From Lama glama (Eukaryota), in NCBI GenBank assembly GCA_028534125.1, contig CM052825.1:372001-436000 (forward strand): a stretch of DNA of 64,000 bases, in the 5' to 3' direction. Each line of letters opens with the position of its first letter. Within the stretch, counting starts at the first letter, position 1. The notes beneath the pieces are model-generated. The model did no database searches and was not told the DNA's origin. It saw only the letters and a program-made list of their open reading frames with translations. The position numbers were made by a program, and so were the translations under genes. This document shows, piece after piece, positions 1 through 64,000 of the stretch.

Positions 1-655
1 CCCCGACACCGTCCACAGCTCACTGCTGGAAGGATCGATGCCTTGTCGTTGCCCGGCCTCCTGAAGCCCGGATCCGGGAGAAGCTCAGAGTCTGTGTTCT
101 GCCAGCAGGTGAGGACTATCTCACCCCCCAAAGTCTCCGCCTGGAGAGCTCCACCTCCCCAACCCCGGCTCACTCGCCTGGGCGCCAGGCGCCGCGTCGC
201 ACCCGGGCCGGATGGAGGCCTCGGACGCCTGCTCCCCACTCCCGACGCAAGTGGGGAAAGCTGAGCACCCCAGGCTTCCAGCAGAGGCAGCGGGAAGTGA
301 ACGGGCATCAGGGCTCTTCAAGGCACCTTACATTTTGGGGATGTCAGATCCACTGCAAACACGGGGAACAGCCTCCCCAGTAAAAGCAGCCACGTGTAAA
401 TGCACGCGTACGACTTCAGAGCATCCACAGAATCACCCCAAAGCCAGTAGGTATCAGGACAGGAAAAAGACATGAACTCAACCGGTCTCGCGCCTGGACG
501 CCGCTGGGTCGGCATCGGGGGCAGGGGCGCCCGGCCCTCACACCCTCTGCTCGGGCTGGACACGGCCGGCGCCCGTCGGACAAAGCGGACCTGCTCCCGT
601 GCGCTCTGTGTGACTGGCTCTTTCCTCCCACCGCCCCGCCCATGCCCACGGCAGC

Positions 656-1060
656 TGCTGGGGCTGAGCTGTGTCCCCAAATAGATCTCTGCGGTCCTAC
701 TCTCAGACCTCAGAATGTGACCGTATTTGGGGACGGGGTCTCACAGAGGTCATTAGTTAAAGCGAGGACATCAGGGTGGACCCAAAGCCCACAGGACTGT
801 CCCTTTTATATAAAAAGAGGAAGAGGCCACGTGAAGGAGGCAGAGGTGGGGAGACGTGTCCACCAGCCAGGGAGCCCGAGGACAGACAGAGCCCCAGCAT
901 CGAGGGGCCAGGCCTGGGAAGACCCCGGAAGTCCTCTGGGGGGAGCCCGCCCGGCGGCACCTGGGTCTCATACCTCAGCCCCCAGGCTGCGCGAGAGGCG
1001 ACTTTGACAGTTAAGCCCCCAACGTGGGTGCTTTGTCACAGCCGCCCAAGCACACTCTGG
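656..1060 (+). mobile_element. MLT1-family (ERVL-MaLR) LTR relic
   Basis: Contains tgtgtccccaaa...cctcagaatgtgaccgtatttggggacggggtc...attagttaaag, as in the recalled MLT1B/C consensus. Boundaries approximate. Confidence 0.7.
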
Positions 1061-2311
1061 TGGCAACGCAGTGACCGTCACCGAGAAAATAAGGATTCAT
1101 GCCACCCCCTTACAGTTAAGTAAAAGAAAATGCTCGGTTTAGAACCAAGACTGGAACCTAGGCTTCCTGGTCGTCTGCAGACGAGTCACCCCACCTCTTC
1201 CAGACATCAGCCCTCACCTGTCAGAGGCAGGTCACCAAGGCTTCTCCAGGCAAGTATGACCAGTCCACCTCCCTACACCTCCACCCTTGTCCCCGCCTCT
1301 CCCCCAAGCTCCAGTCCCACAGCCTCTCTGACAGCTCAAGCACGTCCAAAGCATCACTTTGACCTTTTCCGGTCCAACCGTTCTCTTCCTACTGTCCCCT
1401 TCTTGGCAGGTGGCACCCCCTTCAGACCAAACGCCAGGAGTCATGCCCCACACCTCTCTCCTCCCCCTACCTCCAGTCCACCAGCAAGACCTGGAACAGC
1501 CCCACCAAAGCCAGCAGCCCCCAGCTCCTCTCTCCCCATCTCCGCTCCCCAGTGACAGTAGCACCCTGCCCCTGCCAAGCGTAACAACCCAAAGTGTCTG
1601 CAGCCACTGCACACGTCCCCTGGGGGCAGGAGACCCCTAGATGAGACCGTCTGCTCTAGTCTCACCCTGTGGCCTCAGCTCAGGTCTGGCCGGGACCCCG
1701 CCTCTGGCCTCCTAAGGAGCTCCCTGTCTCGGTCCTGCCAATAGGTCACCCCCTGAAAGACAGGGCACCAGGCTGGGGTCACTGGTGAACAAACCAGGTT
1801 AAGTAAGGATGCACGACACCCCCTCTTCAAACGTGAGGGAACAATCCCATCCCCCGCCCCCGGCCTCGGTGCGGGACTGGGGACTGGAGCTCCTCTCCTC
1901 ACGGGGACCTCAAAAGTAACCAGAGAGACACGGATTAAGGCCACGTGGCCAGGTCCACCTATTCAAAAACAGCTTTTAAAATTAAAACAGCCAAAGTGGG
2001 CTCAGGTGGGTCACTAGCAGCCCCAGTCCCTGCTGGAGGGGCTGCAAACTGATGCTCCGCTCTGGGGAGCCCCCATCAGTCCATCTCCGAAAAGCTGCAC
2101 TAAACCAACAATACTACACATGGAAAAAAATCTCAGTACAGAAACGTTCGTGTGGCATTATTTTTAACGTTAAAAAAAAAGCTGAAAATAACTCAATCAT
2201 CTAATCGTGAGGGAAATGTGGAGAAAACATGGCTGTATCTTCTTAACACAAGTGAGTGAAGAATAGACTGTAAGTACGCATGTCTGTGACATGGCTACAG
2301 CTATGCTCGAA

Positions 2312-2743
2312 ATCCACACAGTGGAGGGACCACAGATCCCACGTCCACACAGCGGGGGGGCCGCAGATCCCACGTCCATACAGGGGAGGGGCCACAGATC
2401 CCACGTCCACACAGCGGGGGTGCTGCAGGGCCCACGTCCACAGAGCAGGGGGGCCGCAGAGCCCACGTCCACACAGGGGAGGGGCTGCGGATCCCACGAC
2501 CACACAGGGAAGGGGCCACAGAGCCCACGTCCACACAGCAGGGGGGGCGCAGATCCCACGTCCATACAGGGGAGGGGCCACAGATCCCACATCCACACAG
2601 CGGGGGGGGCCGCAGATCCCACGTCCACAGAGCAGGGGGGCCGCAGAGCCCACGTCCACACAGGGGAGGGGCTGCGGATCCCACGACCACACAGGGAAGG
2701 GGCCACAGAGCCCACGTCCACACAGGGGGGAGGGACCACAGAC
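2312..2743. repeat. 31-bp GC-rich minisatellite, ~14 copies, with a 6-unit higher-order duplication
   Basis: Unit ~acgtccacacagSgggRggggccRcagaKccc recurs at 2341, 2372, 2403, 2434, 2465, 2496, 2527, 2558, 2589, 2621, 2652, 2683 and 2714. Confidence 0.97.
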
Positions 2744-3651
2744 AACGTTTACCTCTTCTTTCCACTCCTGAACTTCTCAGATTTTCTTTAAAGGCATGTA
2801 TTGCTATAAAATGTTTTTCATGGATTGTTTTGAAGGGAAGAAATAAATCCATTCCTTCGGGTTGGGCTATGTGTCCACAAGAGTTCCCGTCAGAAGTAAG
2901 ACACTGCTGGGAGGCGGGGCACGGGCTGAGAGGTGCTTAAACACAGACCCGGCCCCGGGGCTCCCATTCAGTCCCCATGGCAGACGGACAGGGACAGTTA
3001 TGCTGTGATACGAGGGCCAGGAGGAGGAACCTCAGGTGACCCCAGAGAGTGTTCTGGGCCGAGAGCCCAAGGGAGGGAGGGGCAGCAGGGCAGGCTGACA
3101 GGGGCTCCTGTCCCAACCTGCCGCTTCCTGGACCATCCGCTTGCTTCCCACGATGAGCCAGCAAGGGGGTGACAGGTGTCATTCGGGAGGAGTGAGCTCG
3201 GGGACCCTCTCCTCAGTAGAGAGGGGCAGATCAGGCATGTGTCCCACCCCAACCCGTGCACACACACGTTTGCGGGGCAGGCCAGCCTCTGCTGAGTCCC
3301 AGAGACGCAGACAATGTGCAAGCTGACCCCAGACATCCCACATCACACTCTGCCAGAGCTGTTTTGCCCCAGTGCCGAGGACATCTACGAGACCCAGTGC
3401 CACTTCCGTCCCGAGCTGAAAACCATCTGTGAGCCCCACAGGTTCTAATCACAGTCAGCCTTTCCCAAACATCTGCACCGCCTTCCGCCAGCCCCCTGAA
3501 GGCCCTGGACCACCTGGGAGGAGAAGGGGTTCTGTGGCTGGGAGGACAGAGCCCCCAGCTCCGGCAAACCGCTTTGGAAGGACACTACCACAGGCACTCC
3601 AGGCCCCGTGAGGACGGTGGCGGAAAGGGTTGGCGGGTGCCCTGCACTGAC

Positions 3652-3828
3652 CTTCTCCAGCTTCTCGAAGTGTTCCCGGAGGAACCTCATGGGGCGGTCG
3701 GGCTTGGAGACGCAGAGGTGCACGATGCAGTCCCTGAGCACCTGCTGGACGCTGTGCTTCTGGACGTAGAGCTCGCAGCCTCGCAGAGCCTCGTCCTCCT
3801 CCAGCGGGTAAGGCGACGGCGAGGCCAT
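3652..3828 (-). CDS. PRKAR1B: cAMP-dependent protein kinase type I-beta regulatory subunit, first coding exon (dimerization/docking domain); gene continues beyond the left edge
   Basis: Translation [59 protein letters not shown] matches the RI-beta N-terminus. 177 nt followed by donor AAG|GTCAGT at 3651. Acceptor tctcctccccag|G places the exon start at 3845. Context ACCATGG. Confidence 0.97.
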
Positions 3829-4299
3829 GGTCAGCGGGACTGCACCTGGGGAGGAGAACAGGGATCAGGCTCGTGGTTCGGTGAACACCTGTCCTACACG
3901 CATCCTAAGGTTTACCCGTGCAGGCTGATCCAAGGACTGACGCGATGTGCTCACATGGCCCGGGCGTTTTACCCTGCACTTGTCAGCGAGATGACCTGTT
4001 AACACAACCACCGCGATGCCTAACAGCTAACAGACCCCCCGCGGACGGGGGTGGACCAGGCAGGTTTTGCACGCTGTTGAGAAGCAGCAGTGCAGGGCGG
4101 GGGGGCTCCTGAGGGTCCAGCAGGCGGTTGTGCGGCCTCACTTGCATCCATACCCTCTTTCAGGAGAACAGTGGGGGGGGGCTGTACCTCCCACCCCAGC
4201 CGAACGCCATGGGAGATGGGGTTGGGGTGCCCTTGCAAGCTCCGCAGGAAAGGGGAGGCAGGAAAACAAACGGAGCGAGGCTGAGGGGCCCCAGGAGGA

Positions 4300-4780
4300 C
4301 AAGCCCGGGGACAAAGGCAGGCCCGCGTTCCCCGCCCGCGCTCCGGCCAGGTCGCAATCACAGCCCGGAACCGGCGCGGAACCCGGCCCGCCCGGCGGCG
4401 CACGCGGCCGCGGGGACCCCAGCCCTGGCCTCCGCGTCCCCGGCCTCCGCGCCCCGCACCACGGCGGCGCCTCGGGCTAGGGTCCAGCCGAGGGGCCAGG
4501 GGCTCCCCAAGGGCCCACATTCCCCGAGGCCTCCCGGTGCAGACCCAGCCCCGGACAGGCATGCGGAGGGGGCCGCCGCAGACCCCACCCCAGCCCAGCC
4601 CCGCGTACCTGGATGCGCGGTGCCGGAGACCGGAGGCGGTGCGCAGGGACGCAGAGACGCGGGACGGCGAGCAAGCGGGTCCCCGCACTGCAGCGGCGCC
4701 GCCCTCCGCCCGCCCCGCGCCGCCCCCGCCCACCGGCGCCCCCCGCCCCCTCCCCGCCCCGACACCCGGGCTCCCCTCTG
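4300..4780 (-). promoter_or_regulatory. PRKAR1B: CpG island / proximal promoter of PRKAR1B
   Basis: Very dense CpG with multiple GC boxes (ccgccc) at 4695-4760, 0.5-0.9 kb upstream of the first coding exon. Confidence 0.85.
4609..4700 (-). other. PRKAR1B: Probable non-coding first exon of PRKAR1B (proximal isoform)
   Basis: Minus-strand donor CCAG|GTACGC at 4609/4608, directly downstream of a GC-box cluster. The 5' end is uncertain. Confidence 0.55.
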
Positions 4781-7324
4781 GTCTCCCCAGGACCCACCTG
4801 TCCCCCTCGCCCCAGACTCCCCTCACCCGCTGCGTACCCCTGTTCCCCTCCCCCTCCCCTGCTCCTGACTGCCCCCCACCCTTTCCCCACCCACCAATCC
4901 TCCACCCTGGGCTTTGGGGCTGACAGGCCTCACATTGGACACACAGATCCCTGTGTAGCTTGGTCAGGACACCACTGCCACCCCCAAACTCCCTCCACTG
5001 GGGACCCTGCGATTGTCCCCCCACCCCCGTTGGTTGCAGCCTGTGGGGCTTCAGGGTGATGGCCAGCCCCCTCCACACCTGGGATGTCCCATGTACACAC
5101 GTGCAAGGCACCAGCCTGTCCTCCGGGGTCTGTCTTCAGCTCAGGGCCTGCAGGGGTGGTAGGCGGGCCCAGGCCACCCTCGGGAGAGGTTAGCTGATTT
5201 CCTTTTCTTGGTTTAAGGGCACCAGCTTCACCCGGATGCCCCGGGGGAAATCGCAGGGTCATCCTAAATTCTTGCCACCACCCATGGGCATCCAGGAGGT
5301 CACTGAGGCCAGCAGAGGCCCTTGGTGATGTCCTAACCCACAAGGCCGGGCCTGCAGCAAAGGGAAGCCCTCATTCACTGTTGCCTTCATCCTGCCGGGT
5401 GGAGGAGGAAACTGCATCTCAGGCAGCTGGGGGTCCCCACCCCTTCCCTAGTGGTCTGAATCCCAGGAGAGGGGGAGGGACCCAGGCCTTGAAGGGGAAG
5501 GCCTCTGCTCTGCTGTCCAGGCTCACCTGTCCCTGCTCCCACACCCACACAGGCACACCACCGTGGGGGCAGCCTTGCCAGGCAAGCTCCCCAGCAGGGC
5601 TGATGCGGGCCAGCTCCCTCCTGGCAGCTGAAGGGAAAGTCACAGACGCACGCAGGTGGTCACACTCAGAGCCCCTTTCTGCTCCCCATCCCTCTCCCTC
5701 AACGTGTGCCTGGCCTCGCCCACACCTCAGGTACACTGGCACCTGCCCCAGTCACTGAAAGAGTCACTTTGGGGAACTGAAGTCCAGTCTCAACAGAATC
5801 GAAACTTCAACCCACAAGCAATTGAAACCTTTGGCTATTGCTCAGCTCTGCCCCCTGGGCCTCCCAGCTGTGTGAACTAGGAAATGTCCGTGTTGGCTAC
5901 GCCGTGGTTTCTGTGACTGAGAAGTATCCATGTGGACCCACCCTGAAGTACATGACCCCCCGTCCCCCCAGACAGCCCCCAAAAATGATCTGTGGTGGTC
6001 GCAGGGACATCCCTCCCGGGGCAGGGTCAGAAACCGTGTGGACCACGGGTGGGGCACAGCTAGGCTGAGGTCACCACCCCACTGGACAGAGACAAATCTG
6101 GTCTCACAAGGTGTCCAAACAGCCACATCTTCCTAGGAAGATGATCACATCATTCGAAAGTCCCAGCAAGTCGCGCTGGTCTGCGTGCCCCCCCACCACA
6201 GGGAGGGGGCCCATCCCCACGCTACTACTCCCCTGAAGCCCGAGTGATCAAGTCTTGAAAAAAACAACTTCAAAGCCACATTATTTTCCAACCATCGCCC
6301 GCCCCAAATTCCTGGCTCTGCCAACACCAGCTCACCTGCAAAGACAGCCTGGACGTGACTTCCGTGGGGAACCCTCCCTGGGGCTCCCTCACCTGCCGAT
6401 GAGGCTGGGCCTCTGCAGGTGCCGCCCCGCCCGGGGCTCCCTGCACACTGCGGCCCTGTCCCAAGTGCTCCTGCGTGACCTGCAGAGGCTGTTTGCTTTG
6501 CGGGGAGCCCCAGGCAGGCACAGGCAGTGTCTCTGTTGTCCACCCTGCAGGGCAAGGAGACAGACCAACATCTGCTGGCCGTCCACCTCCTGGCCTTGCA
6601 GGCCGACCCCCGGTGTGAGCGCGGGGCTGGGGCCACCTGCAGAGGGGCCAGAGGGTAAGTGCTGGATACTCAGGGAGGACTCACTCTGGGAGGACTCTGA
6701 GCCAGGAACCCTACCTGGAGGGGCCACCGAACCTCACATCAGGGTGAACTAACTCTCAGCCCCAGCGTACAGATGAGGATCTGGGGGACAGGGGGCTGGG
6801 AGCCGAGCTTGCAGTGCACTAATCACTGTTCCTCCAGCCACGCCCACTCCTCGGGAAGTCAGCTAATTCCTCCCCGGGATGGAAGACAGAGACCCAGGGG
6901 GAGGGAGAGTGGGAGCTGGGACGAGGAAACGTCGGTCCCGAGAGACAGAGGAGGCACAGCAGCAGCGCCCTCTACTCTGCAGCTTTTAGGCCTGGATGTG
7001 AGCGCTCACACAGATTTTGCCACACAAGTCGATAAATCTGACTTAAGCGTCGCTTCCGGTGGGGTTTTGTGGGAGTGGTGGGCAGCCCCCAGGCAGAGGA
7101 CCCCAGAGGAGGCTCGCAGAGGAGGCCCCAGCCCTGGCCTGGAGGCCACCGCCCAGCGGACACGCCTGGACTCCTGACCCACACTCAGATAACTGGTGAG
7201 TGGAAGTCCCCGAGCTTGCAGTGCATCGTCTGCAGAGACTGGTAACTGCTGCTCAGGGCTCGAGGGAGACAGGCCCACCTCACGCCTGCGCTGGTGCCCA
7301 GTGTCAGGAGATAGCTCCAGGAAC

Positions 7325-7660
7325 AGGCTGCGTATTTGCGTCCCGCAGATTTGCACCTTAAATCCTAACCCCCAGCGTGAAGGTGTCAGGAGACGGGGCT
7401 CTGGGGCGATGAGGTCATGAGGGTGGGGCCCCCGGGACGGGATTGGTGCCCTTTTAGGAGGGACCCAGAGAGCCCCTGGCCCCTTCCCCACGTGAGGACA
7501 CTGCAAGGAGGCGCCATCCACAAGCCAGGATGCGGGTCCTCCTCAGGCAGGACTCCTGCCTTGATCTTGGACGTCCAGCCTCCAGCCTGAGACAGGGACT
7601 GTTCACATCCACCCGGCAAGCCTGCTGTGTCTTAGTGGCTGGGGCACTGGGGCGGGAGGA
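7325..7660 (+). mobile_element. MLT1A-like LTR relic
   Basis: Contains aaatcctaacccccag...gaggtcatgagggtggggccc...gggattggtgcccttttag...ttgatcttggacgtccagcctccag, typical of MLT1A. Confidence 0.75.
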
Positions 7661-8399
7661 AGCACGCAATACTGAGCAAGGCCAAACCGAAAACACGTCA
7701 CAAGGATAAAAGCATCCAGACACGTGAATCCGGCAGCTGAAGGAACAAACGCTGAGCGATCGGAACAAAGAACCAAAGCCACACGTTTACAGGGATGTTG
7801 CACGTGACAGTGGTGGCCTTGTACCAGGCAGAAAACAGTTTGGAGAGAAAGAGCCAGCCACCAGCTCCGTGAGGAGGAGCTGCACGTGCCTGAGCCACGA
7901 CGGGCCCATCGGAGCGCCGCGTGCCCCCAGCGCCGGCTGGGTGAGACGTGAGCGAGCCAACCAGGTGCATCGCTGGAATCAGTTTATTGTGCTGGTTTAA
8001 AAGGCATGCGTAAGCGGGACACGGAACGAGGACGCCAGGAGGAGACTCCCGCTGTTTCCTTACCTCTGCCGACTAGTTACAATTTATTCAGTGGAGGAAG
8101 CTCCTTCTCTGACCCTACGGACACGTTTGGACAGCTCCACCACATCTGGGCTCAAACACAGAGATTTCAAAGCTCTGCGGTCACGTTGAGACACAAACCC
8201 GGTGCCATCTCAGTCACTGTAAGTGTCCAGGACTATGAGACAACTAAAGCCCCAACGTGATGTAGAGAAAGAGCACCCTCCCCAGCGAGCTGGGGGAGCG
8301 GGCTGGGAAAGGAGAGAGAGGCCGCTTTCTCTGTCCCTTTCTCTCCCAGCCACAGGCCCCAAACCTGCCCATCGGGCTCCGACCACTCCTGCATCAGAA

Positions 8400-11300
8400 C
8401 AGCCTCTGGCAACTCGAACTCCCAGCCCCCAGGCCACCGTGGCTGAGGCCACATCACGTGCCTCACAGAAGTGGAACCAGACGTGTGGCCTTTGCAGTCT
8501 GGCGTCTTCCACTCTGTACAGCCTTTCTGAGGTCCATCTGCTGGTAGCAGGTGTCAGCACCGCATTCCTGTCTACAGCTGAGTCACACTCACACGTACAC
8601 ATACGTGAGTGTAAACATATCCCACGTATACACAGGAGTCTATCCACTCACCCTTTGAGGAGCCCGGGCTGCCCCCACCTTCAGCTGTGCTGAGGCCACT
8701 GCCCTAAGCCTGGGTGTGCAGACCCCGTGGGCCCCGTTTTCCCTTCCTCCAGCAGCACATTCGGACGCGGAACCGCTGGGCCACGTGCTGACCCTCCGCA
8801 GACCTCGTGAGGACCCACCACACCACTTCCACGATGGCCACGGGACTTTGCATCCCACCAGCGATGCACCAGGGTCCTAATTCCTCCACGTGCTCCCAAA
8901 CCTGTGTTAGTTTCTGTTTTTTGCAATAAGCATCCAGACAGGTGAGGTGCTCGCCAGACCTTCGACACCAGGCGTGGCCGCGGCTCAGCACCATTTCCAA
9001 CCCTGTCTAACGGCCGAGTTCCAGGCCAGCTCAGGTTCAACTTCAGTGGGAAAAGGTGGGGAGAAAAGCGGGCTGCTCTAGAAACAGCCACACTTAATGT
9101 GCTGTTTTGCTGTGGAATATTTGGAGACGTGCCTTATAGAATTTCCCTCCTATTCCTAATTTTTCCTAAGTTTTTTCATCATAAACAGGTGTCGAATTTC
9201 ATCAGATGCTTTATCTGCATCTACCGAGATGATCACGAGTCTTCCCCTTTTTTCAAAATGTGGTCAATTATATGAACCTTTAATGTTAAAAAACTAACCT
9301 GCACCCCTGGAATAAACTCAGTCTGGTCACAACGTAGCATCCTTCATAAAATGCCTCATTTGCAGATTTAATCTGCGGTTTTGTTTAGGACCTCGCACCT
9401 GGGTTCAGCGCAAGAGGGTGTTCCACAGCGTTCCTTTCTGGGATGTCCTGGTCACCTTCTGGGATCACAGCTGCGGTGCCGGCTTCACAAGAGCGGGGAG
9501 ACACCCCCGCCCCCCCGTTTCAGACGGCAGTTACCGCCTTGCCAAGCAAGCGTCCTTAAGTGTCTGCTGGGAATGCCGTTTGTGCTAACAGCCTTTATTG
9601 TGGGAAGCTTTTAAATGATAAATTCTTCTTCCATAGCTAGTAGACTCTCCTGACTTTCTACTTCATCTTGTGGAAGTTTTAGTAAATTATCTTTTCCTAG
9701 AACGTCCTCTACTTCATAAACTCTTTGGCCTGAAGTGGTTTGCATCACTATAGCATCTTTTAAAAAGCGCCTAGAACCCTCCCTGATGCCCCCTTTCATA
9801 CTCATGCTGGAATCTGTGCCTCTGAGCTTCTCCCCTGCAGTCTTGACAAGGGAGTCATCGATTTTATTCACCTTTAAAAACGACAGACTCTTGGTTTTAA
9901 TGGCATTCTCTGTTGTGTGTTCATTTCACTGTTTGGCTACTTTCTGTTCTACCTTTATTATTCTTTTTTACTGTGTTCAGATTTGTCTGTATATTTTGTT
10001 GTTGGAAGGAAAAAAATCAGCTTTTTTTTCAGTCAACTGAAAGCAATAATAAAGGTATTTGCAGACTCGAAAAATACCTGATACCAATTTGATTCTTGTT
10101 CGTTTGAAGGCAACCTATTCTTTTTCTCTGACAGTCTCACGAATTCCTGTCTTTGACATTCAGTTTCACAACAAGCCAACGTGAGTGCCTCTCTGGCCCT
10201 GGGTGGGCCCTTCGATCTGAGCTCTGGAAAATCTGTCCCCACTCCCCCATTAAACACCCTTTCCCGGGAGTCTGCTAACCGGCGCTTCTGCCTCCACCGC
10301 GCACGCCTTCCTCTCCTCCGCCCTCCTGTCCTGTTTCGTGTTGCTCACTCTTCTCCTTTTGCAGGCATCTTTCACCTACTTTCACGTACTGGTCCTTCTG
10401 TTCTATTGCCTGTTTATTTCTGTTCAGTCTGGAAGAGCGTCTGGGGAAAGGGGACAGGAGGGCGGGGGCCCCTCAGTGTTCCTGGAGCCACCACCAATGT
10501 GAGGACACTCAAGAACCGTCACTACAACAGGTGCCTGGAAAGTCACCCCCAGCCCCACCCCAAGCCCCTGGAGACCATGAGTGTGCCCCCCGTCCCTGGA
10601 ATTACACTGCCTCATGAACGTCACACAAGAGGAACCGAGCACCATGTCCTTTCACGTCTCCATTTGCTCAGCGTGGGCCCGAGACGCACCCGAGCTCTCG
10701 CACGCACCAACAGTCCCTTCCATTCTTCTTCCAAGTAGACCAGAGAAATCAGTGTCCGCATCTGAAGACCCTCCTGCTGGCTCTGTGTCCCTGATTTTTA
10801 GTTCGACTCCATTTTTGTCTGAGAGCACGCGCTGTGTGACGGCACTTGTTTTACGGTCGCTGAGCTGTTTTGTGGCCCAGGATCCGTCCTGCCCTGGCTT
10901 CTTCCTGGGCGCCTGTGAGCAACGTGCATTCTGCCCTTGCTGCATGGGGTGTTCTGCGAGTGTCCACCGCCGCTGTCCTACGTCCTTGTGGAAGGTCCAA
11001 GAGTGTGACCCTTGAGAGTGAGGGTCGAGGCCCTCACCTGTGATTGGGGGTTGGTCTCCCCCTTCCAGCTTTGCCAGCTTTCACTGTGTGTGCTGTGAAG
11101 GCCTGTCGTCTGGGTCACCAAAGTCTGCAAATGTGGCGGGTCTTCCTGGTGGACAGGCCCCTTTGTTACGCAGTGGACCTTTTCCCCTAGAAGTTTCACC
11201 TGCTCTGCAGCCTCAGCAGGCTGGTATTGATTATTGTCTCTAAAAATGAATGTTTACAGGACACACCTCGTCCTGCCCTTCCACTTCCGGTCTTCCCACA

Positions 11301-13140
11301 TCGCCGTGTGTGGAGGGAGTTTCAGCACACGGTGGACGACAGGCGGTTGGGCTGTGGCTCTTTATTCCCTCTGCCAACCTCTGTCTTCTAACTGGTGTGT
11401 GTAGGACATTTACATTTAAAGTAATTGCAGACACACTGGGGCTTAAGTCTGCTGTTTTATTACTTCTGTTCACTCCCTCTCCCTTCCCTTTATTGCGGGA
11501 AATGTGCAAATCTTTTAGATTCCCACTTCCTGATGTCTTGAGTACGTCACTGTTTACTTTTCTTTGCAGCTGCTCTAGACACTCCCACACACACGTGTGA
11601 TCATCAGCCTACTGGCTTCGATATTTTACCACGTCCAACACAGGGTAGAAACTGCCCTTCACCCCTCTCGCTCTTCAAACACAACTGTCGTAAATACTTC
11701 CTCCACGTGCACTGAGCACATCAGTGTTACAACTTCCGCTTCAACCAACGGGTGCGATCCAGGAAGCTCGTGAGGTGAAAGGTGGTCACGTTTACTTCCA
11801 TTTTACCCTCCCCCTTGTTCGTAACTTCCGGAAGGCCCAGCCTTCAGCGACAAGGTCCTTCGTGTTTGGAGCTTCCTTTGGTCCATCCTCCAGAGTAAGT
11901 CTACCAGCGACAGTTCTCTTGGCCTGCCTTTGTCCAAGAACGTCAGTGTCCGCGTTCAGCCCTGAAGGATCGTTTCGCCGGATGGAAGATTCAGCGGACA
12001 GTTTTTTTCCTTCAACACTTCCTTCCAGACACTGTGATTTCAGACGAGAAATCTGCCACCTTTCACACCAGTGTTCCGCTCTAGGGCTGTTTTACATTTG
12101 TTTTTCTCTGTCTTTAGTTTTCAGAAGTTAAATTATGATGTGTCTTCGTGTGAATTTCTAGAGGGCTTATACCACTTAGGACTTCCTCTGCTCCTTTTAT
12201 GTGTGGGTTCGTCTTTCACCAAATTCGGGAAGTTTTCATCCATCTTCAAACACTTTTTCAGCCCACGTTCTCCCTGTTCTAAGACTCTGGTGGAAACACT
12301 CACCGTCCTGCAGATCCGAGGCTCGTCCACTTACCGTCCCTCTCTTGCTTAGATCGTGTAAATCTCATTGCTCTACCTTCGAGTTCCCTGATTCTTTCCT
12401 GTCACTATGTCCATCCAGTGACGGACACACTGTGCCCAGCAGTGGACACGTTAATTTGGTCATTGTACTTTTCAATTCTGTAATTTCCACTTGGTTCTTT
12501 TTTTCTACTGTAGTATAGTTTATAGTGTTGTGTCAATTTCTGGTGTGCAGCACAATGCTTCAGTCACGTAGAAACATACATATATTCATTTTTACATCCT
12601 CTTTCACTGTAAGTTACTACAAGATATTGAATATAGTTCCCTGTGCTGTACAGTATAAACTTACTTATCTATTTCTATACATTAGTATCTGCAAATCACA
12701 AACTCCCCATTTATCCCTTCCCACCCTCTTCCCCTCCCCCATAACCACAGGTTTGTTTTCTGTGTATGTGAGTCTGTTTCAGTTTTGTAAATAAGTTCGT
12801 TTTTTTTTTAAGATTCACATATAAGTGATAATCATTTAGTATTTTTCTTTCTCACTTGGCTCTTTTTAATGCTTCTATTTTTTTGTTAAGATCTTCTATT
12901 TTCATCTGTCTCAAAAGAATTCATACAAATTTTAAAAAGCATTTTTATGACTGCTTTAAAAATCCTCATCAGATGACCCCAAGTCTTGTTCATCTTGGCA
13001 TTCACGTCAGTTCATTTGCTTTCACATTCACAGGATAGTTTTCCCAGCGTAACAGGAGACTTTTTAGTGTATCCTAGACATTCTGGTTATTAAGTTCGAA
13101 GAGTCTTGATTTCTTTTAAATCTTATATTTCAGCAGGAAG
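8400..13140 (-). mobile_element. Old, fragmented L1M LINE (ORF1, ORF2 and 3' remnants)
   Basis: Minus-strand ORF fragments resemble L1 proteins: ITLNVNVLHTPVRRQRLAEGIK (ORF2 endonuclease start, 11240-11590), MDENFPNLVKD (ORF1, 12133-12330) and NKIDDSLVK (ORF2, 9611-9871). T-rich plus strand. Confidence 0.85.
12497..12852 (-). mobile_element. Younger 5'-truncated artiodactyl-type L1 3' end nested in the older L1
   Basis: T tract followed by L1 3'UTR (gttactacaagatattgaatatagttccctgtgctgtacagta). Flanked by direct repeats cacttggttcttt (12488) and cacttggctcttt (12853). Confidence 0.8.
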
Positions 13141-14569
13141 TCGCTCTGCTAGGGTTAGTGTGTAGATTCCAGCCGAGTCGTGGCCTGTGGTCCCAGAGAC
13201 AGTTATATTTTCGCAGCCCTTGCAACGCCCTCCTGGTGCTGCCCTGGCTGCAGCTCCATCTTTGGTGGTACCACCTGCAGCATCGGAAAGCACTAGGCTG
13301 CCCGGTGTCCTGCGACTGCTCTGGGGGCAGGGCAGCACCTGCCAGGCCCGGGGCTCTGTGCTCCCGCAGGCAGGAGTCCAGGAGCGCCACCAGCGCCACA
13401 GCTGTGTAGCAGGGCCAGGCGGGCTGCAGGGCCATCGCTGCTGTCACGGAGGGCAGTCTGCGGGGCGGGGCAGGGCTGCCTGCTAGGTCTCTATCACCCC
13501 CAGCCCCAGCCCAGTCCCATGGTCAGAGGGAGGTGGCTTCTCTTGCAGCGTTTTGCCTGTGCTATGCCTTTGCCAAATTAACAGCTGTCAGGTAGAGCCA
13601 GGGTGTCTGACGGTTCAACAAAGGCCTTAAGACGAAGCGGGACAGTAAAGCTTGACTCACAGGTCAGGGAGGAGGTCAAGCAGGGAGCAGGCAGAGGGAG
13701 CGACACGCCCAGGGCACACAGCTTAACTAGGGTCCCTAGGGGAGGGCTTTGGGGTCCCTGGGCTAACACTGGATGGGTCAGTTCAGACCAGAAGGAGTGG
13801 GGTCTCTGTAAGCCTCTCAGGGGTTTTATCGAAAGGGCACACTGGGGACAGCCCTGGACGTGAGAGAGGGAGGCTGTCAGGAGGGTGCTGGGCAGTCACA
13901 CCAACAACTCAGGTGTACTGCTGATTCTGCGGGCTGTCACCTAGGGACATGCCCTGGAGGGAAGGCTCCTGCCAGTGCAAGGCCCTGCGGGGACCGGGCC
14001 ACACAGGACAGATGCTGGGCAGAGACCACGGATTCCAGAAGCAGCTGAGCAGCACCCTCAGCAGCCTGCTTGCAGCTCTGGCTGCTCCTTGGGCACCTAC
14101 GCCGGGAGCCTGCAAGTGAGAAAGACACGCCGGGGACCCAGCCCGTGACCACTCCTCGGGTGCTGGGGTCCCCGGCCAGCCTGTCTTCTTCCCAGCTCGA
14201 GCCCGTGCCCACTGTCTGCTGAACTCCCCGCAGGGTATTCAGCTGTGCTTGGAGGAGAGAAGGGACAAGTGAGTCCCCACCATCCCCGCTGAAGGGTTTA
14301 CCACGTCCCACCTGACCTCCGCCGCGGCCTTCTGAGCGGTCTCACGTCTATCTGCTCTGTTCTTCAGTAGCCAAAGCAGTCTTTCAAAATGCGAACCTGG
14401 CATTGAATGTGAAACTCTCCCACCTCAAATCCTTCCGTGTCCCCCGCCGCTTCACGGTAAAGGCCCTGCGTGGTCTGCCCCCAGAGGACCCCGCACCCCC
14501 TGGGTCCCTGCGCTCTGGCCACAAGATGCTTCCTTCAGCTCCTGGATCCCGGTTAGGCCCCCCTCCCCG

Positions 14570-14890
14570 AACTCGTGCCTGTCCCTGCCGAAACAATGCA
14601 CCATAAACTGGGCGGCTTAAAGACAGCAGTTTATCTCCTCACCATTCTGGACGCCAGTCTGTCAGGGCGGCAGCAGGCCGGCTCCTCCTCAGGCCACTGC
14701 CCTCACCTCGCCGCGCTCTCCGGGTGCGCCGGGTCCGTCTCTGAGGCCTCTGTTCTCAAGGACACAGTCACGTGGATCAGGGCCCACCCAAGACCCCTCT
14801 CACTTGATGAGCCTGCACGACCTGCCTCTAAGCAGCGTCACACTCGAAGTCTGGGGGTCAAGACGGCCACACACGAACTGTGGGGGACAC
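14570..14890 (-). mobile_element. MLT1-family LTR relic
   Basis: Contains caccataaactgggcggcttaaagacagcagtttatctcctcaccattctgga...aaggacacagtcacgtggatcagggcccaccc. Confidence 0.65.
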
Positions 14891-15512
14891 GTGGCCGCCA
14901 CCCTCCCACCCGGCCTGTCCATGCTGCCCCCCCCCCCGCAACCTCGCACCCCTTCACCTACTTAACTGTCACTTACCTCCACCCTTCACCTGCGCCGCCA
15001 CTACCTCCGGGAAGCCTTCCTAGTCAAGGCCGGGTTCCCTCGCCTTCGTCCCTCAGGACCAGCGTAACTGCAGGCCCACCAGACCAAGACCCGAGGCCGG
15101 GGGAGGCGTCGCACCCCACGCAGCCGGCCCAGCCCACGCCTGCCGGGGACGCGAGGGCCCCGGGAGCCCCCGCAGACACGAAGGGACACGATCACCACGC
15201 ATCACCACGGCGCCACCAGGCGCGCGTCCGCCCCGCAGCGCGGCCCCCGACCCCCGGGAGGACGGCGCTCCGGAGGAGCCCCCAGAGCGCAGGCGTGGAG
15301 CCGAGCCGTCCGTCCCGGGGCGACGCACGAGTTCCCTCGGGTCCCCTCGGCCGCTCTCCAGTCGCTCCCGCCTCGCGCCGCTCGCGTCCCCCGGCCCCGC
15401 CCCCAACCCCCCCGCCCTGTCCTGTCCGCCCCGCGAGCTGCTAATAAAGTTGCGCGCGGAGCCGACCGGAAGACGCGCCGTAATCCGCGCCGTGGCCGTC
15501 GTAAAAGCGCCG

Positions 15513-15534
15513 GTCGCCCCTGGTGACTGGCAAC
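15513..15534 (+). promoter_or_regulatory. RFX X-box-like element(s)
   Basis: GTCGCC-CCT-GGTGAC is immediately followed by TGGCAAC, resembling GTNRCC(N0-3)RGYAAC. It lies just upstream of the start codon of a motile-cilia gene. Confidence 0.65.
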
Positions 15535-15543
15535 GCGAGGAAG

Positions 15544-16162
15544 ATGGCGGCGCTGGTGGCGGCGGAGGCCGCGGCGCCCCCGGGCCCGGCGGAGGCGGCC
15601 GAGACGGCCGAGGCGGCGGAGCTGAGCCGCGCCCTGAGCCGCCTGCTGCCCGGGCTGGAGGCCGACAGCAAGCTGGGCCGGCGGCGCGCGCTGGAGGCGC
15701 TAGAGCGCGCGCTGGAGGCGGCACGGCCCGAGGCGCCCGACGCCGACCCCGCCGCCGCGGCCGCCGCCTTCCAGGGCCCCTGGGCGCGCCTGCTGCTGCC
15801 GCGCCTGCTGCGCTGTCTGGCCGACCCGGCCGAGGGCTGCCGCGCACTGGCCGTGCACCTGCTGGGCCTGGGCCTGCGGCGCGCCGCGCGGCCCCGCGAC
15901 GCCCTCCCGCGCCTGCTGCCCGCACTCGCCGCGCGCCTGGCCGGCCCCGAGCCCGCGCGCCGCCCGCCGCCCGAGGCCTGCGAGGAGCTGCGCCTGGCGC
16001 TCGTGGAGCTGCTCGGCCTGGCCGTGCGCCTGGGCGGCTCCGCGCTCGCGCCCCACCTGGACGACGCGGTGCGCGTGCTGCGCTGCACGCTGCTCGACCC
16101 CTTCGCCGCCGTGCGCCGCGAGAGCTGCGACTGCGCCGCCGCCCTGGCGCGCGCCACGCCAG
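15544..16162 (+). CDS. DNAAF5: Dynein axonemal assembly factor 5 (HEATR2), exon 1 (619 nt)
   Basis: [43 protein letters not shown]...[24 protein letters not shown]. Kozak AAGATGG; donor CAG|GTGCCT. Confidence 0.97.
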
Positions 16163-16190
16163 GTGCCTGCTCCTTGTTCCTGGTTCCCGC

Positions 16191-16230
16191 CCCTAGTCCC
16201 CTAGTCCCCAAGTCCCCTAGTCCCCGAGCC
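16191..16230. repeat. 8-bp tandem repeat (ccctagtc) x5, imperfect
   Basis: ccctagtc ccctagtc cccaagtc ccctagtc cccgagcc. Confidence 0.85.
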
Positions 16231-16929
16231 CCCTCCCCACACCCGACTCGGACCGCGCCCGCTGTCTCCCAGCGCGTAGCGCAGTGCCTGCCCGTAGTGG
16301 GGGCTCACTGTTGAGTGAAGGACTGTCTCATGCTCGAAGCATTTCCCTATCTTAGCACCGTCCCTTCTGCCCTGTCCGCTCCGACGCGAGGGACCTGTCC
16401 GTTGGCTCCCATCGCACTGGGCAGTAGTGAACCAAGAGCCAGTCTTGATCTGAACATCCAGGGGGTGAAAGAACTCGCCCAAAGTGTCATTGAAATAGCG
16501 GTTCTTAAGGATCTGGAACAGCGGCAGAACTGAGCCCGGAACTGCAGAACCAAGCCCTCCGGTCGACTTTCCGTGAGGACCTTACAAACAGGAAGTGGGG
16601 TGGCTCTGCTTAAACTAAAGCGGTGCAGGTCCAGCTTCCAGCGGTAGTGCTGGGTGTCTGGCTGCGGGCTCACCTGGACGCCGGGCCATGCAGGAGTCTC
16701 CAGGCTGGGATGCCCCCTCACAGCTCCTGTCAGCTGAGATGGGGTTAAGCCCTCGCCTTTTCCCTTTGGTCCCCTCAGCCTCTGAGTCGGGTAGGTGCTG
16801 TTTGGGTCGCTTCTCCCAGTGCCGGTGCCGGCGCCAGCATGCAGAGCTGTGCTTGGCTCGCTGAACCAAGCTGGGCAGAGTTGAGGCGCATGGGCTCCAC
16901 TGGTAACTGGTGGTCTCCCTGCCCCACAG

Positions 16930-17114
16930 ACCACTTCCACATGCAGTCGGAGTCTTTGGTCGGTCCCCTGATGCAGAGCATCTCCCACCAGCACTGGAAG
17001 GTGCGAGTGGCCATCATCGAGGCCACAGGCACGGTCGTCCAGTTTGGCAGCGGGAAGTCAGTGGATGATGTGCTTCCTCACTTTGCTCAGCGGCTCTTTG
17101 ACAACGTCCCCCAG
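16930..17114 (+). CDS. DNAAF5: DNAAF5 exon 2 (185 nt)
   Basis: cacag|AC...CAG|gtagcg; [34 protein letters not shown]...[11 protein letters not shown]. Confidence 0.97.
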
Positions 17115-17564
17115 GTAGCGGGCAGGGCATTCTCCACCGGAAGCACGCCACTGAGCTGTTTGTGACTCACTCACTTTTGTTTTAAAGATACTACCCATGA
17201 CACCAGTGGCCTTTCCTCCCTCCCAGGCGCAGAGCAGTCCTGTTTCACGTCTTTGAGAAATGAGGGGAGGGCTGAGTCATCTTAATACCTTCTTGTTTCT
17301 AATCCCAAGGAAAGTGAAAGAGGACTGTTTCCTCTTAGGAAGAAAATCCAAACTGGGTGCAGCGCATCTGCAACATGCCGCTCCAACAAGGCGGTCCAGC
17401 TGAAAAGCCTCAGAGGTTGGCCAGCCAGGCCTGGGAGGAGGACCCAGCCGGGGTGGGCGTGTTGGGGTAGTTTGTTCCCTCCGGCTTTGGGGCCCCGGTC
17501 TGGTGACCTCCGAAACTGCTCTCTAGCACTGCCCTGCCTCTGACCACAGGCACGCTGGGCCTTC

Positions 17565-18040
17565 TTATTTTTATTTTTTAGAACAGCTTTTTGAGCTATA
17601 ATTCACATACTGTACATTTCTCCTGTGTAGTGTTGAATGTTTTTGGTATATTTTTAATTTCTAAAACTTTTGGCAAAACATGTGTAACACTTGCCATTTT
17701 AGTTATTTTTAAAGTTAGGTGGTATTAAATATATTTACAATGTTGTACAACCATCACCACCATGCAAAGCTTTTTTTTAATCGTCCCAAACAGAAGCTTG
17801 GTAACCACTAAGTGATACCTCCCCACCCTCCCCTCCCTGCAGCCACTGATAACTACAGATCTTTGTCTCTGGATTTGACGAGGTTCACGGAAGTGGAGTC
17901 AACATGTGGTCTGCCGTGACTGCCTCTCACTCAGCCTCGTGTTTCCGAGGTCCATCTGTCTGTGTCAGGAGTCCGTGCTTTGCTCCTTTTTAAGGCTGAG
18001 TAATATCCACAGTGTGGACGGACCAGACTTTGTCCACAGA
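17565..18040 (-). mobile_element. Old L1M 3' fragment
   Basis: Contains cagctttttgagctataattcacatac...acaatgttgtacaaccatcaccac...tttttaaggctgagtaatatcc. Confidence 0.75.
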
Positions 18041-18483
18041 CAGGCTGGTGCCCTCAGTAGTCCTGGGGTCACCCTGGCTGTCAGGGCCCCCCCTCTGCGC
18101 GTTGCTGTGGCTCTAACTGTGTTTCATGTAGATGATGGGGTTCTGTGATTTATGTAGCTGGGAGAATACACTGACCCAGTCAGTGAAGCTTCAAGAATGT
18201 GACCACATAGGCGTTGGCAGGGGTCTGCCCTGGAATGTTGGAGCTTAGCCAGCACACCTGCTCCGCTGTTGGTGCCCTGCTGGGCATTTGGCTCAGGCTA
18301 GCAGAAGGTCCAGCTGAGCCCGGAGGATGTGGGCTGGAGACAGTCAGACCCTAATGTTTCATCCCCAGGCTGAGATGTGGTCATGGAGCTGGGGGCATGC
18401 CTGAGCCGGCTGTGGGGCCCCGCCGGTGATGGGGCGGGCTGCCCCTGCCCGGCGTGAAGGCTGTTCCCTTGCTGTACACGCAG

Positions 18484-18608
18484 GTGCGGCAGGCGGTGAC
18501 CCGCGTGGTGGGGGATTGGCTGCTGCGCCTCCGGGACCGCTATTCCTTCTTCCACAAGCTCATCCCGCTGCTGCTGAGCAGCCTTGACGACGAGATACCT
18601 GAAATCGC
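18484..18608 (+). CDS. DNAAF5: DNAAF5 exon 3 (125 nt)
   Basis: cgcag|GTG...GC|gtaagt; [41 protein letters not shown]. Confidence 0.96.
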
Positions 18609-18978
18609 GTAAGTGGGGAGGCTGCCCGCGGTGCTGCACTTCCTGGCACCCACACCCTGTGTCAGGTGCTGGGCCCGCCGTGGCGTGCCTTCTGGTTCAC
18701 CGGGTGTCCTGCCAGGGGATTCCCTGACTTGCCACCCCCAGCAGCTCCGTCTCTTAGGGAAGCCCCGCCCCCGCCCCCCTTCCCACGTGCTGGGAGGTCC
18801 GGTGACAGCACTTTGCTTGGGCTCCCGCAGAGCAGTCGGCCCCTTCCAGAACTGCTAGTGAGCAGCGGGCAGTGCAGAGGCCCGGCTGGCGGGCTGTCTC
18901 CGGGAGGGACTCAGCAGCCGCTCCGGGCTCCACCCGCCTCCATGGGAGCCTCCTGATGGAGTCTGTGTTGCGCTGCAG

Positions 18979-19097
18979 GCATGAGGCGGCCAACCTCTGG
19001 GAGAAGGTGGGCCTGCAGTGGCAGACAGAGAACGAGGAGGACCTCAAAGACAAGCTGGACTTTGCTGGCCCACCCCCCGCCCACCACCCCTCGCCAG
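18979..19097 (+). CDS. DNAAF5: DNAAF5 exon 4 (119 nt)
   Basis: tgcag|G...CAG|gtgagt; [39 protein letters not shown]. Confidence 0.96.
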
Positions 19098-20842
19098 GTG
19101 AGTCCAGCGTCAGGACATTGGTGGGGGGGTTGGAGCCCGCGCTGTGGAAAGGGTGCCCTCAGCATCGTGGGTGGGGCCGGGCGCCTGTCCTCAGCCCCTA
19201 GCGGTGCTCCGGCCTCCTCCTCTCCCCCTGGGGCCAGCTCTGCTGGGAAGAGGCTGCAGGCCTCCCTGGGTGCGTGAATCGCTCCGCTGCGGACACTGGG
19301 CTGCTGGTCATGGCGGTGGAAATTTTGGAAATGGGCGGTGCCTTGTCATTTCACAAAAAATTTTATCTGTAAGCTTAACCCAAAGGAACAAACAGGTACA
19401 GGAGAGGCTCTTGTGCATAACCTCCCGGCCTCCCCCCTCGTGGTTCCCTGCCAGACCGCCAGCACGTGTGTGTGCGTATGTGCGCGTGTGCCCATGGGCA
19501 CACCTGTTTCCCCCAGCGCCTGAGTCCTCTCCCAGGTGCAGATTCAGGGACGCCCACCTGGGCCGCAGCCCCTCACACCTGTGGTCTCTTGTGTTCTGGA
19601 AACACAGTCTGTCGTGGGAGTGAAGTGTGTTCAAGCTGCACTCGGCCAGGTGCCTTTATTGCTGCGGTCTGTCCACGGGTATCTTGTCACAGTGAGGTGG
19701 TGAGGAGGTGCCTGCCGGTGAGGACAGACGTGGAAAAGGTGCCCCTGCCCTCAGCCCTGGCCAGGTGAAGTCAGGCTCAGGTGGCGGCCCTGGAGGGGGT
19801 GCCGGTGAAGGTCAGCTTGAGACAGGCACGCACACCTCGTCTGCACCTGGCGCTGTTTAGTTCGGGGCCAGCAGGGACCTCCTGCCCTCGTCACCTGTGA
19901 GGCCAGTGTCTTGTTTCCCTTTGTTCTGTGACCTTATCTCCTCTGGTAGTGTCTTCTCCCATGGCAGACAGTGAAGGGGGAAAGTAGAGAAAGTAATCGT
20001 TAGTAGGGTTTTCTCTGATTTAGTAGAGGCTGAGCATGCAGCATCTTTCCAAGAACGTAGAACTTAGAGAAGGTACTTGTTTATGACTCTTTTGTTAAGT
20101 ACACTCTCGTTGCCTGTGGGGGCGGAGGCCTCTGAAGGGTGATTGTCACGTCGTGAGAGTGTTGTCCCTCCTCTGCTGCTCAGGGCTCACTTCTGCACTG
20201 GGGAGACGAGAAGCTGGCCTGGGGCTTCTGTGGGCCGTGTTGACGTGACAGATCTCGGCCGGGATCCGATTGGCGATTAGGAGACAGTAGTTCTCTTTGG
20301 ATATGGCCCAGGGTGTATCCCTAACTAGTCCTGTTCTCCGCCCTCACCTGTCCCTTCACCCTAGGGGTCCCTGGGAAACCCCTCGGATGCTGGTCGTGCA
20401 CAGAGGACCATCCTTGTGCTGCATGGGGGCCTGTCCTGGCCAGTGTTAGGCAGACGTCGGGTCATCCTGAGCAGGTCACCCTGCAGAGAGCGAGGAGGGC
20501 CTGGGAGACGGGCACTGAGGGACACAGACCTCGCGCGTGGCAGCGGGGAGGGCAGAGTGAGGGCCCGCTGTGCACTGAGGACCATGCGGGTGGGTGCATG
20601 ATCAAGGCTTGGAGAAGGTGGTGGCCTGCGGAGCTTCGCCTCAAGTAGAGCAGGATAAACGTGGAACTGAGTTGCCGTCGGAGCTACTGGTATAAGCACT
20701 GCCTTTCATTACATTTTTGGCGTCTGTCTTTGAAATTACTTCTTTAAAATTTGAATTTTATAAGCTTTCAGATACTCTTTTCCACACCACTTCACGTGCC
20801 AGATCCTGCCAGTCTCGCCCCAACCCTCACTGTTGCCGGCAT

Positions 20843-20975
20843 ATTGCTGGCCCCTCCCTGGGGCATCCTGGCCCCATTGCTGGCCCCCCCTGGGGCGTCC
20901 CGGCTCCATTGCTGGCCCCCCCGGGGCGTCCGGCCCCTCCTGTCCTGGCCCAGGCCCACTGCTGCCCCCCCCCCG
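20843..20975. repeat. 32-33 bp tandem repeat, 3 copies plus a degenerate fourth
   Basis: Unit attgctggcccc(t)ccctggggcRtccYggcYcc starts at 20843, 20876 and 20908. Confidence 0.85.
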
Positions 20976-23559
20976 GACGCCCTCAGCGCTCAGACGGGCT
21001 GCTGCTTGTATTGTGACGGGACTCACACCAATAGGCTCCCCCTCAGAGGCAGAGCCCTGTGAGTTCCGACGGGCTCCTCGTCCTGTGCTGTGACCGCTGC
21101 TTCAGCTGCCGTCCGCAGACCCCACCAGGCGCCCGCGTCCTCTGTGCCGGTCCACGTCCCTTGTTACGTGTCTGCTCACATCTCTGCTCCCCGTTTTAGA
21201 CTGGCTGGCTGTCCTCTTATCGGGGAGTGTCGAGAATCCATTGTACATCCAGGTGCAATGTGTTGTCAGATCTGTGTCCCCTGGCTTCTCTGGCCAGGCC
21301 GCCCTTGACGTCCCCACCTTGTGCCCGCCTGGTGGCCCTGGCAGGTGTTGGCCTCCCCCCACCACTTGTCCTGGGGCCTCAACTCCTGCTCTCCCCCGAG
21401 AGCCCCTCACAGCACCCTCCTCCCTCTGGGTCCTGGCCTCCAGCTCACCTGGCGCTGTTTCCGCATTGAACGTTTGCTCACATCGCCTTCTGCTCTGAGA
21501 AGGCAGACTTGTCTACAGACACAGCCCTGCACCTGAGACAGGTGCGCTGGTACAGGGTCGGCCCAGTGAATTGCAGGTGAGCAGACAGTGGTGGGTGTGT
21601 CCTCTCTTACCTGCGAGGTTGGACGGTCAGCTCGTGTGGCTGAACCTGAGCTATGAACCAATGAGGTTTGAGAAGGTGCACAGTTCACCCCACCAGATCT
21701 GCCGGAGTGCAGTGCCTCTGAGTAAGGACGGTGGGTGAGTCACCTGGACCAGAGTCCAGTCGGAGCCTGGCCTTCTTTCCCACGCGTGGCCAGAAACACG
21801 GCCCGCTCACTGGAGTCTGTCCTCAGCCCTACGACATGGCACAAGTTTCCTGGAACAGCCCTGGAACCAGCTCTGCTTCTGAATCCAGGCTGCGTGTAGG
21901 GGGCTGGGAGGGACCGTTCTCAAGCCAGTGACACACTTGAACCCAGCACTCTTCTCGTGTGGAAACACGGTCACGCGGGACATGGCCTCCCAGCAGTGCC
22001 TGCACCCCCTACCCACGATGCAGGGTCTCCATCTCCTCTGGACGAGGTACCCCTGGTCCCCTGTCTGCTTTTGTAAACAGCCAGAACTGTGCTGGACCCC
22101 CGGGCTGTAGCCCCACTTTGCGAGTACACGGTACCGGGCAGACCTGCCGCGGGCTGCTTTCTGCCTACGGTTAAACCACCGTAGTCCAGTTGTGCAGCAG
22201 CTGCTGCTCCGCGTGCTCCCAACCCGCTGTGTCCATGCCTTTGCTCACTGGTGCCCACGCAGGTGTGCAGGCCGGGTGGAGAGACAACCTCAGGATTCAA
22301 ACAGGGTTATTGGGAGCAGCAGAGCTGAGGTGGGAAACACAGGTGATGGTGTCACGGGTTGGTGAGGGGCTATCGCAGGAACAGGGCAAAGGGCGGTAGA
22401 CCTGCCCCTGGTCCCTGCAAGTACTGGTCGGTGCCTGAGCCATGAGGCCACCTTCTCGTGGCCTCTCACAGCTGAGCCGTGGGGACCGGGAGACCAGCTG
22501 CCCCGAGCTCAGTGAGCTCCACGTGTGGCAGGCGGACACCCAGTGACAGGAGCACGTCACCACCATCACCCTGCGGGCCTGCACACCAGCGGGGCCGGGG
22601 TCAGGACCGTCGCTATGCCACGTGTCCAGCTGCTCTGAGCTGTGCCACTCTGTCCTAGTTCTTTTAAGTGTTCTGGTCCTTCTCCCTGGAGAGGATGACT
22701 TCTGCTCTGGACGTCTAGTCCAGAGCAGAGGGCAGGACCCGGGGGCTCCCACAACTGAGGAAGCCCAGAGGGCCTCTCCTGCCGTTTGTCTTGATGACTG
22801 CGGCTCGGAGTCTGCACTGGGGAGAAAGGGCCTTGTTCTCCCTGAGGCCTTCCTACGCCAGCCTTCCGCCCAGAGTCCCTTGCTCCTGGGCTCTGAGCAG
22901 GGTCTCTACTTGGACCCTCAGGCCTGAGAGGCCCTGGCGCCTCGGAGCCGCCCCTCCTGGCCTGAAACGTGTCAGCGGGATTGAGGAACTGAATGTCTCA
23001 TTCCTGGGTCTAGCTGCCACATGGGAAAGTGGACCTTCTGGGAAAGGCCAGACAGTAAATAGTCAGGGCTTTGCAGGCCCCAGCGGCCCAGCCCCAGACA
23101 ACGGTCATGAGCGAGGCCTGCTTTACAGAAACACAGCGGGCCCGACATGGCTTCTTAGCCAGCATGCGGCCCCTGGGCAAGAAGAGCGCCACTCGTCTGC
23201 TCAGTCAAGTTCAGAAAGTGGCTTCAGAACCCCTTCCACAGTGAGGCCAGCATTTCTTTGAGAATACCTCCCAGGCTGTGTGTCCACCTGTGAGCAGACC
23301 CTCCCCAGATGTCTTTGTTAACGTGTCCCTCACCTCGGAGACTTTCCGCAGCAGATGTGTCAGGAAGAAAATGGTATTTATTATTTGGGGGTTTATATTT
23401 TTACAAAATTACAGCAAGCTCACTTAAATAGGCAACAAAACTTGAATCTTTTGAAACTTACTCTCTCATATACCATAAAAGTAGAAAAGTAACAGGAAGA
23501 GAGATTCAGAATGGGGTCTCTAAGCCACCCTTTAAACTCTGGTACGTCATGGTTTCACT

Positions 23560-24845
23560 TCAATGTCTAGAGTTCTTTTGAATTTTTAAGGTCAAAGTCT
23601 TATCATCAAAATCCTCTAAGGCTTTTCTGCAGAAATTGAGAAACTTAACCTGAAATTCACAAGGAAATGCAAAGGACCCGGAGCCGCCCAGACTCCAGAA
23701 AAGAACAGCAGGGCTGAAGGACGAGCACTTCCTGGTCTCAAGACACAAAACCGCGGTAACCAGGACGGTGTGGAGTCTGCATGAGGACAGACAGACAGGC
23801 CAGTGGGGCAGAGTGGGGTCCAGAAACATGCACACGTGTGGACACTGAGTTTTGACAGGTGCAAAGGCAGTGCAGGGGAGGACGTCTCAGCGGCGGTGCT
23901 AGCATCTCTGGACATGCAGGCGGGGCTTGGATCCAACCTCCTCTGACGCACGAAAAGTAACCCCAGATGCTCGTGGACCTGGGTTAAACACTCCACGAGA
24001 GACGGCTGATAACAGTGGTTTCGAACAGAATGAAAACTGCTGCTGCTGGAGAGGCGTTCAGAGGATGACACGACCAGCCACAGACGGAGATGTTGGCACG
24101 TTACATGTGTGAAGACCTGTATCCAGACGCGGACTCTCAGGATCCCGTGACACAAAAACATGGTTTTTCAGTTCAGGGCAGGAAAGGTTTGAAAAGACAC
24201 CTCACTGAGGACACACAGGTGTCAGATAAGCACGTGAGAACATGCTCCAGCCCAAGGAGGTGCCACCACGCCCCCTAGAGGTTTCCGTTTGAGACTGCGC
24301 CCAGAGACCTGGTACGCGTAGCTGGCGTAGGTGAGGAACCGTGCAGCCACCTTGGGAAATGCACCGCAGTTTCTTAAATAGTTGGTTACACACCTGCCGT
24401 GTGGTCGGCCGTGGCCGTTCCTCAGCGCTCGCCCCGGAGAGGCGAGGGCAGCGTGCACACAGCCTTGTCCCTGACAGCCCACACCAGACCCAACTCGGGT
24501 GTCTGCCGGCAGGCGGACAGCCAGGCAGACTAGGCTGTCCACGCAGTGGACTACCGCTCGGCAGTGAAGAGGAATCAGTGCCCCAGCCCACTGGTCTCAG
24601 ACGCTGCAGGAGAAGCTGGACAGAAGCGAGCGTGTTCTGTGCAGCCCTTGCACAGAAAGTCTAGAAGAGGCGGCTCATCTGTAGTGACGGGAAGCAGACG
24701 GGGGCCGCCTGGGGCTGGGGGGCTTTGCACGGAGCACAGGAAACCCGTGATGGATGCATGTTACCTTGACTGCGGAGATGGCCTGCAGGTGCACCCACGT
24801 CAGAACTTAGCAAACTGCACTTCAAGCGTGTAGTTACCGTGTGTC
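23560..24845 (+). mobile_element. Old L1M ORF2-3'/3'UTR relic, strongly GC-drifted
   Basis: Contains gcagaaattgagaaacttaacctgaaattcacaaggaaatgcaaaggacc; aagacacctcactgagga; gtttcttaaatagtt; taccttgactgcggagatgg. Confidence 0.8.
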
Positions 24846-25049
24846 ACTCACTCCAGGATTTTGCTGTAGGAAAATTTAAAGTCAGTTGTGACACTTTAAG
24901 GCTTCGTTTCTGCCTGAAGAGTTGTTTTGAAGTTTTAAGACCTGAAAGTAAAGCACATTCGTGTGCCTGAATGAGGAACGTGTTCTTTCCATAGACTCGC
25001 TGAGACTTTGTCTCGGTTTCAAGGTTTACTCTCCACCTTTGATCCGCAG

Positions 25050-25282
25050 GGAGCCGCCCGGGGCTGGGCTGCCGCGAGCTCGTCTTCAGAAACCTCTCCA
25101 AGATCCTTCCTGCCGTCTGTCACGACATCGGCGACTGGGTGGCGGGGACCCGGGTGAAGTCCGCGCAGCTGCTGGTGGTGCTGCTGCTCCACGCGGAGGA
25201 CCACGTCACGCAGCACCTGGAGCCCGTCCTGCGCACCCTGCAGCACGCCTGCGCCGACGAGGAGCGGGCTGTGGTCAGCAGC
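25050..25282 (+). CDS. DNAAF5: DNAAF5 exon 5 (233 nt)
   Basis: cgcag|GG...AGC|gtgagt; [57 protein letters not shown]... Confidence 0.96.
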
Positions 25283-25934
25283 GTGAGTGGCCGTCCCTGT
25301 AACGTAGGGGCTAGAGTCCCCTCTCAGGCCTGAGTCTGAACCTGGACAAACATGAGCAGACGTGGGGTCTCCCCACGATAAGGTGCAGATGTTCTCGGGC
25401 CCCTGGGCTCTCCCTGGGCTCCTGCTTCGCTCGGACGGTGCCCGTGAGGAATGGCTCTTGGAGGTTACTGACTCCACTGCCATCACGGCCTCTCCAAGCC
25501 TGAGAGGGCGATCAGCTCTGCATGTGTTCTTGTGGGGCCGAGTGCATCCCAGCATAAACGGGCCCTCCACCCTGCGAGCCCTTTAGCGACAGCTTCCGAG
25601 ACCCACATGTGGCCAGGCATGCAGGGCTGCCCATGGGAGTCCAGGCCAGCAGCCGGGCCCCCCCCCAACCTGGCTCCGAGGCTTTCCCTGGCCCCTAGAT
25701 GCTCGGACACAGCTGTCCCACAGGCCGGGTGGCCTGAGCATCTTCTCGGTGAAGTTCTGACGGTCGTGAGGGACACACCTGTTTTTCACCAGCACCACGA
25801 GCGCCCACCTAGAGGAGACTTTGCGCAGGGCTGTTTCTGGTGGGTGAAGCCCCATGAGGCAGACAGGCGGTGCCGAGAGCTCAGGGGCCGTGGCGGGGCA
25901 CTAGCGGCCCTCAGTCTCCTGCCCTCTCCCACAG

Positions 25935-26147
25935 TGCACGAGGTCTGCGCAGCTGATCGGCACCTTCGTCAGCCCAGAGGTGTTTCTGAAGCTGATCTTG
26001 CCGACACTGAGAAAGTCGCCCTCCCCCTCCGGCCTCCTGGTCCTCGCTTCGGTCATCCAAGGCTGCCCGAGGGAGGCCCTCCGGCCTCATGTGAAGATCA
26101 TCGCTGCGGAGCTGGCCCAGGCTCACATCTGCCAAGGATCTGAAAAC
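25935..26147 (+). CDS. DNAAF5: DNAAF5 exon 6 (213 nt)
   Basis: cacag|TGC...AAC|gtaagg; [43 protein letters not shown]...ICQGSEN. Confidence 0.96.
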
Positions 26148-27725
26148 GTAAGGAGTGTGGGAGGGGGTGGGTGGAGGGTTAACCTGCCGACGTGGTGACG
26201 AGGTCTCTGCCAGGTGCCATGTGCACGTGACCATCAGTGGTGGTCCCCACGGGCCTGCCAGGGACACGGACCGGCACGGTGGCCCGGGCGGCCCAGGATG
26301 GTCTCCTTTCTGGGGGCCTGCGTGCCTCCTGCCTGGTTCTGCTCTGTCAGACGTGCTGGCTGCTTGCACTGGGATCAAACAAGGTGCAAGTGCTGTCCTC
26401 GGCCGTGTCGCGAGCACCCGGGGACCACGTGCAGCCAGAGCACGGCCATGGGGTGGGCAGCACGCTCTGCTGGACGGCGCTGCTCTGGGTGGTCTTGGGC
26501 CCAGAGAGGGCGGCACGATCGGCAGCTCTGAGGGGCCCCTCCCGCTGCCTTGAGTGCAGCTGCAGGCCTGTCACCCGTCTGTCCGTCCAGTGAACGCGGT
26601 GCAGGTACACCTCTCCCGCCATCCCCGCGACACCCGTGAATGTGATAGCTCCACAAACGTGCACTTAGAAGTTAGCCAAAGTCATTCCTCAAAAGGTCCG
26701 CCAGTCCAGGCCTGAAAGAACTGAGCTGCGGGGAGGAAGGGTTTGAACAAAACACCAGTCGCGGCCTCTCAGGAGTCAGGACACCCAGAGTCACCCCCGG
26801 GGCCCAGGGTGTGATCCACGGTGAGTTTTTTGTTTAAACTTCAGAGATTTGTACCACTTGCGAGTGAGCCGTGGAATCTGAGCGAAGATTCAGAATTTAG
26901 AACAGTCCATCATCTTGACAAACAGTCACCATCCTTCAGGGCTCAGGTCTCCTTGGTGAAAAAGCTGAAGTGCTTTCCTCCAGTTACTTACGTGCTCACT
27001 TATCCGTAAATCACTGTGAATCACAAACATGACCTGCCCAACCGATTCTGTTCTTTGTGAAAAATGGTACAGCAGCGGGTTAGGGGACGTCCTGGGCGCA
27101 CAAGGAGTTCTTCCTGGGCCCCGGCCCCGTCACCCTGTTCTGTGGGTGATGAGGCCGGAGCCCAGGAGGTGAGAGAGAGGTTGGCTCGACCCAACTAGGG
27201 TGTCACCTTGTCCTCACGTCGATCAGGAGGCATCTTCTGACTTGTAGAATTTTACTTATTTTTGTTAAAGCTGAGAGTTTCAGGAACAGTCAGGTGCACG
27301 GAGCAGAGGGAAGAGCAGGGTGAGCCTCCAGCAGCGCGGCCCGGGTCCTCACGGCTCCCACCTCACTCCTTCCCTGTGACTTTCGGGCAGGGTGGGGGCA
27401 GAGGAGGCGTTCCGAGCAGGTCCAGGGTACCCTGTCTTTCTACTTGTGAATTCTGCAGTGCGTGTTGCCAACACACAAAAAAGTTTTCTTTAAATGTAAC
27501 TAAAACATCATTAAGCATTCAGGAAAACTACCGTGAATTTTGTGACTCTCAGTCCCAGTTGTTTTCCCTGCTGTGTGGAAGAATGCCCTTTGTGTGCTGG
27601 GCCTGACCCGGGCCTGGCGTCTGCTCGTGAGGGTACCCTGGCCATGGGCCTTGTGCTCATGGCCTCATCTGGCCCCGGAGAGGGGGGCATGGGAGGTGGC
27701 TGACAGCGTCCCGCTCTCTTCCCAG

Positions 27726-27869
27726 CTCCTCTACGGGGAGTCCCTGCTACTCTGCGTGCAGGCCGTGGTGGCCGTCAGCAGGGAGGACTGCCGGGGGTCC
27801 AGCCTGCAGCTCATGGAGGTGTTGGTGACTGTCCTGGCGCTGTGGGGGGCCACGGGCCTCGGCGACAAG
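27726..27869 (+). CDS. DNAAF5: DNAAF5 exon 7 (144 nt)
   Basis: cccag|CTC...AAG|gtgagg; LLYGESLLLCVQAVVAVSREDCRGSSLQLMEVLVTVLALWGATGLGDK. Confidence 0.94.
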
Positions 27870-29121
27870 GTGAGGTGGGGGCACTTCCTGCTTTGCTGGG
27901 GGCACTTGGAAAGGTAGCCATCGTCCGTGATGAGTCTCTGCACTTGAATTCCAAGACTCAGGCCTACCCAACACCAAAGATGAAAGAATTCAGAATGTTC
28001 AGGACAAGTCCTCCACGACGTGGCCTTAGGGGGTACGTGGGGTTTTAGAGTCCCTCCAACTGCCAGTTACTTAGTGTCTCAGAGCGAAGACGCCACTGGG
28101 ACGTAGAGTCCGCCGCCGAGATGAGCCGTCCTCACCTGACACTTGTGCATCTGAGGAGGCGAAAAACACACACCTGCAGTGGAGTCAGGCGAGGGTGACA
28201 TCGTGACTCCCCTGTGTGGCTGCCGTCCAGCTTGACGGGATTGTTGCCGTTCGCTGGCTGTGTTCAGGCTTAAAGCCTGACGTCTGACTCCCCGCGGCTG
28301 CGGGACCGTCCGGAGACCCGGTGTCCGGACGCTTCTCCCCAAGCCGAGAACTCGGTTCTCCCCGTGCTCCACCCCATAGACTCACCGGGTCCACCGGAGC
28401 CCTGTTGCTCCCTGTCAAGGAGGCTGCCCGCCTCCATCCCTGCCTTCATTGGGGCCTCCCTCAACGTTGTTTTATTTCTCGCTTTCAAAACCCTCTTCCC
28501 AGAGGGCACGTGTCTCAGCAGGCAGCTGTCACCATAGGGCCTGAAATACTAGAAAAACAGAATCTATCGTTACAGAGGGAACTGCAGAGCAGCCCAGGCA
28601 CGTCCTGTTCTAAACCCGAGGAGGAAGGCTGGAAGGTGGCGCTGGCGCACCGTCTGGTCTCCCCTCCCTGCTCCCTGTGCTCCCCCAGCAGACCTGCTGT
28701 CACTGGTGGGCTGGGCGGGGTGGAGACCTCGGCAGGGTAAGGCACAGGCTCCTCTTTGATGAACATGGGTTAAGACTGTTCACTTCCTGAAACCACCTGG
28801 TCCCCTTCCTCGCAGACTGAGCCCTGGCAGGCATGCAGCCCTCTGCCCTGCGGGAGCAGGCAGTGCCCCATCCCCCTGGGCTGCAGAAACCGGGCAGACC
28901 TGCTGTAGGTGCACGTTTGTCCACGTGGTGACTTGCTGCACAGACAGGATGGTGTGGACAGGGCAAGCCCCCATCCGCAACCCTCATCCCCGCTTGCACC
29001 CTGTGTGCGTCGTCTGCTGTGGGCCTGAGTGGCCCCGTCTCCCTCAGATGACGAGGACGGGTGTCCAGTGGGGTCTCACCCTCAAGATCTGGTCATCCCA
29101 GCCTGTGGCTTGCCTCCCCAG

Positions 29122-29290
29122 GTGCAGGAGACCCTGGCCACGCTGGCGGCGGTGGCGAGCATGGACGGCAGCCTGGACTTGTTCCGCGAGCACACGGGCC
29201 CTCTTCTGGAGTGGCTGGCCGGCTCGCACCAGGCCTGGACCATCCACTCTGCGGAACTTCTGCAGTTCGACGTGGTGGTCACCCACTCAG
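29122..29290 (+). CDS. DNAAF5: DNAAF5 exon 8 (169 nt)
   Basis: cccag|GTG...CAG|gtgagc; VQETLATLAAVASMDGSLDLFREHTGPLLEWLAGSHQAWTIHSAELLQFDVVVTHS. Confidence 0.95.
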
Positions 29291-30874
29291 GTGAGCCCCT
29301 GAATCGGGTCCAAGTGCTGGTCGTGTGGTAGCTGTGGCCGGCCCATCACAGACAGAGGTTGGCACGAACCAGAAAGCCGCAGACCAGGGCCTGGTTTTTA
29401 AAGTAACTTGTGGTCACTTGTGCCTGGGGAGAACGGGTGTTTTGAGGAGCGCAACCTTAATTTTAAAAATGCCAGAAACGTATACTGGAGACTGTGTGAC
29501 GTAGGTCTGTAAAGTCTGGCCGGGCACACGTTTTCCACGTTAAATCTTGAAGGTGAGAGGTGTCAGGGCCTCTTCTGTAGCCTGTTGCCTTCACGTTTTC
29601 CTCCGCGTTATGCTGGCGCTGGGTGTGTGCCTGCCCGTCACGGGCTGCGCCCGGCCTCCCCACGTCCGGCCTCTCCTGAGTGGACGGTGCTGGGCCCCGT
29701 CCCAGAGGTGCAGCCCACACTGCAAAACATCACTGAGGTTTTCACTAGAAAAACACAGTGATTTGCTACCTGAAACCACTTCCCAGGTGGCTGTAAACTT
29801 GTTGAGCAAGTTAGTTTTTTCTTCACTTGTATTTAATAAAAATCCTAATTCCTCGTTGGCTGCAGACTCTGTGCCCCCTCCCCCCTCTCTGGACGTGACT
29901 CCTGTCACACAGTCATTACTCAGTGTTGTGGGGGTCCCCAGGACCATTTTGGGGTTCATCTCAGTGGCCCTGGTGCTATGAGACCTGGAGGGGTGGATCC
30001 ACACTTGTTCTCTGTCATGTGTCAGCAAATCTGTGTGTCCAAATTTGGAAAGAAAACTACAGACGGTTGCCAGCAGCAAACGTCTGGAGCTGCTCTGCAG
30101 AGTCAGCTCAGGGTCCTCGCGGCTCCTCTGTGAGGCAGGAACTCTGAGCCCTGCTTCACAGACGCGCCCAAGGCCCCCCGCTCGCAGGCCACACCACCTG
30201 GCAGTGGCAAGACTGCAGGTGGACAGCCAGCCCTCTGGCCACACGTCTTTGTCCTGCTTTGATGCCAGAGATTGAGACGATGCATCTGGAAGGACGTAGG
30301 TCTCTAACTTCTCCCAGGACGAGCAGACTGCCGTCCCCTGGAGGGTGTCAGCGGGACCATGGTCGGTTCTGGAGCACAACATCCGGCGTTGGCACAGGGC
30401 CCGACGGGGAGGGCGTCGCGTGACTCAGGTCCAGGCCCCGGAGCCTGGGGTCCGGTCACGACTGGCGAGTCTCCAGACCCCAAGGTGCGTCGCCGTATCT
30501 GGGTCCCCCTAGGCTCTGGGAGCCGCCACTTCCTCCAGGGACCAGCTGGGATGAGGACGGTGGCTGCTGACTTCAGGGGCAAATACCGAGCAGCTCACAT
30601 GTGCTGAAAGATTGCTTGACGTTAGTTTTGTTAAGAATTCAGGAAAATGTAAGAAAAAGGAAGTTTACGTACTGAACAGTTAGAGCGATCTGGGGGGCTA
30701 AAGCATTCTTGTCACTTTTCTTTGACAGTCACGTCCCCATCCAGAGAGGCGGCAGCCACCATCCTGTGCGGAGAGCGTCCTTCCCGGGGCCGCGGGCGCA
30801 CGTGTCGCTGCGCCCAGTGCACCCTCCTCCCACCCTCCCGCCAGGCAGGAACCGAGCTGCTGTGTGTTTTGCAG

Positions 30875-31022
30875 GCCCTGCTCTTGGGGAGGCGCTGCCC
30901 CAGCTGGTCCCTGTCCTCCAGAGCTGCCTCCAGCCAACCAGAGACCCCTCCATGCGCCTGAGACTCTTCTCCACTCTGACAGGGGTGTTGCTGCGAGCCC
31001 GGGAGACGGTCGACTCACAAGG
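30875..31022 (+). CDS. DNAAF5: DNAAF5 exon 9 (148 nt)
   Basis: ttgcag|GC...GG|gtaggt; [50 protein letters not shown]. Confidence 0.95.
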
Positions 31023-33351
31023 GTAGGTCAGCTCTGCCCCCACAGCCCCGCACCGTCCCCCGCGCCGCGCCAGGCCAAGGTGGCCCCTGAGCGCTAGGTG
31101 CCTGCTGTCCTGCAGTCACGGTCAGTCACGGCGGCGGGGGCACCACACGGAGAGACACGAATCAAAGTCATCCTCTGTGGTCGTTAAAATCCCACTGAGT
31201 GAAGATGTTAACTGTTAAATGGTTTATGTATTAGCTGCTTTCAAGCCCAACAAAGGGTTGATTGAATTGATTGAAGGACCATTGAGGTTAGAACTTAGGA
31301 AACCTGTTCTGCAGGGGAGCTTCTGCGGCAGGAGAGGGGAGGCACAGCTCCGTCCAGCAGGCCCTGCCCTGCTTGTTAAATCAGCCCAGTGTCCCCGCAG
31401 AAGGGGACGTGGCCAGCGCGATGCTGTGAGCTGTCTGGGGCCCATCCCAAGAGGGGCAGATCTACCACAAGTCCCGCCTCGTTCTCACGTATCCTGGAGT
31501 TTCCCAGGAAGTCTGAATGAAGAGAAGTCATCATTCAGACTTCTCTTCCCTGGATGTTCCTCGGGTCTCTGCCCTTGGGCATCTAGCTGGCCCATCCTGC
31601 TGCGGGAAGTTTTATTTCCTGCCTTCAGCAGAAGCTTCCAGGGTTGGAAGGGACCTAGAGGTGCGGCGGCGAGCCTGCAGCCACCCCGCAAGCAGGCAGA
31701 CTCCAAGCAGAGAGCCCGGGCTGGGCGGTTACCCTCAGAGCCCCAGCCTGGCTGTGTCTACCTGAGGACAGCTGACCCCTGGGCAGCAGCCTCCATGCCG
31801 GGACCAAGTCCCCGAAAGAAACTGCTCTTGAAGGCTTTTCATGGAAAGAAATCAGTATCAGGAGAGAAAAGTTCAGCTTATGATTATTTAGTGAAGACAT
31901 TAGCTGTTTTACAGACAGGAAAGATTTTGAAAAATAACTCAGTTTCGATCTTCAGGAAACACCGCCTTGACTGTGGGGACGGGCGTGGCACTGAGGTCCC
32001 CACGCAGCCTGAGGGTCCTGCCTGAGGGCAGACACCGGGCCTGACCAGGGTCACCAGGCTCCCACCCCAGACGTCTGGATGGAGGGCGGGGGGTGGGCCG
32101 TGGTGTGAGGGTGGGCCGGTGCTGGAGGTCACCCCCGGGTGGAGTGCACATCCCTGGAGAAGCAGGGCTGCTCCCTCAGCAGGGTGCCCAGACGTGTGCA
32201 CCCAGGGCAGCCCCCGACCGCCGACGGCTTCTCCCCCAGAGGCTGCACTGCGGGGTGCTCGCCAGCCCCTCCCGGTCTGTTTCCCACAGTTGCCTGAGAA
32301 CCAGGGGTGTCAGCCCCTCTGAGTGAGGGGTCCTGTTGGAAAATTGCGGGATTTCAACACGCTGGTGTCACCACTGAGCGCAGCCCGGATGCAGGTGGTT
32401 TTGGAGGAGCCTGTGGCCCTGACGTGCCCACGCATCCCGAGGCCCAGCCGTGGACAGGGTGCCTCCTTCCGGTGCAGTGGGATTCGCTCTCTGGACGCCC
32501 AGGGCCTTCACTGGTCCTGGCATCTCAGTGCTGCAGGGACAGGTTCCAACTGGAGTTAGCAGCCCCCACCTGTCCCTCCCATGGCCAGCGCTGGGCCTTC
32601 TGGCCTCGTGGCCACGTTTTGAGGACTGCCTCCGCTGGGCCGTGGGCTGAGCCGCCCAGAGGGCCCCCTCGTGAATCAGTGCAGGAAGCAGCAGCTCTGC
32701 CCACTGAGAACCTGAGTGTGTGAGTCGTGAGAGCCGGAGGCGGCGGGGAGGGCCAGAAAGTGAGGGCCTCCTCGGGGGTAATCCTGGCCTCCAGCGCGGC
32801 TCTGCAGGCTGGGCCACGAGGCCAGTGGGCAGCTCAGGGCTGGGATTCCCATTTTTTTCTGCTCTGCGTTTGTCCTGACGGCACCTTGAATGGGCTGGTC
32901 ACAGTCAAGACGAACGCCCCCGGTGTCGTTGGCGAAGCGTCTGCGTCTGCTGCTCCCTTGCATCTGGGACCGTGGTCACGGCCCCACCATGCCTTCTGCT
33001 GAAGTGGCAGGACGTGGTCTGAGGGACCACACAGCCTGTCTCTGCCAGATGACTGCCCGTGGGGTGACTTGCCGGCCCTTTTCTTGGATCCAGGGAGGGT
33101 GACAGGTGAAGCCCCTTGGCCACAAAGTGGGGAGGGGGCTGGAATACGCCCCTGGGCCCTGGGGTTCTGGCCCCCTGCTCCCAGGAGAGGGGCCCCGCCA
33201 GCTGCCCCCCTCCTGCTCAGGGTCCCGCGTGTCACTTCTGCAGTCTTCACCGCTGGGCCTCTTTGCTCTGTTGGGCCCATTTCCCAAACTGCAGGGCTTC
33301 CCTGGAGGGTCTACATGCGCCCTCACCTGCGCTCTCCTGCCTTCGCTCCAG

Positions 33352-33502
33352 ACAGTTCCACGCCTACCTTGACACCATGATCAAGGACATCTTCGTCCCC
33401 AACCTCCAGTGGCACGCGGGCAGGACGGCGGGAGCCATCCGCACGGCGGCCATGTCCTGCCTCTGGGCGCTTATCAGCAGCGGGATCCTGTCCAACAAGC
33501 AG
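33352..33502 (+). CDS. DNAAF5: DNAAF5 exon 10 (151 nt)
   Basis: tccag|A...CAG|gtgggt; [50 protein letters not shown]. Confidence 0.96.
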
Positions 33503-34178
33503 GTGGGTGTTCACCCGGGTCCTGTGTCAGGGACACAGATGCTCCCAGACAGACAGACGGGGGGACTGGAGCATCCCTGCCACCAGAGCGGGAAAGCCTT
33601 TGTCTCCGTGACGGGTCCTGCAGACTTTCTCGGGTGACTGTCTCTCTTTACAAGCAAAGAACTTTGTCACGGGTTTATTAACTTGAGGCCGACAGCGGGC
33701 TTTTGGTGTTGTCTGTCTCCGTGTCTCCAGTTAGACGAGGGCTGAGGCCACGGCGGAGCAGTCACAGCTTTGGTTTTCCTCTGCGTCCATTCCTCACGTG
33801 GTTAAACACCCCCAGCATCCACCTCCTGGACCCAAACGACTCTTACTAAGTGAAAACGTCCCCCAGGCTCACTGGACACCACACCCTGTCCTCCTAGCAT
33901 GCAGCAAGCTGGGCAGGGTCAGTGCCTCGCTGCGACCTGGCAAGTAGTGGATCTGGAAGGCATCCACTGACCGCTGTGCTAGTTGTCTGGATTTTAAAAT
34001 CAGCTTTCAAGTCTGCTCCTTAAGGAGAAGGTTCCCAGCAGCACTCCAGACTCCCCGTATTTGCACCAAAACCAAGTCTCTTCCATCACGGGCAGAGCAC
34101 ACACAGTGGCCGAGCGGCCGTTGTACCCCCAGGATGGCAGCAGCCGTGACCCGCAGCGCGTGTGCTTTCTGATTGCAG

Positions 34179-34335
34179 GTGCAGGAAGTGCGGGGAACGC
34201 TGACGCCTCAGATTCTAACCGCCCTGGAGGAAGACTCGCAGATGACTCGGTTAACTTCATGCAGAATCATCAGCGCATTTTTAAAAACCTCTGACGATGT
34301 GATCGATCCAGACAAATTCATGAAGATTTATCCTG
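34179..34335 (+). CDS. DNAAF5: DNAAF5 exon 11 (157 nt)
   Basis: ttgcag|GTG...CTG|gtacga; [52 protein letters not shown]. Confidence 0.96.
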
Positions 34336-35599
34336 GTACGACCTTTCTCGTTTCCATGTCACCTGCTTCTGTTTGTGTCACGGGAGAAATAGAAAATGCT
34401 ACTGGTCGGGTTGGTACCGAGTCCAGACCTGGCAATGGCAGGTTGGCATCCCTGAATGAGTCATGTCGCATGAGAAACAGCCGGGCATCTCGTGGAGCAG
34501 AATTGGGGCCAGGGCGTCAGGCGCCCACAGCCGCCGGGGCACAGGCCTGGAGCTGGCAGGGACCCCGCCCTGGGGCAGCAGCTGGGGTCCAGGCCATCGG
34601 GGCGAGAAGAGGCCTGGGCGCCAGCTGGGCCTCCCGTCACTGGAGGTGCGCCTGCAACACACGTGCCCGGGAACATAGGGAAACCCAGCCAGCGCACCCC
34701 TGGTGCAATACGGGTAATTCCAGGACCCCTAGTGTGTTTGGGGTCCTCAGAAAGCTGAAAGAGTAACATCCCTAAAAGCAGGTTGAGAATCAAAGGTGCA
34801 GGCAGGAAGGCGGAACAGGCCCAGTGAGACCCTGGGGGAGAAGGGCCACCAGGCAGGCTCCAGGCAGGTGGAGCGCGGCTGCGGTGGCTTCCCCTTGGGA
34901 CGGGCGGTAGCCACACGGGTCTCACCCTCACCTGCATATTTTACTGCTGTTAGCTCTCACTGGTTTCTGAAAGGTGGCTTTAAGAGCTCCAGGAAGTGAA
35001 AATAGCCCCTGAAGTGTGAGCCCGGGCGCAGCGGGGGCGCCGGACGTGTAGGCCGACCCAGATCCCCGAGCGCGGCCGGGAGCAGGAGGGGGACAGAGGG
35101 CGCCCGCGCTGCCGCCACGAGGTGCGGTACCGAGTGAGGGCGCCCCCGCAGCCCCCGGTCCGCCTCGTTCTCAGTGTCACGGCAGCAAGCGTGTTGGTTC
35201 CTGCTGGCGTCTCCACAGCCCCCTCCCCAGTGCCAGTTGCCGGCTGTCACAGTGACAAGACCGCCATCCCCAGCACGTGTCCTCTGTGTGAGGTGGCTTG
35301 TTTCCTGACGGAGGGGCTCCACAGGGCCGCTTTATTTTGGGCACCAGCCCTGACTTCTGCAGACGTGTCTGGAGAACTGTTGGGACACCGTGACGCCCCG
35401 GGAGACTCTGGTGACAAATGTCCAGACACTAGGCAGACCCCGAGGACGGCGTCCCCTCTGCCCCAATTAGAACTGAAGAGTCGGGCATCCCCGTCGTGGG
35501 AAGTGTGGCGGGGCCTCCACGGGCTCTCCCAGACAGACGCTTGGACCAGTTGAGCCCCAGCACAGGGAGATGTGTACCCTGCCCTGGCGTCCGTTCAGC

Positions 35600-37620
35600 G
35601 TCCAGGAGCCTGTGTCTAAGAAAACCGTGTATTTGCCTTAATGGGAAGACACTTTATTGCTAAAAGAAGCTAACGCCATCGGAGCCTCCAGCGAGGTGTA
35701 ATCTTTGCTGGAGGAGGTCTGCCTGGGGCGGGGGGCTGGCTGGCGGTTTCTCAGCACAAGACGGCGTGAAGTGGGCTGCGTCGATGGACTCCTCCTCTCA
35801 CGAAGGGTTTCTCTGCAGCACACGGGCCGCGTGACAGCTGTGTGCCCACAGGGAGCTCCGTGCAGGGCTGGAGTCAGCTCTCAGCCTGCCACTGCCCTGT
35901 CAGCTACATCTGTGTGATTTTCTGAGTCCTCTGTTGTCCTTCTCGACCGCGTCTTCGCCAGGAGTGGACTCCGTCTCACTCCTTGCTTGTCCATTAGGAC
36001 ACTTCTCATCCGTGACCTGCCATCCTGAGGCTCCACGCCTGCCTCTGCTGCTCTCACTGTTCCACCACGTCTGCTGTCCCTTCCTCCGCTTCCTCCCTCA
36101 AGGTCAAAGGGCTGGAATCACCTTCTTCCAAACCCCCGATAGTGGTGACAGTCCGACCTCTTCCCATGAATCATGCACGTCCTTAATGGTGTCCAGAATG
36201 GTGAGTGCTTCCTAGGAGTTTGCAGCTGACTCTGCCCGCACCCATCAGAGGAATCGCGCCTCTGGTGCTGGAGCTTCATGAGGTGCAGGAGGAAGGCCTG
36301 AACGGCCCCTCGGCCCGCAGGCTGCAGAGAGACGCTGTGTCCGCAGGCGGGAGACGCCAGCCACGTCACCCGTCCCCACCGGAGCCCTGTCAGTGAGCGG
36401 GTCTCAACAGTGGGCTTAAAACATTCAGTAAACTGTGTTGCCAGTAGGTGTCTGTCACGCAGGCCCTGCTGTCCCATTCACAGAGCGCGGGCAGAGTGGA
36501 GCTAGCGTCACTCTGAAGGGCCCAGGGTGTTCGGATGATACAGCACCCCAGCTTCGATGGTGGCCGCCCGCTGCATGAGCCCCGAACAGGAGTCAGCCCG
36601 TACTTTGAAGCTGTGACGCCGGGCGTTGCCGTCTGCTGACTGTGAACGTCCTGGGTGGCATCATCTTCCAGCAGAAGTCTGTTTCATCTACCCTAAAACT
36701 CCAGTGCTCAGTGTGGCCGCCCCCGTGGATGATCTGAGCTGGACCACGTGGGAACCGTGCTGCCCCACCTGCACCGACGTCATGACCTCGGCTTCCCTCC
36801 TCCAGCCTCGTGAACCAGCCACCTCTGCCGGCTTCAGACTCTCCGTCCACGGCCTCCTCGCCTCTCAGCCCTGAGAACTGAGGGGAGCTGGGGCCAGGCT
36901 GTGGACAAGCGTCAGCCAAAGGGAAGGCTGTGGCCGGTTTCATCCTCCGTCCGGACTCCAGCTCTCTCCACCTCAGCAATAGGCGTTTCTCTTTCTTACC
37001 GTCCATGTGTTCATGGGGCAGTGCTGTAATTTCCTTCAAGAACTTCCCCTTGCAATCAGAAGAGGCCAGTTTTCAGCCCAGCTCAGCTCTCGACACGCCT
37101 TCGTCACCAGGCGTGATTATTTCTAGCTTTTGATCTAAAGCGTGAGACGTGCAGCGACGCCTTTCACTTGAGCCCTGAGAGGCCACGGTGGGAGCGGTAC
37201 TTGGCCTGATCTCAGTGTCGTCGAGGAATGAGGACCCACAGAGGAGGCGGGGCGGCCGGCCGGGCCGTCAGGACAGCGTTTACAGGTGCAGTGTGTTGTC
37301 TTATAGGGTGCAGGTCGTGGCACCCCGAAACAGCTCCTGTGGCGTCATCAAAGATCACAGTGAGTGTTTCTGCCCCTCAGAAAAGACAGTTCACAGCAGC
37401 AAGTGCAACAAAAATGGTGAAAAGGCTTGAAAAACCGCACGAGTTACCAAGTGTGCAAACACGAGGTGACGGGCTGTTGGGAAGGCGGCACCATGGGCTC
37501 GCGGGACACGAGGTCAGCTCGGACCTTCCGCTCCTGGAGCAGCACCTGCGAAGCATGGATCATGGCCGCCACCCCGCTGCTCCCCACTCCCGCACGCCGG
37601 GAGCCGCGGCCCTGGCCTGT
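35600..37620 (-). mobile_element. Tigger1 (TcMar-Tigger) DNA transposon fossil, near full length
   Basis: Minus ORF 36593-37039 retains transposase motifs RGEEAVDGESEAGRGGWFTRLEE and QIIHGGGHTEHWSFRVDETDFCWKMMPPRTF (DDE 'VDET'). actttattgctaaaag and catcaaagatcac match the recalled terminal regions. Confidence 0.9.
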
Positions 37621-38237
37621 CCGCCTGTCTGCCTGTCTGGGGCTACTTGCCTCCTTGCCCCCTGCCACCCAAGGCCCAGGCCTCAGGAGCATGTCTGCTG
37701 GGAGCCAGGGCCGGGGCGTCCCGTGTGACACAGCCCTCCCCGTGGGGACGTCCTTGCTGGGAGCAGAGCCGCCCTCCACAGTGATGGGCCAGCTCAGCCT
37801 GGATGGGCCTCCGAGGGATAACCGAGTCCTGGGTCAGCATGGCTCATCGGTTCTGTGGAAAGAGGATATGTTGATAAAAATCTTCCAAATTCACAGTGAG
37901 CGTTTCTGCCCCTCAGAAAAGACCGTTCCTCTGTCTTCAGCAGCAGAACGTCTGGTCCCAGAGGCTCAGCAGAAACACAGCTGAGCTGGCCAGTGGCCGT
38001 CCTGTCACCAGACTCTCGGCCCTGTCCCCAGACCCTGTGGTGGGTGGGCTCTGAATCTGAGCATCTGGGAGCCGGGGTCCCCAGGGCCGCCTTGCAGGTC
38101 AGAAGTCGGGCACAGAGATGCTCGACCAGCCGAGCACGCCTCTGCTCGGAGTCCAGCGCAGCCAGGGCCCCGGGGCGGGCGGGGACGGGACACCTGCTCG
38201 AGAGCCTCCGTCTCACACTCTTGCCCTGCTCTTTCAG

Positions 38238-38429
38238 AACTCCTCAAGCGTCTGGATGACGTTTCCACCGAAGTGCGGCTGGCGGCCACCTCCACCTTGG
38301 TGACCTGGCTGGAGCGGGCTGGGAAGGAGGGCGGGAAGAGCTGCGACCAGGGCAGCATCCAGTACCTGTACAGGGAGCTCCTGGTGTACCTGGACGACCC
38401 CGAGAGCACCGTGCAGGACGCAGTCCTCG
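38238..38429 (+). CDS. DNAAF5: DNAAF5 exon 12 (192 nt)
   Basis: tttcag|AA...CG|gtaaga; [25 protein letters not shown]...[25 protein letters not shown]. Confidence 0.96.
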
Positions 38430-38829
38430 GTAAGACTCGCTGGTTCCCATCCCGGGTCGCGTCGGGCCCTGGCAGCTCCCTCGGGTCCGCGTGCTGGGCC
38501 CGTGTGCTCTTTGTGAGCTACTTACCGCAGCAGCAGCTAAACTTGGGGAAATGTTAGGGTACTTACTAATTTGTTTAAAGTATCAGTAAACCCATTACAT
38601 TTTACCATAAATAATGTGTGTTTGAAAGATGTATTTTCCAAAACGACTGGAAGCGTGGCATTTTGCGTCTTCGCGGCCCTCGTGCGTGAGCTGATGGGGC
38701 AGCCGGGGTCGCGCCTCTGCCCGCGTCGCTCTGAGCTGTCGGGCATCTGGGCAAAGTAGGAAAAATAAACGGCCACACGGTGTGTCCTTGGAAAAGTGAG
38801 TATTTTAACGCGGTGGTCTCCCAGGGCGC

Positions 38830-39600
38830 ACCCCGACTGGACCAGTGGGAGTCGCCTAAAGGTGACTTGGGGTGTAGACTGAAGCCAGCAGGTGGTCCAC
38901 TGCTTCCATGTGAGTCTCTCTGTCCCTCCCGCACAACTTCCTAATGCAGACAGGTTTGTTCTCAGGGTCAAAGAGTCTGTTAGCGTCCAGCTCGGGGGAG
39001 TCTGCTCTCCTCCCTCTCACCCCTAGGGTGGAGGTGGGATGGTTGGTTTTCTGGCATTCGCACTCAGTGCTGCGGGTTTCCTGTACGCACTGCTTTTCAC
39101 TGCATTCCACGCATTTTGAGAGGTCGTGTTTTCGTTTTCGTGTAGTTCAAAATATTCTTTAGTTCCTCTTGAGATTTTTTCTTTGACCTTTGTGCTGCTT
39201 AGAACTGTGTTGTTAACCTCAGATACTGGGGATTCTCCAGTTGTCTCTGCTACTGGTTTCCAGTTTAATTCCATCGTCATCTGTGTGATTTCTCCCTTTT
39301 TTAATTTGCAAAGTGTGTTTTATGGCCCTGATCCAGGTCTGCTGTGGTGACTGTCCTTGGGAGCGTGGGAGAGGGTGTGTTCTGCGCCTGGGTACCCAAG
39401 GGCTGACGGTGCCCCCTCCCCACCGCGGGTCCTCCATCTCACAGCTGTCAGTCTTGCTGCGCTAGTCGGACACGCTGCTGCGGGCGCAAACACGTCAAGC
39501 ACCGTGGTGTCGTCTGGGAGAACGGCCCCCCGTCGTGATGCGTGCCCCCAGATTCCGCGGCCCTGCAGTCTGCTCTGTTCTCAGCTGTTGTGACTTTGAT
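38830..39600 (-). mobile_element. Old L1M ORF2 fragment
   Basis: Minus ORF 39023-39280 contains KVKEKISRGTKEYFELHENENTTSQNAWNAVK, which is L1 ORF2-like. Confidence 0.8.
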
Positions 39601-39662
39601 GTGAAGGTAGGGTTGGCTTACTATTTCTTTCTGGCGTGTGAAGCTGTCTTCCTGTTTTCCAG

Positions 39663-39799
39663 AGGCCCTCAAAGCAGGCAGTGCCCTGTTCCCCGACCTC
39701 CTGGTGCGAGAGACGGAGGCGGTGCTCCACAAGCATCGCTCCCCGACCTACTGTGAGCAGCTGCTGCAGCACCTGCAGACCCTGCCGCCCGCCCCGTGA
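39663..39799 (+). CDS. DNAAF5: DNAAF5 exon 13, coding part (137 nt including TGA)
   Basis: ttttccag|AG; [45 protein letters not shown]. Total CDS 2592 nt, 863 aa. Confidence 0.96.
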
Positions 39800-40591
39800 C
39801 CGAGCCCGGCATGGAGCCCTCATCCTGACCTGCACCGGGACGTGTGGCCTTCAAGTCTCATAACAATGGCCGGGGACACTCAGGCGCGACAGCAAGAGGG
39901 ATTCCCTGCACAGCGCGCCTGGTGTCTCCTGGGACAGTGCTTCAAACCCAGCAGTTTCTGAAATAATTTTCACTGAGTGGCTTTGTATTTTTACGTCTAA
40001 TTCATACAATTCATTGAGAGGTCTGCCGGAAATCGACAGCTGACTTCAGACTGTCAGCTACTCACACGGGCAGCCCGGGCTGCGTGCTCCGCTGGGTTCA
40101 GGGACCGTTGCTGCTTTCTTGCTTAAATGCCCACCAAGAAAGTTCTTGACTACTTAAAAAGGAAAGAGCCAAAGTGATTAAAAAGAAATGTTCTTTCTTT
40201 GGGTTCTGTCTACTAAAACTTAGTATCTCAGTGAACAGACTGAAAAGAGCTTCAGATCTTAAGAACTACTATCGATGAAGCCTTTCCCGTTTAAGACACA
40301 CTGGAACTTGCGATGCTCCGTGGATGTACTTGGTCACTGTTTTTTCTTGGGTCAGTGATGCTGACTCTGGAAGTAGGGCATTTAATCAAACATAGTTTTG
40401 GTTGCTCTCTTGTAAGAAGCAGTAAAGTTGCATTTTATTCTCTTGAACTTTCTACACCCAAGTGCCTGAAAGGTTTCGTTTTAAGTGAGTATTATTTCCA
40501 TGGCCATATATTTGTGTTAACACAAGGAAGAAAATGCTATGTGTATTTTCCAAAAATCAAATACTAACATTTATGCTTTGGTATTTGAGAA

Positions 40592-40650
40592 TGTAATTAA
40601 AATATTTATTGTAATTATTATGCTTGCCTGTCATGGTGTGTTCTGGTAAT
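40592..40650 (+). terminator. DNAAF5: Probable DNAAF5 polyadenylation site (3'UTR ~39800-40620)
   Basis: TGTA (40592) and ATTAAA (40596-40601) in an AT-rich context, followed by a GT-rich stretch (gtcatggtgtgttctgg). A second ATTAAA is at 40177. Confidence 0.65.
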
Positions 40651-41399
40651 TCACGGAGACTTCAGGAATGACTCATTTTCACTTGGATTTATCGTCCCAG
40701 CGGTCCCAGCCTGGAGAATTCGGGCCTCAGGACCCAGGGGCTCCCTCAGCTCGTTGCAGTGCCCGCACTGGACGCCAGGTGGCGGGAGCTCCACGGGTCA
40801 GGGCAGCACGTGGCCGGGCTCCCAAGGGCTCATGGTGGGAGAGGGCAGGGGACCAGCCTGGAGACGGGCTGGGAACTGAATCCGCACCCCAGGCCAGGTC
40901 ACTGCAGCCCAGGCCCCGCCACCAAGTGTCACAGGAACCGAAAGTAGGTGGCAGAGAGCTCGGCTGGGAGCACAACTCGTGTTCAACACCTCCTACCCTG
41001 CTCCTCTCTCCCCCTTGCCTGTTGTGCGAGGCGGGTGGGTCGGTGCCGCCCCAGCTCCGTCCAGCCCAGCAGCCCCGCAGCTGCCCTGCTGTGGGCACAT
41101 CGACGGTGGCCTTGAGTTTCTGTCCATCTTTAAGGGAAACGCTCGGAGGCAGCACCGCGGTGAGTCGGCGCCCCCGGCACAAGGTTAACACGTGTGTGTG
41201 TTCAGAGAAAGACGAGAACTCCACCCCTGCAGGGCCAGCAGCCTGGACGCCTGAGGAGCAGGAGGCCCCTCTCCACTTGTCTCTGCGATGCTTGTGAGCT
41301 CGGCAGTTAGTCTGGTCAGCAGACATTTCTGGAGTTTAAACACCACGTCCCAGGTGGCGGGGAAGAGGGGTGTGTAAAATGCAGTCCCTGAAGTTGACA

Positions 41400-42910
41400 G
41401 CATCATCGAGGTATAATTTACACACTGTAAAATTCACCCACGCTTTGCAGTCGGGTGAGTTTTGATGACTTTAGGGAGCATTTCCATCGCCCGAAACCAG
41501 GCGCCCACTGACCTGCTCTGCCTCTGGTTTTGTGTGTTCTACACACTTCACATAAATGGCACCAGATATGTGGTCTTACATGTCCGGCTTTTCTCAGACA
41601 GCGTAAAGGTTTTGAGGTTGATTCTTTATTCATTAGTTCAGGGGTCAGCAATCTCTAGGGCCAGATAGTAACTATTTAAGTTTCGTGAACCACGGTCCCT
41701 GCCACAAATACTCTTCTGTTACCCTTCACCTGCTGATGGGCATCTGGGTTGTGTGGTTTGAGACTATAATGAATAAAACTGCTCTGAGCTTCGTGACACG
41801 TACGGTCAGGTTTGCAGTGCTCTGCGGTGGAAGGCTCGGGGCAAAACCACCAGGTCCCATCCGATACGTGTTTGTAGTCCCTGCTTCATTCATTCATTGT
41901 TATTTTTAACTGCTTTATTGAGGTACGCGTTAAAAACTACGATTAACTGCTGATACTAAAAAGTGGGCAATTTGGTAAGTTTCAACACACGTATACATCT
42001 GTGAAACTGCCACAGTCAAGTCAGAGAAGCCCCCATCACACCCCAAGGTTCTCTCCTGCCCCTTTGCAGTGCTCCCCATGCCGCGTCCCTTCCACCACCA
42101 CATGTTCAGGCAACACTGACCTGCTTTTAGTCACTACACAATAGCTTGCACTTTTTGAATTACATATATATGAATTTATGCAATAAATTCTCCTTTCACT
42201 CAGCAAAATTGAGATTCATCCACGTGGCCATGCCCATCAGTAGTTCATCCCTCTCTCGGTGGGTCCTATGCCACTGTATGGACATAACCACGATTTGGAT
42301 GTTCCTGGGTTCTGGCTGTTACAAAGCTTCCTAGAACATTCACGCACAAGTCTTTATATGGACGTATGTTTTCATCCCTCTTGGGTACGTATCTGGGAGT
42401 GGAGTAGCCATTACAGTAGAAGTATGTTTTTTAAAAACTGCCAAAATGGTGGTACCATTTTATGTTCCAATTCCTCCCATTTTTGCCAACATTTGATACA
42501 CCAGTCTTTCTAGTTTTGGCCATTCTACTGGGCACATGGTGGTATCTATCTCAGTATGGCTTCAATTTGTATTTTCCTAATGTCTAATGATATTGAGCAT
42601 CTTTCCATGTGCTTATTTGCCATCTGTATACCTTCATTTGGTGAAATATCTTTAAACTCTCTTAACCACCTTTTTAATGGGGCTGTTTTCTAACTGAATA
42701 TTAAGAAACCTTCATATATTCTGGGTACAAGTCCTTTATCATATATATAATTTGCAAATCTTTTCTCATCCTGGTGCTTATCTGTTCATTCTTTTAACAA
42801 TGTCTTTTGAATAAGTTTTTCAGCTTTGAAAAAGTCTTTCAATTTGTTCTTTTATGGATTGTGATTTCAGTGCGGTATCTAAGAAATTTTTGCACAACCC
42901 AAGGTTTCAT
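41400..42910 (-). mobile_element. Cluster of old L1M 3' fragments with a MER58-like piece (~41640-41715)
   Basis: Contains gaggtataatttacacactgtaaaattcaccc; ctttattgaggtacg; tgatattgagcatctttccatgtgcttatttgccatctgtata; caggggtcagcaa...gggccagatagtaa. Confidence 0.8.
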
Positions 42911-44699
42911 TTCCTGAATTTAAGAAGCTCAAAGTTATTTTCATAAAGACAATTTCTCTATTTGCCCCTACCCATGCTGTGGTTCAAAAGCAAGTTTTAC
43001 TTCCTTTTAAAATCTCCTTTCCGTACCGTAAGTGAAAATACAAGGTCCTAGGGTAGTTGGCTGGTGGAAGATGAAACACCCCCTTTCAACAGCCCAGGAC
43101 GGCCCTAAACGTGCTGGTAAGGAATGGTCTCTAAATTAAGGCAACAACGGTGAGACAACAAGGAGCACTGCACTGTGTGCAGAACGCACCATGTATCAAA
43201 GGAGGAGAGAGGGAGCGGCCCACTTGCTTTTATATGCATGAGATATTTCTAGGTTACAAAAGCAACTGGACAGAGTGGTGGCCTCTGGAGGGGGGACCTG
43301 TGTGACTGAGGGGCCAGAGTGGGAAGTCAGGCTGTGTCTTTTGGTACCTCTGTGCACATACCACCTGGTCAGTAACACAACTCAGCTGAGACTAATTCTC
43401 AGGTCAGGGGCCCGACTGACACAGGGTGATGGTCTTGGCGCCTAAGTGAGCACACCTGTTTCTTCTATACAACCGGAGCCCCATTCCAGGGAGGGATGCT
43501 CAGGGTGTCAGAGCAGAAGTTTTACCGACAGGTCGTCTTGTTGAGAAGTGACAATGCAGAGACTCGTATCCAAGTGTTCACAGCAGCTTTATTCAGTGCT
43601 AAACTGGACATAACCCACATGTCCATCAGCAATTATGAATGGACAAACCTGCAGTACACACACGACGGCACCGCACTGCAGCGGGAGCGGCTCTGACACC
43701 AGGCTGAATGAAGGAGGCCAGACGTCAGAGGGCGTACCATACGAGTCCTTCTACGTGCATTTCTAGAACAGTCAAAGCTGTTCCACGGTTCTTTTTGCAT
43801 CACTGAATCAGTCACAGATATTTAGGGACCTGCTGTGAATTTTGTGTGAACTTTTCCATAATTCAAAGTATCAAAACATCAAAAACAATCACTGATGGAG
43901 TTTGGAAGGCAAAAGCTAAGACTCCTCCAGGCAAGAGTAGGGAGAGTGGTGTCGCCTCACTGAAGGCTGGCCTCTCGACTATCAGTCGCCTTACGACTAA
44001 ACTGGAAGATTAAATTTTCTCCAAAGACAAATTTTTCTTCCTGATATGCCCCCACATTCCAGGATTCTCTAAACAGCCAGCGACAGACCCCCAGGCATTG
44101 CTTATGTGATGTCAGACAAGAGAAGAAATGACTGGATGCGACTCAGGGTGGTGGGGGGTGGAGGGGCTTTGGGTTTGTTTTCTATTTTCCAGACTTGAGT
44201 CATTCCTGATTTTAGACGCATTTTTAGAGGTCACAGGCAGTGCTGTACAGGCAACAATTAATCAGTATCTCAGAAGGCAGGCTGTGGCCTCCACTCACAA
44301 GTTACCCACTCAGCCGCTCTCCTTTGACCTAAGCACGTCCTTGACCTTGACCCCCCCCCCGGGGGGTGAAAGCCTCTTTCCTGTAAGCAAGTGGTGGCTT
44401 CAGGAGCTGGCTGGGACACTGAGGCCTGGAACCCGTCCCAAAGGCAAGACACCTTCTCGTCTGTCCTCAGGCGTCTGCGCAGGGTTTTCTTAGCCTTGGA
44501 AAGCGCAATTCGAAGAGGCAAAGTAGCGCCCGTTGTGGGCTGGCAACAGACGGTAACCGAAGACGAAGATCCTACGCAGGAGCCAAGGCGCTCTCCTCCT
44601 GGCCCAGCTGCTGGCTCTTTTACCCTCCAGGACTCCACGTTACTCCCTCCCTACGTCCACTGCTCAGGAGTGAGTGGTGGTCTGGGCAGAGGCTGAGAG

Positions 44700-46210
44700 C
44701 GAAGGGGTGAACACGGCGATGCAGACGGGGCGGGGGCGGCGTGGGGGGCGGACAGCGGGCGGGCACCGGCGCCGCCCCCGGCTCCCGGGGTCTCCGGCAC
44801 TTACGCCGCCGGCACTTACGCCGCCGGCACGTCCATCCTCAGGACCAGTCGCGCTGGGTCTGATACAGCACGCACGTCGGCGCCGCCGCTCGGCGCCACC
44901 CGCCGGAACGACCCTCCTGCGAGGGCTTCGCTCCCCCTGCGACGCGGCCTCGGCCGCGTCGGCAGCACCACGGCGCGTGGACGCGCTCCGGCCTGAACCG
45001 CCCGCGTTACTAACGCGCTGGGACCAGGCGCCGCCTCACGCACACACCGCTCCGAGCGCCTGACGGCACCGACGGCACAAGCACGGAGCGGGGTCCGCGT
45101 CTCCCCGCGGCGCGGCGCCGGGGCTCCTCAGACGCCGGCCGCCCGCCCCGCAGGCGGCTGCTCCGTGCGCTCCCGCCCGCACGGCCGGCGCGCGGCCTCC
45201 CCGGACCGCAGACGCCGCCTGCCGCCGCGCGAACAGGAAGCGCGGCTCTCGGCGTCCGCGGGCCCGGCGGGCGCCCTCGTCGGGGACCGCTCCTGGCGCC
45301 GCCTCCCCGCCTCCGAGCCGCCGGCTGCCTCCCACGGTCCGCCCGGCCGCGAAAGCGAGGCGCGCACACGCCCGAGCCGGCCCGGCCAGCCGCCCTCCCA
45401 GCCGCCCGGGCGGACATGCGCAGAAGCGCCCGCGGCGGTGCGCGCCCGGCGGGCCTGACTGCTGGGCTCGGGTCACGTGGCCGCGGCCCGCGGCTGCCCC
45501 TCCCGCCGCGACGCGAGCCGCCGCGCTTCCGGCCGCGAGTGGCCTGTCCGCGCACGACAGTGTCGCTGTTCTCCTGGTGAGAAGCGGAGCCAGAGCCGTC
45601 GTCACGTGGGCCCGCGGGCCACCCAGTCTTTTCAGCTGAGTCGCTGACACCTGTTCTGCTTAAGCCCGTTGAGCGGCGCCTTCTCTTACTTGCAAAACAG
45701 ATTGCGTCCGAATGGAAACAGGGACAAGTACCGACCCGGCCGACCGGGGCGGAACCCGCGTGTCATAGCTGAGCGTGTGTCTGAGCAGGGAGGCCTCCGG
45801 GCCGCGGGGGCCAGCGCCCCTTCCCCTGGCTGGGGCTCCCCTCCCTCCGTCCTTCTCTCTCCGGAGACGGGAGGGACCGGTGCCCGCGAGTGGGGAGGGA
45901 GGGGAGCGGTGCTCATAAAATGCAGCCCCTGCCGCTGGCGACGAGTCCCCCCTCCTCCGGTGACGCCCTGAGGCCCGCCGTGCACCCCGGCACCGGCTCT
46001 GCACCCCAGCACCGCCGGGGAGTCCTGGCACAAAGAGGCCACCCTGCGTGCTGTAAGCAGCATCCTTCCTGCAGGGAGGAGTGGGGAACGGGGAGAACCT
46101 TTCTCCGAGACCAGGGGTGGGAGAGGAGGGCGGGAGTGCCCCTCCTCGCCGCGCCCTCCTTCCCTTCCCTCTTGCCTGCTGTAGAAAGTGCCCCAGGCCA
46201 GCCAATGCGT
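44700..46210. promoter_or_regulatory. Orphan CpG island with promoter-type motifs; no recognisable gene attached
   Basis: ~1.5 kb of very dense CpG. GTCACGTGG at 45472 and 45601, CTTCCGG at 45526, CATGCGCA at ~45415, GC boxes, and CCAAT at 46202. Confidence 0.8.
44794..44830. repeat. 15-bp exact tandem duplication containing a minus-strand GTAAGT donor motif
   Basis: ccggcacttacgccg ccggcacttacgccg ccggcac. Confidence 0.92.
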
Positions 46211-46392
46211 GTAAACGGGCGTCTTATAGAAGTGGCCGGTTCCAGGGCTAGGGCAGGGAGAAAGAGGAGATGAGCCTGGAATGTTCTGTGCTGCTAGACA
46301 GTAAGGAATTGCTCCAAAAAAGAACGAGGCGTGTAGACGGGACTCGGGAGCCAACCTGAAGGAGCTCCTAATGGCCAAAGCTGAAACACTAT

Positions 46393-47025
46393 TGATGCAG
46401 GAAAAACAGACGTGGGGCATGAGGAGGGCCGTGTCCCAGGCTTCAGTTGAGCCCCTGGGACGTGCCCCGCCAAGTGTGGGTCCTTGGCTTCGCCCAGGAA
46501 AGAATTCAAGAGCAAGCCACTGCTGAGTAAAGGTAGATTTATTTAGAAAGATATGTTGAAGCGCAAGAGAAAGGCCACCCATGAGGTATAGGGGTTGGGT
46601 GCTAAGATCAGAGTAAAAGTAGGTACACACTCCACAGACAGAGTGCGGGCCATCTCCAAAGGGCGAGAGAGGGTGGCCTCTGGGAGGCATGCTGTTGCCA
46701 GTCTTTATGGGCTCAGTGGCTTCATATGCTAATAAATGAAAGGACCAGTCTAGCCTGGGGAAGGAGCTGGGATTCCCAGGAAGTTGGCCTTTTCCCACTC
46801 TGACCTTCTGTGTCTAGCCTTGGGACTGCCATGGCGCCTGCAGGCATGTTATTTACCATGCTGATATATTACAGTGGGCGTATAATGGAGCTCAAGATCT
46901 GCTAGAAGTTAAATCTCTCATCATCTTGAGCCTCAAGGCCTACTGGGGGTTGAATTTTTCACCATTTTGATGTTAATTGCTGCATCATTCCTTGAATGGC
47001 TGTGCCTTGTCCCCTTCCTGTCTCA
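46393..47025 (-). mobile_element. ERV1-class solo LTR (~633 bp), MER41/LTR8-like U5
   Basis: Minus strand begins TGAGACAGG and ends CCTGCATCA. TATA-like CATAAAG at 46709-46703; AATAAA at 46543-46538; U5 motif TTGAATTCTTTCCTGGGCGAAGCCAAGGACCC. Near-matching 4-bp flanks ctat/gtat. Confidence 0.8.
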
Positions 47026-47057
47026 GTATGAGCAGCAAAATTAATAATAATACTATA

Positions 47058-47212
47058 GAGGGGAGGGTGTAGCTTGGTGGTGGAGTGTGTGCTTGGCATG
47101 CACCCAAGCTCCTATGTTCAATCCCCAGTACCACCGTTAAATAAATACATGAATAAACCTAATTACCTTCCCCCCAAAATTAAAAATAAATAAACAAATT
47201 TTACAAAATAAA
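47058..47212 (+). mobile_element. tRNA-derived SINE (camelid Vic-1-like)
   Basis: ggggagggtgtagcttggtggtggag...gttcaatccccagtacc with an A-rich tail. TSD aatactat at 47049 and 47213. Confidence 0.85.
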
Positions 47213-47224
47213 AATACTATTGTA

Positions 47225-47885
47225 TTGTGACTTAGAGAAAAGCATAAATATCCATGAGCTCATGTGATACAGAGAAAACAGGTAAGTGGAGAAAGAAGGG
47301 CAGCCCTCTTACAGAAATACTCCAGTAGGTTTAATAGGAATGAGGGAAACAGAAGATCAACATCAGGCGAACACTACAGCAATGATTGTCGAAAACAAGG
47401 TCTGCTGATGGGTTCTGAGATGAGTGGGCAAGAGTTTTGAGACAGATTATTTTGTTGCTTCTGGTATCTCCCTCAAGATATTTATCAATTCCAAGGGGAC
47501 AAATAGTGACTGCGTAGTGGAGGAACTTGACCCAAACACCTTGACCGAGTGGTTAAGGTATAAGAACAGCATGTACCCCTGACACGATGCCCTGAGAAAG
47601 ACTCATTGGTTCTCTTGCCAAAAAGGGACAGCCTCAGTCTAATCATTGGACAACCTCAGACAAACCCGAACAAGGACATCCTACAACACAACAGAGGAGT
47701 ATCCTTAAAAAATGCCAAGCTCCTGAACGATAAGGAGATTCTGAGGCACTGTCCCAGTTTGGAGGAGTCTAAGGGGATGTGACAACTGAATGCAATGTGG
47801 GATTCTAGGCTGACCAGCACCAGGAAGAAGATATGAGTGGGAAAACATGAACTCTGAATAAAGTCTGTAGTTTAGTTGACGGTGT
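47225..47885 (+). mobile_element. Old L1MC/MD-like 3' fragment
   Basis: Contains tcagacaaacccgaacaaggacatcctacaa...gacaactgaatgcaatgtgggattctagg...tctgaataaagtctgtagtttagttga. Confidence 0.65.
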
Positions 47886-47886
47886 T

Positions 47887-48240
47887 TGATACAGGCTGAA
47901 CATTTGTGTCCCCCCAAAATTCATACGTTGAAATCTAATCCCCAGTGTGATGGCATTTGGAGCTGGGAGCCTTGGGAGGTGACTGGGTCATGTGGGTGGA
48001 ACCCTCGTGAATGGGATCAGTGCCCTAATAAGAGAGACTACAGAGAGCTGGCTTGTCCCGTCCACCACAGTGAGGACACAGAATTTGGCCGCCTGTGAGC
48101 CAGGCAGTGGGCTATCCCCAGGCACCAGATCCGCTGATGCCTTGGTTTTGGACTTCCAGCCTCCAGAACTGTGAGAAACGGATGTCTGTCAGACGCCAGC
48201 CTGTGTTGTTTCGTTACACCAACCCAAATGCACTAGGACA
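47887..48240 (+). mobile_element. MLT1A-like LTR
   Basis: tgatacaggctgaacatttgtgtcccccaaaattcatacgttgaaatctaatccccagtgtgatgg...ttggacttccagcctccagaactgtgagaaa. Confidence 0.85.
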
Positions 48241-49724
48241 GTATTGCGCCAGAAGTGATTTCCTGCTTTGATGTTCATAGCATCATTAGGAGAAACCAGA
48301 CAAAGGGTACGCAGGAAACCCCTACATTATTTTGCAAAATACAAGTGCACTAGGGTGAATTCACCTCCCTCGGGCTGGTTGAGCAGGGGACCTTCAGCAA
48401 CGAGGCTGACTCTTGAGTCTCAGAAAGGAGCAGGCTAGTGACAGGCTCAGGTGGACACCCTTTGTGGCACCTCAGCAGCCCCAGCCTGTCTGTATTGGCT
48501 TGGCGGGCACAAATGCCCCGAGCAGACAAACTTGGCAAGTTGGAGGAACAGCGAGGAGGCCAGGTCAGGTTGCTGATGGGTGAGCTAGGGGAGGGTGGAG
48601 GAGGGTTTGGACAGATGGCAGAAGTCAGAGCTTCAGGACCACATCCGGTGAGGAGGGTAGAGAGGGTATCTCCTATGCCTCCACGTCTCCTCCCACCTCC
48701 ATTTAATATAATCCTGTTATTCTTTTAGGTTTTCCTCGTGTGCCCATGTAACATGAAACAGTACACAGTGCCTAACCCTCTGTGTCCTGTCCCAGCAGCT
48801 TCGGATGGCGTCGCTGTTCTTTCCCACCGTGGAAAGTAGGGACCCCGTCTGTCCTCTGCCTCTCCCCCTCCCACCACGCCCAGCCGACGTCACCTAGACT
48901 TGTGCTTAAACATGGTCAAGGTTGCTCTTGATCATTAGAACGGGTTGAAAATACTGACTTTGTCATGCTTTGCTTGTAGATTGATTTGCTTGTAGATTGT
49001 AGGAGCCCAGAAGGCCAGCTTTTCCCCCTGGAATTGTCTGCTTTGGAGCCCTGGCCCCTTTGCTGTCCTGGCCCGCTGCTGGCCAGCCCAGCGGACATTG
49101 TCCACCACCCTCCAGCCCGGCCCCGGCCCACTGGTCCCACACTCCATTCCTGGTTTCCCTCCGCGTGTGCCAAAGGCATGATAGGCACACCCTTGGGAAG
49201 CGATGTCTTTGCGTGTCTACGAAGGCCTTAGGTTTGCCCTCGTAGCTGGGCACCGCCCTTCTAGATCCTGGATTTGTCCTCAGAATGTGGAAGGCACAGC
49301 TCTGTTATTAAATTGCTGGGGCAGTTTGATGGCCATTCTGGAGGAATCACAAGTTGTATCTCTAGATGCTTTTAAGACCTTTTCTTTATTCCTCATACTC
49401 TGAAATTTCACAGTAACACATCTAGATGGGGATCTTTTTCTTCATTCACCCTTCTCTGTGCTTGAGGGGCCCTTCCATTTTATACGATCTTTTTGTCTTC
49501 ACGAACTTTCTTTGTTTTCTCTTCCTTGATTCTGAACCTTCTGTGTCCGTGAGGTTGAGCACCATGGACAGATCCCCGGCGAGTTGGGCAGTTTCTCACC
49601 TGTTTTCTTCTCCCCTTCCTCCTCCTTTTCTTCTTGGGTCCTCTTTTCTATGTCCCGAGAGACTTACTTGGCTATATTGTCTAAGTTTTCTACTGACCTT
49701 TTTATTTCTACCTTTTACTTTTTA

Positions 49725-50340
49725 AGTCTCTGTTTCATTAAACAGACTTTCTGGAGATTTAATTTATGTGCAATGAAATGATTCCATTTTTAGTGTGTAT
49801 TTTGCTGAGTTTTGACAAGTATGTACAGCTGTGTAATTGGCACCACTTCAAGATGCAGAACATTCCCCCTAGCCCCGGATGCTTCCGGCGCCCTCCCCAG
49901 TCAAACCCCACTCCACACCAGGCCCTGGGCAGCCGCTGACCTGCTTGTGCTGCTCCGGTTAGAGCGCCATTTCTGGATTGCCGTGCGCAGCAGTGTTTCT
50001 GTGCTTGTCCGCGTTTCTTCATGTCTCAGTTGTTCGCTCCATCTTATTGCTGAGTCAGAGTCCGTTGCACGGATATGTGACAGTTATTCTCTCATTGCGT
50101 CAGTTGAGGGACATTTGGGGTTTCCAGTTCGGTTTTGAATGATGCTGCTACAAACATTCGTGTACAAGTCTCCATGTGGACAGGTTTCCATTTCGCCTGG
50201 GCAAACACCCAAGGGTGGACCCGCTGGATCACCTGGCATCATATGTTGAATTACACAGTAAATGGCTGCCTCGTTTACCAAGTAACTGTACCATCTGGCA
50301 CTCCCACCAGAACGTGAGGGAGTCCTGCCTGTGTCGAAGC
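49725..50340 (-). mobile_element. Old L1M 3' fragment
   Basis: Contains gagttttgacaagtatgtacagctgtgtaa; gagggacatttggggtttccag; gaatgatgctgctacaaacattcgtgtacaagtc. Confidence 0.7.
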
Positions 50341-51337
50341 TTTCGTGTCGCCTGACGTGGTCAGAACTCACTGGATTTTCCCCGTAGCTCAGTCCCCTTG
50401 GCAGGCCTCTCTCCCACATAGAAAGGTTGGCAGGAGCACCCTGTCCCCGGGGGGAGTTGACTAGGTGCCTGGCTGCGTTTCCTGGGAGGGGCTGTTGGAG
50501 ACCCTCCCAGGAGCCAGACCAAGAAAGGAACCTCTCGGAGAGCACAGACCTGCTCTAGAAGCCCTCCCACGCCATTTGCTTGACTTCTTTGGACAAGAGA
50601 GAGCCGGCTGTTGGACCAGGGGGCAGAGCCAGCGCCAGCTGCTCTGTGACCTGGGTGCAGGCGGGAGCAGTTGTTCAGCCTGAGCTCCAGGTAATCCCGC
50701 AGTGCCAGCCCACGCCCAGCCTGCGGGTCTGAGCCTCTGCAACCTCAGGACAGACCCCTCCCGGCCCCCCGTGCCTATTCTGGATGCTCCCCTCCCTCCC
50801 CACGTGCGGAATTCTCTCCTCTGCTGATGCCCCTCCTCCTGCCCCCCACCCCGTCCCCCAGCCTCAGGCGAGAAGAGAAGGAACTGGCCATGCTCAGCTC
50901 CTCTCCCACACCGAGGCCCTGGCTCTGTCTGTGGGGATGGGGACCTCCACAGGCGTGGAGCCAGAGGAGCAGACAGGACAGCGTGTATGGTGGCCACAGC
51001 CACCGTGGACAGAGAAGGCGCCAGAGTAGACATTCAGAGGTGGGTGGGATTGAAGTGACCTGTGGGTCACTGTCTTGTATTTTCTAAAACACTGTCTTGT
51101 ATTTTCTACACGGGGTGACGAGTGTGGCGGTCCGCTCAGTGGCCGAGCCCCCGGTCGTGGAGTCACTTGGAGCCGGCCTGGTTCTGAGTTTTCAGGTGTT
51201 AGACCAGTGCTTCCCTGCAGGGCCGGCTTGGACCGGCCATCTCTCCGCCACAGCAGCCTCGTCGCCTGGGGCTGTGAAACAGAGCAGGACCTGGGGGGGT
51301 CCTCTCTGGTACAAGTCCTTTCCCAGCCCCCGTTTCT

Positions 51338-51788
51338 TATTCGTGGGAAGTAGACTTCATGCAGCTTCCTTGGCCTTCCCCGAGTTCCAAGGGCAGATTC
51401 AGACAGTTGCTGTTCAGGGAAGGGAGGGAGGCAGAGACCAGGGAGGACCAGTCAGGAAACAGTGCCGCCTGGGGCAGGTCCTGGTTCCTCTGCAGGAACT
51501 GACCCCCACCCCGGGTGGAGGGTGCTGACTTCAGGCTGAGCACAGATTCCTGGAGCCCTGCCCGGTTACCTCCCCACCAGCCAATCAGTAGGAAGTCACA
51601 CACCAGCAGCCCTCAGTCCACATTTTCCTACAAAACTTCTCCCCAAAACCATGGGGAGCTCGGGCCTTTGAGCACACGCCGCCTGTCCTCCTTGCCTGGC
51701 CCTGCAGTGACCCTTTCCCTGCTCCACACACCGCCCTTTCTCTTTGGCCTCATGGAGCGCTGGACACACGGACTTCTGTTCAGTAACA
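51338..51788 (+). mobile_element. ERV1-class LTR relic
   Basis: CCAAT box (cagccaatcag), a TATA-like cctacaaaac, a U5-like segment tttgagcac...tccttgcctggccctgc, and a terminal gtaaca. The 5' boundary is uncertain. Confidence 0.6.
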
Positions 51789-52074
51789 GCTGTTCTGGGG
51801 CGCAGTGAGGCTACACGCGCCCAGGGCCACACAGTGCTCGGGAGACATCCACTGTTACTGCTCTTTTTGTTTAAGACCAAAACCAAACAGCAAACAACTG
51901 AGATGGTCCAGCTGCAGGCTAACAGCTCTCTGGGCACCCTCCCGGGGCGGGGGGACTGCACAGGTGCTGCGGCAGCTGGACGGCTCGGCCACTGTGGAAA
52001 GAGCGGCTCACTGTGGGGGGCACCGGGCTCTGGAGACTGCCGAGAAGAGTTAGCATTGCACACTCCACGTGTGG

Positions 52075-52300
52075 AACCTGAGTGTTTCTGATGGCTCCAT
52101 TAGAGACTGGAAAGAAACAGGGGAAACTCGGGTGGACAATGCACCTTATTTCACCCACCGTATACAAGTTATTTCACTTCAGTATGAAATTGAGATATAT
52201 CATATTCTTTTTTTCACACCAAGTCTTCAAAATCTGATGCCTGTTTCACTCACGCAGCACATCTCCATGCCGATGAGCAGGACTGCCACCATCGTGGTTT
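52075..52300. mobile_element. MER3/MER33-like hAT-Charlie relic
   Basis: tgagatatatcatattcttttttttcacaccaagtcttcaaaatctg...gcagcacatctc; related to the copy at 61820-62075. Confidence 0.6.
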
Positions 52301-52621
52301 ACTCGGGACTGCCCGGTTCCGCGTCTGCGAGTCCCGAGTCCCAGGAAACCCACAGGGGATGCGAACAGTGCCGGGCGTCCTGGCAGGTGTGGAAGTTGGG
52401 AAAGTACACCATGCCTGTGTGCCCGCAGTTTTCAGTGCCCGACAGCTGGGGCCGGGACCGTCTGCTTCCACAGTCCTGCCCTGATGGCGAGACCACGATC
52501 CCTGGCCCTCAGTAACGGGGCCCCTGCTGTTGCACTGCCGAGATGTGCACGACGCGTTCTTGCAGTCCTAGCTTTACCTGTGGATTCTCTGTTGTGCTTT
52601 GTGCGAAGATGGCACTGCTTG

Positions 52622-52725
52622 ATTTTTCTTTCTTTTTTTTAACCTTTTTTTTATTGAGTTATAGTCATTTTACAATGTTGTGTCAAATTCCAGTGTAGAG
52701 CACAATGTTTCAGTTATACATGAAC
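52622..52725 (-). mobile_element. Very short 5'-truncated L1 3' end
   Basis: Poly-T followed by attgagttatagtcattttacaatgttgtgtcaaattcc. Imperfect direct repeats ggcactgcttgatttt (52611) and ggcagggcttaatttt (52726). Confidence 0.7.
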
Positions 52726-52956
52726 GGCAGGGCTTAATTTTTCACCTACTGAAGATGGTGACCTTGTTTCTAAGAGTCCAAATCATGAAAAGGAGAACGT
52801 TGACAATACCAGCCCCACAGTGATCCAGATGTCCTGGAAGAGGAGGATGAAGGAGCGTTACTCGCCATGGAAGGACACACACATCTGGATGAGGGGGGTT
52901 AGCAACCCCAACAGCGTCCTGCACAATGTGCATAAGAGAACTGGGGACCAGGCTGA

Positions 52957-53059
52957 GGGGGTGAGGGCGGGCGTGGGGAGGGGGGGGGAGGGCGGGCGTG
53001 GGCAGGGGGTGGTGGGGTGAGGGCGGGCGTGGGGAGGGGTGGTGGGGGTGAAGGCAGGT
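52957..53059. repeat. G-rich ~25-28 bp tandem repeat, ~4 copies
   Basis: Core gagggcgggcgtggg occurs three times, separated by G runs, with a degenerate fourth unit. Confidence 0.85.
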
Positions 53060-53689
53060 GCCAGGAAAGTCCTTCTAAACCAGCCACAACTTCTTGTCTC
53101 CCAGAAGCCACAGATGTTCTGTTGCAAACCCCGGTCGCTGGGTAGCTCGGGGACGCACTGTCCCTCCGTCACCTTCTCAGCTGAATAAAGTGACATTTGC
53201 TCACTCGAGGCCAGAACTCAGGTTTTGATGAGAGAGCGTAGGGGCGGCCGTCAGATCTCTCGCGATGGCACGTGGACTGTTTCCCGAGGTGACAGCCCCT
53301 CCCAGCCACAGAGCAGTGCTCCTGCAGCTCTTTGCTGCTTTGAGTGGAAGAAAGGAGTTTCTAATCATCTTCTCAATGTCTGCGGAGCTTCTAATAAGAC
53401 TGCAGAAAGCATAAAATAAAGATTGTCGAGACCTTGTCTGAAGAGGAAATGACTGTGCTCATCCACCTGTGGCTTTGGTGTCGATGCAGAGGTAAGTTCT
53501 GGCAAACTCGATGCAGCCGGTTCTCTCTTGTGACCAAAGGTAAAGATCTTACCTGCTGAGTGTCCTCCAGCCCGGCACACACCTTGCCAGCACAGTGAGC
53601 CCTGCCCACCCGAGATACTGGGGTTTTCACAGGGAAGGTTTGGGTCACCTTTCACTCCTTAGATTTCTGACTTTTTAGAAATGGAAGGA

Positions 53690-53880
53690 GACAAGGTACT
53701 ACTGCGGAGCACAGGGAACTATATTCAGTTTCTTGAAATAACATGTAATGGAAAAGACTGTGAGAAGAAAAAAATATATAGTATGTAAACGCATAACTGA
53801 ATTGCTTTGCTGTACACCTGAAACACATTGTAAATCAACTACACTTCAATTAAGAAAAAATAAGAATTAGAAATAAAAGG
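53690..53880 (+). mobile_element. Artiodactyl-type L1 3' end
   Basis: agcacagggaactatattcag...ataactgaattgctttgctgtacacctgaaacacattgtaaatcaactacacttcaat followed by an A-rich tail. Confidence 0.85.
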
Positions 53881-56800
53881 AACGGGAGGAGAAACCCTCT
53901 GCGAAGCTTCCTGCAGGGCGTCTCGTCGCCAGCCCTAGAAGCATGGTGATATGCCGGGCTGCCGTGAATCCTCGTGGTTCAAAGTGGGGAACGAGAGGAG
54001 CGTCCTTCTCTAACCCGGAGCTACCTCGAGGTTGAGAACGGAGACGGAGATTTCAGGGAAATCCAGGTGTGTGTGCTTTTCTCAGGGCCGTCTGAGGATC
54101 TTCGAAGAAGCAACGAGAGGGTGAACTGACTGCACCTGAGCTGTTAGATTTCCAGGTGGGTTGTGACAGCAACTGATACAGGAGTGAAAACCAGAAAACT
54201 CAGAATAAACCTGCTTCAGAACTAAAAGAACATCACCAGGAAAGGGCAGCAGAGCTTAACAGGACTTTCTCATTCCTTTACTAAAACTCTAACTTCTTTG
54301 AAATCCACTTTCGATTTCCAGTCTCAGTAACCTCTGAGCTTTTAAACCACGTCCCTGGGGAAGAGAGGTTTGGCAGATGGTGACTTCCATATGTTCGTAG
54401 TGTTGAAAAACGGTCGTCTGAGACACGGGAGCCTACGTGATAAACTTACAGATGCAAAGGACCTGATGTGTAAACAGCTGGCCGCCCACGTGCTGCACAT
54501 GCAGCCCCAGGTGGACGGTCGTCTGGGGAGAGGGAGCGAGTTCTCACAAGTCTGAAGGCCCAATCCCGCCAGAAATTCACCATTGCATGGACCGAGGCTG
54601 GAGTGCGCATTGGCGTCTTGCCAAGAACAGAGCTGAGTCAGCGTGAACTGTGCATTTGACTGCGTCCCACCTTCCGCTGGGCGAGAGAAGGATCTCCCGA
54701 AGCCCAGAGAGGGATTGCCAGGGGCTCTGAGGGGTTAGAGACCCTAATGAACTGCAGACGGAAAGGCGGACATCACAACCCACTTGATCAGTCCTCCTGT
54801 GCTTACAGCCTCTCTTTAAAGTCTTACATCGAAAATGATGGAAACACTGATACACAACAACTTGGGCGATTCGCCAGGGAATTTTGCCGAGTTTGAAAAA
54901 CCAGCCTCAAAAGGTTATATACAGTATGATTCCACTTTTACAACACTTTGAAATGACAAAATTTTAGAAAAAGAGGGCAGGTTAGTGGTTTCCAGGGGTT
55001 AAGGACAAGGGTGGAAATGGGGGTGGGGCTGCAGAGGGAAGAGGAGAGGCCCCACGGAGCTGAATCTGCACTTGTGGTTCTGGTTGCGTGGACCCCGGCC
55101 TGGACTCCTGGGTGTCACCGTCGCCACGTTGGGGGCCTTGGCCCAGCACCTGCATCCGTGCCCCTCCCGCCCATACAGGGAGTAGGGGGCCTTCGTTCTC
55201 ACCCACCAGGCTCCTGGTCACTCTTTTCAAGCTGCCCTTTTTCCTAAGAGCAGATTAAGGCCCCCAAGCAGGTGGATTTTATCATCAGAGGGAAGGTTTC
55301 ATCCATGGAAAGAAGGGGGGTTGGGGCTGCTGTCCAGGTGGCCCACAAAACTGTGCTAAAATTCACCATTTTAACCTTTTTTAAAGTGCCCAGTTCAGGG
55401 GATTTAAGCACATTCACCGTGTTGTGCAGCCGTCACCCATCCGTCACCCCTCTGTCATCAGAACTTTCCATCTTCCTAAGCTGAGGCTCATCCCCACTGA
55501 ACCCTAACTCCCCTCCCCCAGCCCCGGACACCCACCCTCTCCTTTCTGTCCCTGTGACTCTGACTCCTCCAGGGACCCTCCCCTGAGCCTGTCTGAGCTC
55601 CGCCAGCTCAGCCGTCTGGCAGCCCTCACAGCTCCCGACGCTGCTTCTGCTTCGGGGTTGAGGAGGGGGAGTAAACAGAGATGGCGACTCGCCGACAGGG
55701 AGCGCCACGTGGTTGGTTGGATTCTGGACTGTGGACAAGCTGGCCCGAGCAGGGGTTGTCGCCACCCTGCCGTGTCCCTCACAGCTCCCTGCAGTCACGC
55801 TCCCTGAAGACGCTCAGGACCCGGGAGGCGGCGTGGCTGGTCGAGGGGGGCACCCCCACAGCAGCAGGATACTTTCCTCCATGGGGGCTCCTCACCCTTG
55901 AAGGGAGGAGCCAGAAGCAATCAAGGCTGAGAACCGGCGAGCGGAGAAGTCAAGTCGGGGTGCGGCTCGGGGTAACTCTCCTCCGCTGGGCCCCGCCCGC
56001 CCTGCCTTCCAATGTCTTGCTAGCGCCTTCCTCTCGATGCACAAGCCTGGCTCAGGTTTCCCAGACGGCCCTTCTCACCTCTCTCTCGGGGGTCGGGTTC
56101 TGTTTACAGCTGAAAGGCAGAACCTGCTGCCAAGCTGGCCGCGTGAGCTCACAGGGAAGAGGTGCCACCAGGTCCAGGAGCCACACGGCATCCTCTGCCC
56201 TGGGTCTGCATCCCTGGCCTTGAAGTGAGCATGCTTCCCTGGTCGCTGCCCCCAGGTCCCCTCCAGCCAGGCTGCTGGCCTCCTGCCAGGGTCCCCAACT
56301 GTGATGCAGTGGTGACAAGACAGAGGGCTTGGGGACAGACACCAGGATGGGAGGGGCAGCGTGTCACCTGTATCCAGCGGCTGTGCGTCCCCAGGCGGAG
56401 TGACACAGACCAGGCTGTGCTCTGGGGGCCACCCAGGCATGCAGCCCAGCCCTGCCTGCCCCTCTTCTCCTCCGTCAGCGTGTGCTTTTGAGGGAGGCCC
56501 TCTAGTGGGAGGGGATGAGGCCAACACTGAGGAGGCAGGTCCTTGTGCTTGACTGTCCCTTTTCTCAAGCGAGAAGCCCAGGCAGTGGGCTCTGGGCGCA
56601 GAGCTGGTTCGACCGTCGGTCAGACTCCTTCCCCAAAGTAGACCTGATGGTTTAAACAACAGATGGAATTCGAGGTTTTAACAGCGTCAAGGCTATGATA
56701 GCTAATACTCTAGAAAGAAACTCGTAACCCTCAATTCATGTATCTAACCATCCTGGAGAGAAAAGTGAGGAATAGGTGGCACAACCAAACGTCTACACAC

Positions 56801-56889
56801 AAAGAACCATCCACACAGAAACCAGGCACTCCATGGAGCGAGTGGTCAGAGCCCCAAACCGGAGACAAGCGAGCGCCAAGCAACCAGTG

Positions 56890-57070
56890 CAGGGTCCGCG
56901 TGCCTGGCCCCCAGCATGGCCCGCCAGCTGTTTGTGTGAATAAAGTTTTATTGCGACCTAGCCACGCTCTTCCTCTCAGGGAACAGCCGTGGCTGCACTT
57001 GTGCTGCGACAGCATGGCCTGCAAAGTCTAAAACCACCATCCTCTGGCACTTTTACAGAGTTTGCGGATC
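56890..57070. mobile_element. MER58-like hAT-Charlie relic
   Basis: tggcccgccagctgtttgtgtgaataaagttttattgcgacctagccacgc...tggcctgcaaagtctaaaa...ttttacagagtttgc. Confidence 0.75.
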
Positions 57071-57687
57071 CCTGAACGGGTGAGAGGATCAACGTGGGCA
57101 GGAACACCCAGAGGATGGGGTCCCACTTGGCTGTGGGAGGGCAGCCACCGCCCAGGGCCGGAGCCAGGCTCCCAGAGCTTCCCACGACAAGCGACGTGGT
57201 CAGCCTCGTGCAGCTGCAGCCGGTGCGCTCGGGGGACGAGGCCAGGCCCGTCTGCCCCTCCAGTCCACGGTCTTCCCACTGAGCCTTTTTGGGAAAATAG
57301 CCAATTTGGAATTTTCCATCATTGTTTTACTCCACGCCCATGGGATTAAGGCACTGCCAAATGGAATCACTTTGCTTTTTTTTTTTTTAAAGTGATGTGA
57401 GGTTACTCATTTTGAAAAACTATTTTTAGTTCCAAAGCATGAGAAAGTGGTAGAGAAAGTTTGAGTATGTTGCTTTTCTGCCTTGATTTAAATCTGTTGT
57501 GTTCTCCATGAACTCTTCAGCGTTTATTTAGTCGTAAGTAAATAAATTAGTTTGGCCCATTTATGTGGTACATAAGTAAATTTAGCCCAATGTATCTACA
57601 TGACCCATGTAGAGGTCTATGTGATATATACATATACTGTTTGTATACAGAATATATATTTCGTTATGTTTTAAAAAGAAAACTTTA

Positions 57688-57787
57688 GGGGGGAGGCTAT
57701 AGCTCAGTGGTAGAGCACACGCTTAGCATGCATGAAGTCCTGGGTTCAATCCCTAGTACCTCCATTTTTTAAAAAGAGAGAAAATTT
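57688..57787 (+). mobile_element. tRNA(Ala)-derived SINE (Vic-1-like)
   Basis: gggggaggctatagctcagtggtagagc...cttagcatgc...gtcctgggttcaatccctagtacctcca with intact A and B boxes. Flanks agaaaacttta and agaaaattta. Confidence 0.85.
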
Positions 57788-58405
57788 AAAATATATTATA
57801 AAATAATGTCAATATAAAACATTAAGTCAAAGATTTATTATAATTTGTGTTTATCTGAAATTGGTGATGTGCAGTCTCTGTGACGGAGACATGCCAGTTC
57901 TGGGTGGTGCTCTGTAGGAGCTGCTGCCCGGAAGACACGTCCTCAGGTGTTTATAGCGGTGCTGTCCACGACAGGAACCAGGAGGGAGTCTGAAAGTCCG
58001 TCAGAATGAGAATGGCTGCGTCAGACTTAGTTTGTTCTTATTACCGAGCGTGACCCAGCCGATGCAAGCAATGAAATAGATTCATCCGTCTTGTGGGGCT
58101 GGATCTCAAAAGCTAATGTGAGGGGAAAAGCTGGGAGCGGAGCTGCGTGGGACTGTAACACTGTGCATCCTTGGATCCCTGCTCATGTGCAAGAGGATAA
58201 GGTGGGGCTGGAAAGCTGCCCACCAGCTCCCTGGCTGGGAGCAGACATTGCGGGCTGAGGAGGCAAGAGAGAGATTTAGCTCTATCATCTGTCAGTCTGG
58301 CATCTACCTTCACCTATTTGTGTGTCATCTGTCTGTGTGATGTTTTCTTCCTCTCTCCCCTCCCCTCCCCAGCGTGTACGGGAGGTGGAGTTAAGTGTGC
58401 TTCTT

Positions 58406-58557
58406 GGGGGAGGGTGTAGCTCAGTGGTAGGGTGCCTGCTTGGCAGGCACGAGCTCCTAGGTTCAATCCCCAGTACCTCCCAAACAAACAAACCTAATGG
58501 GCCCCCCTAAAAAAAGATTTTAAAAACTCCAAAAACCAGAACACCGAAAAAGAAAAG
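58406..58557 (+). mobile_element. tRNA-derived SINE (Vic-1-like)
   Basis: ggggagggtgtagctcagtggtaggg...ggttcaatccccagtacctcc plus tail. 13-bp TSD taagtgtgcttct (58392) and taagtgtacttct (58558). Confidence 0.88.
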
Positions 58558-58740
58558 TAAGTGTACTTCTCTCTGGCACCCGATCAGAGCCGACTTCTTC
58601 TCGGTTCATTGATGTACTGTCCTGTGGCATTTCCCGCTCCTTGCCCTCCCCTTCCCCACAGGCAGCTATTGCATGTCTGGTCTAGTTGTGAGTGTCCTTA
58701 CAAAACGTGTAGCATGGCTGGGGGGTTTACTCATTTACTT

Positions 58741-59190
58741 TGTGGCAATAAAGGGAAACCTCGCTTAAATGGAGTCAGCCGGCCAGAAGTGGGAGCTCTC
58801 ACAGGTGTACCCCTCCGTGTCAGTACAGATCCCCACGGGAAGGGAGTACCTTGCATCTCTGGCAGAAAGTGATACAACTCTGCTACACAGCAGGAGGAAG
58901 ACAGGCTTTCTCCTTGCCCAGCAACAGCTCAGCCAATGAGAGACTGCCGCAACTCGGCCAACGTAAAGCCTCTTCACTTCAACTCCCAGTTTCCTCCAGT
59001 GGATTCTTTGTGCATAACAGCACCTCCAAACCCCCTGTCTCCTCTGTGGAAGAGTCTCCTCCCCTTTGCTTCACTGGTCTTACACGTAGTTTGACATGGT
59101 TATCCGTCCCAAACTGCGGCTCTTTGCTGCTCTCAAACAACCCCATTTTGCTGGTAAAATAACTGGCTGTTTTACTGTTTCAGGTTAACA
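58741..59190 (+). mobile_element. ERV1-class solo LTR (MER34-group-like)
   Basis: TG...CA termini (tgtggcaataa...ggttaaca), cttaaatggagtcag, CCAAT (cagccaatgag), and cccattttgctggtaaaataactggc. Confidence 0.7.
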
Positions 59191-59234
59191 ACCAACATGA
59201 TATATACATGTAAACTGTGTATCTATACATTACA

Positions 59235-59460
59235 AGCAACTGATTCACACGATTACAGAGGCTGAGGAATCCGAGACGTGCAGCCAGCAAGCTGGAGACC
59301 CAGGGGAGCTAGCAGGGCTCCAGTCAGACTCTGAGTTCACAGATGGGGGAGATGGACGTCCCAGGGGGAAGCAGTCAGGCAGAGACAGAATTCTTTCTCA
59401 CCCAACATTTTATTCTATTCCGGCTTCAACGGATTGGAGGAGGCCCACCGACATGGGGCT
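59235..59460. mobile_element. MLT2-like (ERVL) LTR fragment
   Basis: tgattcacacgattacagaggctgag...gcaagctggagacccagg...ttcaacggattggaggaggcccacc. Confidence 0.7.
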
Positions 59461-60271
59461 TGGGGGCAGGTTTGCGAGGTCATGGGGCACGAGTGTCCCT
59501 GTGTCCTCTGTGTCCCTGCCAGCACTTGCCGGCATCCACTGTCCTACGTTGCCAACCTGATGGGGACGAAGCGTCATGGAGGCACTTGAATTCGCATTTC
59601 TCTGATTGCTAATGAGCGTGTGTGTTTGTACTTACATACTTCTTACATTCTTGTCCCACGTTCAGCCTTCTTTTTCTGTGGGTTGCCTGTTCCCCTCCTT
59701 TGCCCATTTCCCTATTGTGCTCCTGTCTCTTTCTCATTGATTTGCAGGAGCTCCTTGTCTGTTTCCAAGATGGCAGATGTCTTCTGACCTATCATCTGTC
59801 TGCTGGCTTGTTCGTGGTAACTTCTGTTGAACAGGCTTCTTTCCTATTAACTTAATCAGATCCATCAGTGTTTCGACATAGGGTCTGGGCTTTTGAGGTT
59901 CGTTTTAAGAAATCCTCCCTCCCTCATCCACCCCCGGGAAATAGAGAGCCTCCTCCACTGTCTCCTTCAGACATCATAGTGTTCCTTTTCATTCAGGTTT
60001 TCATTCATCTGGAATGTAGTTTCATTTCTCTGAAAGGATTTTTCTTTAAAAAATAAAATTTCAATGAGAAAACATGACAAAATATTAGTAGTTAATTTCA
60101 AATGCTGGAGTCAAGATGCATATTACTGTAGTAATACAGTTTAACATACTTTAAGATTCTAAACTAAAAATTTCTCAGTATCTTGTGCAGAATGCAAAGT
60201 CAAATAAGAAAAGGAAAACAACCTACGATGCCCCCACTTGGGAAGAATCCCTGGTAATGTTTCTCTGTGCC

Positions 60272-60293
60272 GTGTGTGTGTGTGTGTGTGTGT
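60272..60293. repeat. (GT)11 microsatellite
   Basis: Directly visible in the sequence. Confidence 0.95.
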
Positions 60294-61819
60294 AGGTGTC
60301 TGTACACACTTGGAATCATACAGCGTCTACACTTGTCATCTCCTGATTATGTTTCATGCCCTGGTCTCTGCACATACGTGACACTATGAGGGCTGTTTTC
60401 TTTCTCAGGGAGAACTAGCCTTGTCCTTGGAGATGTCTGTCCCTCTCATAATTTAACCCTGTAAGACATCAGATTTCAGGGTCAAGTTCCCACATTGTGA
60501 CCGTCTCGCCCTGACTAGCTGTCACGTGAAGAATCCTTTTTTTCCATCTAGAAACCAGAGCTTCCCCGTTTTGCTTTCTCGAATAGTGAATCTCACGCTG
60601 TAAACACCAGACACACACAAACACACGTGCCTGTCCCTGCCTGGCTCTTCCCATAGGAACTTGGGTGTTGGGTGGGCAGTGAGTCTGATTTTTGGGGGTG
60701 GCTCCTAGCACCTACTAAGCACCTGGCACACGGGAGGCATCCGATAGACATGTTACATTGGTTGCGAGCCCAGTAGGAGAAAAGACTGGGAGCAAGCGCC
60801 CAGGAAGCTGTCCAGGTGAGCGCGCTGGGGTGAAATACGGGGCACAGGTGGGCCAGGCAAGTGGGGACGACCCCGTGGAGTAGGAGGCCCGCAGCCGGAG
60901 GGAGAGAGAAGGCGGCTTGAGGGGAGCTGGGGTGGGGGAGGAGGGGTCCCGTGGCCCTGCCAGGGCCCACAGACGGGTCCCCTCCTGAGGAGCAGGCGAG
61001 GTGCTCTCCAGGTCTCCGGTGTCTGCTGAAGGGCCTTGAGTAGCGTCGGTGCCAGGTGGATTCATTCAAACCAATCCACTGGTGCAGACCAGTACGGACC
61101 AGCGGAATCCAGGTGACACCAACACATACTAGGTGGAAGGCAGTCAGGGCAGATGTAGGTACCCCCAGCGAAGAACTTGGGGGCCTCTCCTGAGCCGGCA
61201 CCAGTGGGTCTGTGCTGGGCCCGTGCACTCCCCCACGTGGCAGGTGGAGGAGACAGAGGATGGGGGGCCTGAGTTTCCTCACGTCACAAAGTGCGCTGGA
61301 CATGCAGATGGGGTGGCCGCTCAGCCCTGCTGTCAGCTGCTTCTCCCTCCCTCAGGGCATCCTGGACACTTGTTTTCTCTTTTCTGGTGAGTGTTCTAAG
61401 CGCCGGTTGTGCTGTTTTTTGCCAGGAACATTTATAACCCCATCCTCTGGTTCCCACTCCCAGGCCTGGGGGCCAAAGTGGTGTTTGGAATCCCGAGCTG
61501 GGGTGGGAGTAGTGGGGCTTAAGTGGTTTGAGAGGACTGGGGCCACGGCCTTGCCTGGGCACCACCACGTCTCTGGATGGCAACAGGGGCTCCTGCTCTC
61601 AAAGGCTTTCCCAGGCCTGTCACCCTCCGATGTTCCTCTAAAACTGGGTGGGTGGGGTCTTATCTGTTAGGCCTCTCGGGATTTTGTGGGCTCCTTTTCA
61701 TTATCTGGCACCTACTGGGGGTCCCCTGAGCCCCGCTGGAATCTTGTGTCCTGTGGCCTTGTGGCACGTGCGTTTGCTAACGTCTGCACCGCTGTCCACT
61801 TTCTGAAATCTGACACTGT

Positions 61820-62075
61820 CTAGTACCTTCATTACAAATGTGGAAAGAAACAGATGCAATTAATTTCATATTTTATTTAATCAGCATATCCAAAATATTA
61901 CAACTTATTAACACACAAGCAACATTTCAAAATATTAATGAGATATTTTACTTTCTTTTTCATACTTGGTCTTCAAAATTCTGTGTATTTTATAATGCAC
62001 AGCGTCTCAATTCGGGCCGGCCACATTTCCAGTGGTCAATAGTTACACGTGGCCAGTAGCTACTGTAGACAACGA
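61820..62075. mobile_element. MER3/MER33-like hAT-Charlie element
   Basis: aatattaatgagatattttactttctttttcatacttggtcttcaaaattctgtgtatttta...gccacatttccagtggtcaatagttacacgtggccagtagctac. Confidence 0.8.
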
Positions 62076-62719
62076 AGGTTTAGGCTTAATCCTAGATGTA
62101 CTTCTAGGGGATCTTCATTCCCCTCAATCCACCCCCACCCGCCCAGGCAGCGCTGAAAACACACAGCCTTCGCTCCTCTCTCTGCCACTTCTCCGGTCCA
62201 ACACCCACCCCGCTTATGAAGTGACGTCTGTAAAATTTATCCCACGGATGAGACTTCCTCAAGCTCACCTCGACACGGCCCACGGGCTGTGAGTGTAAAA
62301 GCGAAGAAAAGCAATGGTTGCACATCCACACAGACAGCGAGCTAACGAGCTAACGTTGCATTAGCCCCCTGCCGTGGCCGTTAATGAACATGCTTTCATT
62401 AAAACGGCCCTTGCAACTGTTTTGTTTGCTTGCTTGCTTGCAGCGGTGGGAGTCTTTTTCCGACGGCGCAGCGTGACTCGCTGGAAGGAACAGGTTTTAA
62501 GAAACGGCTCGATTTGGACTCTTTTGCCTCCTCCCAGACCGCACCCGCCCTCTGACCTGTTGGAGCCGTTTCCTCTTTTGTAAAGTAGCATAATAATAGT
62601 TTCTTTATCTACCTGGCAGGACAGTTATGAAACTCGGTAAGGAAGTAAAGGGCAGGGCTCAGACACTTCAAAACCCCACACAAGAGCGGCCTGTGGTTAC
62701 CTGTGTGGTTCGTGGGTGG

Positions 62720-63910
62720 AGGAGCCTGCGGGCCAGGAAGGCGCAGGTGTAACCGACAGGCTCCGGGGCGGCCGCAGGACCGGCGACAGCGGACGCGGGG
62801 GGCGCCCGGGCCTGCTCTGCCAGCGCGGGAGGGGCGCACCTGCGGCCCAGCGCGCACACCTGGGACGTGGGCGGCGCTCGGACCGCACAGGTACGGGGGT
62901 AAGGTGGGAGCGGACAGGGGCGGTGCAGGGACGGTGGAGACCGGGAGGTTGGCCACGAGGCCGGACCGGCGCGGGGTGGCCTGGCTGCTGCCGGCGAGTC
63001 GTGGGGGGGGTCTTTCTCTAGACGAGGACCCTCGGCGAGACGCGAGTCCCCTCCGCCCCAGGCCTTCCTTCCCGCCCTCCTGCCCCGCCCCCTCCCGCCG
63101 CGCACCGCCTCGGAGTCCCGCCCACTTCTCCCGCCCCGCGGCTCGGCTTCAGTTCGCGATTGGCTGGGCCCCTACGTAGGCCGCCTTCGCATTGGCCGAG
63201 GAGTTTCAAGTGGCGCGCTCAGAATTGGTGGACGTCCGCGTTGCTCCCGCCCCCGGCCCCAGACGCGGCGCACGATTGGCTGGCGGAGGCACGGTTTCTC
63301 GGGCCTGGGCGGCGCGGACGAGGCCTGGGGCAGCGGTGGCGGCGGCGGCGGCGGCGGCGCGAGGCAGGTGAGCTCCTGCCGCGGGTCGGGGCGAGGGTCG
63401 CGGTGAGGCGGGGCCGGGGCCTGGGCGACCCTCACAGCCGGCGGGGCAGGGACCGGCCGAGCCGCGGGCTCCTCCCGGGCCGCCAACGGTCGCGGCGGCT
63501 CCTCGGCCCCCGGCCCCCCGCCCCCGCTCCCCCTCCTCAGCCCGGCGTCCCCGCTCCGGCGCCGGCGGGCCCTCCCCCCCAGCCCCCCCCACCCCTCCCC
63601 ACCCCTCTTCAGCGCCCGAAGCCCCCGGCGCGGCCCCCCGCCCCCGGCCGCACGGCCCCAGGACGGCGCTGTCCCGCCCGCGAGGGCGCGGCTCGCGTGC
63701 CCGGGGTCGCGGGCGGCGGTGGGGGTCGCGGGCTGGGCCCGCAGACGTCACGGTGGCGGTGCGCGCCCCTCCGACCCCGCCGTCCTCGCGAGTGGAGGCC
63801 GCCGACGCCGCGGCCGGGCCTGCCGCCCCGAGCCCTCGCGGGCTCCCGGCGCAGCCTGTCCCCTCGCCCCGCGTCCGAGCTCCGAGGCGGGCGCGGGCCT
63901 GGTCGTTGGC
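62720..63910 (+). promoter_or_regulatory. SUN1: CpG-island promoter, probably SUN1
   Basis: Dense CpG, GC boxes and four ATTGG (63159, 63191, 63224, 63275). The gene identity rests only on PRKAR1B-DNAAF5-SUN1 synteny; no coding sequence is in the window. Confidence 0.7.
63285..63367 (+). other. SUN1: Non-coding first exon, probably SUN1
   Basis: Contains a (GGC)n run and no ATG, and ends at a strong donor CAG|GTGAGC (63367/63368). The TSS is approximate. Confidence 0.6.
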
Positions 63911-64000
63911 GTGCTTTTCGTTGGGCACTTCATAGCTGCTCCAAGTCTGCAAACTCGGACGGTTCGGGGGTTGGTTCTGGGGAATTTTCTGTTTATTTTC

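What the first reader, a model, noticed from the sequence alone, without database searches (positions are those of the whole stretch)
44700..46210. Orphan CpG-island promoter between DNAAF5 and SUN1: candidate unannotated bidirectional transcription unit
Seen: a 1.5-kb island as CpG-dense as the three gene promoters, 4 kb past the DNAAF5 polyA site and 17 kb from the next promoter. It has two GTCACGTGG E-boxes (45472, 45601) flanking an ETS CTTCCGG (45526), an NRF1-like CATGCGCA, GC boxes and a CCAAT. Donors point outward on both strands: plus CTG|GTGAGA at 45576/45577 and minus GC|GTAAGT at ~44.8 kb. No ORF resembles a protein I know. Established: GTCACGTG is bound by USF and MiT/TFE factors, and CpG retention implies germline hypomethylation or strong gBGC. 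Inference: the promoter of an undescribed lncRNA pair, a far-upstream SUN1 promoter, or the surviving promoter of a lost gene. The minus transcript would run antisense into the DNAAF5 3' end.
Basis: partly seen in the sequence, partly recalled or inferred. Interest (0 to 1): 0.7.

Follow-up and report, generated by a model that had tools for sequence, protein, structure and literature searches.

The report
Lone CpG-island promoter upstream of SUN1
Between the genes DNAAF5 and SUN1 of an alpaca-like genome lies a CG-rich patch with paired housekeeping-factor motifs and no sign of methylation-driven mutation, so it is likely a real promoter that would make non-coding RNA, one of the thousands of such 'orphan' islands in mammals and an ordinary feature.

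Summary
The island is real: 44,580-46,060, 75% G+C, CpG o/e 1.01, as dense as the known promoters, single-copy. The two GTCACGTG boxes beat chance (2 vs 0.04); ETS, CCAAT and the donors do not, and the two minus GTAAGT sites are one 15-bp tandem repeat. An ORF from an unnamed relative covers 820 bp of the island. It shows four frame-breaking indels (non-coding) and only 4 of 23 changes at CpG (no methylation-type decay; the SUN1 coding control does show it). GC skew, the leftward CpG spread and poly(A)-signal density weakly favour the minus strand as the main direction. Mouse CAP-seq shows no island at the matching place (gene assignment recalled). No RNA reads could be laid, so no transcript is shown. 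Best reading: an ordinary orphan CpG-island promoter of non-coding RNA, likely running towards the DNAAF5 3' end (0.45). A distal SUN1 promoter, as recalled for human, is the main rival (0.28). Interest is low.

The parts
44580..46060 (.). CpG island, single copy, non-coding, no excess of CpG transitions against a relative
   Evidence: composition, bounds; 1 match each in the own genome; relative
45472..45480 (+). E-box GTCACGTGG (USF/MiT-TFE type, factor name recalled)
   Evidence: the codons over it are unchanged in P0121 at protein level
45601..45609 (+). second E-box GTCACGTGG, 120 bases after the first
45526..45532 (-). ETS-like CCGGAAG, at chance frequency
45415..45422 (-). partial NRF1-like TGCGCATG; it also holds the ATG at 45416
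   Evidence: P 0.03 uncorrected; no full consensus site
45574..45582 (+). donor-like CTG|GTGAGA (score 4.7); the T of GT is C in the relative
44794..44830 (-). 15-bp x 2.5 tandem repeat with two weak donor-like GGC|GTAAGT sites (exon would end at 44820 or 44805)
44800..45420 (-). left arm, G-rich on the minus strand (skew -0.156 on plus), candidate first exon of a leftward transcript
   Evidence: transcript inferred
46393..47025 (-). high-copy LTR-like repeat (TG...CA) about 330 bases right of the island; orientation towards the island read from its poly(A) signal and recalled LTR layout
   Evidence: (39 of 40 scored matches are other copies, 84-87%)
46731..47212 (+). six A(A/T)TAAA poly(A)-signal hexamers on the plus strand, 1.2-1.7 kb right of the motif cluster

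Best explanation
A single-copy, non-coding CpG island with paired E-boxes and extra GC boxes that shows no methylation-type CpG decay and likely works as a TATA-less housekeeping-type promoter, likely sending its main non-coding RNA leftwards towards the DNAAF5 3' end. Shown: composition, motifs, single copy, presence in a relative, frame-breaking indels, substitution spectrum. Inferred from general knowledge of CpG-island promoters: USF/Sp/NRF1-type factors open the 45,400-45,620 core, unmethylated CpG draws H3K4me3, and polymerase II starts in both directions. The leftward RNA would cross the G-rich, CpG-dense arm and could splice at 44820/44805. The rightward RNA would mostly end at the poly(A)-signal cluster at 46.7-47.2 kb unless spliced.
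For: CpG density equals that of the neighbouring gene promoters, with E-box and GC-box excess over shuffles. Against the relative's ORF P0121, 4 of 23 residue changes in 273 codons fit a CpG transition. 22-29% are expected without CpG hypermutability, and a 5-fold CpG rate is rejected at P 0.0004 or less. The control, SUN1 coding sequence against camel, gives 12 of 29 where 14-19% is expected (P 0.0002-0.004). Four indels of 23, 34, 1 and 1 bases in 820 bp, 0 of 92 Pfam hits and no Rfam family in the island argue non-coding. Direction: left arm skew -0.156 (P 0.0006), right arm neutral; CpG per 250 bases 47, 51, 43, 22 leftwards against 26, 22, 11, 9 rightwards; poly(A) hexamers within 3 kb 2 leftwards, 7 rightwards. 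In PMC2944787 (section 7) H3K4me3 rises with CpG density, and 42-60% of human orphan islands show promoter evidence.
Against: No transcript, cap, chromatin or methylation data were obtained. The direction clues are weak. At the known promoters skew followed the sense direction only on the PRKAR1B side, not for DNAAF5, SUN1 or the next island, and the rightward hexamers lie in or beside repeats and A-rich DNA. The left donors score only 0.6. The direct island-versus-control contrast is not significant (Fisher P 0.077). Divergence from the relative (about 4%, my estimate) shows no constraint beyond CpG retention. The relative is one ORF of unknown species. Mouse shows no island at the matching place.
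Confidence: 0.45

Rival explanations
1. Distal alternative promoter of SUN1: a short non-coding first exon in the island splices, directly or through small exons, to the SUN1 coding exon about 29.5 kb away, as the distal first exon of human SUN1 does. It can coexist with the best explanation.
For: Same strand as SUN1, 17.8 kb from its proximal first-exon donor. Human SUN1 is recalled, not verified here, to have a start about 16 kb upstream of its main one. PMC4161305 (Fig. S1 legend) says the 23 SUN1 exons used are exons 4-26 of ENST00000456758, so three exons lie in front. The plus donor scores above 12 of 16 best GT sites near SUN1 exon-match ends. PMC5378174 (abstract, section 5) describes distal islands as alternative promoters at about 10 kb on average.
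Against: The donor's GT reads GC in the relative. None of the N-terminal extensions among the 120 SUN1 homologues listed (of 2574 found) maps to the island. That test is weak here, because an in-frame stop lies six codons before the SUN1 ATG and the island ATG would be out of frame. Seven poly(A) hexamers follow within 3 kb. The proximal SUN1 promoter is itself an intact island, unlike the silenced-proximal cases of PMC5378174. Orthology to the human site was not tested.
Confidence: 0.28
2. Enhancer-type orphan island: open and bound by the same factors, making only short unstable RNAs in both directions and acting on SUN1 or DNAAF5 by looping.
For: No donor above chance and poly(A) hexamers on both sides within 2 kb; no constraint beyond CpG retention; the class exists (PMC4989897, abstract).
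Against: Size, CpG density (about 14 per 100 bases) and paired E-boxes match strong promoters rather than the CpG-poorer orphans of PMC2944787 (section 7).
Confidence: 0.17
3. Surviving or moved promoter of a lost gene, retrocopy or transposon.
For: Housekeeping-type motif set with no known gene; no matching island in mouse; an earlier AI note reports a hAT fossil in this spacer in another genome (unchecked).
Against: No paralogue in the own genome (1 match in each), no long likeness to neighbouring promoters, 0 of 92 ORFs with a Pfam hit, no protein relative except the relative's own spurious ORF. Short decayed exons would escape these tests.
Confidence: 0.05
4. Inactive by-product of GC-biased gene conversion in a GC-rich region near the contig (likely chromosome) end.
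For: The whole window is GC- and CpG-rich and lies 0.4 Mb from the start of a 33-Mb contig.
Against: Sharp edges, o/e 1.0 against 0.2-0.6 in the flanks, paired E-boxes and no CpG-transition excess. The changes could not be polarised, so a contribution of gBGC is not excluded.
Confidence: 0.05

Closest known systems
Orphan CpG islands with promoter character (Illingworth et al. 2010, PMC2944787; abstract, sections 7 and 30, rows of Dataset S2 seen)
   Same: Intergenic, CpG-dense, away from the known promoters, with signs of long-term lack of germline methylation.
   Different: Defined there by CAP-seq and chromatin data, which are missing here; many are conserved in position between human and mouse, whereas the mouse list has no island at the matching place.
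Distal CpG islands as alternative promoters (Sarda et al. 2017, PMC5378174; abstract and section 5 seen)
   Same: Island several kb upstream of a gene on the same strand with a donor-like site.
   Different: There the proximal promoter is methylated; here SUN1's proximal promoter is a dense island, and no splicing to SUN1 is shown.
Human SUN1 distal first exon(s) (position recalled; three upstream exons of ENST00000456758 from a figure legend of PMC4161305)
   Same: Similar distance (16-18 kb) upstream of the main SUN1 start.
   Different: Orthology untested; recalled distance from the DNAAF5 end is about 30 kb in human against 4-5 kb here; the candidate donor is not conserved in the relative.
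Enhancer-type orphan islands, eCGIs (Bae et al. 2016, PMC4989897; abstract seen)
   Same: Non-promoter island between genes.
   Different: Enhancer marks and loops untested; motif set and density look promoter-like.

Membership tests
CpG island (sequence definition) | length over 500 bp, G+C 55% or more, CpG o/e 0.65 or more (thresholds recalled) | tested here: met
   about 1.5 kb, G+C 0.749, o/e 1.01
Orphan CpG island | unmethylated in the germ line | tested here: met
   indirect: 4 of 23 changes fit a CpG transition, 5-fold CpG rate rejected; control 12 of 29; no bisulfite data
Orphan CpG island | no annotated transcription start in it | not testable with these tools
   no annotation of this genome held; no listed SUN1 protein extension maps to it; a non-coding first exon would not show
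Orphan CpG island | H3K4me3, polymerase II or CAGE signal | not testable with these tools
   no chromatin data; no RNA reads laid
Orphan CpG island | conserved position in other mammals | tested here: inconclusive
   present in one relative at camel-like distance; absent from the mouse CAP-seq list between the islands assigned by recall and spacing to Dnaaf5 and Sun1; human list not held
Distal alternative promoter of SUN1 | first exon spliced to SUN1 exon 2 | not testable with these tools
   no reads laid; no protein for the plus-strand frame among 109 candidates
Distal alternative promoter of SUN1 | conserved plus-strand donor at 45576 | tested here: not met
   GT reads GC in the one relative; donors right of 45,644 are not covered by that ORF
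Bidirectional gene-pair promoter | stable spliced transcripts on both strands | tested here: inconclusive
   donor-like sites on both strands but at chance density; asymmetry favours the minus strand
Protein-coding first exon or gene remnant | frame kept between relatives, family match | tested here: not met
   4 of 4 indels break the frame; 0 of 92 ORFs hit Pfam
Transposon-derived promoter | island itself is a repeat copy | tested here: not met
   1 match in the own genome in each (very old repeats could be missed); the LTR-like repeat starts outside it at 46,393

The most novel reading that the evidence does not exclude
A promoter kept in camelids but missing in mouse that drives a spliced RNA antisense through the 3' end of the dynein-assembly gene DNAAF5, possibly on to PRKAR1B (same strand, first coding exon at 3,828, 41 kb away) as a far-upstream start, and so tunes DNAAF5 output in testis or ciliated cells by convergent transcription.
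Probability: 0.08. Interest if true: 0.5.

Novelty: new member of a known kind. Interest (0 to 1): 0.2.

Why it matters
Mammalian genomes hold over 10,000 orphan islands (PMC2944787, abstract), so one more is ordinary. It would matter modestly if it gave SUN1 (needed for meiotic telomere attachment; recalled, and the title of a reference seen) a second, lineage-variable promoter, or an antisense RNA on DNAAF5; both genes were named in a pig semen GWAS (PMC10969825, search listing only). It is also a small worked case of reading germline methylation from a relative's spurious ORF.

Tried and rejected
RNA evidence: no reads or contigs were laid, so transcription is untested. One search listed 24 runs. 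14 RNA or possibly-RNA runs in 8 studies hold 15-17% of the 222 sampled words of 44,400-46,600, 4 runs of unknown kind hold 78-88%, and 6 are unindexed raw-read runs. SUN1 N-terminal extensions: 120 of 2574 homologues were listed and checked; 92 start at the usual Met, and the 8 other N-terminal forms gave no meaningful match to the island. Plus-strand frame 45,299-45,577: none of 109 candidates scored. P0121 against 1.84 billion representatives: itself and one repeat protein with no match in the region. Rfam on 40,000-64,000: two tRNA-like SINEs and one chance hit, none in the island. Duplication of the DNAAF5/PRKAR1B promoter: only 24-34-base matches, E 0.004. Literature: 10 searches found no paper on this island or on a SUN1 distal promoter. 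Two human probes are labelled SUN1 TSS1500 in PMC6360775 (passages), without coordinates. Supplements of PMC11300786 and PMC9640561 had no SUN1 rows, and PMC12983797 gave only a probe at chr7:884,056. Not seen: the human Dataset S1 of PMC2944787, 12 of 23 supplementary files of PMC5378174, and any supplement of PMC6360775; these could settle the human side. PMC11330011 and PMC11978583 (passages) added nothing on the island. Earlier findings: nothing for look-alike stretches or the first word search. gBGC direction: changes cannot be polarised with one relative.

Full report
Setting. The window is G000:C10:372,001-436,000. A SUN1 exon just beyond it is 100% identical to Vicugna pacos SUN1 and 90-92% to camel SUN1 over 49 residues, so the genome is alpaca or a close relative. 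The SUN1 coding start lies at extended position 75,118 with its acceptor at 75,097/75,098, and the proximal first-exon donor at 63,367. An ORF starting at 15,544 (plus) and one at 3,828 (minus) are recognised from recall as DNAAF5 and PRKAR1B. A further island at 105.5-107 kb is taken, from recalled gene order, as the GET4 promoter.

Observation. The island is as described. It has G+C 0.749, 212 CpG and o/e 1.01 in 44,700-46,210, against 211 and 190 CpG in equal windows on the two gene promoters, with sharp edges. It is single-copy in three searches of the own genome. All motifs are at the stated places. Of 13 patterns tested against 1000 shuffles, GTCACGTG (2 vs 0.04) and GC boxes (15 vs 7.2) stand out and the partial NRF1 site is borderline. 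ETS, CCAAT and G|GTRAG are at chance. The two minus GTAAGT sites belong to one 15-bp tandem repeat. With a donor matrix recalled from the literature, two sites in 44,400-46,400 score 4 or more (plus 45576, 4.7; minus 45690, 4.2), where about three are expected from the flanking rate of 0.78 per kb per strand. The repeat donors score 0.6.

A relative. A search with the 250-residue minus-strand frame found 1 protein among 7977 scored candidates, P0121, known only from Logan contigs. It follows the window from about 45,640 to 44,822 in five blocks, with four indels of 23, 34, 1 and 1 bases between them. All four break the frame, so neither sequence codes; this agrees with 0 of 92 ORFs hitting Pfam in the whole spacer and no Rfam family in the island. 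In 273 aligned codons there are 23 residue changes, each one base away; I estimate about 4% DNA divergence, a camel-like distance, but the species is unknown. Only 4 of 23 fit a CpG transition. 22-29% are expected with no CpG hypermutability, 42-51% at 3-fold (P 0.013 or less) and 53-63% at 5-fold (P 0.0004 or less). The same test on SUN1 coding exons against two camel proteins gives 12 of 29 where 14-19% is expected (the two give the same count and are not independent), so the test does see methylation where it is expected. The direct contrast of 4/23 with 12/29 has Fisher P 0.077, because the island offers many more CpGs by chance. I read the island as unmethylated in the germ line of both lineages (inference). 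The codons over both E-boxes and the ETS site are unchanged. Residue 23 (Thr to Ala) has one single-base solution, which puts C at plus-strand 45578, the T of the GT donor. P0121 ends next to the left donor repeat, which fits but does not prove a stop from the same GTAAG.

Direction. The left arm is C-rich on the plus strand (skew -0.156, P 0.0006) and the right arm is neutral. CpG density extends further left, and poly(A) hexamers within 3 kb number 2 leftwards and 7 rightwards. These favour a main minus-strand transcript, as on the PRKAR1B side of the bidirectional promoter. Skew did not mark the sense direction at DNAAF5, SUN1 or the next island, so this is weak. An LTR-like repeat at 46,393-47,025, with at least 39 other copies at 84-87%, points towards the island (layout recalled); the island itself is not part of it.

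Other mammals. The mouse CAP-seq table of PMC2944787 (Dataset S2) lists consecutive chr5 islands at 139,625,378, 139,676,009 and 139,727,662, with none between. I assign them from recall to Prkar1b/Dnaaf5, Sun1 and Get4. The middle one sits at 0.495 of the interval, like the proximal SUN1 island here (0.525) and unlike the island in question (0.33). So mouse seems to lack it. For human I recall a SUN1 start about 16 kb upstream of the main one. The only support obtained is a figure legend showing three exons in front of the usual coding exons in ENST00000456758 (PMC4161305); the human island table was not held. No N-terminal extension among 120 listed SUN1 homologues maps to the island, but an in-frame stop six codons before the SUN1 ATG makes that test weak for camelids. 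Ten literature searches found nothing on this island.

Mechanism. Shown: a dense, single-copy, non-coding island with paired E-boxes, kept free of CpG decay over camelid divergence. Inferred from established CpG-island biology (PMC2944787, section 7, for the CpG-H3K4me3 link and the 42-60% of orphans with promoter evidence; factor identities recalled): USF-type, Sp and NRF1-type factors open the core, polymerase starts both ways, the leftward RNA is likely the more stable and runs towards the DNAAF5 3' end 4 kb away, and the rightward RNA likely ends early unless spliced on to SUN1. No RNA reads were laid, so every statement on transcripts is inference. Odds: non-coding promoter, mainly leftward 0.45; distal SUN1 promoter 0.28; enhancer-type 0.17; lost-gene remnant 0.05; inert gBGC product 0.05.

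Verdict. A real regulatory island, a new member of a large known class, of low interest (0.2). Earlier AI notes on this genome describe several similar orphan islands (unchecked), which fits the view that the kind is common.

Noticed in passing
window 46393-47025: Solo LTR-like repeat of about 630 bases, thousands of candidates genome-wide, others 84-87% identical, oriented towards the island.
   Followed up: partly
L003:1098-1120 (extended 75,098-75,120): The SUN1 coding exon has an in-frame TGA six codons before the ATG and an out-of-frame ATG at its second base, where whale proteins read through the same stretch as an N-terminal extension.
   Followed up: partly
window 63367 to extended 75097: SUN1 intron 1 is 11.7 kb and holds a long L1-like stretch near its start (repeat class recalled).
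   Followed up: no
window 47057, 57693, 58410: tRNA-derived SINE copies; two score as tRNA in Rfam, the first seen by eye.
   Followed up: no
window 4000-5000: A smaller CpG-rich patch just upstream of the first PRKAR1B coding exon, matching in order a mouse island 20 kb left of the Dnaaf5 island; likely an alternative PRKAR1B promoter.
   Followed up: no
window 2200-2850: Degenerate tandem repeat in a PRKAR1B intron, seen as repetitive reading frames.
   Followed up: no
window 53690-53880: High-copy short repeat, 82-88% to many other copies.
   Followed up: no
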